Shown here piece by piece: positions 1 through 64,000 of a stretch of 64,000 nucleotides of DNA. The first letter of the stretch is position 1. Each line of letters begins with the position of its first letter. The notes under the pieces are model-generated. The model had not been told where the DNA came from and made no database searches. It saw only the letters and a list, made by a program, of their open reading frames with translations. This stretch comes from an uncultured candidate division Zixibacteria bacterium (GTDB taxonomy: Bacteria; Zixibacteria; MSB-5A5; UBA10806): the NCBI GenBank assembly GCA_963801605.1, contig CAWDFP010000006.1, positions 1,760,001-1,824,000 of the forward strand, in the 5' to 3' direction. A program made the position numbers and the translations under genes.

Positions 1-681
1 GTTGGATCGCTAAAAAGAATGTCTGAAATACTTACAGAAACTCTTCCGCAGAAATCATATTCCGGTATCGCCACACTTTCCGGCCCGTCGCACGCCGAGG
101 AAGTTTCTCGTGGGATTCCCACCGCAGTAGTTGCAGCATCCACAGAGAAAGAGGTTAGTAACGCGGTCCTGGACCTATTTAGGACTCCAAGATTCAGGGT
201 TTACACATCGGATGATATTTTAGGCGTAGAGTTGGCGGGATCCCTTAAAAACATCATTGCTTTAGCCGCCGGAATGCTCGACGGTTTAGGCCTTGGTGAT
301 AATACACGCGGCGCCCTACTGACTCGGGGGCTGGCCGAGATTGTGCGAATCGGCAAGAAACTTGGCGCAGATCCTATAACGTTCTCAGGGCTGTCGGGAG
401 TGGGAGATTTGGTTACCACCTGCTTGTCGCACCATTCGCGCAACCGGTTCGTGGGGGAGCAAATCGGGCTGGGGCAGACTCTGGAAGAAGTCCTTTCAAA
501 GATGAGCATGGTAGCCGAAGGGGTCCAAACCACCAAATCAGGTTACCAGCTTTCGAGACTTCACAAGGTTGAGATGCCGATAACCACACAGGTCCACCAC
601 GTACTTTTTGACGGTAAATCGCCTGCTGAGGCGATAAACGATCTCATGATCCGCGATCCCAAGCCCGAAGACTGGAGTTAG
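1..681 (+). CDS. gpsA: NAD(P)H-dependent glycerol-3-phosphate dehydrogenase (5'-truncated by window edge)
   Basis: SGPSHAEEV, GSLKNIIALAAG, GDLVTTC-SRN and AEGV motifs; frame open from base 1. Confidence 0.95.
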   Translation, partial: VGSLKRMSEILTETLPQKSYSGIATLSGPSHAEEVSRGIPTAVVAASTEKEVSNAVLDLFRTPRFRVYTSDDILGVELAGSLKNIIALAAGMLDGLGLGDNTRGALLTRGLAEIVRIGKKLGADPITFSGLSGVGDLVTTCLSHHSRNRFVGEQIGLGQTLEEVLSKMSMVAEGVQTTKSGYQLSRLHKVEMPITTQVHHVLFDGKSPAEAINDLMIRDPKPEDWS

Positions 682-779
682 CATTTCCGGATTCGCTCCC
701 AAAAATACCTTGCAAGGGGCTTTTGATTCTGTAATATTTACCTTTTAATGACGTATAAATATTAATCTGTAAAGGTCGG

Positions 780-1040
780 ATGATGGGCAAAAAAGCAGTT
801 CACAAAATAGATTTCGAAAAATCGATGGAGGAGCTCGAAAAGATCGTCAGCGATCTGGAATCCGGCACACTCACCCTTGATCAATCTATCGAAGCATTCG
901 AACGTGGCATCGAGCTATCCCGGCTTTGTCAAAAAAGACTTGAGGCCTCCGAGGAGCGTGTAAAAAAGCTTCTGGAAAAATCGGATGGCGAATTTGATTT
1001 AAAGCTCTTTGAGGAAGAAGAAGGTAGTACCAATGGATAA
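780..1040 (+). CDS. xseB: Exodeoxyribonuclease VII small subunit
   Basis: FEKSMEELEKIVSDLESG.LTLDQSIEAFERG signature; upstream of dxs. Confidence 0.93.
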   Translation: MMGKKAVHKIDFEKSMEELEKIVSDLESGTLTLDQSIEAFERGIELSRLCQKRLEASEERVKKLLEKSDGEFDLKLFEEEEGSTNG

Positions 1041-2937
1041 ATTATTGCCGAAGGTGAATTCCCCATCGGATTTGAAGTTGTTAGCACTTGACGATCTGCC
1101 GTTTTTAGCGGAGGAAATCCGCGAACTTATAATCGATGTATGTTCCAAAAACGGCGGGCATTTAGGCGCCAGCCTGGGGGTTGTGGAGTTGATAACGGCT
1201 TTGCATTATGTTTATGACACCCCTAAGGATATAATTATCTATGATGTCAGCCATCAAGCCTATACGCACAAAATATTAACGGGCCGACGAGACAGCTTTC
1301 CCACGATTCGAACAGCTGGCGGGCTCTCGGGCTTTTGCGCCAGAAGCGAATCAGAGTATGACGCATTTGGCGCCGGGCATGCTTGTACGTCTCTTTCGGC
1401 TGCGTTGGGGTTTGCGGCCGCCCGCGATCTTAAAGGCGAAACCAATAAGGTTATGGCAGTCGTAGGAGACGGATCGCTGACTGGCGGTATGGCCTGGGAA
1501 GGATTAAATCAGATCGGAGCATCGGGACGCAATATACTTGTAGTTCTTAACGATAATAATATGTCGATTTCGAAAAACGTTGGGGCGATTGCAAAATATC
1601 TCACTGAGATGCTGGCTGATGAGCCTTATAATAAATTAAAGAGCGAGATCTGGCGGCTTTCCGGCCTTCTGCCCAAGCATGAGAAATTCCGTGGAGCAGT
1701 TGGTATGATGGAAGAAACGCTTAAGGGCGTTATGGTCCCCGGCATTATTTTCGAAAAATTCGGTTTTCGCTATTTTGGCCCGATTGATGGACACGATATC
1801 AAGCTTCTGGTAAAAACCCTTGGCAATATTAAAAATCTTCCCGGCCCGAAATTCCTGCATATCAGTACAATCAAAGGCAAAGGATATCAATTCGCAGAAA
1901 ATGATTCCTTACGTTTTCACGGCGTCACCAAATTCGACAAGGTAACCGGCAAATCGCTGGCGCTGAGTAAATCGCTTCCCTATACAAAAGTTTTCGGGGA
2001 AACGATGGCGCATTTAGCCTCGAAAGACAAAGCAATCTGTGCGGTTACCGCAGCGATGTGCAGCGGTACCGGCCTGGAGAAATTTGCCAAGGAAAATCCG
2101 GCGCGCTTTTTCGATGTCGGTATTGCCGAGCAACACGGAGCAACATTCGCGGCGGGCCTGGCGGCCTGTGGTCTCAAGCCGTTTTATGCTGTTTATTCAA
2201 CTTTCCTTCAGCGCGGTTTTGATCAGGTTATGCACGATGTCGCCTTGCAGAAGTTGCCGGTGCGCTTCTGTATGGACCGTGCCGGAGTAGTTGGGGACGA
2301 TGGTCCCACGCACCATGGCTGTTTTGATATTTCGTTCCTGCGTCCAATACCGAACCTGGTATTGTTTGCGCCCAAGGATGGTCGTGAGTTCCGTGATGGA
2401 CTGGCATTTGCCGCGAATTTCAACGATGGCCCTATCGCTATTCGTTACCCCAGAGAGAGTATCCCCGAGGAAAGTATCGAAATGGATTTCCGGCCGCTGG
2501 AATTGGGAAGCTGGGAAATTTTGCGTGAGGGCACGGACCTGGCGATTATAGCAGTGGGAAGCATGGTTTATCCAGCCTGGAAAGCGAGCGAGATTCTCGA
2601 AAAGGATGGTCTCAAATGCCGCGTGATCAATGCCCGCTTTATCAAACCAATGGATGAGAAAATTCTAACTGATACTTTTAATAAATTCGATCGCATTCTA
2701 TCGGTAAGTGAAAATGTTATTTCCGGCGGTTTCGGTGAAGGCGTAATGGAATGGGCTACACAAAATGGTTTCAGAAACTTCGTTAAGAATCAAGCCATTC
2801 CCGACCGTTTCATCGAACATGGGCCGCGAGAAGCTCTGCTGCACAGTATTGGCCTCGATGCCGAGGGAATTGCCCTGGCGGCGCTGGAATTGCATCAAGT
2901 CTCAAAAAAGACGGAAGATTCGCGGAAACCAAATTGA
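1033..2937 (+). CDS. dxs: 1-deoxy-D-xylulose-5-phosphate synthase
   Basis: GGHLGASLG, GDGSLTGG..NDN TPP motif, FDVGIAEQH, DGPTHHG; probable ATG at 1033. Confidence 0.97.
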   Translation: MDKLLPKVNSPSDLKLLALDDLPFLAEEIRELIIDVCSKNGGHLGASLGVVELITALHYVYDTPKDIIIYDVSHQAYTHKILTGRRDSFPTIRTAGGLSGFCARSESEYDAFGAGHACTSLSAALGFAAARDLKGETNKVMAVVGDGSLTGGMAWEGLNQIGASGRNILVVLNDNNMSISKNVGAIAKYLTEMLADEPYNKLKSEIWRLSGLLPKHEKFRGAVGMMEETLKGVMVPGIIFEKFGFRYFGPIDGHDIKLLVKTLGNIKNLPGPKFLHISTIKGKGYQFAENDSLRFHGVTKFDKVTGKSLALSKSLPYTKVFGETMAHLASKDKAICAVTAAMCSGTGLEKFAKENPARFFDVGIAEQHGATFAAGLAACGLKPFYAVYSTFLQRGFDQVMHDVALQKLPVRFCMDRAGVVGDDGPTHHGCFDISFLRPIPNLVLFAPKDGREFRDGLAFAANFNDGPIAIRYPRESIPEESIEMDFRPLELGSWEILREGTDLAIIAVGSMVYPAWKASEILEKDGLKCRVINARFIKPMDEKILTDTFNKFDRILSVSENVISGGFGEGVMEWATQNGFRNFVKNQAIPDRFIEHGPREALLHSIGLDAEGIALAALELHQVSKKTEDSRKPN

Positions 2938-3794
2938 AGACAATCGTAATAACGGTCCATACCGACAGACCTTTGATCAAAGAAACTACCGATCGCATTA
3001 TCAACTGGTGCGATAAAAACGGAATCCAGTGTCGAGTCTGCGATGAATTGAATGGTGTCTCAAATCATCATGAACTCGCCATTTCGCGAGAGGAGATAAA
3101 GAAGGTCTGCGACGTTATCATCACGTTAGGCGGGGATGGTTCGATATTAGCATCTGCCAGGGCATTCGGAAATTACGGCGTTCCAATTCTGGGAGTAAAT
3201 CTTGGCAAGCTTGGCTTTTTGACAGAAGTGGCGCAAAACCAGATCGAAGACGCGCTATCCCGTCTCAAAGATAACAACTATAAAATCGAAGAGCGAATGG
3301 CTCTCGAAGTGACCATGCCTGATGGCGAAAAAATAACCGCCTTAAACGATATCGTGGTCGATCATGGTGACCAAATCCGGCTGGCTATGATGGATATTCT
3401 ATCTAACGGCGAATTCGTTTGCCCGTGCGATGCCGATGGAGTCGTGATTGCCACGCCTACCGGTTCGACCGCATATTCGCTCTCGGCCGGAGGCCCGATT
3501 ATAAATCCGGTTATGGATGCCATTGCGGTCAGCCCCATCTCGGCGCATACACTGGCGTTGCGAAGCATCATTTTCCCCGCGGAAAATGTGTTAACCGTGC
3601 GGGCCGGTTCAAATGAAATGAATCTCCGCGTAGCTCTCGATGGCCAAATTATGGGGCATCTCTCGAGCGGAGAAGAACTGGTTGTCAGGAAGGCCGATTA
3701 TAAGGTCAAATTGGTTAAATTCGAATCAAAATCGTTTTATGAGATATTGCGTACCAAGCTTCATTGGGGAGCGAGGCCTCTTTTCAATTCGTAA
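2934..3794 (+). CDS. nadK: NAD kinase
   Basis: GGDGS, GKLGFL, ATPTGSTAYSLSAGGP motifs. Confidence 0.95.
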   Translation: MKTIVITVHTDRPLIKETTDRIINWCDKNGIQCRVCDELNGVSNHHELAISREEIKKVCDVIITLGGDGSILASARAFGNYGVPILGVNLGKLGFLTEVAQNQIEDALSRLKDNNYKIEERMALEVTMPDGEKITALNDIVVDHGDQIRLAMMDILSNGEFVCPCDADGVVIATPTGSTAYSLSAGGPIINPVMDAIAVSPISAHTLALRSIIFPAENVLTVRAGSNEMNLRVALDGQIMGHLSSGEELVVRKADYKVKLVKFESKSFYEILRTKLHWGARPLFNS

Positions 3795-5506
3795 TGCTGG
3801 AGCATCTACATATAGAAAATTTCGCTTTAATCGACAGGCTCGACGTCGATTTTGGCGAGGGTTTGAATGTTTTGACCGGCTCGACCGGCGCGGGTAAATC
3901 GATAATAGTTGGGGCCCTGGATCTCATCTTGGGCGGGCGGGGAAGCGAAGAGATTATCCGAACCGGCGAAGCAGCCTGTATCGTTGAGGGCAGATTCAAG
4001 CTCGACAGCGGCGCTTTAATCAACAAAATAAAAAATAGATATGATATCGAAATTGAAAGTAAGGCCGTTACCATTCGCCGCGAATATAAGCGCAAGGGTG
4101 GAGGACGGGCCTTTATAGAAAGCTCGCAAGTATCACTTGCCGAACTTAAGGACATCGCTGAAGAATTAGCCGATATACTCGGACAGCATTCCCATCAGGC
4201 GCTTTTGGATCCCGCCACGCACTGCGGTTATCTCGATCGGTTTGCGGCCCTGGAAGATAAAGTCATGGAACTTCGAGGCCAGTATAATAAGGTGATCACT
4301 CTGAGAAATGAAATATCGGATGCGGATAGAATCGCTAAAGAGATTAAAGACCGGATCGAACTGTTATCATTTCAGATTAACGAAATCGAACGCGCCGGTT
4401 TAATAATTGGCGAGGAAGAGAAGCTAAAAGAAGAGAAAAAGCTTCTGGAAAACAGCCAGAAGATCAGGGAAACTGTTCAGTGGGCGACCAGGCTTTTGCT
4501 GGAAGATGACGGTTCTGCCATCGAAAAGATAGGAGAAGCGGAGAAAGGGCTGGGTCCGATATTAGCAGCCAGCGATAGAATCAAGGAGATCGCTTCAGCG
4601 CTGGGGGGCGCCGCCGATTCGCTGCGGGATTCGGTTAATACCTTAGAGAGCCTGGTGGCAAAGCTCGATGACGATCCTCAGCGTCTCGAAGAGGTTAATG
4701 TCCGGCTCGATGAGATTTATCGTTTACGAAAAAAATATGGAGCGGGAATCGAGGAGATTCTAAAATTTGCAGAGAAATCCAATACTGAGCTTTCAGGTCT
4801 AAAAGCCAAAGAACTAGATAGCAAGAATCTCAAAATACGATTTGATGAAGCTCTCACCGTACTCAATAATTTGGCACACGAGGTCTCCTCAGCGCGGAAA
4901 AAAGCGAGTTCCGGCCTGGAAAATCTGGTTATTGAAAAGCTTGTCCTTATGGGAATACCGAAAGCGCAGTTTAAGATTGAAATTACTCAAGCCGAAAACC
5001 CTGAGGGTTTTTACAAAGCGGATGATAAGCATGTTTCAGGAGATGCCACGGGATTCGATATTGTTGAATTTCAATTTTGTGCCAATCCCGGCGAAGGAAT
5101 AAAACCGTTAGCCAAGATCGCCTCTGGCGGGGAGATCTCGCGAGTGATGCTAGCGCTAAAAAACGCCTTCCTGCGGATACGGGGAAATACCTGCGAAGTC
5201 TTTGATGAAATCGACGTCGGTATTTCGGGTGAGGTTGCCGGCAAGGTTGCCCGGCAGCTCAAGGAGCTTTCAAAAAAACATCAGGTGATATGTATTACGC
5301 ATTTAGCACAGATTGCCTCGCTGGGCGATCACCATTTCAGGGTATTTAAGAGCACTCAGAAAGGGAGATCAGTTACCCAGGTACAAGCCCTCGATAGAGA
5401 AGAGAGAGTAAAGGAGATAGCGTCGCTGATTTCCGGCGAAAAGATATCCCCCAAAGCTCTGGCAGGAGCCGAGGAGCTCCTGCGGAACGCCGGGGGGAAT
5501 CAGTGA
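3794..5506 (+). CDS. recN: DNA repair protein RecN
   Basis: MLEHLHIENFALID start, Walker A GSTGAGKS, coiled coil, ASGGEISR and FDEID motifs; follows nadK. Confidence 0.96.
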   Translation: MLEHLHIENFALIDRLDVDFGEGLNVLTGSTGAGKSIIVGALDLILGGRGSEEIIRTGEAACIVEGRFKLDSGALINKIKNRYDIEIESKAVTIRREYKRKGGGRAFIESSQVSLAELKDIAEELADILGQHSHQALLDPATHCGYLDRFAALEDKVMELRGQYNKVITLRNEISDADRIAKEIKDRIELLSFQINEIERAGLIIGEEEKLKEEKKLLENSQKIRETVQWATRLLLEDDGSAIEKIGEAEKGLGPILAASDRIKEIASALGGAADSLRDSVNTLESLVAKLDDDPQRLEEVNVRLDEIYRLRKKYGAGIEEILKFAEKSNTELSGLKAKELDSKNLKIRFDEALTVLNNLAHEVSSARKKASSGLENLVIEKLVLMGIPKAQFKIEITQAENPEGFYKADDKHVSGDATGFDIVEFQFCANPGEGIKPLAKIASGGEISRVMLALKNAFLRIRGNTCEVFDEIDVGISGEVAGKVARQLKELSKKHQVICITHLAQIASLGDHHFRVFKSTQKGRSVTQVQALDREERVKEIASLISGEKISPKALAGAEELLRNAGGNQ

Positions 5507-6045
5507 AAACTGCGGGATATCTGAAGCGGAATATTCCCAATTTTTTATCGGCATTAAGGATTTTCCTGATTATTCCCTTTATAATGGCCATAGATCATAA
5601 TGATAATTTAGTTGTCATAATTACGGCCGCTACGATTGTTCTGACAGATTTTCTGGATGGCCGGCTGGCGCGGGCCTGGAATGTTATGTCATCAACAGGG
5701 AAGATACTTGACCCGCTGGCCGATAAGCTTTGCACGGCGCTGGCAGGCATAAGCATTGTGCATTTGCGAGGTTTTCCGTTATGGCTTTTGATATTATTTA
5801 TGATCCGCGATTTTGGCATACTCATAGCGGGGCTGGTGCTGATGAAATATCGGAATATAATGCCGGTTTCCGATATGCTTGGAAGATTCGCCATGGGCAT
5901 GGTAGCCGCCTGCCTTTCGATCTATTTGTTTGATGTAAAACCGCTTAAGCTGCCCCTGGTGATTCTAACTGTTATCATGATTCTCGTCTCGGCGATCTCC
6001 TACGGACGATATTTCTATAGAGTAATGAGACGGGAAGCAGTCTGA
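5503..6045 (+). CDS. CDP-alcohol phosphatidyltransferase (PgsA-like)
   Basis: DFLDGRLAR...GKILDPLADK signature; hydrophobic. Confidence 0.88.
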   Translation: MKTAGYLKRNIPNFLSALRIFLIIPFIMAIDHNDNLVVIITAATIVLTDFLDGRLARAWNVMSSTGKILDPLADKLCTALAGISIVHLRGFPLWLLILFMIRDFGILIAGLVLMKYRNIMPVSDMLGRFAMGMVAACLSIYLFDVKPLKLPLVILTVIMILVSAISYGRYFYRVMRREAV

Positions 6046-6198
6046 TGCGGTTTTGCTTGAAATTGGCACTAAAAGCTGGTATCATATTATAAATAGGAAA
6101 TCAAAAACCGGATCTAAACCTTTAGGGCTAATTTCCAGTCAAAAATAATGCAACTTGTCTGCATTTTAGGCAGTATGTAAATAGGAGATGAGGAGGAT

Positions 6199-6864
6199 AT
6201 GATGGCTAAAAGATTTTTAATGGTATTCGTCATGTTTGCGCTGATGGCCCCACTTGTCAGCGCCAAAAAAGAAAAAACTATTGTTTACAAAGACAGCACA
6301 TTAACCGACCCCAAATTCGGCTATACGATGAAAGTGGACGACAATTGGAAAGTAAGAAGCCTCAATGAACCCAATATCGAACGAGCTTTCATTGAAAAGA
6401 AAAATTACTCTATTAACCGACTGGTGCAAACCTACGGGGGAGATTATACCATTCCCACGGTAACAATCTACGCCACCGAGTTTAACGGATCGCTTGATGA
6501 TTTCGAAGCTTTATTGCGAAAGAGTCTCGAAGAACATCGTTCGGACAATGAAATAGTATCTAAACTTGGCCTTCTGATGGATAGCGAGATGGTAACCTCG
6601 GGCAATACCGCTATCGATTCTTTAAACGCCAAACAGATTATCTTAAAACGAAATTACAAAAGACTATTGTCCACGGATGCCTATGGCCGTCAAAGCCCCG
6701 AACAACAAGTGGATAAGGTCATAAACGACCACGAAGTGCATGAGATATTTGCCTTCAAAAAAGATAATGTCCTTTTTATCTTTCACGCCTTTTGCGAACG
6801 CGAATTCTACAGCAAGGAAAACAAGGACGAATTTGAGGCTATGGCCGCCTCTATGAAGTTTTAG
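6199..6864 (+). CDS. Secreted hypothetical protein (possibly PsbP/DcrB-like fold)
   Basis: Strong RBS (GAGGAGG), signal peptide ending VSA, 'DPKFGYTMKVDDNW' pattern. Confidence 0.6.
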   Translation: MMAKRFLMVFVMFALMAPLVSAKKEKTIVYKDSTLTDPKFGYTMKVDDNWKVRSLNEPNIERAFIEKKNYSINRLVQTYGGDYTIPTVTIYATEFNGSLDDFEALLRKSLEEHRSDNEIVSKLGLLMDSEMVTSGNTAIDSLNAKQIILKRNYKRLLSTDAYGRQSPEQQVDKVINDHEVHEIFAFKKDNVLFIFHAFCEREFYSKENKDEFEAMAASMKF

Positions 6865-6870
6865 ACGATT

Positions 6871-6928
6871 AAAAAATAACCTCAGGATGAAGCCCTTTGA
6901 TGAGCATATATCCTGAGGTTTTTTTATT
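6871..6928. terminator. Bidirectional intrinsic terminator
   Basis: AACCTCAGGAT...ATCCTGAGGTT inverted repeat flanked by A and T runs between convergent genes. Confidence 0.75.
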
Positions 6929-6963
6929 TCTACTTACTTCGACTAACTATTCAATTTCCCTAA

Positions 6964-8394
6964 TCATTTGTTTAGATTTTTGGCGGAATTGATGATTTCC
7001 GATGCGATTGGATCGAAATGGCTTTTTACCAGGTGCCCGCCCCTTAGCTCGATTATCTTAACGTAAGTTGAATCAAGAAGCGGGCAGATATCGTTATCAT
7101 CATTCTCTCCATAAAAACAGGTAATCCGGAGCGTTTTTAGTTTTTCAATTTCCGGCTGAACGGGGACGGCATCCTTGCCCGGGCCGCCTCCCATCCAATC
7201 GGAGAGATGGAATTTAAATTCGGTCTGAGCGCTGGGGCCGATCAAAACCACGAGCTTAACTTTAGAGAACAAGTCTTGAGGCAAGCGGCTGGTCATAAAT
7301 GGAAGGACGTCCGCGCCCAAGGAATATCCGCACAGGATGACTTCGCTTTTATTCCAGGTGGTCAGGTAATAACGCAGGATACGGGCCAGGTCTGCCGACG
7401 CGCGATCGGCGTCTTTTTCTTTCCAAAAATAATGCAATGTATTGAGTCCTACGACAGAAATGCCGCTATCGGACAAAGCTTTTGCCAGGCCGCGATCGGT
7501 GATACCCCAACCGCCATCGCCGGTGAGATGAACCATAAGAATATCGTTTGTGCTATCATTGGAGGGGACTTCCACTAATGGCAGATCGCTCACCTCGGGA
7601 GCCGTTGCTTCAGGCGGACTGTCGGATTTGGCGCTCGCTACCGTAGCGTAAGCCTGCTTAAATTGAGGCATCCAGTTTTTTGGAACCGAAAAGCCATGTC
7701 CGACTTTCGCAAGTTGAAAGATCGTGGCATTCTTCTTAACGAGCTTCACAAATTCAGCGGTATCTTTAGAGCTGCAGACTTGATCAATATCTCCCTGAAG
7801 GACGACCCAGGGAACCTCAAGGGCATCGGATGGCAGAAAGTTGTATCCTTTGCCTTTGGGTTCGGCTGTCCAATTCAGGCCGTTACCGTGACAGAATGGC
7901 TTGGTAACTGGCAGATCCGGGCAAAAACCCATACTGATTCCTCCTCGAAACGTGGTGGTCGGGGCTTGTACCAGGGTGGCATAAACAAGAGTGGCTCCCG
8001 AGGAGTAACCAACCAGAACAGGCGCGGTATAATTATCATACCCATATTTTTTCTGAATGTATTTGCTTAATAGTTCGAAATCGCTGGCGGGAAAAGAACA
8101 CGGCTCGCTTGATTTTTCAAGCTGTTTCAGATAGTGCGTAATATCTATCCCGGCTACCAAAGCGTTCAGCGAAGCAAGCGACCTGGCCATATCGATTACA
8201 CCCAGATTCCAGCCGCCATCCCCCGAAACAAAGAGGACTATATTTTGGGGCTGAGGCGATTGGTAATAAATATGAACAGTCCCGAATCGTCCAAATTGAA
8301 ATGAATCCTCCGAGGCTAAAGCGATTGATGTAAGAGCAAATACGAGGGCCAGCTCCAAGACGAACTTCTTCATGATTTCCTCCCCACTAACCAT
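6964..8394 (-). CDS. acvB: AcvB/VirJ-family aminoacyl-phosphatidylglycerol hydrolase
   Basis: Signal peptide; two alpha/beta-hydrolase repeats with SGDGGW/TGDGGW, GYSSG/GYSLGAD and GGH; downstream of MprF-like genes. Confidence 0.85.
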   Translation of the reverse strand: MVSGEEIMKKFVLELALVFALTSIALASEDSFQFGRFGTVHIYYQSPQPQNIVLFVSGDGGWNLGVIDMARSLASLNALVAGIDITHYLKQLEKSSEPCSFPASDFELLSKYIQKKYGYDNYTAPVLVGYSSGATLVYATLVQAPTTTFRGGISMGFCPDLPVTKPFCHGNGLNWTAEPKGKGYNFLPSDALEVPWVVLQGDIDQVCSSKDTAEFVKLVKKNATIFQLAKVGHGFSVPKNWMPQFKQAYATVASAKSDSPPEATAPEVSDLPLVEVPSNDSTNDILMVHLTGDGGWGITDRGLAKALSDSGISVVGLNTLHYFWKEKDADRASADLARILRYYLTTWNKSEVILCGYSLGADVLPFMTSRLPQDLFSKVKLVVLIGPSAQTEFKFHLSDWMGGGPGKDAVPVQPEIEKLKTLRITCFYGENDDNDICPLLDSTYVKIIELRGGHLVKSHFDPIASEIINSAKNLNK

Positions 8395-8423
8395 TATCTT
8401 ATCTTCTAAGAAAGCATTAATAT

Positions 8424-9506
8424 CTATTTATCGATTTCCTTGCGTTTCATCAGCCCGGATATCTCGGCGCGAATTTCCTTAAGCTTCATGCCGGTGCGCA
8501 GCAGCGCAAATGAACCGAGAATCCAGAGCGGCAATGTCAGCACTATAAAGGCTACCACCGAGAATCCGGAGGCGGTGGTTTTATCGATGTCGAAAAGGGT
8601 CAATCCTACCACTGTGAAAAATTGATAAGTGCCAACGTTGGAGGGAGCATTGGGAATGGCAATGCCCAATAACTGAATCATCATAACGGCTGCCCCAGAC
8701 CAGAGATTCAATTCGATGCCATATCCTTTCATGATAAACCAGAACGCCAGAATTTGAAATATCAGGAATAAAGGAGAAACCAAAAGGCCGAAATAGAAAG
8801 AGCGCGAGGCCCCCAGAGTTTTAATGCCGTTTGCCAACTTATTTAGAATACCGATCAATCGCCTTATCATTTTCGATCTCGGTTTGGCAGTTTCCTCATT
8901 TTTCTCAAGCTGCTGTTCCCGTCGGATAACCAGCGAAACAAATATGGCTATGAAAACCAGCACTACAACTCCCAGGATATCAGCCGCTCGCATCAGATTT
9001 TTGGGAAGATCAACCAGTAAAGCGGTCAATCCGACTCCCACGCCCAGCCAGATAGCGTCAAAGAAACGCTCAACCATAATCGAGGGTACAACGTTGACGA
9101 AACTGATGCCTTTCCATCGGGAAACGAGATAAGCCCGCACCAATTCCCCGGTTCTAAAGGGTAAAATCTCATTGGTAAAGAGGCCGGTATAGATGGCCTG
9201 GGTGGTTCTGATTACCGGCACATCTCCAACCGGTTTGAGAAGCAAATGCCAGCGATACCCCTGGCTAAGGTAACTGAAAAAATCGAGGATAAGTCCGAGA
9301 ATAACCCAACCCCAGGCGATCTTGCCGATCTGATCGAAAAGGCGCTCTGGATGAATGTCATGAAAGACCCAGATCAGGCAGGCCAGAGCAATAGCGTACC
9401 CCAGAATCTGCTTGAGGATTTGCCCAGGCTTGCGGGTATCGATACTTTCGGGCAGATCCAAAGCCAGGTTTTGTTCTTTCATATCATCGGGTTTTTTCTG
9501 GTTCAC
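8424..9506 (-). CDS. Lysylphosphatidylglycerol synthase TM / flippase-like protein (UPF0104)
   Basis: RW..LL, NEILPFRTGELVRAY, VERFFD, P.APSNVG motifs; multi-TM. Confidence 0.85.
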   Translation of the reverse strand: MNQKKPDDMKEQNLALDLPESIDTRKPGQILKQILGYAIALACLIWVFHDIHPERLFDQIGKIAWGWVILGLILDFFSYLSQGYRWHLLLKPVGDVPVIRTTQAIYTGLFTNEILPFRTGELVRAYLVSRWKGISFVNVVPSIMVERFFDAIWLGVGVGLTALLVDLPKNLMRAADILGVVVLVFIAIFVSLVIRREQQLEKNEETAKPRSKMIRRLIGILNKLANGIKTLGASRSFYFGLLVSPLFLIFQILAFWFIMKGYGIELNLWSGAAVMMIQLLGIAIPNAPSNVGTYQFFTVVGLTLFDIDKTTASGFSVVAFIVLTLPLWILGSFALLRTGMKLKEIRAEISGLMKRKEIDK

Positions 9507-11221
9507 TTTTTTAACTCGGAAATTTCTCTCAAAGCCAGCGCCATCCGGGGCAAATCCAGAGTGCTTTTATAAATTGCGTATCTTGGCTCCCACGAAGTGG
9601 CAAATTTGGCCTTGAAATTTTTCAGACCAAGATATCTAAATAGAAAATTCAGGTGCTGAAAGAAAAAATGAATGGCTTTCTCCTCGGCGGTCGGGGCCTC
9701 GCCCTGATGAAAACCGGACATCGGAGCCATTCCCATATTAAATCGCAAATAGCCTTTTTCTTTCAATTGCAGAAACAGCTTAATAAAAATAAAATCCATA
9801 ATTCCGTTAGGGGAATCGGGCGTTCTCCTCATCAGATCAATGGTGGCCTCACCGGGGTAATAGGAGGGTATCAGGTTGGCAAAGGCCAACGGTTGATTGT
9901 TTTTATCAATGGCGATAACCAGGGGAGTTGACTTTATGTAATCAAGGTCGAAAAGTCCCAGCGTGAATTGTCGCTCCCGATGCCCTGGGATATTTAGCCA
10001 TTTATTGGAAATCTCCTTGGTTTTATCGATGATATCATCGGGGATTGGCGGTTCATACGTTTCAAATCGAACTCCCAACTCCTCAACTCGGTTGACTGCC
10101 TGCCTGAGCGATTTATGCGCTTTACCCTCAAGAGAAAAGCCGGTTAAATCGACGATTGCATCGTCTCCCACTTTAAGTTTTCGCAAACCCAATCGCTCGT
10201 AAATCTCTATAAAATCCGCTGTGGTTTGATGTAAAGCAACGCCCCACCCGTTTTGGGCGCAATAGCTGATAAAATCCTGAGTTATCGATTCGATTTCATC
10301 CTCAGGTCCAACCGGATCGCCCAGCGCAACGGCGTAATTAGCCCCCACCCTGTAGGCTATCAGGCTTTTACTGGATTCAGAGAAATAAAGGGTTTTATCG
10401 GGCCAGTATTTGAAATAATCCATCGCCGATCGTCCGTGTTTTTCGACAATCTCCCTGGCCTGCTGTAATTCGCGAGGATGAGTCCTGAATTTGTATATCA
10501 TGGGACGATACAAGGCATAAATTGTATAGGCAATCGCGGTAAGACTCATTACATAAAGAGAATTTATGAACCAGGCCGCGTGACTGGTATAGGCCACAAG
10601 CTGGGGATCTCCAATTAACAGCAGGTATCGAATAGATTCGGCGATAGCGTCATTCCAATGAAAATTATACTGGAAATGCCGTCGTTCGATAAACCAAAAT
10701 CCGGCGGCCCCATACGAAATAGCGATCAGGAGAGCCAATCCGGCTCTGAAAAGCGCTCCGGGGAGTGACTGAATACTGCTTTTAACGTTATAGTATTTCC
10801 GAGTTGCAAACAAAATGAGGATCAGAAATAGGGACAGTAGCGATTCTTCATAATGGAGACCTCGAGTCATATGAAAGATGATCGACAGGATCGAGAGAAT
10901 CAGGACCGTTTGAAAGGCGCGTAATTTGCGTCTGTAAATATTTACCGATGAAATTATTAAAGCAAAACCTATCAAAATGGTAAAGAAACGGGAAAGATGA
11001 ATGAACTCCAACGGCAGGATACCGAGCAAGATATCCAACCTTTGAGGCAGGTGTCGGGCTACTATAGAAAAGAGATTGAGGATTCCGCTTATCAATGTAA
11101 TAAGAGACACCAATCTTACCAGCATCAGCGGTAGGTCGAGAGACTTTTTGCGATGCACAGGATTTACTTCAGTAAGTTCCTGTATTTTGGGCGTCAATGC
11201 GCCGGGCGCTGTTAGTTCCAT
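9503..11221 (-). CDS. mprF: MprF-like aminoacyl-phosphatidylglycerol synthase (short TM region + DUF2156 transferase domain)
   Basis: ALGDPVG, IDLMRR..SPNGIMD, FNMGMAP, GLKNFKAKF..WEPRY motifs. Confidence 0.88.
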   Translation of the reverse strand: MELTAPGALTPKIQELTEVNPVHRKKSLDLPLMLVRLVSLITLISGILNLFSIVARHLPQRLDILLGILPLEFIHLSRFFTILIGFALIISSVNIYRRKLRAFQTVLILSILSIIFHMTRGLHYEESLLSLFLILILFATRKYYNVKSSIQSLPGALFRAGLALLIAISYGAAGFWFIERRHFQYNFHWNDAIAESIRYLLLIGDPQLVAYTSHAAWFINSLYVMSLTAIAYTIYALYRPMIYKFRTHPRELQQAREIVEKHGRSAMDYFKYWPDKTLYFSESSKSLIAYRVGANYAVALGDPVGPEDEIESITQDFISYCAQNGWGVALHQTTADFIEIYERLGLRKLKVGDDAIVDLTGFSLEGKAHKSLRQAVNRVEELGVRFETYEPPIPDDIIDKTKEISNKWLNIPGHRERQFTLGLFDLDYIKSTPLVIAIDKNNQPLAFANLIPSYYPGEATIDLMRRTPDSPNGIMDFIFIKLFLQLKEKGYLRFNMGMAPMSGFHQGEAPTAEEKAIHFFFQHLNFLFRYLGLKNFKAKFATSWEPRYAIYKSTLDLPRMALALREISELKK

Positions 11222-11574
11222 ATTGCCTTTTTGATTTAATACGTTCTCGCTAAGAATTTAGAACCATATTTATGTCGATAAAGCTCCCGATTTGTTTTCA
11301 TTAAAGGAACAAAATTAATAAATTCCTCGTTTTGACTATGAGATTTTCGACAAAAAATGAGACCGCGATAGCTTTATTCGGCCAAATTATGCTTAGATTA
11401 TGGTAATATCATGAATTTTCGGAAAAGTTTCCCTCCCCAAAAACATAAATTACTTGACGAGTGCCCTCTTAATGTAAATATATATAATAAATATTTCGAT
11501 TTTTCCAATATTAAGAGGGATTAATATTTCGTAATCGTAATATTAAATTTAAATTTTAACAAAAAGGAGTTGCT

Positions 11575-12169
11575 ATGCCAATTACCCTGCCGGAACTACC
11601 GTTTTCCAAAGACGCCTTAGAGCCGTATATCAGCGCCAGGACGCTGGAATTTCATCATGATAAACACCATAAGGCTTATGTGGATAACGCCAATAAGTTT
11701 TTGACCGGATCTCCTTTCGAGAAGGAGAATTCCGAGGCTATCATTACCAAAACGGCCAACGATCCCAAACAGATGAGCATCTTTAATAATGTGGCTCAGG
11801 CCTGGAATCATTCTTTCCTCTGGAACTGCATGAAGCAGGGCGGAGGCAAAAAACCAACCGGACCAATTGCTGATCGGATTATGGCTGATTTTGGAAGTTA
11901 CGAAAAGTTTGTCGAGGAAATTAAAAATGCGGGCGCCACCCAATTTGGAAGTGGCTGGGCCTGGCTGGCTCTCGATGGCAACAAATTAAAGGTTTTAAAA
12001 ACCCCCAATGCCGAAAACCCGCTGATCTACGGCATGAAACCGCTTCTGACTATCGATGTATGGGAACATGCTTATTATCTCGATTTCCAAAACCGGAGGC
12101 CCGATTATATCGGCACCTTCGTTGAGATATCTCATAAATTGGGATTTCGTCAATAAGCAGCTCAAATAG
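11575..12169 (+). CDS. sodB: Fe/Mn superoxide dismutase (Fe-type); +1 frameshift near 12127-12130
   Basis: [24 protein letters not shown]; canonical end [12 protein letters not shown] is in the shifted frame. Confidence 0.92.
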
Positions 12170-12197
12170 CTATCTATTATAGGGGCTTAATAAAATG

Positions 12198-12236
12198 AAA
12201 GAGGCGGCATTTTAAGGGTGCCGCCTTTATTATTTA
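12198..12236. terminator. Intrinsic terminator between sodB and GH57-like gene
   Basis: GAGGCGGCAT-loop-GTGCCGCCTT followed by T-rich tract. Confidence 0.75.
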
Positions 12237-12252
12237 TTCAGGTGTAATTTAT

Positions 12253-13521
12253 CTAATCTTTTGCTTCCTCGGCAGGTTTACTGAAGAATCTTTCGAATGG
12301 GATGTTGTTTATTCTCAGGAAGTTTTTCTGCCATTTTTTAAATTCGCCTGCTTTTTCATTTTGCTCAATATCGGCATATAATTTTATCCTTTGTGCGATA
12401 GCAGCCTCTTTGGATTTCAAGCTCGATGATAACAACACAAAAACCGCAATCGCCAGATCGTCGGCAGCCTGCAGAGCATAGGCGCTATTCCACCAGGGAG
12501 TACCGGAAGTCATCAACCAGATGATGCCGGCTGACGCCGAATCGAACATTTCGCGAGCGCGGATATATTGTGGATCGCCTTTGGAACCGGCGTTTTTTAT
12601 CTCAACTGATGCCAGATTAAAGAGCTGCCAGAGAGTGCTTTGAATTGGATTGTCATCATTCTGCCAGAGCAGATACGGTTTGCGCCGTTTCATATCCTGC
12701 GGCCGGGTTTCAGCCGTGCCCTCGGATGCCCTGACGAACTCCTTGCGCTTGATAAATGTGCGTAGCTCGGAGAGAGTTACCTTCTTGAATTTAGCCTCGC
12801 TGTAGAGCGCTTTGACCAGCCCATGCCGTCCTGCATGGCGATACCCGAACGCTTCGGCATCCATAACGGTAATAAAGTATTTATCATTGGCGCATTTTTG
12901 TAGAGCGCTCTGTACATATTCCGCCGCCGATCTTGGCAATTTGCGCGCCCACATAGAGCCCTCAAGCTGGTCGGAAAGCTCACGATGTCTGGGCAGCAGC
13001 ACGACTCCTCCTGCAGATTTGTCCATGTACAGGGTGGAATAACCGGTTGGGCCGCCGTTATAAAAGGATATCTCATCGGTGACTACCCATTTTAAGCCAA
13101 ATCGTGCAGTGGTTTTCGAAACCAATTGCGAATAGGCTAAAAAAGGTGAATACAGCCCGCGAGGTACATAATTTATTCCAAAGTAGCGTTTGCAGATTTT
13201 GTTACTGGCCTCGATCTGGCGGGCGACATCATCCTCATTAAGAAACGGAATAACCGGTTGATACTTGGGGGTCATGGTGAAATCAACCTGACCCTGTTCG
13301 GCCAATTCGGCAATCTTTTTGATAACCTGCCCAAAACCGGTGCGAATCAATAGATCTACAGTGGAACCGGGCAAATTTAGCGAAAATTTGTATTCGGGAT
13401 TATGGGCGAAAATGCGCAAGAGGGGCAAAAAGCTTCGGTTGACGATTTTTTCCAATTCCGCGCGGTCAACATTGGGCGGTTGATACATATTGATCAGATT
13501 GCCCCATAATAAGTTCGCCAT
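12253..13521 (-). CDS. GH57-family (beta/alpha)7 protein with degenerate catalytic motifs
   Basis: W.NL..MYQPP, GQVDFT...YQPVIP, PRGLYSPFLAYS, MDAEAFG resemble GH57 conserved regions. Confidence 0.7.
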   Translation of the reverse strand: MANLLWGNLINMYQPPNVDRAELEKIVNRSFLPLLRIFAHNPEYKFSLNLPGSTVDLLIRTGFGQVIKKIAELAEQGQVDFTMTPKYQPVIPFLNEDDVARQIEASNKICKRYFGINYVPRGLYSPFLAYSQLVSKTTARFGLKWVVTDEISFYNGGPTGYSTLYMDKSAGGVVLLPRHRELSDQLEGSMWARKLPRSAAEYVQSALQKCANDKYFITVMDAEAFGYRHAGRHGLVKALYSEAKFKKVTLSELRTFIKRKEFVRASEGTAETRPQDMKRRKPYLLWQNDDNPIQSTLWQLFNLASVEIKNAGSKGDPQYIRAREMFDSASAGIIWLMTSGTPWWNSAYALQAADDLAIAVFVLLSSSLKSKEAAIAQRIKLYADIEQNEKAGEFKKWQKNFLRINNIPFERFFSKPAEEAKD

Positions 13522-13574
13522 TAATACACCTCTCGTAAAAATCGAATCTTGAAAGCTTTCTTTATCATCACCTT

Positions 13575-13603
13575 AAGTTAGGCCTACAGGGGCAGTTTGT
13601 CAA
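13575..13603 (-). promoter_or_regulatory. Sigma70-like promoter for GH57-like gene
   Basis: Minus strand TTGACA-17 nt-TAACTT. Confidence 0.55.
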
Positions 13604-13758
13604 GGAGGGGGGAGGGGGATGCTACTTTGATTATTTTGTCGGGTTTCTCGTCAAGGAGACTCGGAATTCAATCTACACAATGTTAAAAATTATATTGGCG
13701 CCCAGAGCGCACCTTACACGGGTTGTCAAGATCGTAAGCGTCCCGGCCACTCGGTACG

Positions 13759-15113
13759 CTACGTCCCGGTTAATCCATACTTTTTTAATCGTTTGGAGAG
13801 ATTGCCGCGATCCATTTTCAATATTCTGGCGGCCTCGGCGATGTTACCGTCGGCCTGGCGAAGAGTATCCTCTAAAAGTGCTTTTTCAAAGCGGCTGGCT
13901 TGCTCTCGAAAAGAGATAGGTTTAGCGGATTTTGATTCAGCGGCTTTCGAATCCGAGCCGGCTATAGCATCTTTGATATCGTGATCGGTAAGTAGCTCGC
14001 CCTGAGTCATGGCGGCGGCGCGTTCTATAATATTGCGTAGCTCCCGCACGTTGCCAGGCCAGTTGTATGCGCAGAGAACAGAGATAGCGGTTGGGCTCCA
14101 GACGAAACCTGGCATATCCCAGGGAATCGAGAAAGTGGCGAGCCAGAAGAGGAATATCGTCAGGACGTTCCCGAAGCGGCGGTACCATGACCGGAATTAC
14201 GTTCAGACGGAAATAGAGATCCTCGCGGAATCGTCCCTCTTTAGTTTCATTATGCAAATCCTTGTTTGAGGCCGAGACGATTCTGACATCGATCTTAATC
14301 TCTCGGGTAGAGCCAAGCCGCTGCACTACCGATGATTCTATGGCTCGAAGCAGCTTAGCCTGGTGCTCCGGGCGAAGCTCCGCGACTTCATCGAGAAACA
14401 GAGTGCCCCCATCGGCCAGCTCGAAACGACCCTTTCGGGAGGCCACCGCTCCGGTGAACGCGCCGCGCTCGTGGCCGAAGAGTTCCGATTCGAATAATTC
14501 ACCCGGAATAGCGGCGCAATTAACTGCCACAAACGGCCCGGTAGCTCGATCCGACGAAAAATGCAGGTAACGGGCCGCCATCTCTTTGCCCGCGCCCGGT
14601 TCGCCATAAATGAATACCCGGCTATCGGAAAGGCCGATTCGGGCGAGCTTATCGCGCAACTGCCGCATGGAATCGGATTGACCTATCATATCGTTTTGCA
14701 GGAGAAGTTGTTTGCGAAGTTTGTCGATCTCGGATTCAAGCTCGTACTGTCTGACGGCGTTCTGGGAATCGAGAAGCAGGCTGGCGGGATCGGGCGGTTT
14801 TTCAATGATATTGAAGGCACCCATTCTGGTAGCCTCGATGGCTTTTTTTATCGTTGCCTGCCCGCTCACGATAATCACTGGGGCAGTAACTCCGCTGGCT
14901 TTGAGCTCTTTGAATAGCTCCAGGCCGTCTATGTCCGGGAGTCCCAGATCGAGGATGATAAGATTATAGAAATGCGTTTTGGCGAGTTCCAGCGCCTGGC
15001 CTGCCCGAGCCGGCGCTCTGAGGACTAAATCCGTGATCGCGGTAGAGCGCCGAAAGTGATTCGACAATGGCTTTATCATCATCGATAATTAACACATCAT
15101 AATTTTTTGCCAT
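13759..15113 (-). CDS. Sigma54-dependent NtrC/NtrX-family response regulator (two +1 frameshifts, ~15005 and ~14091)
   Basis: Reconstructed [13 protein letters not shown] receiver start, [34 protein letters not shown] and Fis-type HTH across three frame segments. Confidence 0.88.
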
Positions 15114-15382
15114 GATATATTCTATCCCGAACCGGCAACCATGTCAAATTATTTGGGGATAGTAAGGCATTAAGAACGCATCCGGTTAGTTAAAATATAT
15201 TCTATCCGATGAATCCTATAGGAAGAATTACTTGCATAGAAATGAAATCGGCATTAATTTGGAATCAACTGGAATATTAATTTCGGAGAGTGGGAAATTA
15301 GAGGATTTCTGATAGCATTGATGTTAAATTGTCCGTTGCAGATGAGCCTGTAACGAATTTAAGTTAAGAAAGATCTGAGCAA

Positions 15383-16426
15383 TTGATGACGGGAAATATT
15401 ACATACCGCCTTGCCCTTAAATCCGATTCTCTTGCCTGGGATAATTATGTTGATAGTCATCCCAAGCATACGTTTGCTCATCGCTGGGGATGGTGGCCGA
15501 TTCTCGAGAATTCGTTTGGGGTAAAACCGCGCTATATTATCGCCCAAAGACAGGATAAAATCGAGGGCATATTACCGGCGGTGCTCATGAAAAGCCGTCT
15601 GTTTGGCAAATATATTATCTCATTGCCGTGGCTGGATTATGGTGGGCCGCTGGCTCAAAGCGAGGATGTGGCGGCTGGCTTGGTTGAATTTCTGACTGAG
15701 ATCGCCAGGGAAGAGGATTGCCAGTTCGTGGAGCTTCGAGCGGTCAGGCATCGTATTGAGAATCTACATGAGAAAAATCAAAAATACGCTTTCATTTTCG
15801 ACCTAAATGGTACCGAGGATGATGTTTGGCAATCAATCGATGGTAAAGCCAAAAACCAGGTGCGGAAAGCGGCCAAATCCGGTCTTGAGCTTCAATTTGG
15901 CAAAATCGAGCTTTTGGATGAGTTTTATAAAATATTCTCCTGCAATATGCGTGACTTGGGTACGCCCGTATGGCCTAAATCGCTGTTTACTGAACAATTC
16001 CGCACTTTTCCCGCCGACACCGAAATAGCGTTAGTCAAATTGGGGAATATGCCGATAGCCACGGGTTTGATTATTCACTATCAAGATTATTCCACTGTTC
16101 CGTCAGCATCGGCATACCAGAAATATCTGAATTTAAGTCCCAATAATCTGCTTTACTGGGAAATTATCAAGCATTGCCATAATAGAGGCTCAAAGCAATT
16201 TGATTTTGGAAGAAGCTCCTTAAATGCGGGGACTTTCAAATTTAAGAAGCAATGGGTGAAAAATCCTCAGGAGCAGATCTGGCAATATAAACTCTTAAAG
16301 ACAAAGGAACTTCCTGAGTTAAATCCGTCAAATTCGAAGTTTCGTCTGGCTATCAGTATTTGGAAAAAATTACCGCTTCCTATTGCCAACGCCCTGGGAC
16401 CAAAAATCGTCACCAAGCTGCCTTAA
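15383..16426 (+). CDS. FemAB-like GNAT protein (exosortase/PEP-CTERM EPS-associated type)
   Basis: SRLFG..ISLPWLDYGG, NQVRKAAK, NMRDLGTP, FDFGRS, FKKQW motifs. Confidence 0.85.
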   Translation: MMTGNITYRLALKSDSLAWDNYVDSHPKHTFAHRWGWWPILENSFGVKPRYIIAQRQDKIEGILPAVLMKSRLFGKYIISLPWLDYGGPLAQSEDVAAGLVEFLTEIAREEDCQFVELRAVRHRIENLHEKNQKYAFIFDLNGTEDDVWQSIDGKAKNQVRKAAKSGLELQFGKIELLDEFYKIFSCNMRDLGTPVWPKSLFTEQFRTFPADTEIALVKLGNMPIATGLIIHYQDYSTVPSASAYQKYLNLSPNNLLYWEIIKHCHNRGSKQFDFGRSSLNAGTFKFKKQWVKNPQEQIWQYKLLKTKELPELNPSNSKFRLAISIWKKLPLPIANALGPKIVTKLP

Positions 16427-16493
16427 AATATTAATATTTCTATTTCAGTTTATAGCGGATAAATTGGGAATAACTTTTCTCAGGCTTATTTAA

Positions 16494-16977
16494 TTATTCG
16501 TCTATCCTGAATTTGGAATCGGCCATGTTTTCATGCCTGATCTCATCGACCGGCTGGCTTTTACCCGGACCGGCATAAAGCTTATCAGGCGCGTTGAATA
16601 CCAGGCCGTCAATCGATCCGATATTCTTGTAGGCATGCACCACTCCGGGCGGGACGATCACCGCGGTCATCACATCTTCGCCAAATTCATAGTGGCACTT
16701 CGCGCCATAGGACAGCGATCCCGGCCTGTTGTCCCATAAATAGAGCCTGAACGTTGACGGCCCCATAAAGCAGAAGAAATCGGATTGCTCCCGATGTTCA
16801 TGGGGTCCTCTGGTGATACCCGGCTTAGTCATTGAAATATAGCTCATGGCCGGGATAAAGCCCTCAGGCAGTTCATCGCTTCTGAACAACTCGGCCAGCC
16901 AACCGCGGGAGTCGAAATGCTTGTTTATGGGGGTAATGATTACTCCCGGGATTTCGCATTTTATCGTAATAGGTCAC
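16494..16977 (-). CDS. rfbC: dTDP-4-dehydrorhamnose 3,5-epimerase family (start uncertain: GTG at 16977 needing a frameshift, or in-frame ATT at 16970)
   Basis: HFDSRGWLAELF upstream of the called ORF, RGPHEH, IVPPGVVHAY cupin; last gene of rfb cluster. Confidence 0.85.
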
Positions 16978-17851
16978 CTCGGTTAGAATCCAGGAATTCA
17001 TAAAGCATGGGCCGAAAATGCCGCATGCTATTTAGCCCCAAATCCTTCAGACGTTTATTTTCTAAAGATGAATACCGCGGCCGTTTAGCCGGACGGGGGT
17101 ATTCATCGGTTGTACACGGCATTACTTCAACATCCAGTTTTAAGTAATCGAAAATATCTCTGGCGAACTGATACCACGATGTTTCACCCTCGGCGGTGCT
17201 ATGATAGATACCGTCCAGTTCATGCTCTATCATTATCTCAGTTTGCTTAACAACATCACTGGTCCAGGTTGGGTTTCCAATTTGGTCATTAACTATAGTT
17301 AATGGTTTTACCGGCGCCCCTTTTTGTTTATCGTTTAACTGATTTAATCCAGCCTTGATGATTGTTTTCGGGAAGTTCTTTCCTTTGGCGCCGTAAAGCC
17401 AGGCAATTCGTAAAATGCAGTATTTTTCCAGAGATTCGGCGATATATTTTTCAGCGGCAAGTTTGCTTTGCCCGTAAACTGTTTGAGGACAGGGTGTATC
17501 GGTTTCGATATAGGGCGAGGTCTTGTTGCCATCGAATATGTAATCGGTCGAATAGAATATTAGCCTGGCGCCGATTTCGTTGCACAACATCGCGATATTT
17601 TTGGTCACAATAGCGTTGGATTCCACAGCCATTTCTACATTGCTTTCGCAGCCATCGACATCGGTATAGGCAGCGGGATGAATTACAATGTCGGGCCTGA
17701 GGCTTTTGATGTATTCCGAAAGTCTGGCATTGTTTCGAAGATCAAGATCATTAATATCGATGCCTTTAATATCGTATTTTGACGATAGTCCAACCATTAA
17801 ATCAGAACCAAGTTGACCCTGGCAACCGGTCAGGAGAACCTTATAAGGCAT
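16961..17851 (-). CDS. rfbD: dTDP-4-dehydrorhamnose reductase
   Basis: [37 protein letters not shown]. Confidence 0.95.
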
Positions 17852-18737
17852 CGTCGACTTCCTCGATAACCTTAAGAAGATACTGCTTGTATTCATTATT
17901 GGCCATGTTGGCGGCTAATTCCTGAACCTGTTTACGATTTATGAATCGCATTCTATAGGCTATTTCCTCGATACAAGCTATTTTCAGGCCCTGCCTTTTT
18001 TCGATCGTCGCTATGAAATTGCTGGCATCGAGCATACTCTCATGAGTGCCGGTATCGAGCCAGGCAATGCCCCGTCCAAGTTTCACAACTTTCAGTTTTC
18101 CCTGTTCCAGATAGGCCTTGTTGACATCGGTAATTTCAAGTTCGCCTCTGCCTGACGGTTTGAGATTCCTGACGATATCGATGACGCTATTATCATAAAT
18201 ATATAACCCGGTGACCGCATAGTTCGATTTGGGGACTTTAGGTTTTTCCTCAATCGAAATTACGCGGCCCATATCGTCAAACTCGACAACTCCGTAGCGT
18301 TCGGGGTCTTTAACATAATATCCGAAAACCATGGCGCCGGTTCTGAAATCAGTTGCTTCGCGTAGAAAATTATAGGAGCCATAGAAAATGTTATCTCCTA
18401 GAATTAAAACGACATTATCTTTTCCGATAAATTCCTCACCGAGTAAAAAAGCCTGAGCGATACCGGCGGGACGCTCCTGAACTTTATATGTAATATTGAG
18501 GCCAAGTTTATGACCATCGGAAAGAAGTTCTTCATAACGGCGAATATCGGTGGGTGTCGAAATCAGGAGTATTTCCGTTACGCCGGCCATTATAAGCGTC
18601 GAGAGGGGATAGTACACCATGGGCTTGTCATACACCGGCAAAAGCTGCTTACTGGCGACCTGGGTGACCGGATATAGTCGGGTTCCACTTCCGCCCGCCA
18701 GAATTATTCCTTTATTCAAAGGCCCGCTCATTGACAC
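17841..18737 (-). CDS. rfbA: Glucose-1-phosphate thymidylyltransferase
   Basis: [38 protein letters not shown]. Confidence 0.97.
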
Positions 18738-18744
18738 TCCTTAT

Positions 18745-19809
18745 TTATCGCTCATGATATTGTTTGGCGTAATACTCCAGATATTTGCCGCTGATACAGC
18801 TATAGAGCCATTCCTCATTGTCGAGATACCAATTGACTGTTTTAAGCAATCCTTCCTCAAACGAATAACTCGGTTTCCAGCCAAGCTCCGTTTCGATCAA
18901 AGAAGCGTCTATGGCATATCGTCGGTCATGCCCGAGACGGTCTTTAACGTAGGTTATCAGGCTCTGGCGGTTTTTATCACCCTTGATCCGATCGATTATC
19001 CGGCATATATCACTAACTATTTGGATATTTTCTATCTCGTTGCGTCCGCCGATATTATATGTTTCCCCCGATTTGCCTTTTTGAAAAACCAAATCCAGGG
19101 CGCTGCAATGATCCTCGACGAATAACCAGTCCCGAATATTTTTGCCGTCACCATAAACCGGAATAGGAATTCCAGCCATGGCATTTCTAATTACCAGGGG
19201 AATGAGCTTTTCGGGAAATTGATAGGGTCCATAGTTATTGGAGCAGTTGGTAGTGACTGTATCGAGGCCGTAGGTATGATGATAAGCGCGCACCAGATGA
19301 TCTGCGGATGCCTTAGAGGCTGAATAGGGGGAATTAGGATTATAAGGCGTTGATTCCGTAAAATATCCGGTTGTGCCAAGCGAGCCAAATACCTCGTCGG
19401 TCGATACTTGATGGAATCTAAAACCCTTACCAGCGGCAGTGATTATTCGGGCAATCTCCAATAAGTTAAAGGTCCCCAGAATATTGGTGGTGATAAATTC
19501 AGCAGGACCGATTATCGAGCGGTCCACGTGAGATTCGGCGGCCAGATGAATAACTCCGTCAATCTCATATTTGTTAAAGCAGTTTTGAAGGCTATCGAAA
19601 TCGCGAATATCGATTTTCTCAAAAATGTAATTCCGGGAAACTTCAATCGGTTTAAGATTAGAAAGATTACCGGCATAAGTTAGCATATCGATATTGACAA
19701 ACAGGTTTTCGGGATAGCGAGGCACCAAATATAAAAGCAGGTTGCTTCCTATAAAGCCCGCCCCGCCTGTAATTGCTATCCGCCTTTTAAATTGACTAAT
19801 GTCTTTCAT
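18745..19809 (-). CDS. rfbB: dTDP-glucose 4,6-dehydratase
   Basis: TGGAGFIGS, HLAAESHVDRSI, STDEVFG, YSASK, GHDRRY. Confidence 0.97.
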   Translation of the reverse strand: MKDISQFKRRIAITGGAGFIGSNLLLYLVPRYPENLFVNIDMLTYAGNLSNLKPIEVSRNYIFEKIDIRDFDSLQNCFNKYEIDGVIHLAAESHVDRSIIGPAEFITTNILGTFNLLEIARIITAAGKGFRFHQVSTDEVFGSLGTTGYFTESTPYNPNSPYSASKASADHLVRAYHHTYGLDTVTTNCSNNYGPYQFPEKLIPLVIRNAMAGIPIPVYGDGKNIRDWLFVEDHCSALDLVFQKGKSGETYNIGGRNEIENIQIVSDICRIIDRIKGDKNRQSLITYVKDRLGHDRRYAIDASLIETELGWKPSYSFEEGLLKTVNWYLDNEEWLYSCISGKYLEYYAKQYHER

Positions 19810-19824
19810 GCTTTCCCAATATCG

Positions 19825-20757
19825 CTATTTAACATTGCCCAAATTACCGATTAATTTCCGATAATATATTTGATAGTCGTATTCCCGATTCTTTTTAATA
19901 AGCTTCCCTAAAGAGGCAATTAAATATGACCAGCTAAAGAAAAGCAAGTAAACAAATTTTAATAAAATAAGCTCCAGAGGGAAAAACTTTTTGAAATAAA
20001 TCATTCTGCTTTTTATGAAATTCAAATCAGAATCGAGATCGCCTCGTTTAGCGCGACTTTTGCCGAGAAGATGAATAACGCTAACGCCCGGCAGATAATA
20101 GCTTTTGAGTCCCGCTTTTTTGAAACGCGTAAAATAGTCGTTTTCCTCGGAAAAAAGAAAATATTCCTCGCCAAGCAAACCGATGTTATCGATAACCTGC
20201 CGCCTGATCAGCAGGCAAGCTGCGGACAATATTTCTTTCCGAATGGGCTTTTCGCCCGAGATTATTTGAGGATTATTTTCGCTGAGTAAAAATCGAAAAA
20301 TGCCCTTGAATGGATGAAAATGATAAACCAGGCAGTACTTTGTTTCATTCCACAAGGAAGGCAGCGCCTTGAGGGGAAGCTGAGGTCTCCCGTCCTCATA
20401 AGTTAATCTCGGAGCGACGGCGCTGATGTCGGGGTTATCATTCAAATACCTGACTAAATCCCTTAACGAATTAGGTGGAATTATTGTGTCGGTATTTAAG
20501 AGAAGGTAATAATTTCCAACCGCTTTGGATAATATTTGATTGTTGGCGCGGGCAAATCCGACGTTCTCGTTGTTTTCGATCAGTATTACTTCCGGGAACT
20601 CCCGCTTGATCATTTCAACCGAGCCATCCTCAGAATGGTTGTCTACGATCCAGATTTCATGATCGATATCGCAGACCTCAGCGATTAATGTTTTAAGGCA
20701 ATCTCGGGTGAGATCCTTGGTATTCCAGTTTACCAGGGCTATAATGAGTTCAGGCAT
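19825..20757 (-). CDS. GT2 family glycosyltransferase (rhamnosyltransferase-like)
   Basis: VNWNT, VDNHSEDGS, NVGFARANN, LLNTD. Confidence 0.88.
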   Translation of the reverse strand: MPELIIALVNWNTKDLTRDCLKTLIAEVCDIDHEIWIVDNHSEDGSVEMIKREFPEVILIENNENVGFARANNQILSKAVGNYYLLLNTDTIIPPNSLRDLVRYLNDNPDISAVAPRLTYEDGRPQLPLKALPSLWNETKYCLVYHFHPFKGIFRFLLSENNPQIISGEKPIRKEILSAACLLIRRQVIDNIGLLGEEYFLFSEENDYFTRFKKAGLKSYYLPGVSVIHLLGKSRAKRGDLDSDLNFIKSRMIYFKKFFPLELILLKFVYLLFFSWSYLIASLGKLIKKNREYDYQIYYRKLIGNLGNVK

Positions 20758-21697
20758 TTGATTTGCTCAGCAGCCAATCCCTGGCGGCCTCGATGAGACT
20801 CTGAGACGAATCCGGCCGCGAGAATGTATGATCGGCTTTATCGATCCGGCATATCGAATAACCATCCTGATATTCGCTGTGCTCTTTTAATATCGGCATA
20901 AAATATTTATCGAAATCGTAAGTGGCCCGATCCAACTCAGGAAGAATAAAGAAAGTCTTTTGTCCCATTTTGACAGATTTTTCGAAAGCCTGATAGAAAA
21001 TGGTATTAAAGACCTCACCCTTGCTCTGACCTGTTTCGCGTTTTTCGATATGTTGATTGGTATCAACTTTGGGCCGTGACATTTTGTTGGCAGCCTTGAC
21101 CTTAATGGCATTAAACAAATCCTTGTATGACGTCTTGCCGCTAACGAATCTCGCCCAGGATTTGATATTAAGCGCTTTTAAGATATATCCCTTCATAAAG
21201 ACATCGGCCTCGAAAGGATGCATCGTAGTTAGCTCCTCTTCCGAGGAAAGATTTACAGGCCCCGCGATAAAGATAACGCCATTGATACTTTTATCTTTAG
21301 CCGCGGTCAGGACCGCAGTAAGCGCCCCGCCGCAGAGACCGTATAAGAAGATAAATTTGGGTTTGAAATTGTTTTTGCAATAGTCGACAAGTTGCAGGGT
21401 ATCATCCATGAAAAGACCGGTTTGGACTTCATCAAACACATCTAGAGCTCGTCCGCCGGGGAGGTCGCCCTGGCTGTAACCAACCCTGGATGTATCGCAT
21501 CGGACCACAGTCAAACCGCTATCCTGCAAGACGCGCGCCTGGCGTACGAACAACCGCGAATGGCACACCCTATAGTGCAATCCGATATTGCACATGATAA
21601 CCAATCCCCCATTGGATGATTGGGGAGGATGGACTATTCCGTAAAGCGATTCTCCGGCCTTGTTTTTCAGAGATATAGTAGTTTGATTAAAATTCAT
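20750..21697 (-). CDS. Alpha/beta hydrolase, exosortase-associated 'hydrolase 1' type (Cys nucleophile)
   Basis: YRV..SRLFV..AR, GLCGGA elbow, ADHTFS. Confidence 0.75.
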   Translation of the reverse strand: MNFNQTTISLKNKAGESLYGIVHPPQSSNGGLVIMCNIGLHYRVCHSRLFVRQARVLQDSGLTVVRCDTSRVGYSQGDLPGGRALDVFDEVQTGLFMDDTLQLVDYCKNNFKPKFIFLYGLCGGALTAVLTAAKDKSINGVIFIAGPVNLSSEEELTTMHPFEADVFMKGYILKALNIKSWARFVSGKTSYKDLFNAIKVKAANKMSRPKVDTNQHIEKRETGQSKGEVFNTIFYQAFEKSVKMGQKTFFILPELDRATYDFDKYFMPILKEHSEYQDGYSICRIDKADHTFSRPDSSQSLIEAARDWLLSKSNA

Positions 21698-22538
21698 TCG
21701 TTTTTATAAAGTTAATAGTTTCGTTAAACAAAATAGGAGGCGCCGGCTGCCATATTTCGGTTTTTTCCCATTCGAACTCTTTGGGCACATGTATTACCTG
21801 TGACGATGAAAACAAAGCCTGCAATTTTTCGTAATCAGGACCGATTTTTTTATCTGGATATTTGGATATTTGCACTATCAGAGCACTATTGGCGAAATCG
21901 TATTTTCGATCAATCAATTTTAGCCGTTTGGCCGATTTATAAAACTCCGAGGTGACCGTATAACCCTCGATACCAACCGTTCCACCGGCTTCGAGGTCTT
22001 TTGCAAGCTCCTCTCGATTTTTTAATACTTTTCCCGAAACCAGCATTTGGGCGGCGATATTCAATCTTAAAAACTCGTATAGATGCTTCTCAGTATCGAT
22101 AATTGGTTCCCATAGAATCAGCAAATTCGGTGATAAAACATCGGCCAATTGCGCCGCCAGAGTGGCGCCCCATCTGAGTCCCAGGATTCCGACTTTCTCG
22201 AGCGAGCATTTATCCTGAAAGAATTTATAGACGAATTTAATATCATCGAGGCGGTCGTCGAATGTAGCATCCTCGAAATTTCCCTCGCTATCGCCGTCGC
22301 CATAATAATCGAACATTATAGCGGCGATGCCCAGCGACGCCAGAGCTCTGGCAAACGATACCATGACTCTGACAGTTCGTACTTTTTCCTCGGCAACGGG
22401 ACTGCACATCACGATCCCCGACTTTGCATTCCCTTTTGGCAAATAGAGGGAATAGAAGAGATGTTTACTATCCCTGATACAATAATTTTGTTCTTCAACA
22501 ATATTATTATTGGGAGAATTTATATTTTTGAAATCCAT
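21687..22538 (-). CDS. Alpha/beta hydrolase, exosortase-associated 'hydrolase 2' type
   Basis: P.AEEK, DYYGDGDSEG, GLRWGA elbow, LWEP. Confidence 0.75.
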   Translation of the reverse strand: MDFKNINSPNNNIVEEQNYCIRDSKHLFYSLYLPKGNAKSGIVMCSPVAEEKVRTVRVMVSFARALASLGIAAIMFDYYGDGDSEGNFEDATFDDRLDDIKFVYKFFQDKCSLEKVGILGLRWGATLAAQLADVLSPNLLILWEPIIDTEKHLYEFLRLNIAAQMLVSGKVLKNREELAKDLEAGGTVGIEGYTVTSEFYKSAKRLKLIDRKYDFANSALIVQISKYPDKKIGPDYEKLQALFSSSQVIHVPKEFEWEKTEIWQPAPPILFNETINFIKTNEF

Positions 22539-22566
22539 CTATTTGAATACTTTACTAATATTACGA

Positions 22567-23319
22567 TTAAAGATAAGGATTTAGTACCTCGGCCATAACC
22601 TTATATCCATTTTCGTTTGGATGGATATCATCACGAGCCAGATCATTTTTCAAGTAACCATTTTCGTCGGCCATAGCGGAATAATAATCTACCAGGACCA
22701 GGCCGTTATCCGAAGCCAACTTTCTGATATTATCGTTAAAGCGTCTAACATGATCGGATATACTATAACTTTCATACTTTTCGGCATTCTTAGTGGCGGG
22801 AATTACTGTGGCCAGAAGCGGCTTTATACCTCTGCGAACGGCCGTTGTAACCATCATTTCATATTCGGCAAGCATTCTGTCATCATCGGCCGGAGCTGTA
22901 AAATTGCCTGAGCAGAATTTAATTACTACCTGTCCCGGCTCCAGTTGTAGAACATCGGACGCAAATCTTGCCAATAGCTGAGTGTCGGATTGAGAACCTA
23001 TTCCGCGATTGAGCACATTACTGGTCTTTAGATATTTGGCCATGTCCCAATTTTTGGTTATCGATGCCCCAAAGAGGACAGTCATTGCTTTCCGTTGCTG
23101 CGGAGTATATGTCGATAGTATTTTTTGATTATCAGCAGCATAAACCGAAATACCGCCGAAATCCGACTTCAAAGCTTCTGCCTGGGCTGTGGAATTTTTA
23201 AGATATCCCTGGAATGTTATCAATTCCTGCCTTAATTTAAACGCCTTGAATGCAAAATAAACTCCGAGCAGATCGCCGGCTAAGAGCAACGCAATTATTA
23301 TGACAACGACAGTCTTCAA
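22567..23319 (-). CDS. SGNH/GDSL-family hydrolase with N-terminal membrane anchor
   Basis: FGASIT, NRGIGSQ, DDIHPNENGY blocks. Confidence 0.82.
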   Translation of the reverse strand: MKTVVVIIIALLLAGDLLGVYFAFKAFKLRQELITFQGYLKNSTAQAEALKSDFGGISVYAADNQKILSTYTPQQRKAMTVLFGASITKNWDMAKYLKTSNVLNRGIGSQSDTQLLARFASDVLQLEPGQVVIKFCSGNFTAPADDDRMLAEYEMMVTTAVRRGIKPLLATVIPATKNAEKYESYSISDHVRRFNDNIRKLASDNGLVLVDYYSAMADENGYLKNDLARDDIHPNENGYKVMAEVLNPYL

Positions 23320-23508
23320 CTTTATTCCTCACTGCTTAAATCAGAATGCAAAACCATCATGAAAATCGTCACGGTTCAATCTGGCGGTCAGGCCAGTTGC
23401 ATTTATTATACTATTATTTATATCTATGTTCAATAGCAAATTATCTGCAAAAACCATCGATGATATAGAGGCAATCCTATTAATGTTGATGAATCCTTAA
23501 AAAGATAA

Positions 23509-23582
23509 TAGCGGCGCAGGGATTCGAACCCCGGACACGAGGATTATGATTCCTCTGCTCTGACCAGCTGAGCTACGCCGCC
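23509..23582 (-). tRNA. tRNA-Met (CAT), CCA not encoded
   Basis: GGCGGCGTAGCTCAGCTGGTCAGAGCAGAGGAATCATAATCCTCGTGTCCGGGGTTCGAATCCCTGCGCCGCTA folds as a cloverleaf with CAT anticodon. Confidence 0.93.
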
Positions 23583-23783
23583 ATAAAATACTATTATCGG
23601 ACAAAAGACCGACTCGCCTAATTTATAGGAAAGCTTTCTCTTGTCAAGGCAAAATCGCCGAGGAAAGGATAGGGACTTTTTAATTTCAAGTATCATTCTT
23701 GCCCAAATATTTCCTTGACAGAACTGTATTATAGAGCATAATTACTATGTTGATTTGGTTTAAATCGATTTTACGGAGGATTT

Positions 23784-25572
23784 ATGCGATTTCGGATAGC
23801 CTTTGTAATTACTTTATTGGCTCTGTTTCACACAGACGGCAAGTCGGCTACGGTTACCATGTCCGGCATCCACGACTATTCACCGTCCGATTTGATAGTG
23901 CTTGATACGGTCTCGTCGCAGAGAGATCTGGGGTTTGGCTTAGGACTAATGCGGGGTGACCAGATTACATTTTTGGTGCGTTATGCTAATCTGAATGCCC
24001 TTAATATCCCTTTGGGGGATTCAGCTCTTTCGGCCGGATTTTCAATCCTCGATGGCGAAGCCACCCTTTTAGAAATCGACAGTATCGTTGCCAGCGCCTT
24101 TGCGGAAACATCATGCGCAGTCAATTCGCAAACCGATTCGCTGGTGGTCCGCCTTTTGCGAGGAGAAAATTCCGATCCGCTGGTGTTTTATCGTCCTTGC
24201 CTAATGATAACCGACGATATGCCTCCAAACGTCTATTGCCGACCTGGAAGTGACCGAACGACGTTCTCATTCCCTGGTCCTGGCCTGGAGCGCTCCGGGT
24301 GACGATAGTGTTTCGGGTACGGCGGCAGCATACCAGATGAAATATTCGATCCTGCCAGTTGAGAGCGACACCGGTCTTTGGTGGAATGAAGCCATCGCCG
24401 TGATCGATCTTCCGGATCCGGCTCCTGCGGGGACCAGGCAAAGCATAACTGTGTCGGGGCTCGATACGAGCACAATCTATAATTTTATATTGGTGAGTTA
24501 TGACGAACTTGGAAATCGCTCCGGTTATTCCGTTGCCGCCACGGATACAACTCTGCCAAGTCCGACTGAAAATTTCTGTCTGAGTTTTGGGGGAGCCCAA
24601 TTTGCTGAGGTGCCGTTCGATTCCAACCTGAATGTGGGATCAAACCAAATGACCATGGAGGCCTGGTTTTATCTCGATAGCGATGCCGGGACAGATCACG
24701 CATCGATAATCGACAAGGCGCCGCCGGGCCATACTATGCCATTTTATCAGTACAATATGGGGCCCGCCAACCGGACAGACTTCTTTGCGCAGGTGGCCAT
24801 CGATGGACGCTATTCACCGTTTGAGGAGTACAATGTGGTTCAAACTGCCACCTGGACTCATGCCGCCCTTACATTTGATGGCGAATACCGTACATTATAT
24901 TTAAATGGACAGTTGATCTCAAGGGTTCACGATCCGGGGAGGCTCGACAGCTACGATACCGGTTTGAGAATTGGAGCGCTTAAGAATCTTCTTACGTGGT
25001 TTTTTGATGGTAATATCGATGAGGTCAGGATCTGGAATGTTGCCAGAACGCAGGAAGAGATATTACAAACCATGAATCATTCGCTCGAGGGAACCGAGGC
25101 GGGCCTGGTTGCCTACTGGGATTTTAACGATGGCGATGGCCAGGTCATTTTCGATAAGGGGCAAAATCATATCAACGGTTACCTGGGCAGTTTGCCCGAT
25201 TCTGACGCGTACGATCCACAGCGGGTGATATCTACAGCGCCGATAGATTCAGTGCTGGATGCTATTCCCGGAGACAATCAATCATCTATCCTTAAAGCGC
25301 CGTTTGCCGGCACGAATTATCCTAATCCCTTCAACGGCGAAACCAGGATTACATTCGGCCTTCCCAAAGATTCGTATGTCAGCCTCGAGATATATGATAT
25401 GCTTGGACGGAACGTCAAGACGCTCATTAGCAGCCCAATGAATAGTGGCAGCCATGATATCGTCTGGAACGGGCTATCCGATGTGGGAGAGATCCTGTCA
25501 TCGGGAATATACTTCTACCGTCTCAAGACAACCGATTTCGAGCAAACTCGAAAAATGCTGATGCTCAAATAG
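23784..25572 (+). CDS. Secreted FN3-like + LamG (concanavalin-like) protein with C-terminal FlgD-Ig/T9SS-type sorting domain; +1 frameshift ~24227
   Basis: Signal peptide; removing one A joins PP-TSIADLEVTERRSHSLVLAWSAPGDD; WTHAALTFDG, GNIDEVRIWN, NYPNPFN...RKMLMLK. Confidence 0.8.
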
Positions 25573-25578
25573 GCGTTA

Positions 25579-25613
25579 GCGCCGCTGGGATATATTCCCG
25601 GCGGCGTTTTTTT
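25579..25613 (+). terminator. Intrinsic terminator
   Basis: CGCCGCTGGGA-TATAT-TCCCGGCGGCG followed by T7. Confidence 0.8.
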
Positions 25614-25689
25614 ATCGTTTAACAGAGAACTTTAGCTACATAAAACTATGTTATATAGAATTATGACCGGAAATTAATATTTCAGCTAA

Positions 25690-26643
25690 ATGGAAAAGGA
25701 TATGCCCAAAGAATTATTGGATACTAAACAGTCAATGCAAGACCAGGATTTAGGCCTGGGTTTTAGGGTCATTCAAAATCAGAAAACTCGGTTTATTAAT
25801 CGGGATGGCACATTTAATGTCTATAAGAAAAGCGCCTTTGGCCGCGGATGGTTCAGCATGTACCATGCGATCCTGGCCATGTCCTGGTTTACATTCATGA
25901 CATGGGTATCTGGGCTGTTTCTAACGGCAAATGCGATCTTTGCAGCCGCCTATCAATTAACCGGTCCTGCGGCTTTTCCCGTTCTATCCAATATCGGAGC
26001 AGGGCAGAGATATGTTCAGCTTTTTCTATATAGCGTTCAGATATTGACGACTCTTGGAGCCAGCCCGCTTCACCCGGCCACAGTTTGGGGCAATGTCGTT
26101 CTCGACATCGAAGCTGCCCTGGGGCTATTGGGATTTGCTGTCGCAACGGGACTAATATTAGCCCGAATATCTAACCCGTCGACAAAGATTATGTTCAGCG
26201 ACAAGGCGGTGATAGCTCCTTACAAAGATATTACAGGACTAATGTTCCGGATAATTAATGGCCGAAGCAATGAGCTTATTGAAGTGACAGCGGCGGTGAC
26301 GCTGGTAATAATCGATGGCAGCGGTCAGAGGCAATTTCAGCAACTGGCCCTTGAGCGAGAAATGGTCCTGGTCTTTCCTCTGAATTGGACAGTAGTTCAT
26401 CCCATCGACGAAAAGAGCCCTCTTTGGGGATTGAATGCCGAAAGTTTGGCAAAGGCAAATGCCGAGTTTATAATTATAATTACCGCCATCGATAAGGATC
26501 TGGATAGAAAAGTATATGCGCGTTTTTCTTATTGGCACGATGAGCTAATATTTGGCGCCAGATTCGTAACAATGATTGAACAATCATCGGATGGCACAGT
26601 TGTAACCAATCCGAGCCTCTTGGATAAAATCGAAAGAGTATGA
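25690..26643 (+). CDS. KirBac-type inward-rectifier channel homolog with non-canonical filter
   Basis: RFINRDG.FNV, TGLILARIS.P, IMFS..AVI, WTVVHPIDEKSPL; filter reads TLGAS. Confidence 0.88.
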   Translation: MEKDMPKELLDTKQSMQDQDLGLGFRVIQNQKTRFINRDGTFNVYKKSAFGRGWFSMYHAILAMSWFTFMTWVSGLFLTANAIFAAAYQLTGPAAFPVLSNIGAGQRYVQLFLYSVQILTTLGASPLHPATVWGNVVLDIEAALGLLGFAVATGLILARISNPSTKIMFSDKAVIAPYKDITGLMFRIINGRSNELIEVTAAVTLVIIDGSGQRQFQQLALEREMVLVFPLNWTVVHPIDEKSPLWGLNAESLAKANAEFIIIITAIDKDLDRKVYARFSYWHDELIFGARFVTMIEQSSDGTVVTNPSLLDKIERV

Positions 26644-26685
26644 ATTTCCGTTTCCCAGATTATTATTTTATTATTTAAAATCAAT

Positions 26686-26720
26686 AACCGGGCAATCCCC
26701 AACCGTTGGACTGCCCGGTT
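26686..26720. terminator. Stem-loop (probable terminator)
   Basis: AACCGGGCA...TGCCCGGTT inverted repeat with internal CCAAC/GTTGG pairing. Confidence 0.5.
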
Positions 26721-26902
26721 TCTCCCCCCAAGTATGATATTTATACCCAAAAGATGCAAAAAGGTCAACACTCATTGAATGCGTAGCTAGTAAGTAGTAA
26801 TTTATTCGGAGTATCATTTGGCTATATATAAAGCTCTATGATATTGAAAACGAAATGGTTATGAGCTATCTTTGGATTTGATGAGCAGGAGGATATGGAT
26901 AA

Positions 26903-27613
26903 ATGATATCGGAATTTAAGGCCAATTGCCTGATCTGCGGAGAGGAGCTTGCTTATCTCGATAAGCCCGAACCTATGAAGTGTATGTATTGCGGCACTCA
27001 AGCGGATTCCAATGTCAGGTGTCTGGGCGGCCATTTTATCTGCGATCAATGCCACAGTCTACGGGGCAATGAATTGATCAAACAATATTCTATCGATACT
27101 TCTCTCGTGGATCCGCTTGAGATAGCAGTGATATTGATGCGCGATGAAAGAATCAAGATGCATGGTCCTGAACATCATTTGCTCGTTCCGGCAGTCTTGT
27201 TAGCGGCATATTATAATTCCAGGGGCGAAATGGCGGCCAAAGCGGAAAAAATCGAACAGGCTCAAACGCGAGCCCGGAATGTTTTGGGAGGGTTCTGCGG
27301 ATTTTATGGAGCCTGCGGCGCCGCTATAGGCACAGGAATTTTTATCAGCCTGATAACCGGGGCAACTCCTCTTTCAAAAAACGAATGGAAATTAGCCAAT
27401 TTGCTGACGTCGCGAAGCTTGAGTAAAATAGCCGGGCTTGGCGGGCCCAGATGCTGTAAGAGAGATACATTTCTGGCGATTCTGGAAGCTGCCGATTTTT
27501 TAGTTGAGAATTTCAATACCAGGCTATCGATCAAGCGCGATATTAAATGCGAATTTTCTGATTATATTAGAGAATGTCTCGAAGCCGAATGCCCCTTTTA
27601 TTCTAAAAGATGA
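26903..27613 (+). CDS. Cys-rich DUF5714-like protein
   Basis: Several CxxC, MHGPEHH, GGFCGFYGACGAA, GGPRCCKR. Confidence 0.75.
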   Translation: MISEFKANCLICGEELAYLDKPEPMKCMYCGTQADSNVRCLGGHFICDQCHSLRGNELIKQYSIDTSLVDPLEIAVILMRDERIKMHGPEHHLLVPAVLLAAYYNSRGEMAAKAEKIEQAQTRARNVLGGFCGFYGACGAAIGTGIFISLITGATPLSKNEWKLANLLTSRSLSKIAGLGGPRCCKRDTFLAILEAADFLVENFNTRLSIKRDIKCEFSDYIRECLEAECPFYSKR

Positions 27614-28281
27614 ATTCAAAAATTGACAAACTAATTAGGTCGAAACGCCGGACGATCGGACTACAGATTGCATCCGATGCCACTTTAATAGTGCGGGTTC
27701 CCAAATCGGCCAAAATGGATGAAATCGAAAAAGTAATTGCCAAACATGGAGAGTGGATTCGGAAGAAGAAAGAGCAAGTACTTACCGAATATAAAATAAT
27801 ACCCATCAGACAATTTGTCGAAGGTGAAGGCATACCATATTTGGGAGCAAATTATAGGTTGCACTTAACAGCCGCTCCGACTGATATTCTCAGGTTGAAC
27901 GATGCTTTTTATCTGTCGGAAAAATATCAGCATTTCGCCAAAAAAGTGTTTACGCAATGGTTTAAGAATCAAGCCCAAGTGATTATAAAACAACGGGTTG
28001 AATGTTACGCTGCGAGGCTGGGCTTAAAGTATGGGAGAATTAGAATCACCAATGCTGCCAGGCGCTGGGGTTCTTGTAGTCATAAGGGGAATCTCAATTT
28101 CGCCTGGCGACTGGTGCTGGCTCCTATCGAGGCTATCGATTATGTGGTGGCGCATGAGGTTGTCCATCTGGAGATTAAAAATCATTCGAAACGATTTTGG
28201 GATAAGGTTGAATCGATTTACCCCGGATATAAAGTTCAGCGCAAATGGCTCAGGGACAATCAACGGGCGTTAAATCTATAG
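27610..28281 (+). CDS. YgjP/DUF45 (M48/SprT-like) metal-dependent hydrolase
   Basis: RSKRRTI, RWGSCS, YVVAHEVVH, NHSKRFW. Confidence 0.88.
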   Translation: MNSKIDKLIRSKRRTIGLQIASDATLIVRVPKSAKMDEIEKVIAKHGEWIRKKKEQVLTEYKIIPIRQFVEGEGIPYLGANYRLHLTAAPTDILRLNDAFYLSEKYQHFAKKVFTQWFKNQAQVIIKQRVECYAARLGLKYGRIRITNAARRWGSCSHKGNLNFAWRLVLAPIEAIDYVVAHEVVHLEIKNHSKRFWDKVESIYPGYKVQRKWLRDNQRALNL

Positions 28282-28304
28282 AAACTTTTTTAGGGCAATA
28301 AGAA

Positions 28305-28751
28305 ATGCTTAAATATTTTCTACTTTTGACCTGCATAATTCCCCTGATTGCAGCCTGTCCAAAGCATCAAATTAACGATAAGTCAAAACCTGACGCGTTA
28401 GCTAGACCCGGGTCATCAGCCATAGCTAATCCGGCGGCGGTGCTTGTTCAACGCGAGAGTGCACTATACAAAAAGCTGAATGGAACGGGCTTTAAATACG
28501 AGATCAGAAATGGGGACGAGGGCCAGCGCGGCGTAGTTATTTTTCCCGATAGTTCCGAGTGTGATGAGTGGAGATTCTATTCAGGCGAGTGCGGCCAAAA
28601 ATGGAGCTTTTGCGAACAGTCGGGGTATCGGCTGGTTTCAGCTATTGACACCAGCGGCGGGTTTAGTTCGTCGCGAGGCGTCTGCGTTTTTCCCGACAGC
28701 ACCAGTTGTCCCGAATGGGAATTTGTTTCCGGAGCATGCGAGCCGAGATAA
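28305..28751 (+). CDS. Lipoprotein with tandem DUF333-like repeats
   Basis: LIAAC lipobox; ANPA...FPD.SEC.EW.F..GEC repeated twice. Confidence 0.72.
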   Translation: MLKYFLLLTCIIPLIAACPKHQINDKSKPDALARPGSSAIANPAAVLVQRESALYKKLNGTGFKYEIRNGDEGQRGVVIFPDSSECDEWRFYSGECGQKWSFCEQSGYRLVSAIDTSGGFSSSRGVCVFPDSTSCPEWEFVSGACEPR

Positions 28752-28904
28752 TGGCTCTATAATCGATAACTAAATCGTCTATAAATAAGAGAAGCAGTTT
28801 TGGCGGGCCGAGAGATGCAGGGCTATTTTCATCGGGAAAAATACCCGATTGCCGTCAATTATTCAAACGTAATGTCGATAAAGATTATAGGGAGAATATA
28901 GAGC

Positions 28905-30470
28905 TTGATATTTGCGTCAAAAGTTGGAAAGATTTACCCTTATCTGCACCTGCTTCTTTTGGGCGCCTGTTTACTTTGGTATCGTTTTGGCAAGGCCGCT
29001 CAAGATTCAGAGTTAATAATTCTCTATGCGCTTTTGGGATACGCCTTAATCGTTCTATTTTTCGGATGGCTGGGACGGCGGAAATATGCAGCCTCTGCGA
29101 ACCTGTTTTTTGCTCACTCTTTATTCGATGCTGCCATAATATCGATAGTCATTCGCTATACGGGCGGATTTAATTCCGAATTTTATCTGGCATTTTTCCC
29201 GGTGGTTGCCCTGGCCTCGGTGGTTTCCAACGGCTGGCGCGCCTATATTTTGGCAATCTGGTATGGTCTCTGCTACTGGGCCGGCCTATATCCGATCGGC
29301 GTTCATAGTTTCCTGTTGCAAACTTTTATCCTGCGCCTTGGTTCAATTTGGTGTGTGGGTTTGGCCGTGTACGCAGTTGCTGAATCGATGCGTTTATCGG
29401 AAAACAAGCTGCTTAAGACACTCGATGTTCTGAACGAGCGAACCTGGGAACTGGAAAGTTCTCAGGCTCAACTTAGCGATATTTATGAAACTACCAGGGC
29501 CCTTTCGGGTATATTAGACTTAAATCAGCTTTTGACCGCCGTACTCGATGTCGCTCACCGGATATTCAGACTTAAAAAATGTCAAATTTATCTCTCGAAT
29601 GTAACATCCGACCGCCTGTTCCTTTTCGCCAGTCTGGCAAATAGCAATAAGCGGATATTCGAAAAGCCGCCGATGCATGCCCGTGATATTTCGTCTCTGG
29701 TCGATATGGGCGACCGCACCAGTATGTTGAAACGCTTAAATTACGACAACAAAGAAGCGAGTTCAAACAGCATCGATATTCCCCTCGTTTCACGCGGCAA
29801 AGTTATGGGAATTATGAAAGTTGAAACCGAAAAGGGCAACCAGCCGGATGATCGCGAACGGCATCTTCTCATGATTTTCGCCAACGCAGCGGCGGTGGCA
29901 ATCGATAACTCTCTATTGCATAAAAAGACGGAAGAGCTTACAATAATAGACGAGTTGACTGAATTGTTTAATTACAGGTACTTCAGGAATAAGCTCTCTG
30001 ACGAGCTCAGGCGCGCCGATCGATACCGTCAGAGGTTCTCGGTGCTGATGATGGATCTGGATCATTTCAAGAAAATTAATGATGAGCATGGCCATCAAAC
30101 GGGAAATATCGTTCTGCGTGAGATTTCAGGGATCGTCAAACAATGTGTCCGCGACGTCGATATCGTGGCTCGCTACGGAGGCGAGGAATTTGTGGTCATT
30201 CTGCCTCAAACCGGAGACGATGATGCTCTGGTTATCGCAGAGCGAATCAGGAGCACCGTTCAAAAAGCATTCTTTTCCAACTCCCAGGGGCAGCGGGATA
30301 TTCAAATGACGATCTCAATCGGTATAGCGAGCTATCCCAATGGAGTTAAAACTCTGGATCAGCTTATTGAAAAGGCTGACAAGACGATGTATCAGGCCAA
30401 AGCCCTGGGGCGGAATAGAGTCCAGGTTTCGGATAATATGAAGACTACCGGCGTTAAAATAGCAGTATGA
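28905..30470 (+). CDS. Membrane-bound GAF-GGDEF diguanylate cyclase
   Basis: N-terminal TM helices, GAF-like region, DELTELFN, DLDHFK.IND..GH, RDVD I-site, GGEEF. Confidence 0.92.
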   Translation: MIFASKVGKIYPYLHLLLLGACLLWYRFGKAAQDSELIILYALLGYALIVLFFGWLGRRKYAASANLFFAHSLFDAAIISIVIRYTGGFNSEFYLAFFPVVALASVVSNGWRAYILAIWYGLCYWAGLYPIGVHSFLLQTFILRLGSIWCVGLAVYAVAESMRLSENKLLKTLDVLNERTWELESSQAQLSDIYETTRALSGILDLNQLLTAVLDVAHRIFRLKKCQIYLSNVTSDRLFLFASLANSNKRIFEKPPMHARDISSLVDMGDRTSMLKRLNYDNKEASSNSIDIPLVSRGKVMGIMKVETEKGNQPDDRERHLLMIFANAAAVAIDNSLLHKKTEELTIIDELTELFNYRYFRNKLSDELRRADRYRQRFSVLMMDLDHFKKINDEHGHQTGNIVLREISGIVKQCVRDVDIVARYGGEEFVVILPQTGDDDALVIAERIRSTVQKAFFSNSQGQRDIQMTISIGIASYPNGVKTLDQLIEKADKTMYQAKALGRNRVQVSDNMKTTGVKIAV

Positions 30471-31438
30471 GTTTTAACGGCGCCAAATTCTTTATCCTCG
30501 GTTTTACGGGTCATACCCTCAATTCAGATTTCGCAAAATTTATCGAATCCAATCCGCCGGCCGGATTTTTGCTTTTGGGAGAAAATTATAAAGATGAAAA
30601 GCAATTAGGGGGTTTGATCTCCGGACTTAAGGCAATTGCCGGGGTCGACGCCCTAATAACGGTTGATCAGGAGCCGGGGAGGGTTCAGCGTTTCAAGGAC
30701 GGTTTCCCGGTTTCGAAAAAACCACGGCATTATCTAAAAGCGGGCAATATTCCGGAATACAAGGAATGGTGTACAACTACTGCCGAAAAGATGGCTGAGC
30801 TGGGAATCAATGTCAATTTAGCGCCGATGGTAGATCTCTGGCCTTTAGAGAAGGATTACGCGGTCTTGAATGACAGATCATTCGGCGATGAACCTGACAG
30901 AGTAGCGGAATTCGCCGGAATTTTAATTGAGGAGTTCCGGAAATTTCACATTCTAACCTGTGCCAAGCATTTTCCCGGGTTAGGTTCAGCTAAAGGTGAT
31001 CCGCATTCAGTTCTGTCAACATCCAACGAAAAGCTTGAACATTTCCTGGATTATCATTGGCGGCCATTCAAACAGGCCGTAATAAGCGAAGTCGCCATGA
31101 TCATGACGACTCATCTTCTTTGCCCGGCGCTCGACTCGCAAAATTGTGCCACATACTCAGGCAATGTTATCAGCCATTTGAGGAATACAGTCGGTCATCG
31201 AGGGGTGATCGTATCGGATGATCTTTATATGGCGGGCGCTCAAACCGGCAGGGATGCCGGCCAGGCCGCTTGCGATTCGCTGTATGCAGGGCATAATCTT
31301 CTGATAATATCGCGCGACCTCGAATTCCAGCGCGAGGCCGTATCGGCCGTAAAAAAACGCTTTGAAGAAGACGAGGCCTTTGGTAAAATAGCATCCGAAT
31401 ATGATAAAAGGCTCAAAGCCCTCAGGAATGCCCGCTAA
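30467..31438 (+). CDS. nagZ: Beta-N-acetylhexosaminidase (GH3)
   Basis: VDQEPGRVQR, KHFPGLG....DPH, SDDLYM; adjacent to anmK. Confidence 0.88.
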   Translation: MSFNGAKFFILGFTGHTLNSDFAKFIESNPPAGFLLLGENYKDEKQLGGLISGLKAIAGVDALITVDQEPGRVQRFKDGFPVSKKPRHYLKAGNIPEYKEWCTTTAEKMAELGINVNLAPMVDLWPLEKDYAVLNDRSFGDEPDRVAEFAGILIEEFRKFHILTCAKHFPGLGSAKGDPHSVLSTSNEKLEHFLDYHWRPFKQAVISEVAMIMTTHLLCPALDSQNCATYSGNVISHLRNTVGHRGVIVSDDLYMAGAQTGRDAGQAACDSLYAGHNLLIISRDLEFQREAVSAVKKRFEEDEAFGKIASEYDKRLKALRNAR

Positions 31439-32582
31439 GTTCCTTCCACAATTATTGCATCAAAAGCCGCTATATATTATTGGGCTTAATTCCGGCACCA
31501 GCGCTGACGGTTTCGATATGGCTTATTCCAGATTCTCCCGCTTGGAAAAACCGGAGATATTGAAAACCCGATCATATAATTATCCCGATGAACTTCGGAA
31601 TCGAATAATCGCTTTGGCGGAGCCTGAATTTGTGGATGGAGTCGAGTGGATGGCGCTCGACTACGAACTTGGAGATATGTTCGGAGATGCCGTCAAACAA
31701 TTTGCGTTAAGAATAAGAAAAGCCAAAGGGACAATAGATTTGGTTGGCTCTCATGGGCAAACCATTCGGCATCTTCCAAATAAATATAACAAGCCACTTA
31801 CCTTGCAGGTAGGCGATCCATCCATAATTGCCAGAAAATCCGGTTTGCCGGTTGTGGCGGACTTCCGTCGTTCCGACATTGCGGCGGGGGGAGAAGGGGC
31901 GCCTCTTTCGCCGATTTTGCATGAGGCGCTTTTCAGAGTCAAGAATAAATGGCGTGCAGTAGTCAATATTGGCGGGATTGCCAATATTACGATTTTGCCG
32001 CCTTTAGGCAAATCGTTTAAACCGCTGGCAGGCGATTCAGGACCGGGGAATATGCTAATCGATCTTGCCATGCGCAGATTGTTTGATCAATCTTATGATG
32101 TCAATGGCTACATGGCGCAAAAAGGAATCCCCAATATTGATTTAATCAATAATACGCTTAAAAATCCCTATTTCAAACTCCGGCCTCCGAAATCAACCGG
32201 CAGGGAACTTTTCGGTCAAAGCTTCCTTGAAAGCGTTATGAAGGAGCTCAGGGGAAGATCATCAGAAGATATTATTGCCACTCTCAGTATGATCACGGTG
32301 GCATCGATTACCGATTTTATTAAGCGCTATGGTCCCAGGGTTGAGGAGATATATCTCTGCGGCGGCGGCGCCAAAAATGGATTTATCGTCGATCACTTAA
32401 AAAGCGCTTTCAAGGGTAATGTGGTCGAATCAACCGCAAGCGTGGGATACAATCCCGATTATTTAGAAGCCCTGCTCTGGGCTTTTTTGGCATATCGTTT
32501 TATCACCGAAAATCCAATCGAAGCTCGCAGTTTTACAGGAGCCGTCAAACCATACATTCCGGGAAAATTATGCCTGCCATAA
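31428..32582 (+). CDS. anmK: Anhydro-N-acetylmuramic acid kinase
   Basis: GLNSGTSADG, GSHGQT, DFRRSDIAAGGEGAPL, NIGGIAN, PPKSTGRE, CGGG. Confidence 0.95.
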   Translation: MPAKFLPQLLHQKPLYIIGLNSGTSADGFDMAYSRFSRLEKPEILKTRSYNYPDELRNRIIALAEPEFVDGVEWMALDYELGDMFGDAVKQFALRIRKAKGTIDLVGSHGQTIRHLPNKYNKPLTLQVGDPSIIARKSGLPVVADFRRSDIAAGGEGAPLSPILHEALFRVKNKWRAVVNIGGIANITILPPLGKSFKPLAGDSGPGNMLIDLAMRRLFDQSYDVNGYMAQKGIPNIDLINNTLKNPYFKLRPPKSTGRELFGQSFLESVMKELRGRSSEDIIATLSMITVASITDFIKRYGPRVEEIYLCGGGAKNGFIVDHLKSAFKGNVVESTASVGYNPDYLEALLWAFLAYRFITENPIEARSFTGAVKPYIPGKLCLP

Positions 32583-33820
32583 GAAAAATCTTCTTTGCAA
32601 TCATGATGGTATCGATTTTGGCTTTACGTTCCAACGCTCAACAAGACCCCATATCGGAGAAACTGAAAAATTTTAATCGTGAGATACCGATTGAGTTGTT
32701 TGAGGGCCAGGAGGCTACTCTGGGAGTGCGAAATGGAGAAGCTGTCCTGGAATGTTATCGAGGAGTAAAGCTTTCAGAAATATTCTATTTTAATACCACC
32801 GTTATACTGGATTTTCGGGAGAACGGAATTGAAATCGATGATGAAGATGGCCCTCTGGCAATCGGGCTAACCGAAGTCCGTTGTAAACCCCGTCAGGATC
32901 TGGCGCTTTTGACTTTTGGCGATCATTCATTTCGAGGATATTTCAAAGCCCAGTACCAGGAAACTCCTAAGGGGATTATGCTTATTAACGTAGTTGATAT
33001 CGAGGATTATGTTAAGGGAGTGTTGCCGGGAGAGATTGGAGATCGTACTCCGGAAGAGTATGAGGCTGTAAAAGCCCAGGCAGTAGCCGCCAGGACCTAT
33101 GCTGTCTGGAAGTTAACGGATAACGAAACATCGAAGAGACTTGCTCCGACCATAGCCGACCAGCTTTACACGGGGGCCGATACGGAGAAAGACCTGCTTT
33201 CCAAAGGAGTCGATGACACTCAGGGTGAGATTATAACCTTCAAAAATCGCCCGATCTCGGCTTATTATCACGCTGTATGCGGAGGGCACACCGCTCCCAT
33301 AGAGAAGGTTTGGCCGGAAAAACATCCGTCGCCCTATCTGGTAGGCGTGGATGATCGCGATTATTGCGCTTGGGCCAAATCGTATTCCTGGACGGAAGAG
33401 TTTAGTTTATCAAAACTTCAGGAAACGCTTGATAAATATTTCACCGACAAAGGTAAATGTCAGCCGGGCGCTTTTGGTCCGATACGCGATATCGAATTTA
33501 CGCGCGATAAAGAAACCGGGCGGATGGAATTCATGAAAGTCAGCACCTTAACCGGCACTTACAAGGAGACCGACGACCATATTCGTTGGGCGCTGGTACG
33601 GCCCTCCTCGCCGGGAGCAATTCTGCCGTCGACGAAATTTAGAGTCGAAAAAGTAATGGACGGCAATAAACTCAATGGTTTGAGGATTTTCGGGACCGGC
33701 AACGGCCACGGAGTTGGCATGTGTCAATGCGGAGCGATAGGCCAGTCTCGCCTGGGAAATAAATATCAGGATATATTAAAATATTACTATAAGCATATTA
33801 AAATCGTAAAAGTCTATTAG
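32570..33820 (+). CDS. SpoIID/LytB-domain lytic transglycosylase
   Basis: EDYVKGVLPGE, KAQAVAARTY, GNGHGVGMCQ.GA, ILKYYY. Confidence 0.9.
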   Translation: MPAIRKIFFAIMMVSILALRSNAQQDPISEKLKNFNREIPIELFEGQEATLGVRNGEAVLECYRGVKLSEIFYFNTTVILDFRENGIEIDDEDGPLAIGLTEVRCKPRQDLALLTFGDHSFRGYFKAQYQETPKGIMLINVVDIEDYVKGVLPGEIGDRTPEEYEAVKAQAVAARTYAVWKLTDNETSKRLAPTIADQLYTGADTEKDLLSKGVDDTQGEIITFKNRPISAYYHAVCGGHTAPIEKVWPEKHPSPYLVGVDDRDYCAWAKSYSWTEEFSLSKLQETLDKYFTDKGKCQPGAFGPIRDIEFTRDKETGRMEFMKVSTLTGTYKETDDHIRWALVRPSSPGAILPSTKFRVEKVMDGNKLNGLRIFGTGNGHGVGMCQCGAIGQSRLGNKYQDILKYYYKHIKIVKVY

Positions 33821-33918
33821 TAATTATGCCAGGTATAAATCGATATAAGACAGCTTGATTTATACTCGAATGCGATTATCTTTTGGCGCGCGCGAAGGTA
33901 CGCCAGTCGGGGATTAAA

Positions 33919-34693
33919 ATGACTACTATTAGACCTTTAAAAATTGCGATAGTGCAGGATGTACCCGGAATCGGCTTGCGCGAAAATTATCGGCAAATTA
34001 TAGGTGGTTTTAAGCCCGACATATCTGGCCTTTTCCGAATATTTTCTCGTGGGTCCGGAGCAGACCGATACGGCCGCCTCATCGAAAAGGCGTGATGATA
34101 ATATTGGTCTGATAAAACAATGGTCTCTCGAATTTAATTGTCTGGTGGTCGGCGGGACGATTGTAGATGTCGAAAATAATCGCAATTTCAATCGTTGTTA
34201 TTTAATCGACAAGGGGAATATCATCGGTCATTATGATAAGATTCATCTCTACCGAAATGAAGGCAACGGACAGATAACCCCCGGAAACGAACATCGAGTT
34301 ATCCAATGGGGCGAGCTTAAGATTGGGCTTCTGATTTGCGCTGATGTTCTTTATCCGGAGTCATTTCAGGCGCTCGCCGGGATGCATCCGGATTTAGTTT
34401 TTATTCCGACAACATCACCTTTCAAGCCGGGAGAGGGACCGGAGGCTAAATTTGCCCGAGATGATAATCTTTACGCTAAAGGAGCGGCTATATCCGATGC
34501 GATTTTATTCAAGGTCAATGCTACAGGTTCAATAATTGGGCATCGGCTCCAAGGGAGGAGCCTGATCGCCAGTCCCCATAGGATACATTGGCGAATCGAA
34601 CCTATCGATGAAGATAAATCAGCTCTTGCTCTGGTTACCCTTAGGGGAGATAAGCGAAATCCGCTGCTTGACATAGTAACTCATCTGGACTAA
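33919..34693 (+). CDS. Carbon-nitrogen hydrolase (nitrilase superfamily); +1 frameshift ~34023
   Basis: LKIAIVQ start; reconstructed PDILAFSEY (E), YDKIHL (K), LICAD (C) triad. Confidence 0.8.
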
Positions 34694-34705
34694 CTTATAA
34701 GCTAT

Positions 34706-35146
34706 ATGGTTCCTTTCAAGCCTGCAGAGATCAGGGTTATTGCGGTGTTGTCGGTTTTGGCGCTGGCAGGTTCGGTTGTAACTATACTGCAAAGGCAAGG
34801 GCGAATTTCCCGTCTCGACCTGGGTACATTTTCCGAAAAGAGCATTTATAATTATAGTTATCGCTCCAAAGAATTAAAAGAGGCATCCGTTCAAAATGCT
34901 TCTGATCAATTAAAAGCGCTATCGACAGTTCCGGAGGCTAAAGGAGCCGGAGAGACTCTGGATATCAATCATGCCGGCCTCTATGATCTGGAGGCGCTTC
35001 CGGGCATCGGGCCAGTCATGGCTCAGCGGATTATAGATTTTCGCGATAGTCTTGGGGGATTTACAGCAGTCGATGATCTCAAAAAAGTAAAGGGAATTGG
35101 ACCGGCCAAATTTGCCCTGATAAAAGATAAAGTGGCCATAAAATGA
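34706..35146 (+). CDS. comEA: ComEA-family helix-hairpin-helix DNA-binding protein
   Basis: N-terminal TM; LDIN.A...LEALPGIGP..AQRII..R..GGF....DL.KVKGIG. Confidence 0.85.
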   Translation: MVPFKPAEIRVIAVLSVLALAGSVVTILQRQGRISRLDLGTFSEKSIYNYSYRSKELKEASVQNASDQLKALSTVPEAKGAGETLDINHAGLYDLEALPGIGPVMAQRIIDFRDSLGGFTAVDDLKKVKGIGPAKFALIKDKVAIK

Positions 35147-35949
35147 AATTAGGAATAACGCTTCTCGATGATAGACTGCTTCTATCGTACCACTACGGCG
35201 ATATAAAAGAACCGGAATTCAGGGCTTTTCCGATTAAAGACAAGGCCGATTCGCCGGGTTGGGTATGGCGGGCCGCGGGGGAAGAGGCTTTCGAATCGTT
35301 CAGGCGCGCCGAGCAGGCAATTTTGGCTCTTCCCGCTGGAGGTACCTACCTGAAGCGTTTGGAGGTCGATGGCAAACTCGCCAGGGAACAGTCGACCTAT
35401 TTGCAGTGGCTGGCTTCGACTCAGATTCCCGGATCACTCACCGATTATCGTTATGATTTTATTTCGCTTCGCGAAAGTTTCGATAGCAGAATGGTCGAGA
35501 TGCTTTTCTACGCCATTCCAGCCAGACTTATTGATAGTCTTTTATACGGCCTTAAAACCGAGAATCAACCATCGCCGATTAATTATTTTCCGGAGCAGCT
35601 CGGGTTGGTCAGAGTAGTGGAAAAGTCAGTTCAAAGAGATGATATCGCCCAGGCCGGGATAGTCAACTGCGATATGCGGGGGGCCGGAGCGGTTTATATC
35701 AGAGATGGGCGTTTTAATCACTGCCGCTATTTCCCAATTCATGCCTCCAGACGCGAAGACCTTTCAACAGACATAGAAACATATTTTCTCAGCCGCGCGG
35801 ATGCCTCCGAATCGTTGCCCTTGATAGTAACCGGCTTTCCCGAAGATTTTAAGACCAACTGGTCGCCCGTGGTGCCGGCATTCATGGGAATCCATAATCT
35901 CGAATTTGCGGCGGGTTGGGGCGTGGCAGATTTTACCGGTGCCGGATGA
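35143..35949 (+). CDS. Divergent PilM/GspL-like protein
   Basis: AILALP....LKRL, W.A..QIP..L.DY.YDF, VEMLFYAI and GIVNCD...AVYIRDG patterns resemble PilM. Confidence 0.5.
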   Translation: MKLGITLLDDRLLLSYHYGDIKEPEFRAFPIKDKADSPGWVWRAAGEEAFESFRRAEQAILALPAGGTYLKRLEVDGKLAREQSTYLQWLASTQIPGSLTDYRYDFISLRESFDSRMVEMLFYAIPARLIDSLLYGLKTENQPSPINYFPEQLGLVRVVEKSVQRDDIAQAGIVNCDMRGAGAVYIRDGRFNHCRYFPIHASRREDLSTDIETYFLSRADASESLPLIVTGFPEDFKTNWSPVVPAFMGIHNLEFAAGWGVADFTGAG

Positions 35950-36509
35950 GAATCGCAGGGGGCGAATTTCGGGGGCGTATCATCAAGACGCCAAAAATCC
36001 CCACTATCAGGCCATCGACAGAGAAAACTCGGGAGGCGATTTTCTCCGTATTAGGCGCTGATATTCTCGACGCTAAGGTCGCGGACCTATTTTGCGGATC
36101 GGGGGCGTTAGGGCTTGAGGCAATTTCGCGCGGGGCGTCAAGCGCTCTATTTATTGATATCAATTCAGCATGCACTACCACTGTAAAAGAGAATGTTATA
36201 ACGCTGGGGCTTGAATCCTGCACAAAAGTTATGACTTTGAATGCGCTGGGGCTCAGGGCCTCGCATCTTAATGATGTGGGAATCATTTTTGCCGATCCGC
36301 CATATAAGATGGGATATGCTGAGCGCCTGGTTTCGTTATTGTCCTTGCAAAAATTACTCTGGCATGGGATATTAGTATTGGAACACGAGCCTAAATGGAT
36401 TTATGAAGGCGATAGGTTTGAGTTGGCGAAAAGACTTGAGTTTGGAGATACAGCAGTGAGTTTCCTTCTGGGGCGAAAGGATGTAGAAAGGATTGATTCC
36501 AATGATTGA
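35946..36509 (+). CDS. rsmD: 16S rRNA m2G966 methyltransferase
   Basis: MRIAGGEFRGR, RPS.EKTREAIF, DLFCGSGALGLEA.SRGA, DPPY. Confidence 0.93.
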   Translation: MRIAGGEFRGRIIKTPKIPTIRPSTEKTREAIFSVLGADILDAKVADLFCGSGALGLEAISRGASSALFIDINSACTTTVKENVITLGLESCTKVMTLNALGLRASHLNDVGIIFADPPYKMGYAERLVSLLSLQKLLWHGILVLEHEPKWIYEGDRFELAKRLEFGDTAVSFLLGRKDVERIDSND

Positions 36510-36984
36510 TACCGCGCTTTATCCCGGCACATTCGACCCGATTACGCTGGGCCATGTGGATATCATCAAGAGGGCCAGGCGAATATTCGGGAAATTAGTG
36601 GTGGCAGTCGCCGATAACCCCGAGAAAAATCCGCTGTTCTCGGTTGAGGAAAGGATCGAAATTATTAAGGACGCCACTCGCGAGATGGGCGATATTACGG
36701 TAGCATCCTTCAGCGACCTGACGGCGCGCTATGCCAAATCAATCGATGCACTCGTTATTATTAGAGGTCTGCGGGCCGTTTCCGATTTCGAATTCGAATT
36801 CCAGATGGCGCTCATGAATCGTAAAATAGAGCCGACCGTTGAGACGGTTTTTTTAATGCCTAATGAAAAATACAGCTACCTGTCATCGTCGCTGGTAAAA
36901 GATATTGCCCGTCGCGGCGGGGATATCTCCTGTTTTGTACCTGATGGAGTAAAAGAGAGACTGGCGCGACGCTTTTCCGGGTGA
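36502..36984 (+). CDS. coaD: Pantetheine-phosphate adenylyltransferase
   Basis: YPGTFDPIT.GH, RGLRAVSDFE.E, SSSLVK. Confidence 0.96.
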   Translation: MIDTALYPGTFDPITLGHVDIIKRARRIFGKLVVAVADNPEKNPLFSVEERIEIIKDATREMGDITVASFSDLTARYAKSIDALVIIRGLRAVSDFEFEFQMALMNRKIEPTVETVFLMPNEKYSYLSSSLVKDIARRGGDISCFVPDGVKERLARRFSG

Positions 36985-37007
36985 AACCGCCATATAGGGA
37001 GAAGATA

Positions 37008-38510
37008 ATGAACGAAGAGTTAAGCGAAATTTTACAGAATAGACGTCAAAAATTAGACAAACTGCGCGAACTTAATATAAATCCATTTCCATTTCGATAT
37101 GAAAGAACGCATCAATCAACTCAGGTTATTTCTAATTTCGATCTTCTGGAGTCAAGCGGTGCGACAGTCAAAGTGGCCGGACGATTAATGAGTATCAGGC
37201 TGCATGGGAAAACCTTGTTTGCTCATATCAAGGACGGCGTGGGAACGATCCAGATTTATGTAAGGCGGGATGATATTGGCCAGGAAATATTTGATCGTTT
37301 CGGCCTGTTCGATATGGGCGATATTATCGGAGTTGAGGGAACTATTTTTAAGACGCATACTGGCGAGATAACGATTCGGGTATCGTCCTTCGAGCTGTTG
37401 ACAAAATCGCTTCAGCCGCTGCCGGAGAAATGGCATGGGCTTCAGGATAAGGAGCTCAGGTATCGCCGGCGCTATCTCGATCTTCTGGGCAGCCCGGAGG
37501 TGCTCGATACGTTCAGGATGCGTACCAGGATCATCAATGCAGTCAGACGATTCCTCGATGAGCGCGGTTTTCTGGAAGTTGAAACACCAGTGCTGCAACG
37601 TATCTACGGAGGCACCAATGCCAAGCCGTTTATGACTCATCTCAACGCGCTTGATATGGATCTTTATTTGCGTATCGCAGACGAGCTTTATCTAAAGCGT
37701 CTGGTCATTGGCGGGATAGAGAAGGTGTATGAAATATCCAAAGACTTCCGCAACGAGGGGATGGATCGGAATCACAACCCCGAATTCACGATGCTGGAAT
37801 TCTATTGGGCTTATGCCGATTATATCGATCTCATGAAGCTTATCGAGCTTATGTATTTTAAGATTTCTACCGAGCTTTTAGGAACAGATAAAATTAAGAG
37901 AGAAGAAAAGGATATTTCTCTGACCCCGCCCTTTAAAAGGCTTCCTTATTATGAGGCTTTCAATCAATATCTGGGAGTTGACGTCATAGATTACGATGAG
38001 AATCAATTAAAGGCCCTGGCGGTTGAGAAGGGTTTGATTAAAGAAGAGGCCAAGATTATCGGCCGAGGCGGTTATCTCGATATTATCTCAAAGGAATTGG
38101 TTGAGCCTCATCTGGAACAGCCGACTTTTATTACCGATTACCCCATAGAGCTTTCGCCCCTGGCAAAAAAGCATCGCAGCGATCCGCGATTGACTGAGCG
38201 TTTTGAGCTTTTCATCGATGGTGTGGAATATGGCAACGGTTTTTCAGAGCTAAACGATCCTGACGATCAACGGGCTCGTTTTGAGGCTCAGCGCGCTCGC
38301 AAGGAAGCAGGAGACGAGGAGGCTCATCCCATAGACGAGGATTTCCTCTTTGCGCTTCAACACGGCATGCCGCCAACCACAGGTTTTGGCCTGGGGGTGG
38401 ATCGCTTTATAATGCTGCTTACCGGCGCCCACTCGATCCGCGATGTCATCTTTTTCCCGATTATGAAACCGGAGGCAACCAGAAGCACTATCCCTCTCGA
38501 AGATGAATAA
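37008..38510 (+). CDS. lysS: Lysine--tRNA ligase (class II)
   Basis: OB-fold, RYRRRYLDL, FRNEG.D..HNPEF, GMPPT.G.G.G.DR. Confidence 0.97.
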   Translation: MNEELSEILQNRRQKLDKLRELNINPFPFRYERTHQSTQVISNFDLLESSGATVKVAGRLMSIRLHGKTLFAHIKDGVGTIQIYVRRDDIGQEIFDRFGLFDMGDIIGVEGTIFKTHTGEITIRVSSFELLTKSLQPLPEKWHGLQDKELRYRRRYLDLLGSPEVLDTFRMRTRIINAVRRFLDERGFLEVETPVLQRIYGGTNAKPFMTHLNALDMDLYLRIADELYLKRLVIGGIEKVYEISKDFRNEGMDRNHNPEFTMLEFYWAYADYIDLMKLIELMYFKISTELLGTDKIKREEKDISLTPPFKRLPYYEAFNQYLGVDVIDYDENQLKALAVEKGLIKEEAKIIGRGGYLDIISKELVEPHLEQPTFITDYPIELSPLAKKHRSDPRLTERFELFIDGVEYGNGFSELNDPDDQRARFEAQRARKEAGDEEAHPIDEDFLFALQHGMPPTTGFGLGVDRFIMLLTGAHSIRDVIFFPIMKPEATRSTIPLEDE

Positions 38511-38512
38511 TC

Positions 38513-39742
38513 ATGTCATTTGAGTTTTTCATAGCCAAACGGTATTTCACGTCACGGCACAGGCAGGGATTTCTTTCGCTCCTGGGAGTAATTTCTATCG
38601 GAGTAGTTCTTCTTTCGACGGCATCGCTGTTACTGGTCATGTCGGTGATGAATGGTTTCGAGACGGAAGTCCGCGACCGCATTATCGGCACTATGGCGCA
38701 TATTATGGTGGCCTCCCGGTTTATGGGAGGGATCGAGGACTGGCCGCAGGTCGAAAAAGATATCCAGTCCGTGCATGGAGTAACATCCACCAGCCCGGTT
38801 ATTATCGCCAAATCGGCGATCTCCTCAAAATATGAAACTGACGGCGTTGTCGTCCGCGGTATCATTCCGGGAAAAGAAGCCGAAGTCTCAAATATATCGG
38901 AATATTTGATCACTCATGAACTGTCATTTGAAACCCCTGATACCAATTTTGTGGGCGTCTGGCTGGGAATCGATCTCGCTAATCGCCTTAATGTTTCTTT
39001 AGATGACAAAATCCGCCTATACTCTCTAAAGGACGTCGGCAGTGCCCTGACGGGTTTTACTCCCAAGGTAATGCTATGTATGGTTACCGGGATAGTCGAA
39101 ACCGGCATGTCGACTTATGATGATAATTTTGTATATATGCCTCTGGCCAGAGCTCAGGAGCTATTCAATCTCGGAAGCGCTGTCACTACTATTGAAGTTA
39201 AAACCACCGATTTTTATACCGCCTGGAAAGTTGCCAGGGATATCGCTGAGAAAGTGGGTCTTAAATACAGCGCCACCGATTGGAAAGATTACAATCGCAA
39301 TCTTTTTTCCTGGATGACCCTTGAAAAATGGATGATGTTTTTGGTGCTCATGTTGTTCGTGCTGGTGGCAGCCAGTAACATCATCGCTCTTTTAATCATG
39401 ATGGTTTTAGCCAAGCGAGCCGATATTGGCATCCTGATGGCAACGGGCTTATCGAGAAACCGGGTCAAACGGATATTCGCGTTCCAGGGACTGATTATTG
39501 GGGCAGTTGGCGGAATATTGGGAGTTACAATCGCTACGATCCTGGGTTTGATTCAAAAAAAATATTCGGTGATTTCGCTTCCCAGCGATATCTATTTTAT
39601 CTCAGCTCTGCCCATAGATATCAGGCCTCTTGATATTGTTTTAATATTGGCGCTGGCGGTATTAATTGGCCTGCTTTTCTCGATCTATCCCGCCTTAAGA
39701 GCCTCGCGGCTTGAACCGGTGGATATTATCCGTTATGAATGA
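38513..39742 (+). CDS. lolE: Lipoprotein-releasing ABC transporter permease LolC/E
   Basis: VMSVMNGF, EK.MMF, IGIL.A.G, YPA.RAS.LEP..I.RYE. Confidence 0.85.
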   Translation: MSFEFFIAKRYFTSRHRQGFLSLLGVISIGVVLLSTASLLLVMSVMNGFETEVRDRIIGTMAHIMVASRFMGGIEDWPQVEKDIQSVHGVTSTSPVIIAKSAISSKYETDGVVVRGIIPGKEAEVSNISEYLITHELSFETPDTNFVGVWLGIDLANRLNVSLDDKIRLYSLKDVGSALTGFTPKVMLCMVTGIVETGMSTYDDNFVYMPLARAQELFNLGSAVTTIEVKTTDFYTAWKVARDIAEKVGLKYSATDWKDYNRNLFSWMTLEKWMMFLVLMLFVLVAASNIIALLIMMVLAKRADIGILMATGLSRNRVKRIFAFQGLIIGAVGGILGVTIATILGLIQKKYSVISLPSDIYFISALPIDIRPLDIVLILALAVLIGLLFSIYPALRASRLEPVDIIRYE

Positions 39743-40436
39743 GGACAGCCGCGTGAACAACGATCAAATGCTTTTATCCGCCGATGGAATAACCAAACGA
39801 TTTCGCTCCGGAGACACCTATCTTGAGGTCTTGAAAGGGGCCAGTCTGGAGCTAAAACCGTCCCAATTTGCAATACTTTCAGGGCCATCGGGATCAGGCA
39901 AAAGCACCCTGCTTTATATTTTGGGTGGGTTAGAAAAGCCGGATAATGGACGGATAATGTTCGATGGCGAAGCGATAGATTCCCTTACCAATAGCCAGAT
40001 AGACAATTATCGCAATCAAAAGATCGGATTTGTATTCCAAATGCACTATCTATTGCCGGATTTTACCGCTCTGGAGAATGTGATGATACCGGCCATGATA
40101 AGCGGTCAGCCGCGTGAGGCTATACAGGAACGAGCCCTGGCGCTTTTGGCGAAATTATCGCTTTCAGAGCGAATAAATCATTATCCCAACCAGTTATCCG
40201 GGGGAGAGCAACAGAGGGTTGCAGTAGCCAGAGCCTTAATTAACTCACCACGCCTCATTTTTGCCGATGAACCAACCGGCAACCTCGATAGAGAAAACGC
40301 AATATTACTCTTAAAGTTATTTCGGAAACTTGTCGAAGATACTGGTGTATGCGTGCTAATTGCGACTCACGATCCGGAATTAGCGCAAATGGGTGATATG
40401 ACCTTTCGCCTCCATGATGGTAAAATTCTGGCGTAA
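39735..40436 (+). CDS. lolD: Lipoprotein-releasing ABC transporter ATPase
   Basis: GPSGSGKS, GFVFQ.H.LL.DFTALEN, LSGGEQQR, DEPTGNLD. Confidence 0.9.
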   Translation: MNEDSRVNNDQMLLSADGITKRFRSGDTYLEVLKGASLELKPSQFAILSGPSGSGKSTLLYILGGLEKPDNGRIMFDGEAIDSLTNSQIDNYRNQKIGFVFQMHYLLPDFTALENVMIPAMISGQPREAIQERALALLAKLSLSERINHYPNQLSGGEQQRVAVARALINSPRLIFADEPTGNLDRENAILLLKLFRKLVEDTGVCVLIATHDPELAQMGDMTFRLHDGKILA

Positions 40437-40442
40437 AAGGTC

Positions 40443-40471
40443 TTGCAGACGACCGAAAACCCTGACATAAT
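40443..40471 (+). promoter_or_regulatory. Sigma70-like promoter upstream of mcsA
   Basis: TTGCAG-17 nt-CATAAT. Confidence 0.45.
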
Positions 40472-40529
40472 AATAACGCGGGAACAGTGGTCTAAGACCT
40501 TAAGTTCAAAGAATTGAAGGAAAAAAGGG

Positions 40530-41045
40530 ATGCTTTGTCAAGATTGCAACCAAAACGAATCTACGGTTCATCTCACGCAGATTGTCAATAACAAGAAGCT
40601 GGTCTTGAACCTGTGTAAGGATTGCGCCGAAAAGAGGGGTTTTCATTCTCCTTTTGAACATATGCCATTCCCGTTAGCTGAACTGGTAACCGGCATGGTG
40701 GGACCGAAAACCACATCTCATAAAAGTGGACGGAAATCCACCAAGATCAAAAAATGTCCCGGTTGCGGAATGACATTTGAGGATTTTGGCAAGTCGGGCC
40801 GGCTTGGCTGCGGTCAATGCTACGATACATTTCGTGTCGAAATGACCGATCTGCTTCGCAAGATTCACGGATCGCCGAAACATCGCGGTAAAGGAATGGT
40901 TGTAGAACCTGAGATGGTTAAGCCGATGAAAGAGGAATCGCGTTTGAGAGAAGAACTCAAAAAAGCTGTTGAAAACGAGGATTTTGAAAAGGCGGCCACT
41001 CTTCGCGACCAAATAAGATCGTTGACCGGAACGGAGCAGGTATAA
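40530..41045 (+). CDS. mcsA: McsA protein-arginine kinase activator
   Basis: Four CxxC motifs plus C-terminal UVR domain (EDFEKAATLRDQI). Confidence 0.93.
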   Translation: MLCQDCNQNESTVHLTQIVNNKKLVLNLCKDCAEKRGFHSPFEHMPFPLAELVTGMVGPKTTSHKSGRKSTKIKKCPGCGMTFEDFGKSGRLGCGQCYDTFRVEMTDLLRKIHGSPKHRGKGMVVEPEMVKPMKEESRLREELKKAVENEDFEKAATLRDQIRSLTGTEQV

Positions 41046-41046
41046 G

Positions 41047-42111
41047 ATGACTGTCGATATGTTAAATGAAATGGCCAGGCATACTGCTCCCTGGCTCAAT
41101 GGGGAAGGCCCCGATTCGTCTGTGGTACTATCTTCCAGAATTCGTCTGGCTCGTAATATCTCCGAATTTCCCTTTCCGCCGGCAGCCTCGGTAGATACCA
41201 GGGAAAAAGTAATCGATCTGATGGAGACCGCGGTAAAGCGTCTGCCGGGCTTAAAGCAGGGCGGCTTTTACCGGTCGCAGGATATCGAATCTTTGGATCA
41301 AATGTTTCTGGCGGAACGGCATCTGATTTCACCTCAGTTTATGAGAGACGGCATTGGGCGCGGGCTGGTAATCGACCCTAAAGAGCGGGTTTCGATCATG
41401 CTCAATGAGGAAGATCATATCAGATTGCAGGTCCTCTCGTCGGGCATGTCTCTTTATGATTGCTGGGAATATGCCAACAAGATTGATAACGATCTGGGAA
41501 AAGTATTGCAGTTCGATTTTGATGGCGATTTCGGATATTTGACCGCCTGTCCTACCAATGTTGGAACCGGATTGAGAGCATCCCTATTGATTCATCTTCC
41601 GGGCCTGGTGTTGACTCGTGAGATCGATAATGTTATCGGGCGGATTTCCAAAGTTGGGCTGATGGTTCGCGGTTTCTATGGCGAGGGCACCGACGTATTG
41701 GGCAATCTGTTTCAGATTTCCAATCAAACGACTCTGGGCCGCACCGAGGAGGAGATCATTGATTCTCTGGCCAAGATCTCCAAACAGATTATCGAATACG
41801 AGAAAGGCGCCCAGGAAACTCTGATGAAAGACGCTCCCGAGCAGATCGAGGATAAGGTCTGGAGATCGTACGGAATTCTGACCAACGCCAGAGTATTGAC
41901 ATCAACCGAGGTTATGAATCTGCTTTCGGCAATGCGTCTGGGCCTGTCTTTGGGCCTCACCGATAAATGCGACTACAAGATGCTTAATGAGCTTTTGATA
42001 ATAACCCAGCCGGCGCATTTACAGAAATACGTCGGCAGGGAAATGGATACGACCGAGCGCGATATGGTTCGTGCCGATCTGATAAGAAAAAGATTTACTG
42101 GTTCCAAGTAG
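41047..42111 (+). CDS. mcsB: Protein arginine kinase
   Basis: SSRIRLARN, NEEDH, CPTNVGTGLRAS, QISNQ.TLG. Confidence 0.95.
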   Translation: MTVDMLNEMARHTAPWLNGEGPDSSVVLSSRIRLARNISEFPFPPAASVDTREKVIDLMETAVKRLPGLKQGGFYRSQDIESLDQMFLAERHLISPQFMRDGIGRGLVIDPKERVSIMLNEEDHIRLQVLSSGMSLYDCWEYANKIDNDLGKVLQFDFDGDFGYLTACPTNVGTGLRASLLIHLPGLVLTREIDNVIGRISKVGLMVRGFYGEGTDVLGNLFQISNQTTLGRTEEEIIDSLAKISKQIIEYEKGAQETLMKDAPEQIEDKVWRSYGILTNARVLTSTEVMNLLSAMRLGLSLGLTDKCDYKMLNELLIITQPAHLQKYVGREMDTTERDMVRADLIRKRFTGSK

Positions 42112-42141
42112 AATCATGATAATTAGAAAGGGTGTTAAGCG

Positions 42142-44613
42142 ATGAACGAAATGTTCACCGAAAAAGCACGGAAGGCAATTGAATACGCTCGAGACGAGGC
42201 AGCCCGGCTCAAGCACGATTATATCGGAACCGAGCATCTGCTTTTGGGCCTGATTCGGCTCGGCGAGGGTTATGCCATCGATGTTTTAAGGAATATTGGC
42301 ATCGACGTAAACGAGCTTAAAGGTTCCATCGAGGAGATAGTCCAGCCATCCGGCGGCACGATGCAGATGGGGCAGTTGCCGTTAACCGCCAGAGCCAAGA
42401 AGACTCTGGAGGTTTCGGGCAATGAGGCCCGGGCCTTGAAATCGAAAGATATCGATACTGAGCATATTCTTTTGGCCCTGTTGAAGGACGAGGAAGGCGT
42501 GGCCTCCCAGGTGCTTTCGATGTACGATGTGGATTATAAAGAAGCCTACGAGGAGCTTCGCAATATACAATCGGGCAAACCATCCGCATTTGGCCACAAG
42601 CGCAAAAAAACCAAAACGCCGGCGCTCGATCATTTCGGCCGCGATCTAACCGAATTGGCTCGTCGCGGGCAGCTTGACCCGATAATCGGACGCGAAAACG
42701 AGATCGAACGCGTTACACAAATTCTATCGCGCCGCAAAAAGAATAATCCGGTACTGATCGGCGAGCCTGGCGTCGGCAAAACAGCTATCGCCGAGGGCTT
42801 GGCTGAGCGCATTGTTGAAAACAAGGTGCCTCAAGTTCTGGAGGATAAGCGGATAGTAACGCTCGATATGGCCTCTTTAGTTGCGGGCACCAAGTACCGC
42901 GGCCAGTTTGAGGAGCGTCTCAAAGCGGTCATGAATGAGATTTTGAGCTCCAAGGATGTCATCATCTTTATAGATGAATTGCATACTATCGTGGGAGCAG
43001 GCGGTGCGGAGGGATCGCTTGATGCCTCCAATATCTTCAAGCCGGCCTTGTCACGCGGCGAATTGCAATGCATTGGCGCCACTACCTTAAACGAGTACCG
43101 CAAGTATATCGAAAAGGATGGCGCTTTAGATCGCAGATTCCAAACCGTCATGATTGATCCTCCCACAACCGAGGATACGATCAAAATCCTCAAAGGACTT
43201 CGTCCTAAATACGAGGAACATCACAAGGTCATCATTTCGGATGAAGCGGTTGAAACTGCGGTTCATCTTTCGGATCGCTATATTTCCGGTAAATTCCAGC
43301 CGGATAAGGCTATTGATATTATCGATGAAGCCGGTTCGAGAGCTCATCTGACAGCCTACACCAAGCCTGAGATGTTCGCCAAGCTTGAGGAAGATATTCT
43401 CGAAAGCTCGAAGCAAAAGGAACAGGCAGTCAAGAATCAGGAATTCGAAAAAGCCGCTCAGCTGCGCGATACTATCAAGTTCAAAAAAGAAGAGCTTGAG
43501 CAAATGAAGCGCGATTGGGAGGAGAAACGCAATAAAGAGCGTATTGAGCTTAAGGAAGAGGATATCGCTATTGTTATCTCCAAGATGACCGGCATTCCGC
43601 TTTTCAAGCTTGAGGAGAAGGAATCCCAGAAGCTGCTTCGCATGGAAGACGAACTTGCTAAGCGTGTAGTTGGCCAGGAAGAGGCGATTACGGCAATCTC
43701 CAAAGCCATTCGCCGCACGAGGGCCGGACTCAAAGACCCCCGCAGGCCGATTGGCTCATTCATATTCTTAGGTCCTACGGGCGTAGGCAAAACCGAGTTG
43801 GCCAAAGCGCTATCCGAGTTCCTCTTTGAGGATCAGGACGCGTTGGTCAGGATCGATATGTCGGAGTACATGGAGAAATTCGCGGTATCTCGTTTGATTG
43901 GCGCTCCTCCCGGATATGTGGGTTATGAGGAAGGCGGCCAGTTAACCGAGAAGGTCAGACGTAAACCTTATGCCGTGGTGTTGCTCGATGAGATCGAAAA
44001 AGCTCATCCTGAGGTTTTCAATATATTATTGCAGATGCTTGATGACGGCCAGTTGACAGATTCATTCGGCCGCAAGGTTGATTTCCGAAACACGGTGGTT
44101 ATTATGACATCGAACATGGGCACGCGCGAAGCTCGGATCGGCAAGTCGCTTGGATTTGCCAAAGATAATATCCAATCCGATTACGATAAGATGAAAGGGA
44201 AAATCCTCGATGAGATGAAGAGGACTTTCAATCCCGAGCTAATCAACCGAATTGATGAAACGGTGATTTTCCACTCTCTGGAGAGACATCATATTCTGGC
44301 CATAGTAGATATTCTATTGCGCGATATCGTCAAGCGGATGTCGAGCAAGGCGATCACGCTGGAGCTTCGCCCCGAGGCCAAGGAGTTCTTAGCCGATAAG
44401 GGTTGGGACCCGAATTTTGGCGCCAGACCGCTTCGTCGTTCTATCCAGCGTTATCTTGAAGACCCATTAGCCGAGGAAATCCTGCGCGGCGAGCACATGA
44501 ATAATATCAATGTAATCGTCTCCAAGGATGAAACCGATGGCAAACTCAGTTTCAAAGTTGTGCCCGTTCCCAAGAAGGTTGACGAGGAAGAAGAAGAGCC
44601 AGCCTCCAAATAG
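42142..44613 (+). CDS. clpC: ATP-dependent Clp protease ATPase ClpC
   Basis: Clp N repeats, two AAA+ modules ([16 protein letters not shown]), UVR M-domain, LGF ClpP loop. Confidence 0.96.
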
Positions 44614-44633
44614 TATTTCGATAATTGATAACT

Positions 44634-44674
44634 AAGCCCCCGGTGAACTTTGATGAGGACGCCGGGGGTTTTTA
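44634..44674 (+). terminator. Intrinsic terminator after clpC
   Basis: AGCCCCCGG...CCGGGGGTT followed by T run. Confidence 0.75.
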
Positions 44675-44916
44675 ATTGGTACTGAATTATAAGTAATGAG
44701 TGCTCGAGAATTTAGCGACGAGTATTCCGCCATTTTGGTATAAATGATATTTTATTATCATAAATTATCTCTGGACTTTAGCGCCGTTTTTATGTAAATG
44801 TATACATTCTATGAACGGAGACAAGGAAACATCTTTTTAATTTGGCAGTATAAAGCAAATTGAGTTTAAGACACAACGATGCTAAGCGAGATACAACAAT
44901 TTGAAGGAGGAGTAAG

Positions 44917-45657
44917 GTGACGAAGAGACTCATGGCAGCGATTATGGCGACATTGTTTGTGGCCAGTATGGCATTTGCCCAGGCTAAAGTTGAACCGCCT
45001 AAAACAGAGGCACCGAAAACTGAACCAAAGAAAGCGGAGCAGAAAGTGACTAATCCAATTGTGGAGATGCAAACCAATTACGGAAATATCTATCTCGAAG
45101 TATTCCAGAAGGAAACCCCGATTCACGCCGGTAACTTCCTGGCTAAAGTTGACGCCGGAAAATATGACAAGCTGACATTTCATCGCGTAATTCCGAATTT
45201 CGTAATCCAGGGTGGCGACCCCAGAGGAAACGGAACCGGCAGCATGGACGGTCCGGCTCTTGCTGATGAGAAATCACCATATCCCGAAGTTCGCGGAACA
45301 GTTGCTATGGCCCGTTCCGATTCAGCGTCAAATTGCCAGTTCTATATCAATCTGAAAGACAACTTATTCCTCGACCAGCAAAAGTTCTCGTCATTTGCCA
45401 AAGTCGTAAAGGGTATGGACGTGGTTGACAAGATCGCCATGGTGAAAACCGGTCCCAATGATAAACCTGTTGAGGCGGTTGTGATGACCAAGCTCCAGCG
45501 CGTTGATCAGATTCCAACGGCCACCAAAGCCCCGGTCGAGAAAAAGGCCATCGACAATGCGCCGGTTGAGAAGAAGACCACCGACGTTGAGAAGAAAGTA
45601 ACCGAACCCGAAAAGAAAGCACCCGAGACCGAGCAGAAATCTCCCGAAACTAAGTAA
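44917..45657 (+). CDS. Exported cyclophilin-type peptidyl-prolyl isomerase with Lys/Glu/Pro-rich tails
   Basis: Signal peptide, FHRVIPNFVIQGGD, GTVAMAR, QFYIN. Confidence 0.92.
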   Translation: MTKRLMAAIMATLFVASMAFAQAKVEPPKTEAPKTEPKKAEQKVTNPIVEMQTNYGNIYLEVFQKETPIHAGNFLAKVDAGKYDKLTFHRVIPNFVIQGGDPRGNGTGSMDGPALADEKSPYPEVRGTVAMARSDSASNCQFYINLKDNLFLDQQKFSSFAKVVKGMDVVDKIAMVKTGPNDKPVEAVVMTKLQRVDQIPTATKAPVEKKAIDNAPVEKKTTDVEKKVTEPEKKAPETEQKSPETK

Positions 45658-45658
45658 T

Positions 45659-46819
45659 TTGAAAAATCTCGTAATACTTGGCTCCTCCGGTTCGATCGGC
45701 CAAAACGCCCTTTGGGTGGCAAACCGATTTCCGGAGGAGCTTAAAATATTTGGGCTATCGGTCCATTCCAATACCGCTCTTCTTGGCGAGCAAATTAAGC
45801 TCTATCGCCCCAAAGTTGTATGCGTATCCGATGCCAGGGCCGCGTCAGCGTTTGAATTCGAGGCCAAAAAGCTCGGAGTTGAGCTTCTGGTCGGTGAATC
45901 CGCATTAGAGAGCCTTGCGGGACATCACGATGCCGATATAATCCTGAATGCCGTGGTGGGCTTTGCGGGATTGAAATCAACCCTTGCGGCCGCTCGGGCC
46001 GGCAAACGCATCGCCCTGGCAAATAAGGAATCGATGGTGGCCGGGGGAGAGTTGGTTAATGAAACGGCTCGCGAAGGAAAGGCTGAGATCGTTCCGGTTG
46101 ACTCCGAACATTCTGCCATATTTCAATGTCTTAAATCCGGGCGAACTGAGGATATCAAACGTCTGATTCTAACATCCTCAGGTGGGCCGTTCAGGCAATA
46201 TCCACTCGAGAGTTTCCGATCGATATCGGTGGAACAAGCGCTAAAACATCCCACCTGGAATATGGGAAGAAAAATTACAATCGATTCGGCAACCCTGATG
46301 AATAAAGGCCTGGAGATCATCGAGGCGGCTTACCTATTCGGCCTTCCGGGTAATAAAATCGATGTTGTTATTCATCCCCAATCGATAGTTCATTCGATGG
46401 TGGAATATATCGACGGCTCAGTTATTGCTCAGCTTTCCCGTCCCGATATGCGGCTTCCGATTGAATATGCGCTTTTTTATCCGGAACGTCGGCCCTTCGA
46501 AAATGCGGCTCTTGATTTTGGCAAGCCGTTTTCATTGGAATTCGAATCACCTGATCAAACCCGGTTTCCCAGCCTGCGGATGGCAAGGTTTGCTCTGGCG
46601 GCAGGTGGAACGGCTCCGGCGGTCTTCAATGCCGCCAATGAGATTGCAGTGGAAGCCTTTTTAGATCATAAGATTGCATTCCCGGATATTTTCCGGGCTG
46701 TCGATTTTGCCCTAAATAGCGCCGCCATTTCGAGTTCGAACAGTCTTAATTCGATTATGGATGCCGATAATACTGGTAGAGGTTTGGCCCGGAAATTTGT
46801 ACTGACCAAGAGTATTTAA
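45659..46819 (+). CDS. dxr: 1-deoxy-D-xylulose-5-phosphate reductoisomerase
   Basis: LGSSGSIG, LANKES, PVDSEH, HPTWNMGRKITIDSA, NAANE. Confidence 0.97.
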   Translation: MKNLVILGSSGSIGQNALWVANRFPEELKIFGLSVHSNTALLGEQIKLYRPKVVCVSDARAASAFEFEAKKLGVELLVGESALESLAGHHDADIILNAVVGFAGLKSTLAAARAGKRIALANKESMVAGGELVNETAREGKAEIVPVDSEHSAIFQCLKSGRTEDIKRLILTSSGGPFRQYPLESFRSISVEQALKHPTWNMGRKITIDSATLMNKGLEIIEAAYLFGLPGNKIDVVIHPQSIVHSMVEYIDGSVIAQLSRPDMRLPIEYALFYPERRPFENAALDFGKPFSLEFESPDQTRFPSLRMARFALAAGGTAPAVFNAANEIAVEAFLDHKIAFPDIFRAVDFALNSAAISSSNSLNSIMDADNTGRGLARKFVLTKSI

Positions 46820-46880
46820 TCTAGGTGAGACACGGAACTTTAGACTGAATTTGACGTTGTTTAAATAGAGATGAGAGATT

Positions 46881-47969
46881 GTGATGTTTAGCTGGATTCT
46901 TCCATTTATTATTATACTTGGACTTCTGATTTTTGTCCATGAGTTCGGGCATTTTATCGCGGCCAAACGTTCTGGGATAAAGGTCGAGAGATTTTCTCTG
47001 GGATTTCCTCCGAATATTTTATCCAGGAAAATAGGCGAGACGGAATATTGCATTGGTCTGATACCTCTGGGCGGTTATGTCAAAATGAAAGGCGATATAC
47101 CGGATTTCGCCGATGATAAAACCGAACCAAGCGGTGAGCCGGGCGAATTCATGTCGGCCCCCGTATGGAAACGGGCATTGGTAATTGTATCCGGGCCTCT
47201 CATGAATTTTGTAGCGGCAATTGTGCTCTTTATGTTCATGGTTTGGGCCTGGGGTAATCCGGAAGTGAGGCCTAATTCCACCGAGATCGGTTCCGTTGTA
47301 CCCGATACACCTGCCGAAAAAGCCGGACTTAAGGAAGGGGACAAAATCCTTACTATCGACGGGCAGCAGTTCAAGGATTTCGAGGCGATCGCCCGCTATA
47401 TCAAGAGCCAGCCGGATAAGGAATTGGCAATTGTAGTTCAGCGCGATAATAAAGACCTGAATCTTATCGCGAAATCCATGAAGCTCGACGTTAAAGATTC
47501 ATCGGGGGTCAGCCGCTCCGAAGGCAGATTGGGGATAGATCCGGTTTTTGATTTTCACTCCACAACTTTATGGGAGGGGATTAAGGGAGGCTTTCAGAGC
47601 TCGTTCTATGTTGTGGCAGTGACCTTGGATTTTCTATGGAAACTTATCACGCACCAGGAATCTATCAACAAGCTGGGCGGCCCGATCATGATAGCAGATC
47701 AGGCGGGCAAAGCTCTCAAGCGAGGAATGCCATATCTGGTAAACCTGGCGGCGTTTTTATCGATCAACCTCGGAGTTCTCAATGTGCTTCCGATTCCGGT
47801 CCTCGATGGCGGGCATTTGATGTTTCTCTCAATCGAAGCAATCAGACGCAAACCAATTCCATTTAAAAAGCGTCTTTTATGGCAGCAGATCGGCATGGGC
47901 CTGCTGCTTCTTCTCATGGTATTTGTAACTTACAATGATATTGCCAGACTGATTACCGGCGGGCAATAA
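46881..47969 (+). CDS. rseP: RIP metalloprotease RseP
   Basis: HEFGH, PLGGYVKM, PDZ domain, NVLPIPVLDGG; follows dxr. Confidence 0.95.
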   Translation: MMFSWILPFIIILGLLIFVHEFGHFIAAKRSGIKVERFSLGFPPNILSRKIGETEYCIGLIPLGGYVKMKGDIPDFADDKTEPSGEPGEFMSAPVWKRALVIVSGPLMNFVAAIVLFMFMVWAWGNPEVRPNSTEIGSVVPDTPAEKAGLKEGDKILTIDGQQFKDFEAIARYIKSQPDKELAIVVQRDNKDLNLIAKSMKLDVKDSSGVSRSEGRLGIDPVFDFHSTTLWEGIKGGFQSSFYVVAVTLDFLWKLITHQESINKLGGPIMIADQAGKALKRGMPYLVNLAAFLSINLGVLNVLPIPVLDGGHLMFLSIEAIRRKPIPFKKRLLWQQIGMGLLLLLMVFVTYNDIARLITGGQ

Positions 47970-47995
47970 TTATTAAAATTCGAAATTAAAATTTG

Positions 47996-48024
47996 AAGCG
48001 GCCTCAAGCGAGGTCGCTTTTTTT
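47996..48024 (+). terminator. Intrinsic terminator after rseP, overlapping the end of the convergent WYL gene
   Basis: AGCGGCCTC-AAGC-GAGGTCGCT followed by T run. Confidence 0.7.
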
Positions 48025-48942
48025 ATATCTAACTAAAGTTGATTTTAGAGTATTTATCATCTCAATCCGGGCGCATTCAGGTTCTATGATTTCGGCATCG
48101 GCTCCAAATCCAAGCACCCAGCGCAGGAACTCATCCTGTCCTGCAACGCTGATTTCGTAAATTACACTGCTATCCCCGTTTTCGGTTATTATTTCCTGCG
48201 GATGGTGCTGCGAGGTTCTTATCGCGATTGCCGCCTGCCCACTAAATTTTACCCTGAATTTAGCCTGTTTTCCGCTATAGACACCAAGGCTGCCCGCAAA
48301 ATAAGCTTCAATAGAAAATTCTTTGGGAATTTCGAATTTCTCCCGCAGAATTTCCAAATTCTGAACCCGGCCCAAACGGAAAGTACGGATTTCATTCCGC
48401 AGATAACAGAAACCGATCAGATACCAGGCGTGATGGCGAAAGCAAATCGCGTAAGGGGCGATCATGCGTTTGGTCTGTTTGCCATTGAGCGATAAATAGC
48501 TGATTTTTACTTTGAAGCGATTCCTGATGGCATCCTCGAGACGCGAGGCATGTTTGTGATTGCCCGGCCGTTCGGTAGATACCGCGCCGATATTGATTAT
48601 GTTCGCCCCATCCGCCGGAATTTCTCCGCCGGTAATCTTGTCGCTTATACGTCGAATAGTTTCGTGATAAAGCTTCCCGCTCGAAAAAATAGGCGAACGC
48701 AAAATACTCAACAAGAATCCGGCTTCCTGCAAACTGAGATTCCCCGGGGGGAGGAAACCGTTATGGAGAAGCTTATATCCGCCGTCATAGTATATAGGGA
48801 TGTTGGCTTCTGAAATCGAAATAATATCGCGGTAAATGGTGCGTTCGGTAACCTCGCAACGTTTAGCCAGATCGCAGGTGCGGAGCCGGTGATTAGTACG
48901 CAGTAGCGAGAGAATGTAAAGCAGGCGTTCGGTCTTTTTCAT
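48004..48942 (-). CDS. HTH-WYL-WCX transcriptional regulator (YafY/PafBC-like)
   Basis: wHTH (DLAKRCEVTERTIYRDI), AWYLIGFC..R..IRTFRL.R, WVLGFG..AEIIEP. Confidence 0.92.
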   Translation of the reverse strand: MKKTERLLYILSLLRTNHRLRTCDLAKRCEVTERTIYRDIISISEANIPIYYDGGYKLLHNGFLPPGNLSLQEAGFLLSILRSPIFSSGKLYHETIRRISDKITGGEIPADGANIINIGAVSTERPGNHKHASRLEDAIRNRFKVKISYLSLNGKQTKRMIAPYAICFRHHAWYLIGFCYLRNEIRTFRLGRVQNLEILREKFEIPKEFSIEAYFAGSLGVYSGKQAKFRVKFSGQAAIAIRTSQHHPQEIITENGDSSVIYEISVAGQDEFLRWVLGFGADAEIIEPECARIEMINTLKSTLVRYKKSDLA

Positions 48943-48973
48943 TAGCGGAAAGCCTCCGCATCTTAGGGAAAAT

Positions 48974-49645
48974 TTAAGTCTTTAAGGCAAAGGGATTAAA
49001 ATTGGTTTCATAATCATAGGTGTCGATTCCCTCGACGCGTTTGAGGAATCTGACTACGATATAAGTCAACGGAGTAAATGCAGCCTCGAATCCGACCTTA
49101 AATATATAATTGGAGACGATTACCGCGAAAAGGAGATCTCCCGGCAACACTCCGTAAAATGCAATCATCACAAAAAGGAGAGTATCGACTCCCTCGCCGA
49201 TAATGGTCGATCCGATGGTTCGTGTCCAGAGCCAACGGCCTTTTGTTAAAATCTTCATCCTGGCAAGCGTATAAGAGTTTGAAAATTCCCCGGAAAAATA
49301 AGCGAGAAGCGAGGCCACTACGATTCGCGGTGTGAGGCCTAGAATCTTATCATAGGCGTCCTGATTGACCCATCCGGAGGCCGGCGGCAGTTTACCCACG
49401 ATTATAAATGTTACGGACATTAGAAAAGCGGCAAAAAAGCCTGTCCAGATGACTCGTCGGGAATTGCGATAACCGTAAACTTCGGTTAGGATATCGCCAA
49501 AAATATAACTTATGGGAAAAAGTATCGTACCGCCATCGAATGTAAACGGCCCCAGCTTTAGAATTTTCGATGAGGCGACATTCGATATCAACAGCACCGC
49601 CACGAATAGGCCGAGTATAATATCATAATACCGGTAACGTCGCAT
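48974..49645 (-). CDS. yhhQ: Queuosine precursor transporter (YhhQ/VUT family)
   Basis: SNV.SSK, FPISY.FGDILTEVYG, RIVVASL.AY, LWTRTIGST..GE.VDT. Confidence 0.9.
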   Translation of the reverse strand: MRRYRYYDIILGLFVAVLLISNVASSKILKLGPFTFDGGTILFPISYIFGDILTEVYGYRNSRRVIWTGFFAAFLMSVTFIIVGKLPPASGWVNQDAYDKILGLTPRIVVASLLAYFSGEFSNSYTLARMKILTKGRWLWTRTIGSTIIGEGVDTLLFVMIAFYGVLPGDLLFAVIVSNYIFKVGFEAAFTPLTYIVVRFLKRVEGIDTYDYETNFNPFALKT

Positions 49646-49650
49646 ATCCG

Positions 49651-50772
49651 CTAAAATAACCCCTGGGTTTTGTCGCGAATCATATCGCTTGCAACCATGA
49701 CGGCTCTATCGAGCGAAAGAAGCCTGGTGGATTCAAATCGTCCGCGGTAGCTTGCCTTGGCGCTGGCCGGAGATGAGTAAAATTCGATTTCGGAAAAAAT
49801 ATCGCTTTTATAAACCTGTGCTTCCGGATGGTTGGTCGTATCTATCTGTCCTTTGGAAAGCTTGATAAAGATAGCGTCGCCATTATCGCTGAGATGGCTG
49901 AAAATCGTAATTTTTGAATCTTTAAATAGGGCCGCTACCGAAAGAGCATGCAAAGCGCTGGCGGCATAAATCGGCTCGCTTAAAGGATTCCCCTTGTTAT
50001 CGTCAATAAGAACTTTATACCCCTGATAATATAATGCCCAGGGATATGCGTAGCGAATCTCGCGATCAGCGCCGAGGACGATACATCCCATATCATCGAG
50101 TTTGAGCAGCGCATTTTGCACCCTGGCTCGATCAATTTTTAGCGAATCGGCAATTTCATCAGCCTGGGGGATGTGGCCTAACCTGGGAGTTTCCAGCAGA
50201 AGATGCCTATATACTTTTGCTTCATTGCCTTTAAATATCGGGATGGCTGTAAGCTCGGCCTTGTATCCGTCAAAGGCCAATTGCTGGCCGAACCATTTAT
50301 CGGAAGTCATCGAAAATAAAAAGGTTAGCCCCAGTGTCAGCGCTATGGTCACCATGCCGACCAGGGCGTTGAGAATTTTCTTATCCGGTTTTAGGAATGC
50401 CGAGCCATAGATAAAAATAATGATAGGATAAATCCCAAAGTAGCTGAGAAGTGATTTTCGCGCGATAAAATATATCGTCAACCCGATAAGGGGCAGGCAT
50501 AATCCCGTCAATCGCATCGCCCTGATCAGCGGCTCTTTGGCTCCCAGAACAAACGCTCCGGCAGTCGACAGAATCGCAAGGACAAATAATAAAGCAAAAG
50601 TAATCAGAAAAATGTAAATGCCGCTTTTAAGATTGGTTGCGGCCTCGTAAGAAAAAAGTGCGCCGAATGCCAGATAGAGAAAAAAGAAAGATCCCCAGCC
50701 CTCGAATCCATTTTCAATATAATTACGAAAACCTGAGGGAATGAAAAAATACGCCTTAATCGCCTGATTCAT
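49651..50772 (-). CDS. 5-TM (Yip1-like) membrane protein fused to a MerB-fold domain lacking MerB cysteines
   Basis: Five hydrophobic helices, then wHTH and YAASALHAL / SHLSDNG / IEFYSS aligning to MerB YAWCALDTL / SHCAATG / VHFFAS. Confidence 0.65.
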   Translation of the reverse strand: MNQAIKAYFFIPSGFRNYIENGFEGWGSFFFLYLAFGALFSYEAATNLKSGIYIFLITFALLFVLAILSTAGAFVLGAKEPLIRAMRLTGLCLPLIGLTIYFIARKSLLSYFGIYPIIIFIYGSAFLKPDKKILNALVGMVTIALTLGLTFLFSMTSDKWFGQQLAFDGYKAELTAIPIFKGNEAKVYRHLLLETPRLGHIPQADEIADSLKIDRARVQNALLKLDDMGCIVLGADREIRYAYPWALYYQGYKVLIDDNKGNPLSEPIYAASALHALSVAALFKDSKITIFSHLSDNGDAIFIKLSKGQIDTTNHPEAQVYKSDIFSEIEFYSSPASAKASYRGRFESTRLLSLDRAVMVASDMIRDKTQGLF

Positions 50773-50781
50773 TGAATTTCC

Positions 50782-51540
50782 TTAAGCCAGGGAATAACCG
50801 CCATCAACCACCAAAACCTGACCAGTGATCCATTTAGCCTTTTCGGAGCAGAGGAAACAGACCACGTCGGCAACCTCCTCCGGCTGTCCGACTCGGCGGA
50901 ATGGCGTGCGCCGAACGACTTCATCGAGCATTTCCTGGTAACTGGGAAATCCTTTCAACGCATCGGTATCAATAAAACCGCCCGAAACGGTATTAACATT
51001 GATGAGATGCGGAGCCAGTTCAAAGGCCAGATATCTCGTAAGTGTTTCGATCGCAGCTTTTGAGGCTCCAATTGCGGCGTAGCCCGTGATATAGCGGACT
51101 GAACCAAGCGATGAGAGCGCCACAATTTTAGCTCCGTCGGGCATCATATCTCGGGCGATTTGCACTGAACGTAGAAATGCCCAGGCGTTAGTGTCCATGG
51201 AAAGATGCCAGGCCTTTTCATCGAGGTCTCCGGCCGAGGTGAATACGCCCAGGGCGGCGTTGGAAATGAAGATATCGAGACGGCCGTACTTTTCCCTGAC
51301 CTCGTCGAAAACTTTATGCATTTTTTCAGTATTTCCGATATTACAACGGATGGCCAGATGATCGCCTCCGATTTCGGACAGCTCTTTCATCATCTGGTCG
51401 GCGGCATTGCGGCTTTTGAAGTAATTGACTGCAACATTCGCTCCACCGGCTGCCAGTTTCAGCGCAATCGATTTGCCGATTCCCTTGGTGCCGCCCGTGA
51501 CAAGCGCAACCTTGCCCTCAAATTCTTTACAATTGTCCAT
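50782..51540 (-). CDS. fabL: Enoyl-ACP reductase FabL-type SDR
   Basis: TGGTKGIG, NAALGV, SSLGSVRY, YxxxxxSK, VSGG.IDTDALK.FP close to Bacillus FabL. Confidence 0.85.
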   Translation of the reverse strand: MDNCKEFEGKVALVTGGTKGIGKSIALKLAAGGANVAVNYFKSRNAADQMMKELSEIGGDHLAIRCNIGNTEKMHKVFDEVREKYGRLDIFISNAALGVFTSAGDLDEKAWHLSMDTNAWAFLRSVQIARDMMPDGAKIVALSSLGSVRYITGYAAIGASKAAIETLTRYLAFELAPHLINVNTVSGGFIDTDALKGFPSYQEMLDEVVRRTPFRRVGQPEEVADVVCFLCSEKAKWITGQVLVVDGGYSLA

Positions 51541-51652
51541 CTTGCCTCCGAATAAAGTTCTGATACTTAATAATAACCACTAATAATAATAATATACATC
51601 GTTTATATGCAAGGTTTAATGCAATAATAGAGTCCGAATTCGAATCTTTCGA

Positions 51653-51680
51653 TTGCATTCCTCAGGAATGATGATATAAT
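51653..51680 (+). promoter_or_regulatory. Sigma70 promoter with palindromic operator in the spacer
   Basis: TTGCAT-16 nt-TATAAT with extended TG; perfect CATTCCT-C-AGGAATG palindrome at 51656-51670. Confidence 0.65.
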
Positions 51681-51760
51681 AAGTCGGGGCTGTTAAAGTC
51701 AGCGGCTGCTGCCAGGTTCTTTAAACCAATACGCCACATTTTCTATTTTGGAGGTTTGTC

Positions 51761-52642
51761 ATGCTTTGGAATTTCAAAAGCCCCGTTGATTCTTCAACTC
51801 ATAAATGGTCTATGGCAAGGCAGGAAGCCTGGGACGATTGCCAGAGGAAATATTATTACCAATACAGGGGCTCCGCGAAACAATCCAAACATCCGCAAAA
51901 AGATCAAATTACGAAGCTCAAACAAAAAAGAACCTTAGCGCATCTAAAAGGAGAGATCGTTCATGCTGCGCTGTCCGACTATATCCGTTATTTTAGTGAA
52001 GGCAAACCGGAAGCGATGACAACGCTGTTCGAAACCCGCTGGTCCAAAATGATAGCAAAACCCGAGGATGCGCTGATCGAGTTCACCAATGGCCGGGGAT
52101 TGGCTGCGGCTCTCATCGAACAGGCCCGAATTGACTCCCTGAAGCTTTTGGATAATTTTGTCCAAATGTGGCCGGAGTATGAGAAGGATGAAATTCTCTA
52201 TATCGATGATCCCGATGATTATCCCGGATGGTTTAATTGCGGGGGTTTGGGAGTTTACGGAAGGCCGCATTTGATTGTTAAACGTGATAAAAATACAATT
52301 GTGAACTGGAAAACCGGAGAGGAACCCGATGATTTCTCCGATAATATTTACGAAATGTCGACTTCGATTTATATGGCCTGTTTCGATTACAATGGGAATA
52401 TCAGGGCTTACCCGGAGGAGTTCGAGGGGCTGTTTCAATACCTGCCCACCAAATCCAAATCGAAAAAAATAACTCGGACGCAAAACGACTATGAGCAATT
52501 TATTGAATCTATCGACGAGATAATAAACGATTTACCCGATTCATTTATGGAAGAACGATATATCCCGGATCCCGCTAAATGGAAATGCAAAAACTGCAAT
52601 TTCGCAACCGTTTGTCATGATGGCAGGCAGCTTCTGGATTAA
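51761..52642 (+). CDS. PD-(D/E)XK (AddB/Cas4-like) Fe-S protein with substituted catalytic residues
   Basis: WS.......DCQRKYY, G..VH, GRPH, VNWKTG, C-terminal CKNCNFATVC. Confidence 0.75.
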   Translation: MLWNFKSPVDSSTHKWSMARQEAWDDCQRKYYYQYRGSAKQSKHPQKDQITKLKQKRTLAHLKGEIVHAALSDYIRYFSEGKPEAMTTLFETRWSKMIAKPEDALIEFTNGRGLAAALIEQARIDSLKLLDNFVQMWPEYEKDEILYIDDPDDYPGWFNCGGLGVYGRPHLIVKRDKNTIVNWKTGEEPDDFSDNIYEMSTSIYMACFDYNGNIRAYPEEFEGLFQYLPTKSKSKKITRTQNDYEQFIESIDEIINDLPDSFMEERYIPDPAKWKCKNCNFATVCHDGRQLLD

Positions 52643-52666
52643 TAGGTTTTGGCAGGTTCTGAAATT

Positions 52667-52753
52667 TGGTGCCGGAGGGGGGACTTGAACCCCCACGGAC
52701 TTACATCCACTGCGCCCTGAACACAGCGTGTCTGCCAATTCCACCACTCCGGC
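52667..52753 (-). tRNA. tRNA-Leu (CAG), CCA encoded
   Basis: GCCGGAGTGGTGGAATTGGCAGACACGCTGTGTTCAGGGCGCAGT...GGGGGTTCAAGTCCCCCCTCCGGCACCA; long variable arm. Confidence 0.95.
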
Positions 52754-52991
52754 GTCCGCGTTTTCACAAGCCAAAAGGTTGTGAAAACAGGTCCAATAAT
52801 ATAGCAATATCTATGAATCATGCAAGGTGAATTTGTTGGCGGGAGTTTTCAAAATTGTAGATCGACGATAGTAACGGGCCGCCGGCTAATTCTTATATCG
52901 TAACAATGGCACGGATTGGTATTATTTATCCCTTGCGACAAATACAGAATTCTCCTACAATAAAAAAGAGTTTGAATTGACGGGATATTTA

Positions 52992-53399
52992 ATGGCGCAA
53001 GAAAATAAACCCTACAGCCATCTAAATTTTGAGCATCGCGGCCAGGCACTTCTACCGCGCAAAACCTTTGTGCGCCGCTTTATATTTACTGCCTCCATAA
53101 GCGTTTTAATCCTGCTGGTTTGGGTGTTTGTTGGAATGATCGGCTATCACGGGCTGGCCGGCCTGGGATGGGTGGATTCATTTCTCAATACAGCGATGAT
53201 CGTTGGAGGGATGGGGCCTGTTGATACCCTGAATAACGATGCCGCCAAGATATTTGCAGGTTTCTTCGCGATATTCAGCGGAGTGTTATTTTTAAGCGCC
53301 TTTGCTCTTATGGCTGCGCCGATATTTCATCGTTTCCTGCATAAATTTCATTTGGAAGGCAGCGATAAAATCGAACGCTCCAAAAAGAATCTGGAATAA
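52992..53399 (+). CDS. Small 2-TM membrane protein with K-channel-like pore segment (GGMGP)
   Basis: TM1-W.DSFLN.AMIVGGMGP-TM2 architecture; upstream TTGCGA-17-TACAAT. Confidence 0.6.
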   Translation: MAQENKPYSHLNFEHRGQALLPRKTFVRRFIFTASISVLILLVWVFVGMIGYHGLAGLGWVDSFLNTAMIVGGMGPVDTLNNDAAKIFAGFFAIFSGVLFLSAFALMAAPIFHRFLHKFHLEGSDKIERSKKNLE

Positions 53400-53548
53400 T
53401 TCGGAAATCCTCGAATTATATTCATATACCAGCAATATTTGACATAACCTATAGGTTTTCCGATTAATCCTTTCCTCAAGAAACACCCGCGGTTCCGCAT
53501 GAGTTCTTATTCCACTAAGATGAAAAGTCATTTAACGGGAGGATTATT

Positions 53549-54196
53549 TTGAAAATAGGAATACTCGGATCAGGTATGGTAGCCCAGCAATTGGGATTGG
53601 GATTTCTCAAACTGGGCAATGATGTTAAATTAGGGACTCGTCATCCCGAAAAGCTTGAAAAATGGCTCAAACAGGCAGGGGAGAAGGCATCGATTGGCAG
53701 TTTCGAGGACGCCGCTAAATTTGGGGAAATAGTTGTTTTGGCCACTAAATGGGCTGATGATGCCACACAAGAAGCTATTCGGCTCTCAGGCAAGCAGAAT
53801 TTTGCCGGCAAAGTGGTTATGGATGTGACCAATCCGCTGGTTTCGGGAGGAGAGAATCAACCGCCCAAGCTGGCATTCGGATATCCCGATTCAGCCGGAG
53901 CAACGATTCAGGGATGGCTTCCCGAATCCAAAGTTGTCAAGGCATTCAATATCATTACCGCCTACTACATGGCTAACCCCAGGCTCAAGGAAGGCACTCC
54001 TGATATGTTTATCGCGGGAAATGATGCCTCCGCCAAAAAGTTGCTCAGCGATATTGCAATCAAATGGGGCTGGGAGATTCATGATATTGGCGGGATTGAG
54101 CAATCTTACCTTTTGGAGGCGCTTGCCATGCTGTGGATCAGATATGGGGTGCTTAATAATTATTGGAAGCATGCTTTTAAACTGTTAAAAGAGTAA
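53549..54196 (+). CDS. NADP-dependent oxidoreductase, F420-dependent/FNO-like family
   Basis: KIGILGSG.VA, GTR, DVTNPL, VVKAFN. Confidence 0.8.
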   Translation: MKIGILGSGMVAQQLGLGFLKLGNDVKLGTRHPEKLEKWLKQAGEKASIGSFEDAAKFGEIVVLATKWADDATQEAIRLSGKQNFAGKVVMDVTNPLVSGGENQPPKLAFGYPDSAGATIQGWLPESKVVKAFNIITAYYMANPRLKEGTPDMFIAGNDASAKKLLSDIAIKWGWEIHDIGGIEQSYLLEALAMLWIRYGVLNNYWKHAFKLLKE

Positions 54197-54389
54197 ATTC
54201 AACTTCCCGCGCACCCAGCTTTTGCATCAATTAGTGGTCAATAAGGCAATGGCACCGAATACCCTTGACAAGAGTATAAACGGGCGGTAATAATTGTTTG
54301 CGTTGTTCTTTTTTAAAAATCCGTAAAGGAACAATATTATCAATTAATTTAGGCCCGACTCATTTTGGATAAGAAAGAATAAGCCGCCG

Positions 54390-55700
54390 ATGTATTGGGT
54401 AAGCAAAACGCTTCATCGCTTGGGACGAATCAAACATCAGCTCGTAATATTTATGGCCGTTTTGGGGCCGGGCATTATTACGATGGTGGCTGATAATGAT
54501 GCCGGCGGCATTTCGACTTATGCGGTTACAGGTTCTAAGTATGGTTTCAACCTGCTCTGGGTTTTTATCATCCTGATTCCCATGGCGTATTACGTTCAGG
54601 AAATGACTGTCCGTCTGGGGGCTGTAACCAAGCGCGGGCATGCCGAGGCAATTTTTGACGGTTTCGGTTCATTCTGGGGCTGGTTTTCGCTCTTTGATCT
54701 GGGGGTTGTCAACTGGCTTACCTTGATTACCGAATATATCGGAATGATCGCGGCCTGGAGCATGTTTGGCATAAATCCTATTATTACATTTATCGTGGTT
54801 ACCGCAATTTTGATGGCAGTAGTCATGACCGGAAAATACTGGACTTTTGAAAAACTCACCCTGGCTTTCTGCATTTTCAATTTCGTATATATCCCGGCCG
54901 CAATCTGGGCGATGCATATACCATCAGCCCCAGGATGGGGGGCAGTTTTTAAGGGCTTTTATCATCCTCATTTCCCCAACGGAGTAACTCCCGATCTAAT
55001 ATTTATTATTATGGCCTGTATCGGGACTACAATCACTCCCTGGCAGATATTTTTCCAGCAAAGCGCGGTGGTGGATAAGGGCGTTGATATTCACGATGTC
55101 AAATATGGCAAGCTCGATACTTTCGCCGGTTCGTTTTTAACCGGGCTTGTGGCCATATTCATTATCATTGCCACCGGGGCGGCCTTTTATTATCATCAGC
55201 CGCCAATTACCGTACAGGATGCCACCCAAACCGCCAATGCTTTAGCACCGATTTTACCCGCAGGCGAGGGACATTGGGCCAGAATTTTATTTGCTATCGG
55301 CCTATTTGACGCCGGCTTTTTGGGGGCGCTATGTATTTCGCTTTCAACATCCTGGGCGTTTGGCGAAATATTCGGATGGGCACATTCACTTAATAGGAGC
55401 GTCAAGGACGCTCCCTGGTTCTACGTAGTTTATCTTCTGACACTGGTAACAGCCGGTGCGGTTGTTCTGATTCCCGGAGCGCCTCTCATCATCATTACGA
55501 TGTTTGTACAAGTTGTGGCAGTAACATTGTTACCAGCGGCCCTGATATTTTTAATCTTGCTCCTGAACGATAAAGACCTGATGGGCCAGCATACCAACAC
55601 ACGATTTCAGAACATTGCCAATTGGGGAATCGTAATATTTGTTATAGTCATGTCAACTTTATTCGCCATATCGGTGCTGTTTCCGAACGTGTTTGCCTGA
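54390..55700 (+). CDS. NRAMP-related divalent metal (probably Mg2+) transporter
   Basis: GPG....ADNDAGG, QEM.VRLG, GTTITPWQ.FFQQS; about 11 TM. Confidence 0.85.
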   Translation: MYWVSKTLHRLGRIKHQLVIFMAVLGPGIITMVADNDAGGISTYAVTGSKYGFNLLWVFIILIPMAYYVQEMTVRLGAVTKRGHAEAIFDGFGSFWGWFSLFDLGVVNWLTLITEYIGMIAAWSMFGINPIITFIVVTAILMAVVMTGKYWTFEKLTLAFCIFNFVYIPAAIWAMHIPSAPGWGAVFKGFYHPHFPNGVTPDLIFIIMACIGTTITPWQIFFQQSAVVDKGVDIHDVKYGKLDTFAGSFLTGLVAIFIIIATGAAFYYHQPPITVQDATQTANALAPILPAGEGHWARILFAIGLFDAGFLGALCISLSTSWAFGEIFGWAHSLNRSVKDAPWFYVVYLLTLVTAGAVVLIPGAPLIIITMFVQVVAVTLLPAALIFLILLLNDKDLMGQHTNTRFQNIANWGIVIFVIVMSTLFAISVLFPNVFA

Positions 55701-57001
55701 GGTGTTTATGGAAATGCGGCATAGTAAAAAATTCGTATTGCCTGGCGATTCCGGGATCGGCCAGGATTTCCGATTTCTTTATTTCTCAGAGCTATTAAAA
55801 AAGCCGGTGGTATCCGGTAATATTAAGAATCGAATTGGCAAGCTCACCGATCTGGTTTTTCGTTTAAGTGAGACATACCCCGAAGCCGTCGGAATATACC
55901 TTGAATATGGTTGGGGAAAACCGACAGAGTTTATTCCCTGGGATAAAGTGATTAAAATCGAGGACGATGCCATATTCGTGCAGCCGCCTCCGGATGGCGG
56001 TCAATATCCTCCGTTCGCGGATCAGGTGGGCTGGGTGATGCTAAACCGCCATTTGATGGGCCGGACGATTCTCGATATGGATGGCCGCCGTATCGAGGTG
56101 GTTAATGATGTACATCTGCTCGAATCGCGCGGGCGGATGATAATTGTTCACGTGGATATTTCGTTTAACGGCTTCTTGCGCAGGCTCGGACTTCGGAAAG
56201 CCCGCTGGCTAAAAGAAAGGTTAATCTCCTGGAAATATGTTCAGCCGCTTTCGGTGGAGGATGCCGCTGCCACTGACGCTGTATCGCTTTCCATAACTCG
56301 AAAATCGGTTAAGGACCTTCCCAGCGAAGACCTGGCAGATGCTCTGGAAGAGCTTTCAGGCGATGAGCAAGAGGCGTTTTTCTCAGCTCTCGACCGCGAA
56401 TCCGCCGCCGATGCTTTGGTCGAAGCCGAGCCGCGCGTGCAGAGGCAGCTTATAGCCAGCCTTCGAAACGAAAGGGCCAAGGCGATCCTTTCTGAGCTAT
56501 CAATTGCTCAATTGGCTGACCTGTTTACGGTCTTGCCTCGCGATCAAATGGTCCAACTCCTTTCGCTGGTACCATCCGAGGACGCCAAGCGAATTCGAGG
56601 CATTCTTTCCGAACGGGAGCAAACCGCATCAGGGACTTATGTCACCCGAATTTGTGACCGCTCTACCGGGCGATATGGTGGCCGATGTTCTTAAGGGTAT
56701 CCGAGCCTCCAAAAGAGAACATGATGAGATCAGCTATATTTATATTGTCGATCCCGAAAAAAATCTGTTAGGCGTCGTTGATATCCGAGAGCTCCTTTTG
56801 GCGGCGGATGACACCGTTATGGAGCGGATAATGACTACCCCGGTTGTCGAGGCTGAATCAACGGACCTTCGAGAGGACCTGGAGGAGATGTTTGTGAAAT
56901 ATCATTACCGGATGATCCCGGTTGTGGAGGGTACTCGCATAATCGGAGTGGCCTATTATAATCACATTATGAAAGGACTCGTCACCCGAGCCAAAACCTG
57001 A
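55693..57001 (+). CDS. Soluble PRC-barrel + MgtE N-domain + CBS pair protein; +1 frameshift ~56632
   Basis: DLADALEEL repeats; removing one G gives TASGLMSPEFV followed by YIYIVD...LLGVV.IRELL CBS pair; no MgtE TM domain. Confidence 0.82.
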
Positions 57002-57009
57002 GGAATGTT

Positions 57010-57129
57010 ATGCCAAAAGTAAAATTGACTCGCACCGTACGAGTGGCGTTGATATTTTTGCGGATATATCTTTTGGCCATGCTGGGCTTGATAATATTCA
57101 AATTCATAAACGCATACGTAATTAAGTAA
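57010..57129 (+). CDS. 39-aa single-TM micro-protein (not in ORF track)
   Basis: MPKVKLTRTVRVALIFLRIYLLAMLGLIIFKFINAYVIK*, GAGGA RBS right after the CBS gene stop. Confidence 0.7.
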   Translation: MPKVKLTRTVRVALIFLRIYLLAMLGLIIFKFINAYVIK

Positions 57130-57263
57130 CATATTTATATTGATGGTGTTACGCGATATCCATTGTCCGTTACTTTAAGCCTGTAAAATAATAATAAAAG
57201 TGGAATCATCCTTCTGATTCCCTTAATACTTTATGCTTACTAAAACCGGACTTCTGGTCGCAC

Positions 57264-59066
57264 CTACGGCTTATTCCGCAGAAAAGTCGCCTCACCATCC
57301 AATGCTCGGAGAAGGCTCTTTTTATTGTCTAAATATGTTGATAATTCCTGAGGCGAGAAGGTTTTCGGAGGCAGATACAATTCCAGTTGAACCAATAAGG
57401 AATCATCATGCGAGCGATTCAAAATCTTATAGCTGAAATTATCATAATCCAGGCCGGCCGATTTTTCTTTTGCCAGGGAATAGACGGGTTGAGCCAATTG
57501 GACCTGGTATGATACCTGGCATAATAAATTCCTCTTGAGTACGGTCGGCCAGTAGCGGGAGGTGTCGGGTTTGATGACATCACGAAGAAATTCCAGGCCC
57601 CAGGGTTTAAAGGCTACAACACTATCCCGATCAACGGCGAATCTTCTGATGTTGATATCGCCGGTCAATTTGATTTCGTCTGACGCAGCCGAATCCTCGA
57701 CGATTTTCCGAAATGTGCAGGTGGGAAGCATAGCCTCAACAAAACCTCTGGTCACCTTTTCTTTATCGAGCGTTCTAGTGTAATCATAAAGCCATTTCCA
57801 TTGTAATGGCTCGCGTCCTTTCATCCTTAGATTGGTCTTGCCGACCAGAATGCCATCGGGGGTCATGTCGCCATTAATAACTATCGATAGAGTATCCGGC
57901 TCAATAGGGGCTGTTCCCAATCTCCTTGGGTTGGCGTTGGGCAAAATCGGATAGGCGAGGCATCCGAAAAGTTGAGTTGGAAGATATCCCAGAGGGCAAT
58001 ATTCCGCAGTCAGGTCCTGATAGGCGGTATCACCCTTAGATGTGATATAGGCGGCGATCATGTGATTGAACATTCCCTGCGACGGAAAATCGATATTGCC
58101 GTAATAATCGTCGCTCGCCAGAACCAGCACCTGCCAGGATTGGTATCCGGCAATCCGTATCCAGTTCATAAATAGGTTGGCCAGCCCCTTACAGTCACCA
58201 TACCCTTTGCTCCAAACGTCATCAGGCAAAGACGGGACATACGATCCCTTGCCGATTTCGATAGCGACATAGTGGCACTGCTTGTCAATGGCGGCCAGGA
58301 TTTGTTCAGGAGTGGAGGCAATTGCCAGCATTTTAGCCGTATCGATTGCGGTCTGACTGGTTACCAACTGCTCCTGCGCCCAGCGGTAAACATCCTGCCA
58401 TTCATGGATATCTGCCTTATCGGTTTTCGATTCGAAAAGATACCATAATCCGGGAAGGAAATCGGTGGGGGCTTTTTCAAATTTGTTTCTGGCTTTGAGA
58501 TTATACCATGTAAATGTCATCTTTTGAAGGCTATCGGTGCGGACGGGCTCACCGCGATCGATACTATATTTCAATCGCCACTTATCTTTTGGATATGAAA
58601 TTGTTATCAGGGTCGTATCGACGGGCAGGTCTTCAACGGCAGCCAGATAATCGCCGCCCAATCCATCCCGTTCCTCGAGTTCGAAAAGGCAATCGATTTC
58701 GGTTCCGGGTTCTATCTTGTCAAAATCCCACTGATAGAATTTGGAATCGGAAACAAGTTCGAAAGGTTGACTTGCAGAAAGCAGAATGCCGTCTTTCTTG
58801 GTATATTCCTTTGCTTTGGGCTCTTTGCCTTTTATCGTAATAAGAACATTCCTTAACTCGCCCAGATGAGGAACCGCTATTTGCCGATTGCTGAATTTTT
58901 CAGGATCGACATCTCCAAAAATGTAATAATGCGTATGGATACTTGTCTTCTTGACTTTGCCATCAAATTTGATACTGATTTCATTTCGACTATAATGGCT
59001 AATCTCAGCCGATGAAACCCCAACAAGACACAATCCAATTAAAAAGGAGGCTAATAAGATTTTCAA
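57264..59066 (-). CDS. Secreted DUF3857 + transglutaminase-like protein (active-site Cys present)
   Basis: HYVAIEIG.G, GYGDCKG, FNHMIA, DLT; signal peptide from probable TTG start. Confidence 0.8.
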   Translation of the reverse strand: MKILLASFLIGLCLVGVSSAEISHYSRNEISIKFDGKVKKTSIHTHYYIFGDVDPEKFSNRQIAVPHLGELRNVLITIKGKEPKAKEYTKKDGILLSASQPFELVSDSKFYQWDFDKIEPGTEIDCLFELEERDGLGGDYLAAVEDLPVDTTLITISYPKDKWRLKYSIDRGEPVRTDSLQKMTFTWYNLKARNKFEKAPTDFLPGLWYLFESKTDKADIHEWQDVYRWAQEQLVTSQTAIDTAKMLAIASTPEQILAAIDKQCHYVAIEIGKGSYVPSLPDDVWSKGYGDCKGLANLFMNWIRIAGYQSWQVLVLASDDYYGNIDFPSQGMFNHMIAAYITSKGDTAYQDLTAEYCPLGYLPTQLFGCLAYPILPNANPRRLGTAPIEPDTLSIVINGDMTPDGILVGKTNLRMKGREPLQWKWLYDYTRTLDKEKVTRGFVEAMLPTCTFRKIVEDSAASDEIKLTGDINIRRFAVDRDSVVAFKPWGLEFLRDVIKPDTSRYWPTVLKRNLLCQVSYQVQLAQPVYSLAKEKSAGLDYDNFSYKILNRSHDDSLLVQLELYLPPKTFSPQELSTYLDNKKSLLRALDGEATFLRNKP

Positions 59067-61020
59067 TTTTTCACCACCGTGATAGCAGAAAAATCGCATT
59101 TTTTCGCCCCTTGAAGGAATTTTTCGAAACTGGGGGTAAACTGCGGATCGAATAGCTTCTGATTCCGGCTGTATTGCCTCCGCACCGTAAGGCGCGATTG
59201 GGTAGAATCGTAATCTGTTAATAGCTTATAAGTTAGAAGAGTCATATCAACCGCCAGGTTAAGCCCAGCGATATTGGCCGGATGGTAGAGGTTTCCGAAA
59301 TTCCATTCGACAGTTGTAACATAGCGGGCTTTGGTGTTAAAATAGATCGGGTATTTCCGAGGCGGTTTGAGATCAAGGGAAGTATTGTCGAATGACATTC
59401 CAGGATAGACATCGAGTTCGAAATCGGGCTCTTTGACATCGACAAATTCGGGAAGCTCAACCTCGCATGACACCTGAAACATTTCGGGTTTCTGAACAGA
59501 ATCCGGAGCCAGGGCAAACGATTTTACTCCTTTTTTATCGTCCCTGAAAAACAGTTGATTTAGATAGGTTTTGCCTTCTTCAATGCCTTTCTTTTTAAAT
59601 ATTCGCCGGGCTTCAATGGCAGACTGATTATGGCAGGTGACAATTCCGTTTCCCGTAAGAGTTCCATTATCGGCCATATTTAGCTTTAGATCGGCCATGA
59701 CGCCGCTGGTCTTTTCAAAGTTAGGGGTATAGGTAATGAATGTATCAGTTGCCATGGGACGGCACATCAGGCGCTCCGATAATGCTACATCGAGATGCCA
59801 ACCTCTCCACCGGGGTCTCCGGGATCGAGGAAAAGCGAATCTCCTGGTATCCAGGTCAGGGCGTTATCGAACATCATTCGCGATGGAACCTGAGGCATCG
59901 GGCTGTTCTCGGCGTTATCGGAACAAACCCAAACAACTTCGGACTCGATCCCCATGTGTTTGAGAATCGCCCAAAGCACGATCGCTTTTTCTTCCGGGTC
60001 CATATATTTTTGTTTCATCAGATCGCTTATATCGTAAGGGGCGCCATAAACCCAGAACAGCCGGCTGTCACCCCATCTATCTCTGACCAGGTCGTGAGCG
60101 AGTTTGATTCGTTGACTTCGGTCACTGGTCACCGCCATCAGGCTATCGGCAATTTTCCTGGCTTTCTTCGAAAAATCGAAAGCGTTCTTAAATCCTTTTC
60201 TATAATCTTCCAGGAGAACCTTCCAACTGCCGGCTAAATCCATTTCGGTGCCGAGATAATTGAAGCCTTTCAAATTAATCCACAGGTCGGTTGCCAGGTT
60301 TCTTTCCGGTAGAGGATAAGTCTCATTTTCAATTGCCGGGATATTACGGGCCTCACAGATGAAGTTGTCGTCGTGGAAATAGGGGATAGGATTAATCAGC
60401 TCGCCGTTGGAGATGGCGTAGCTATAGTGGTAGCTGTAGTATTGCGATGGTTTGGGATTCATGGTAAAGCGCGCGATGCCGACCGGTATATCTTCCTGGA
60501 AACGGAAAACGGGAGGGGTGATCGAGCGCAGGTAGACGGTTCTAATAATAACATCGATAACCGAACCGGCGGTGACGCTGGGCACCGCAAAAGATTTGGC
60601 AGCCCATCGTAAATATCCTTTTTCGCTTTTGAGTATTTCCTCGATATGAACATCCTTTGAGTCCAGCTTAGTTTGCCGTCCGGTGGAATCGTAGCTGCAG
60701 GCTTCAATCGAGGTGATATCCCGGCCGCCATCGAAATATTCTCTGAACTGGGCGTAAGACAATCCTCTGTCGGTGTAAATTTTAATTCGCTTGCGGGAGA
60801 TGACATTAAGGTCGCCGGAGACAAACAAAAATTCCATCTCCTTTTGAACCATCATGGCATCAGCGGAACTATCGAGGGGGCAGTACTTCTGATTCAAAAG
60901 CTCCGGGGACGGCTTGTTCCAGTCAAGCTTCTGGAAATTCTTTGAGGCCTCCTCGGCATTTTGCGCGCCGGCTTGTGAATAAATGCTAAGGGCGAATAAA
61001 AATGCAACCAATGGTTTCAT
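59063..61020 (-). CDS. Secreted DUF3857/transglutaminase-like partner (no catalytic Cys); frameshift ~59794
   Basis: MKPLVAF signal peptide with RBS, KRIKIYT.RG, PSVTAGSVID, FLDP; C-terminal half continues in ORF 59063-59767. Confidence 0.72.
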
Positions 61021-61356
61021 TTGTGGCTCCTGCTTTTCAATCGACATTTCATTTGCACATAGAAGTTGCGATTCGCCCCCAACCGCATTTTGGATTAATC
61101 GATTCAACTAAATTTAGTTGCCGGAATCGGCATCAACCGCATTTTCAGGATAAAACAAATTTGTCTTAAAAAATACAATCCCCGCCAAAAGGAATCAACG
61201 ATTATCTCATCTTTTATCGAATATTTTAATATTTTTTGTAAAAATCTTATTGACAAATGGCTCCACGAGATTTATTCTTTTAATGTACCATTTGTCCCCG
61301 TGATTGCGGGTGGGTTGGGATACCATATAGCAACATACGATAACGGAGGTAGGTTT

Positions 61357-62997
61357 ATGAAAAATTTGCCAATTTTGTTGCTTTTGGAGTTGACGATCGT
61401 GGCTGTCATTGGGTCGGAATCTTTTGCCCAGTCACCGGGAGATACGATCGGGCAAACCCAATATGGTTATCAAAGCAATGGTTCTACCGGGCGACGAGTT
61501 GCCTGCGATGATCAGGGATATAGGCAGTTCATCTGGACTTATGCAGAGCCTTATCCCGGCCTGAGGTGGGTAAGATATGCATGTCTTGATCCAGACAATA
61601 ACCTCATTCAGGGACCGGTCAGCTATCGTAATGGAACTGGCTTTGCCCAGATTAGTCTGATGAGCGATAGCCGTGCTGTTTGTGTTTACCATCAGTCTAC
61701 GGCTAACGCCGAATCACTGTTCTGCGCAATTGATCAATTCCGATGTTTGGACGCTTTTGATACTCGTCACCCGCCGAATAGAATAGGGGCTAACAAGTTG
61801 CTATGGCCTTTTGTATCAATTGATCATAATGACCGAGTGCAGTTGGTGGCCACCACGTCTACTAATGGGCTGGCTTATACCTATGCCCCGATGGGCTACA
61901 CCCGATCTAATAATGGTGGCACTACATGGGTTTCCATAACCGCCGTTGATACTGTAAGAACTGTATCTCCGATAATAGTTGCTAGCAAGGTATCCGATAA
62001 AGTAGCCATTGTTTATAATCACCCTACGGATTCGACCTCAGCCAGAAACAATGTTTATTATATAGAATCGGCTGATGGTATCACTTGGAACAACTTTACG
62101 CCCAAAATTAATATCACCGGTTATGGCACAAATGGTGATTCCCTATATGCATGGAACGAAGTCAGTGCCGTTTACGACTACAATGACAATCTGCATATTA
62201 TCTGGAGCGCGCAGTATGTTTCAGGTTCCCCAGGTTCAGCGCCAAGATTGATCGTACCAGGCACCCGTCTTTACCATTGGGTAAGCAACACAAATGTAAT
62301 TAGTATAGTTGATAGATACGACACCACATGGCCCGAATCCGGATGCAATTTTGAGGATGGTTCTTTTATCTATTCCCAATACTCCATCGCTGTAGATTTG
62401 GCGAATCTTCTAATAATTGCCTACACAAGTTGGGATTCTACAGACTGCTCGGCTGCAGGATATGCCAATGGCGATATCTACTTACAAGCTTCTAACAATT
62501 ACGGTTCAACTTGGACTCCCAAAATGAACGTTACAAATTCGCGTACACCCGGATGTGCTTCTGGCGGTTGTGCATCGGATATTTTTCCATCATTAGCTGA
62601 AAAAATTAGTTTTGGGCCGTATGCGCATATCTTTTATGTCTGCGATAGATCAGGAGGCGGGGAGGTAACCGATTATCCTTTGCTTTATATTAAAGTGTTA
62701 GCAGAATCCATTGATGATATTCCAGCGCTGCCTGCAGGCTTTGCTCTCTCCCAAAACTACCCCAACCCCTTTAATGCTCAAACATCTATTTCTTTTACGC
62801 TGCCCTATCGATGTTCGGTCAATCTATCGATTTATGACATTCTGGGGCGAAAGCAAACGATCTTGATTGATGGAGTCCAGGAAGCAGGACAACATCAAGT
62901 GATATGGGACGCATCCAATTTTGCATCGGGTGTATATTATGCGCGGCTGCAAACCGAACAGGTCAGCCAAAACGTTAAAATGGTCGTCCTGAAGTAG
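61357..62997 (+). CDS. Secreted Asp-box (BNR) beta-propeller protein with FlgD-Ig/T9SS-type C-terminal domain
   Basis: Signal peptide, RSNNGGTTW / ESADGITW / ASNNYGSTW boxes, LSQNYPNPFN...KMVVLK. Confidence 0.78.
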   Translation: MKNLPILLLLELTIVAVIGSESFAQSPGDTIGQTQYGYQSNGSTGRRVACDDQGYRQFIWTYAEPYPGLRWVRYACLDPDNNLIQGPVSYRNGTGFAQISLMSDSRAVCVYHQSTANAESLFCAIDQFRCLDAFDTRHPPNRIGANKLLWPFVSIDHNDRVQLVATTSTNGLAYTYAPMGYTRSNNGGTTWVSITAVDTVRTVSPIIVASKVSDKVAIVYNHPTDSTSARNNVYYIESADGITWNNFTPKINITGYGTNGDSLYAWNEVSAVYDYNDNLHIIWSAQYVSGSPGSAPRLIVPGTRLYHWVSNTNVISIVDRYDTTWPESGCNFEDGSFIYSQYSIAVDLANLLIIAYTSWDSTDCSAAGYANGDIYLQASNNYGSTWTPKMNVTNSRTPGCASGGCASDIFPSLAEKISFGPYAHIFYVCDRSGGGEVTDYPLLYIKVLAESIDDIPALPAGFALSQNYPNPFNAQTSISFTLPYRCSVNLSIYDILGRKQTILIDGVQEAGQHQVIWDASNFASGVYYARLQTEQVSQNVKMVVLK

Positions 62998-63009
62998 TAT
63001 CGAGGTTAA

Positions 63010-63033
63010 TAAAGCGCGGTCGAACGCTTTTTT
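63010..63033 (+). terminator. Intrinsic terminator
   Basis: AAAGCG-CGGTCGAA-CGCTTT followed by T run. Confidence 0.55.
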
Positions 63034-63211
63034 AAGTTAGTCAAAATGGAATTTAAGATTGCTATGTTCGAAGCATGGCAATTTGCTTCTATTTTAGCCT
63101 TGCTAAATCCGTTATAAATTGTTAATTAAATAGGACCAAAAGAGGTGTTATTTTGGTTTCCGACTGGTTACGTTTTACAGGGGGCTGGGCAGGCAATCTT
63201 TGGAGGATAAA

Positions 63212-63844
63212 ATGAGCAAATTCGAGAAAATCTTGATTGTTTTGCTGATGGGCTCACTATGGGGCGCGCTGGAGCTGTTCGGCGGTGATGCCATGCGTGC
63301 GCTGGGAATACCCAATAAGTCGGCCTTCCTGTTCGCACTGGGCTTGATAATTCTCTACGCTTCAAAACGGATGGTTGATTTTACCGGTTCGGTAATTATG
63401 ATGGCCCTTATCGCGGGCCTGTTCAAGACAGCATCCGCTCATTTTTACGCCTGTCAATTTGCGGCCGTGATGATTAACGGCGCTGTATTCGATATTTCAT
63501 ACAAGGTGTTTAAGAATCAGCTCGATTCCAGCCCTATTTACAGATCAATAGCTGCTCCGATTATCGCTTATATGTCATACACGATATTTGCGGTAGCTGC
63601 AACCTACGCAATAGGCGGACCGGAATGGCACGGCTCGGGCTTGCAGGGAATCGCTGATTATTTGGCGGGAAGCGGCCTGATTGCGGCAGCAGCGTCAATC
63701 GTGACGATCAATCTTGGATATTATCTGGGCGGCGTATTACGGCCCATAGTTGTCGAAAAGCGAACCGGAATACCTGTGTCATTGATGAAGATATCATCGC
63801 TGGTGATAGTGGTCGCCATCTGGGTCGCCGGTCAAGTCTATTAA
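63212..63844 (+). CDS. Multi-TM membrane protein, possibly ECF S-component-like
   Basis: About 6 hydrophobic helices, GSLWGALE N-terminal motif, GGAGG RBS. Confidence 0.45.
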   Translation: MSKFEKILIVLLMGSLWGALELFGGDAMRALGIPNKSAFLFALGLIILYASKRMVDFTGSVIMMALIAGLFKTASAHFYACQFAAVMINGAVFDISYKVFKNQLDSSPIYRSIAAPIIAYMSYTIFAVAATYAIGGPEWHGSGLQGIADYLAGSGLIAAAASIVTINLGYYLGGVLRPIVVEKRTGIPVSLMKISSLVIVVAIWVAGQVY

Positions 63845-63867
63845 TTGCTTTTAAGTTAAGGGGCATT

Positions 63868-64000
63868 ATGGAAACTAAAAGGCTTCGAGTCATTCCCGGT
63901 AAATGCAGCGGCTGCCGTTTGTGTACGCAAATATGCGCTCTCAGCCATTTTGATGTTATCAATCCTAAGAAAGCAAGTTTGCGTATCGAGGCGCGTTTTC
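63868..64000 (+). CDS. 4Fe-4S dicluster ferredoxin-type protein (3'-truncated by window edge; not in ORF track)
   Basis: METKRLRVIPGKCSGCRLCTQICALSH...NPKKASLRI: CxxCxxCxxxC motif. Confidence 0.8.
   Translation, partial: METKRLRVIPGKCSGCRLCTQICALSHFDVINPKKASLRIEARF

Follow-up and report, generated by a model that had tools for sequence, protein, structure and literature searches.

The mercury lyase MerB is defined by Cys96, Asp99, Cys117, and Cys159, and the variants described in the available part of PMC8261052, altered at position 99 (99Ser) or 117 (117alt), differ at one position each and keep the catalytic cysteines. SaoL (NF040728), as presented by Haft and Gwadz in the accessible text of bioRxiv 10.1101/2022.07.06.499078, is a cytosolic MerB-like organometallic lyase that combines Cys/Asp with a Cys-Sec motif and is encoded in a nine-gene SAO locus. 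NosL shares the NosL/MerB core fold, is membrane-anchored and periplasmic, and binds Cu and Zn via Cys and Met, according to the available sections of PMC8457098 and PMC4999995, the latter outlining a path for the fold from a structural zinc finger to a catalytic metal site.

Gene X, located on the minus strand at 49651..50772 of the window (the whole 64,000-nucleotide stretch of DNA analysed), is an uninterrupted open reading frame of 373 aa whose product, on the evidence of the reading frame, an AlphaFold2 model, and structure searches, is a membrane-anchored MerB-fold protein without metal ligands. A search of the open-access literature (articles without their supplements) returned no description of this anchored, ligand-free family and no report of a MerB pseudoenzyme or of a MerB domain with a transmembrane part, and such proteins are not mentioned in the available portions of PMC12484752 and PMC13188914. 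The MerB-fold pseudoenzyme family, which comprises two anchor types and has a narrow range, therefore appears undescribed, in line with the earlier note on this DNA, which knew of no protein with this architecture.

Overall Architecture and the MerB Fold

The model of X, calculated from a 28-sequence alignment (mean pLDDT 85.5, pTM 0.57), comprises in order (i) five long N-terminal helices (residues 26-44, 48-75, 81-104, 108-124, and 129-161), (ii) a β-hairpin, (iii) a winged helix (residues ~178-245), and (iv) an α/β core. On the minus strand, the membrane domain (residues 1-161, five predicted transmembrane helices) spans 50290..50772, the predicted β-hairpin linker (residues 163-176) 50245..50286, the net acidic winged-helix subdomain of the MerB fold (residues 178-245) 50038..50241, and the MerB/NosL-type core (residues 246-373) 49654..50037, the alignments revealing a deletion of 10 residues in front of the strand that bears Cys159 in MerB. 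The membrane part modelled separately yields identical helices (pLDDT 79.1), and a crude hydropathy scan places four segments above threshold in X and five in the homologs P0004 and P0017; the five transmembrane helices read earlier from the sequence are recovered in the model. The stretch aligned to the β-hairpin linker also occurs in a shorter, one-helix form of the family. A promoter and terminator scan disclosed nothing decisive, and no Rfam match was found in window positions 44000-58000.

Sequence comparison of X with the PDB, using the single sequence, recovers the winged helix alone (E 1.2), so that profiles and structure are needed to link the protein to MerB. Against the family models, X reaches E=0.012 and 16.1 bits for Pfam MerB (PF03243), below the cut-off of 27, and NF033555 (MerB) matches one of the 28 five-helix homologs (E 0.12). 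The NCBIfam model SaoL (NF040728) matches all 28 and is the top-scoring family model for each of them (best 5.8e-11), every match lying below the 140-bit cut-off (29.5 bits for X). The X-family profile retrieves MerB2 from the PDB (5c17, E=2.3e-6, profile positions 46-204), and its closest profile match is a set of SaoL-like proteins from another family (f16) of the phylum, hhalign with SaoL-like proteins from the phylum giving a probability of 98.75 over 153 columns. In structure, the VIA search aligns 185 of 206 residues with MerB2 (5c17, Z 19.4, rmsd 3.3, 15% identity), followed by MerB (3f2g, Z 16.8), the best non-MerB entry scoring 9.7 over the winged helix only; MerB chains take each of the first 11 Foldseek ranks (E 1e-7 to 1e-4), and the Atlas assigns X to MerB (0.93). 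The MerB fold, proposed previously from an alignment by eye, is firmly established by profiles and structure, and X carries it complete, with both winged helix and core.

The Former Metal Site

The alignments place Ser272 (codon AGC, 49957..49959, minus strand), His275 (codon CAT, 49948..49950, minus strand), Leu294, and Phe326 of X at the positions of MerB Cys96, Asp99, Cys117, and Cys159, respectively, which bears out the replacement of the Cys/Asp site by Ser/His noted before. No Cys occurs at positions 96, 117, 159, or 160 in any of 37 aligned homologs, so that a one-off decay, with homologs retaining the cysteines, is not what the family displays. Position 96 is occupied by Ser (29), Gly (4), Asn (3), or Asp (1), and position 99 by His (27), Tyr (8), or Asp (2); this count leaves out P0020, which stops short of the C-terminal sites, and P0033, the same gene as P0031, and P0030 and P0032 are near-duplicates, with fragment P0034 assigned to the five-helix group. 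Among the 139 non-family proteins within the best 150 of a search of 1.84 billion proteins, 125 keep Cys96 and 129 keep Asp99.

Ser and His occur together in 25 of the 37 homologs (22/28 five-helix and 3/9 one-helix proteins), the remaining 12, all uninterrupted, carrying N/Y, S/D, D/H, S/Y, G/Y, or G/H, and three of six further family members that cover the site are G/Y or S/Y. The S/D state has two separate origins in a quick tree, one with long branches and no bootstrap. Ranked by entropy (sequence-weighted, 36 rows), S272 and H275 are moderately conserved, at 69 and 59 of 214 columns; the top conserved columns (L225, A242, P244, W245, I310, Y321, F331, S334, and D296) lie mostly within motifs common to soluble MerB-like proteins, S327 does not vary among the 28 five-helix proteins but does among the one-helix ones, and no His, Met, or Cys is invariant in the MerB-like domain of the family. 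At the codon level, the eight loci with Ser, out of 12 examined, all use AGC, one base from TGC, and at position 99 all 12 have CAY or TAY, one base from GAY. Judged from these sequences, the substitution pattern fits the loss of a metal site and not the design of a new one, although weak selection on the old pocket is possible, Ser-x-x-His still being the majority state in five-helix proteins.

Membrane Domain and Topology

In 25 full-length five-helix homologs, the mean number of Lys and Arg residues is 2.4 at the N-terminus, 2.6 in loop 2, and 2.0 in loop 4, compared with 0.9 and 1.2 in the predicted outside loops 1 and 3, and in the one-helix forms an excess of these residues precedes the helix in 5/8, with ties in 3/8. 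By the positive-inside rule, the only basis for topology used here and applied with loop limits chosen by the analyst, the bias in both forms points to an N-in/C-out arrangement, which would place the MerB fold on the periplasmic side, as the earlier note had proposed from the basic loops of X.

The Atlas lead for the five-helix domain was Yip1 (PF04893, 0.84), and Yip1-domain proteins resemble the membrane domain of X in their five predicted helices, whose spacing looks similar by eye. PF04893 matches none of the 28 members at E<=1, hhalign of the five-helix domain against Yip1 gives P 0.0096-0.11 (probability <5%), the Yip1 score of the domain ranks 52/342 and 27/343 among the membrane open reading frames of the genome, and no Yip1 relative was found in the PDB by sequence. 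The Yip1 identity did not beat the controls and is retained as a lead only.

Distribution and Phylogeny

The first search yielded 27 homologs of 43-66% identity, the named ones from Zixibacteria, and three genome loci with X are likewise titled Zixibacteria; a domain-profile search added the one-helix forms (~250 aa, 28-32% identity), which occur in one genus (g4). Strong matches to X occur in 8 of the 285 genomes of the phylum, all in the family to which the window belongs, where 8 of 14 genomes have one, and nine weaker matches in the phylum comprise six soluble MerB-like genes and three others with E >0.003. The five-helix domain is found in 4/285 genomes, always fused to the MerB fold. Among 1.84 billion representatives, ten family hits reach E 1e-21 or better, the next hit being at 4e-15. 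The quick tree recovers the family as one clade (SH-aLRT 98), with the one-helix forms nested among the five-helix forms, and the ligand-free anchored group thus appears, by sequence, as one small clade. Reading frames are whole in homologs from 66% down to ~25% identity, the core has invariant columns, and no internal stops occur in the eight genome matches: the X family is a conserved and not a decaying gene. No match to X was found on plasmids, and P0007 is the only longer fused form among 8000 candidates scored, which constitutes weak evidence.

The genome that carries X, 86.9% complete, contains X as its sole Pfam MerB match at E<=1 and no MerA above cut-off, extending the earlier remark that no mer genes lie near X. 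A MerA-related flavoprotein disulfide reductase, below the MerA cut-off, spans two adjacent frames at G000:C6:1205801-1207097 (+).

Three soluble MerB-like genes, L109 (G023), L110 (G007), and L111 (G106), display in-frame TGA codons at the Cys96 and Cys159 positions, L110 with a third TGA near the gene end; all three genomes have selB over cut-off, and the genes likely encode two-selenocysteine lyases. L106 (G147) and L107 (G058) keep Cys96 and show one in-frame TGA near Cys159, with selB in both genomes. L101-L104, from family f16, are SaoL-like, with a Cys-x-x-Asp and a Cys-Cys motif and scores of 101-112 bits, below the SaoL cut-off; their neighbours we take, by eye, to be nitroreductase- and rhodanese-type genes rather than a SAO locus. 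P0066 combines the MerB fold with an N-terminus labelled MerR-like by eye, P0109 has two membrane helices followed by a Cys/Asp MerB-type domain, and P0138 has an N-terminal anchor followed by a Cys-x-x-Ser domain.

Genomic Context

Gene X is flanked on the same strand by a FabL-like enoyl-ACP reductase of the SDR type (50782..51540, minus strand), which lies upstream, 9 nt before X, and scores 306 bits against NF005975 (cut-off 328), and by yhhQ, the COG1738 queuosine-precursor transporter (48974..49645, minus strand), which lies 5 nt downstream and is over the TIGR00697 cut-off. The reductase immediately precedes X in 12 of the 13 distinct loci that include upstream DNA (L011 being left unassigned), and yhhQ is directly downstream in all 11 distinct loci with downstream DNA, the spacing of X to both neighbours being -4 to 15 nt where measured. 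A WYL gene follows yhhQ in the window and in L001 but not in L002, L003, L008-L010, L016, or L018; of the fabL/yhhQ/WYL synteny suggested earlier, the first two members are therefore conserved and the third is not general. Mer, nos, or metal genes are not conserved next to X in the loci compared. Five genomes, from two sister genera, lack X, and there the reductase gene borders directly on yhhQ, so that the neighbourhood exists independently of X. In a yhhQ tree with long outgroup branches, X-negative genera are nested among X-positive ones at a support of only 80/87, a placement compatible with either gain or loss of X.

The genome has tgt and no QueC above cut-off, and it likely salvages the queuosine precursor. 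QueC is over cut-off in 1/8 X-positive and 1/6 X-negative genomes, with one additional partial hit, and a link of X to queuosine salvage by co-occurrence was discarded, QueC being uncorrelated with X in these 14 genomes. YhhQ itself occurs in 39 of 61 relatives, just 8 of which have X.

Two further observations concern other genes of the window. A PD-(D/E)XK nuclease gene (51761-52642, +) beside tRNA-Leu (52667-52753, -) is absent from the same interval in the relative L001 and is therefore probably a recent insertion. At 54390-57001 (+), an Nramp-family transporter is followed by a protein split over the overlapping frames 55693-56694 and 56504-57001, which we take by eye to be MgtE-like, and the split possibly reflects a frameshift or an assembly error.

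Proposed Function and Alternatives

X is probably a non-catalytic binding or scaffolding module, a membrane-anchored pseudoenzyme predicted to face the periplasm. Its ancestor would be a soluble Cys/Asp enzyme of the MerB/SaoL type, that gained a membrane anchor by fusion, Cys96 turning into Ser and Asp99 into His or Tyr by single base changes. The N-in/C-out insertion would place the MerB fold on the periplasmic side of the inner membrane, X would be co-translated with its neighbours, and selection would act on the fold and its surface, the task being to hold an organic ligand or another protein as partner, without metal chemistry. This task would be optional, since X is absent from the five sister genomes that have the reductase-yhhQ pair and from 6 of the 14 genomes of the family. 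YhhQ would be the first candidate partner, given the tight linkage and the apparent reliance of the genome on salvage. The earlier proposal of a repurposed sensor or binding domain is thereby narrowed to its binding branch, the sensor branch lacking an output domain.

A more specific form of this binding reading makes X a periplasmic subunit of YhhQ, serving in capture or as an accessory to the transporter, with the emptied pocket holding a deazaguanine nucleoside or base. The invariable position of yhhQ directly after X, at the short spacings given above, the likely salvage of a genome with tgt and without QueC over cut-off, and the available part of PMC5372724, which does not decide whether YhhQ works with partners yet to be found, speak for such a subunit, but the reductase-yhhQ pair persists without X in five genomes, four of them also without QueC, QueC does not correlate with X, most relatives with YhhQ lack X, and four of the five membrane helices can be lost; the subunit is accordingly regarded as unlikely, and the stronger statement, that a metal-site-stripped mercury-lyase fold tethered outside the inner membrane is the first known YhhQ/COG1738 capture subunit, as slightly more doubtful. 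The loss of function altogether, with X a relic carried in a housekeeping operon, could account for its absence from 6/14 genomes of its own family, yet the whole frames down to ~25% identity, the invariant core columns, and the lack of internal stops in eight genome matches leave that reading very remote.

The alternatives that retain an activity in the fold differ in where they place it. A new Ser-x-x-His catalytic site, as put forward in the earlier note, would make X a hydrolase or acyl-transfer enzyme, perhaps tied to the neighbouring fatty-acid reductase; Ser and His do occupy the old active site in the majority of homologs and the FabL-like gene is directly upstream in 12/13 loci, but the pair is missing from 12 uninterrupted homologs, S/D arises twice in the tree, both columns rank well below the best conserved ones, and, of the residues one base change away, Ser and His lie closest to Cys and Asp. 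In addition, the residues found at position 96 (Ser, Asn, Asp, and Gly) are small N-cap residues that would suit a helix start at 272, the model helix spanning 273-282, and the enzyme reading is improbable. No better placed is a NosL-like role in the periplasm, with residual metal binding as a chaperone or sensor, for which the fold offers a membrane-anchored periplasmic precedent in the available sections of PMC8457098 and PMC4999995 and for which position 99 retains His or Asp in 29/37 homologs; against this reading, Cys is missing from the ligand positions, no His, Met, or Cys of the domain is invariant, and no mer, nos, or metal genes are conserved beside X. No NosL chain appears among the 50 VIA matches, or among the Foldseek matches, listed for the X model. 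The inverted orientation, with a cytoplasmic C-terminal part, would make X a one-component transcription regulator at the membrane that binds DNA through its winged helix; this reading draws on a Pfam TrmB match over cut-off (26.6 vs 25.6 bits) and on many winged-helix regulators that match residues 178-245 (Z 8-9.7). However, the winged helix belongs to MerB itself and is aligned inside the Z 19.4 match, the helix-turn-helix and wing carry more acidic than basic residues (mean K+R 5.4 vs D+E 7.3; in one-helix forms 5.0 vs 6.4), the median pI of the domain is 6.1 (4.7 in one-helix forms), and the charge bias favours C-out, so that a regulator seems quite improbable.

Comparison with Known Systems

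The reach of these observations is limited to one bacterial family, 8 of 285 genomes, and uncultured organisms. Within that reach, MerB-like hits in Zixibacteria need not imply methylmercury demethylation, and a partnership with YhhQ would, if real, answer an open point on that transporter family. To the path of the NosL/MerB fold outlined in the available part of PMC4999995, the X family adds a loss step that would complete it.

X has the whole two-part fold in common with MerB (R831b; PDB codes 3F0O, 3F2F, and 3F2G) and MerB2 (5C17, which has Ser at position 99). The published variants compared in the available part of PMC8261052 keep the catalytic cysteines, whereas the X family keeps the fold without the metal site and in membrane-anchored form: it replaces Cys96, Asp99 (except in 2/37 homologs), Cys117, and Cys159, and X additionally displays the 10-residue loop deletion, an N-terminal membrane anchor, and a genome without MerA over cut-off. 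SaoL, although the top-scoring family model for the five-helix homologs, differs from X (~30 bits, cut-off 140), which shows neither Cys-Sec nor Cys-Cys at the Cys159 position and no SAO neighbourhood. NosL, encoded in nos clusters, is a lipoprotein of the outer membrane and has conserved Cys/Met ligands, whereas X is integral or signal-anchored by five or one hydrophobic helices, carries the MerB winged helix, and has no ligands. Anchoring alone is not unique to X, since the anchored MerB-like proteins P0109 and P0138 keep Cys, but anchoring combined with total ligand loss appears, among the proteins compared, only in the X family.
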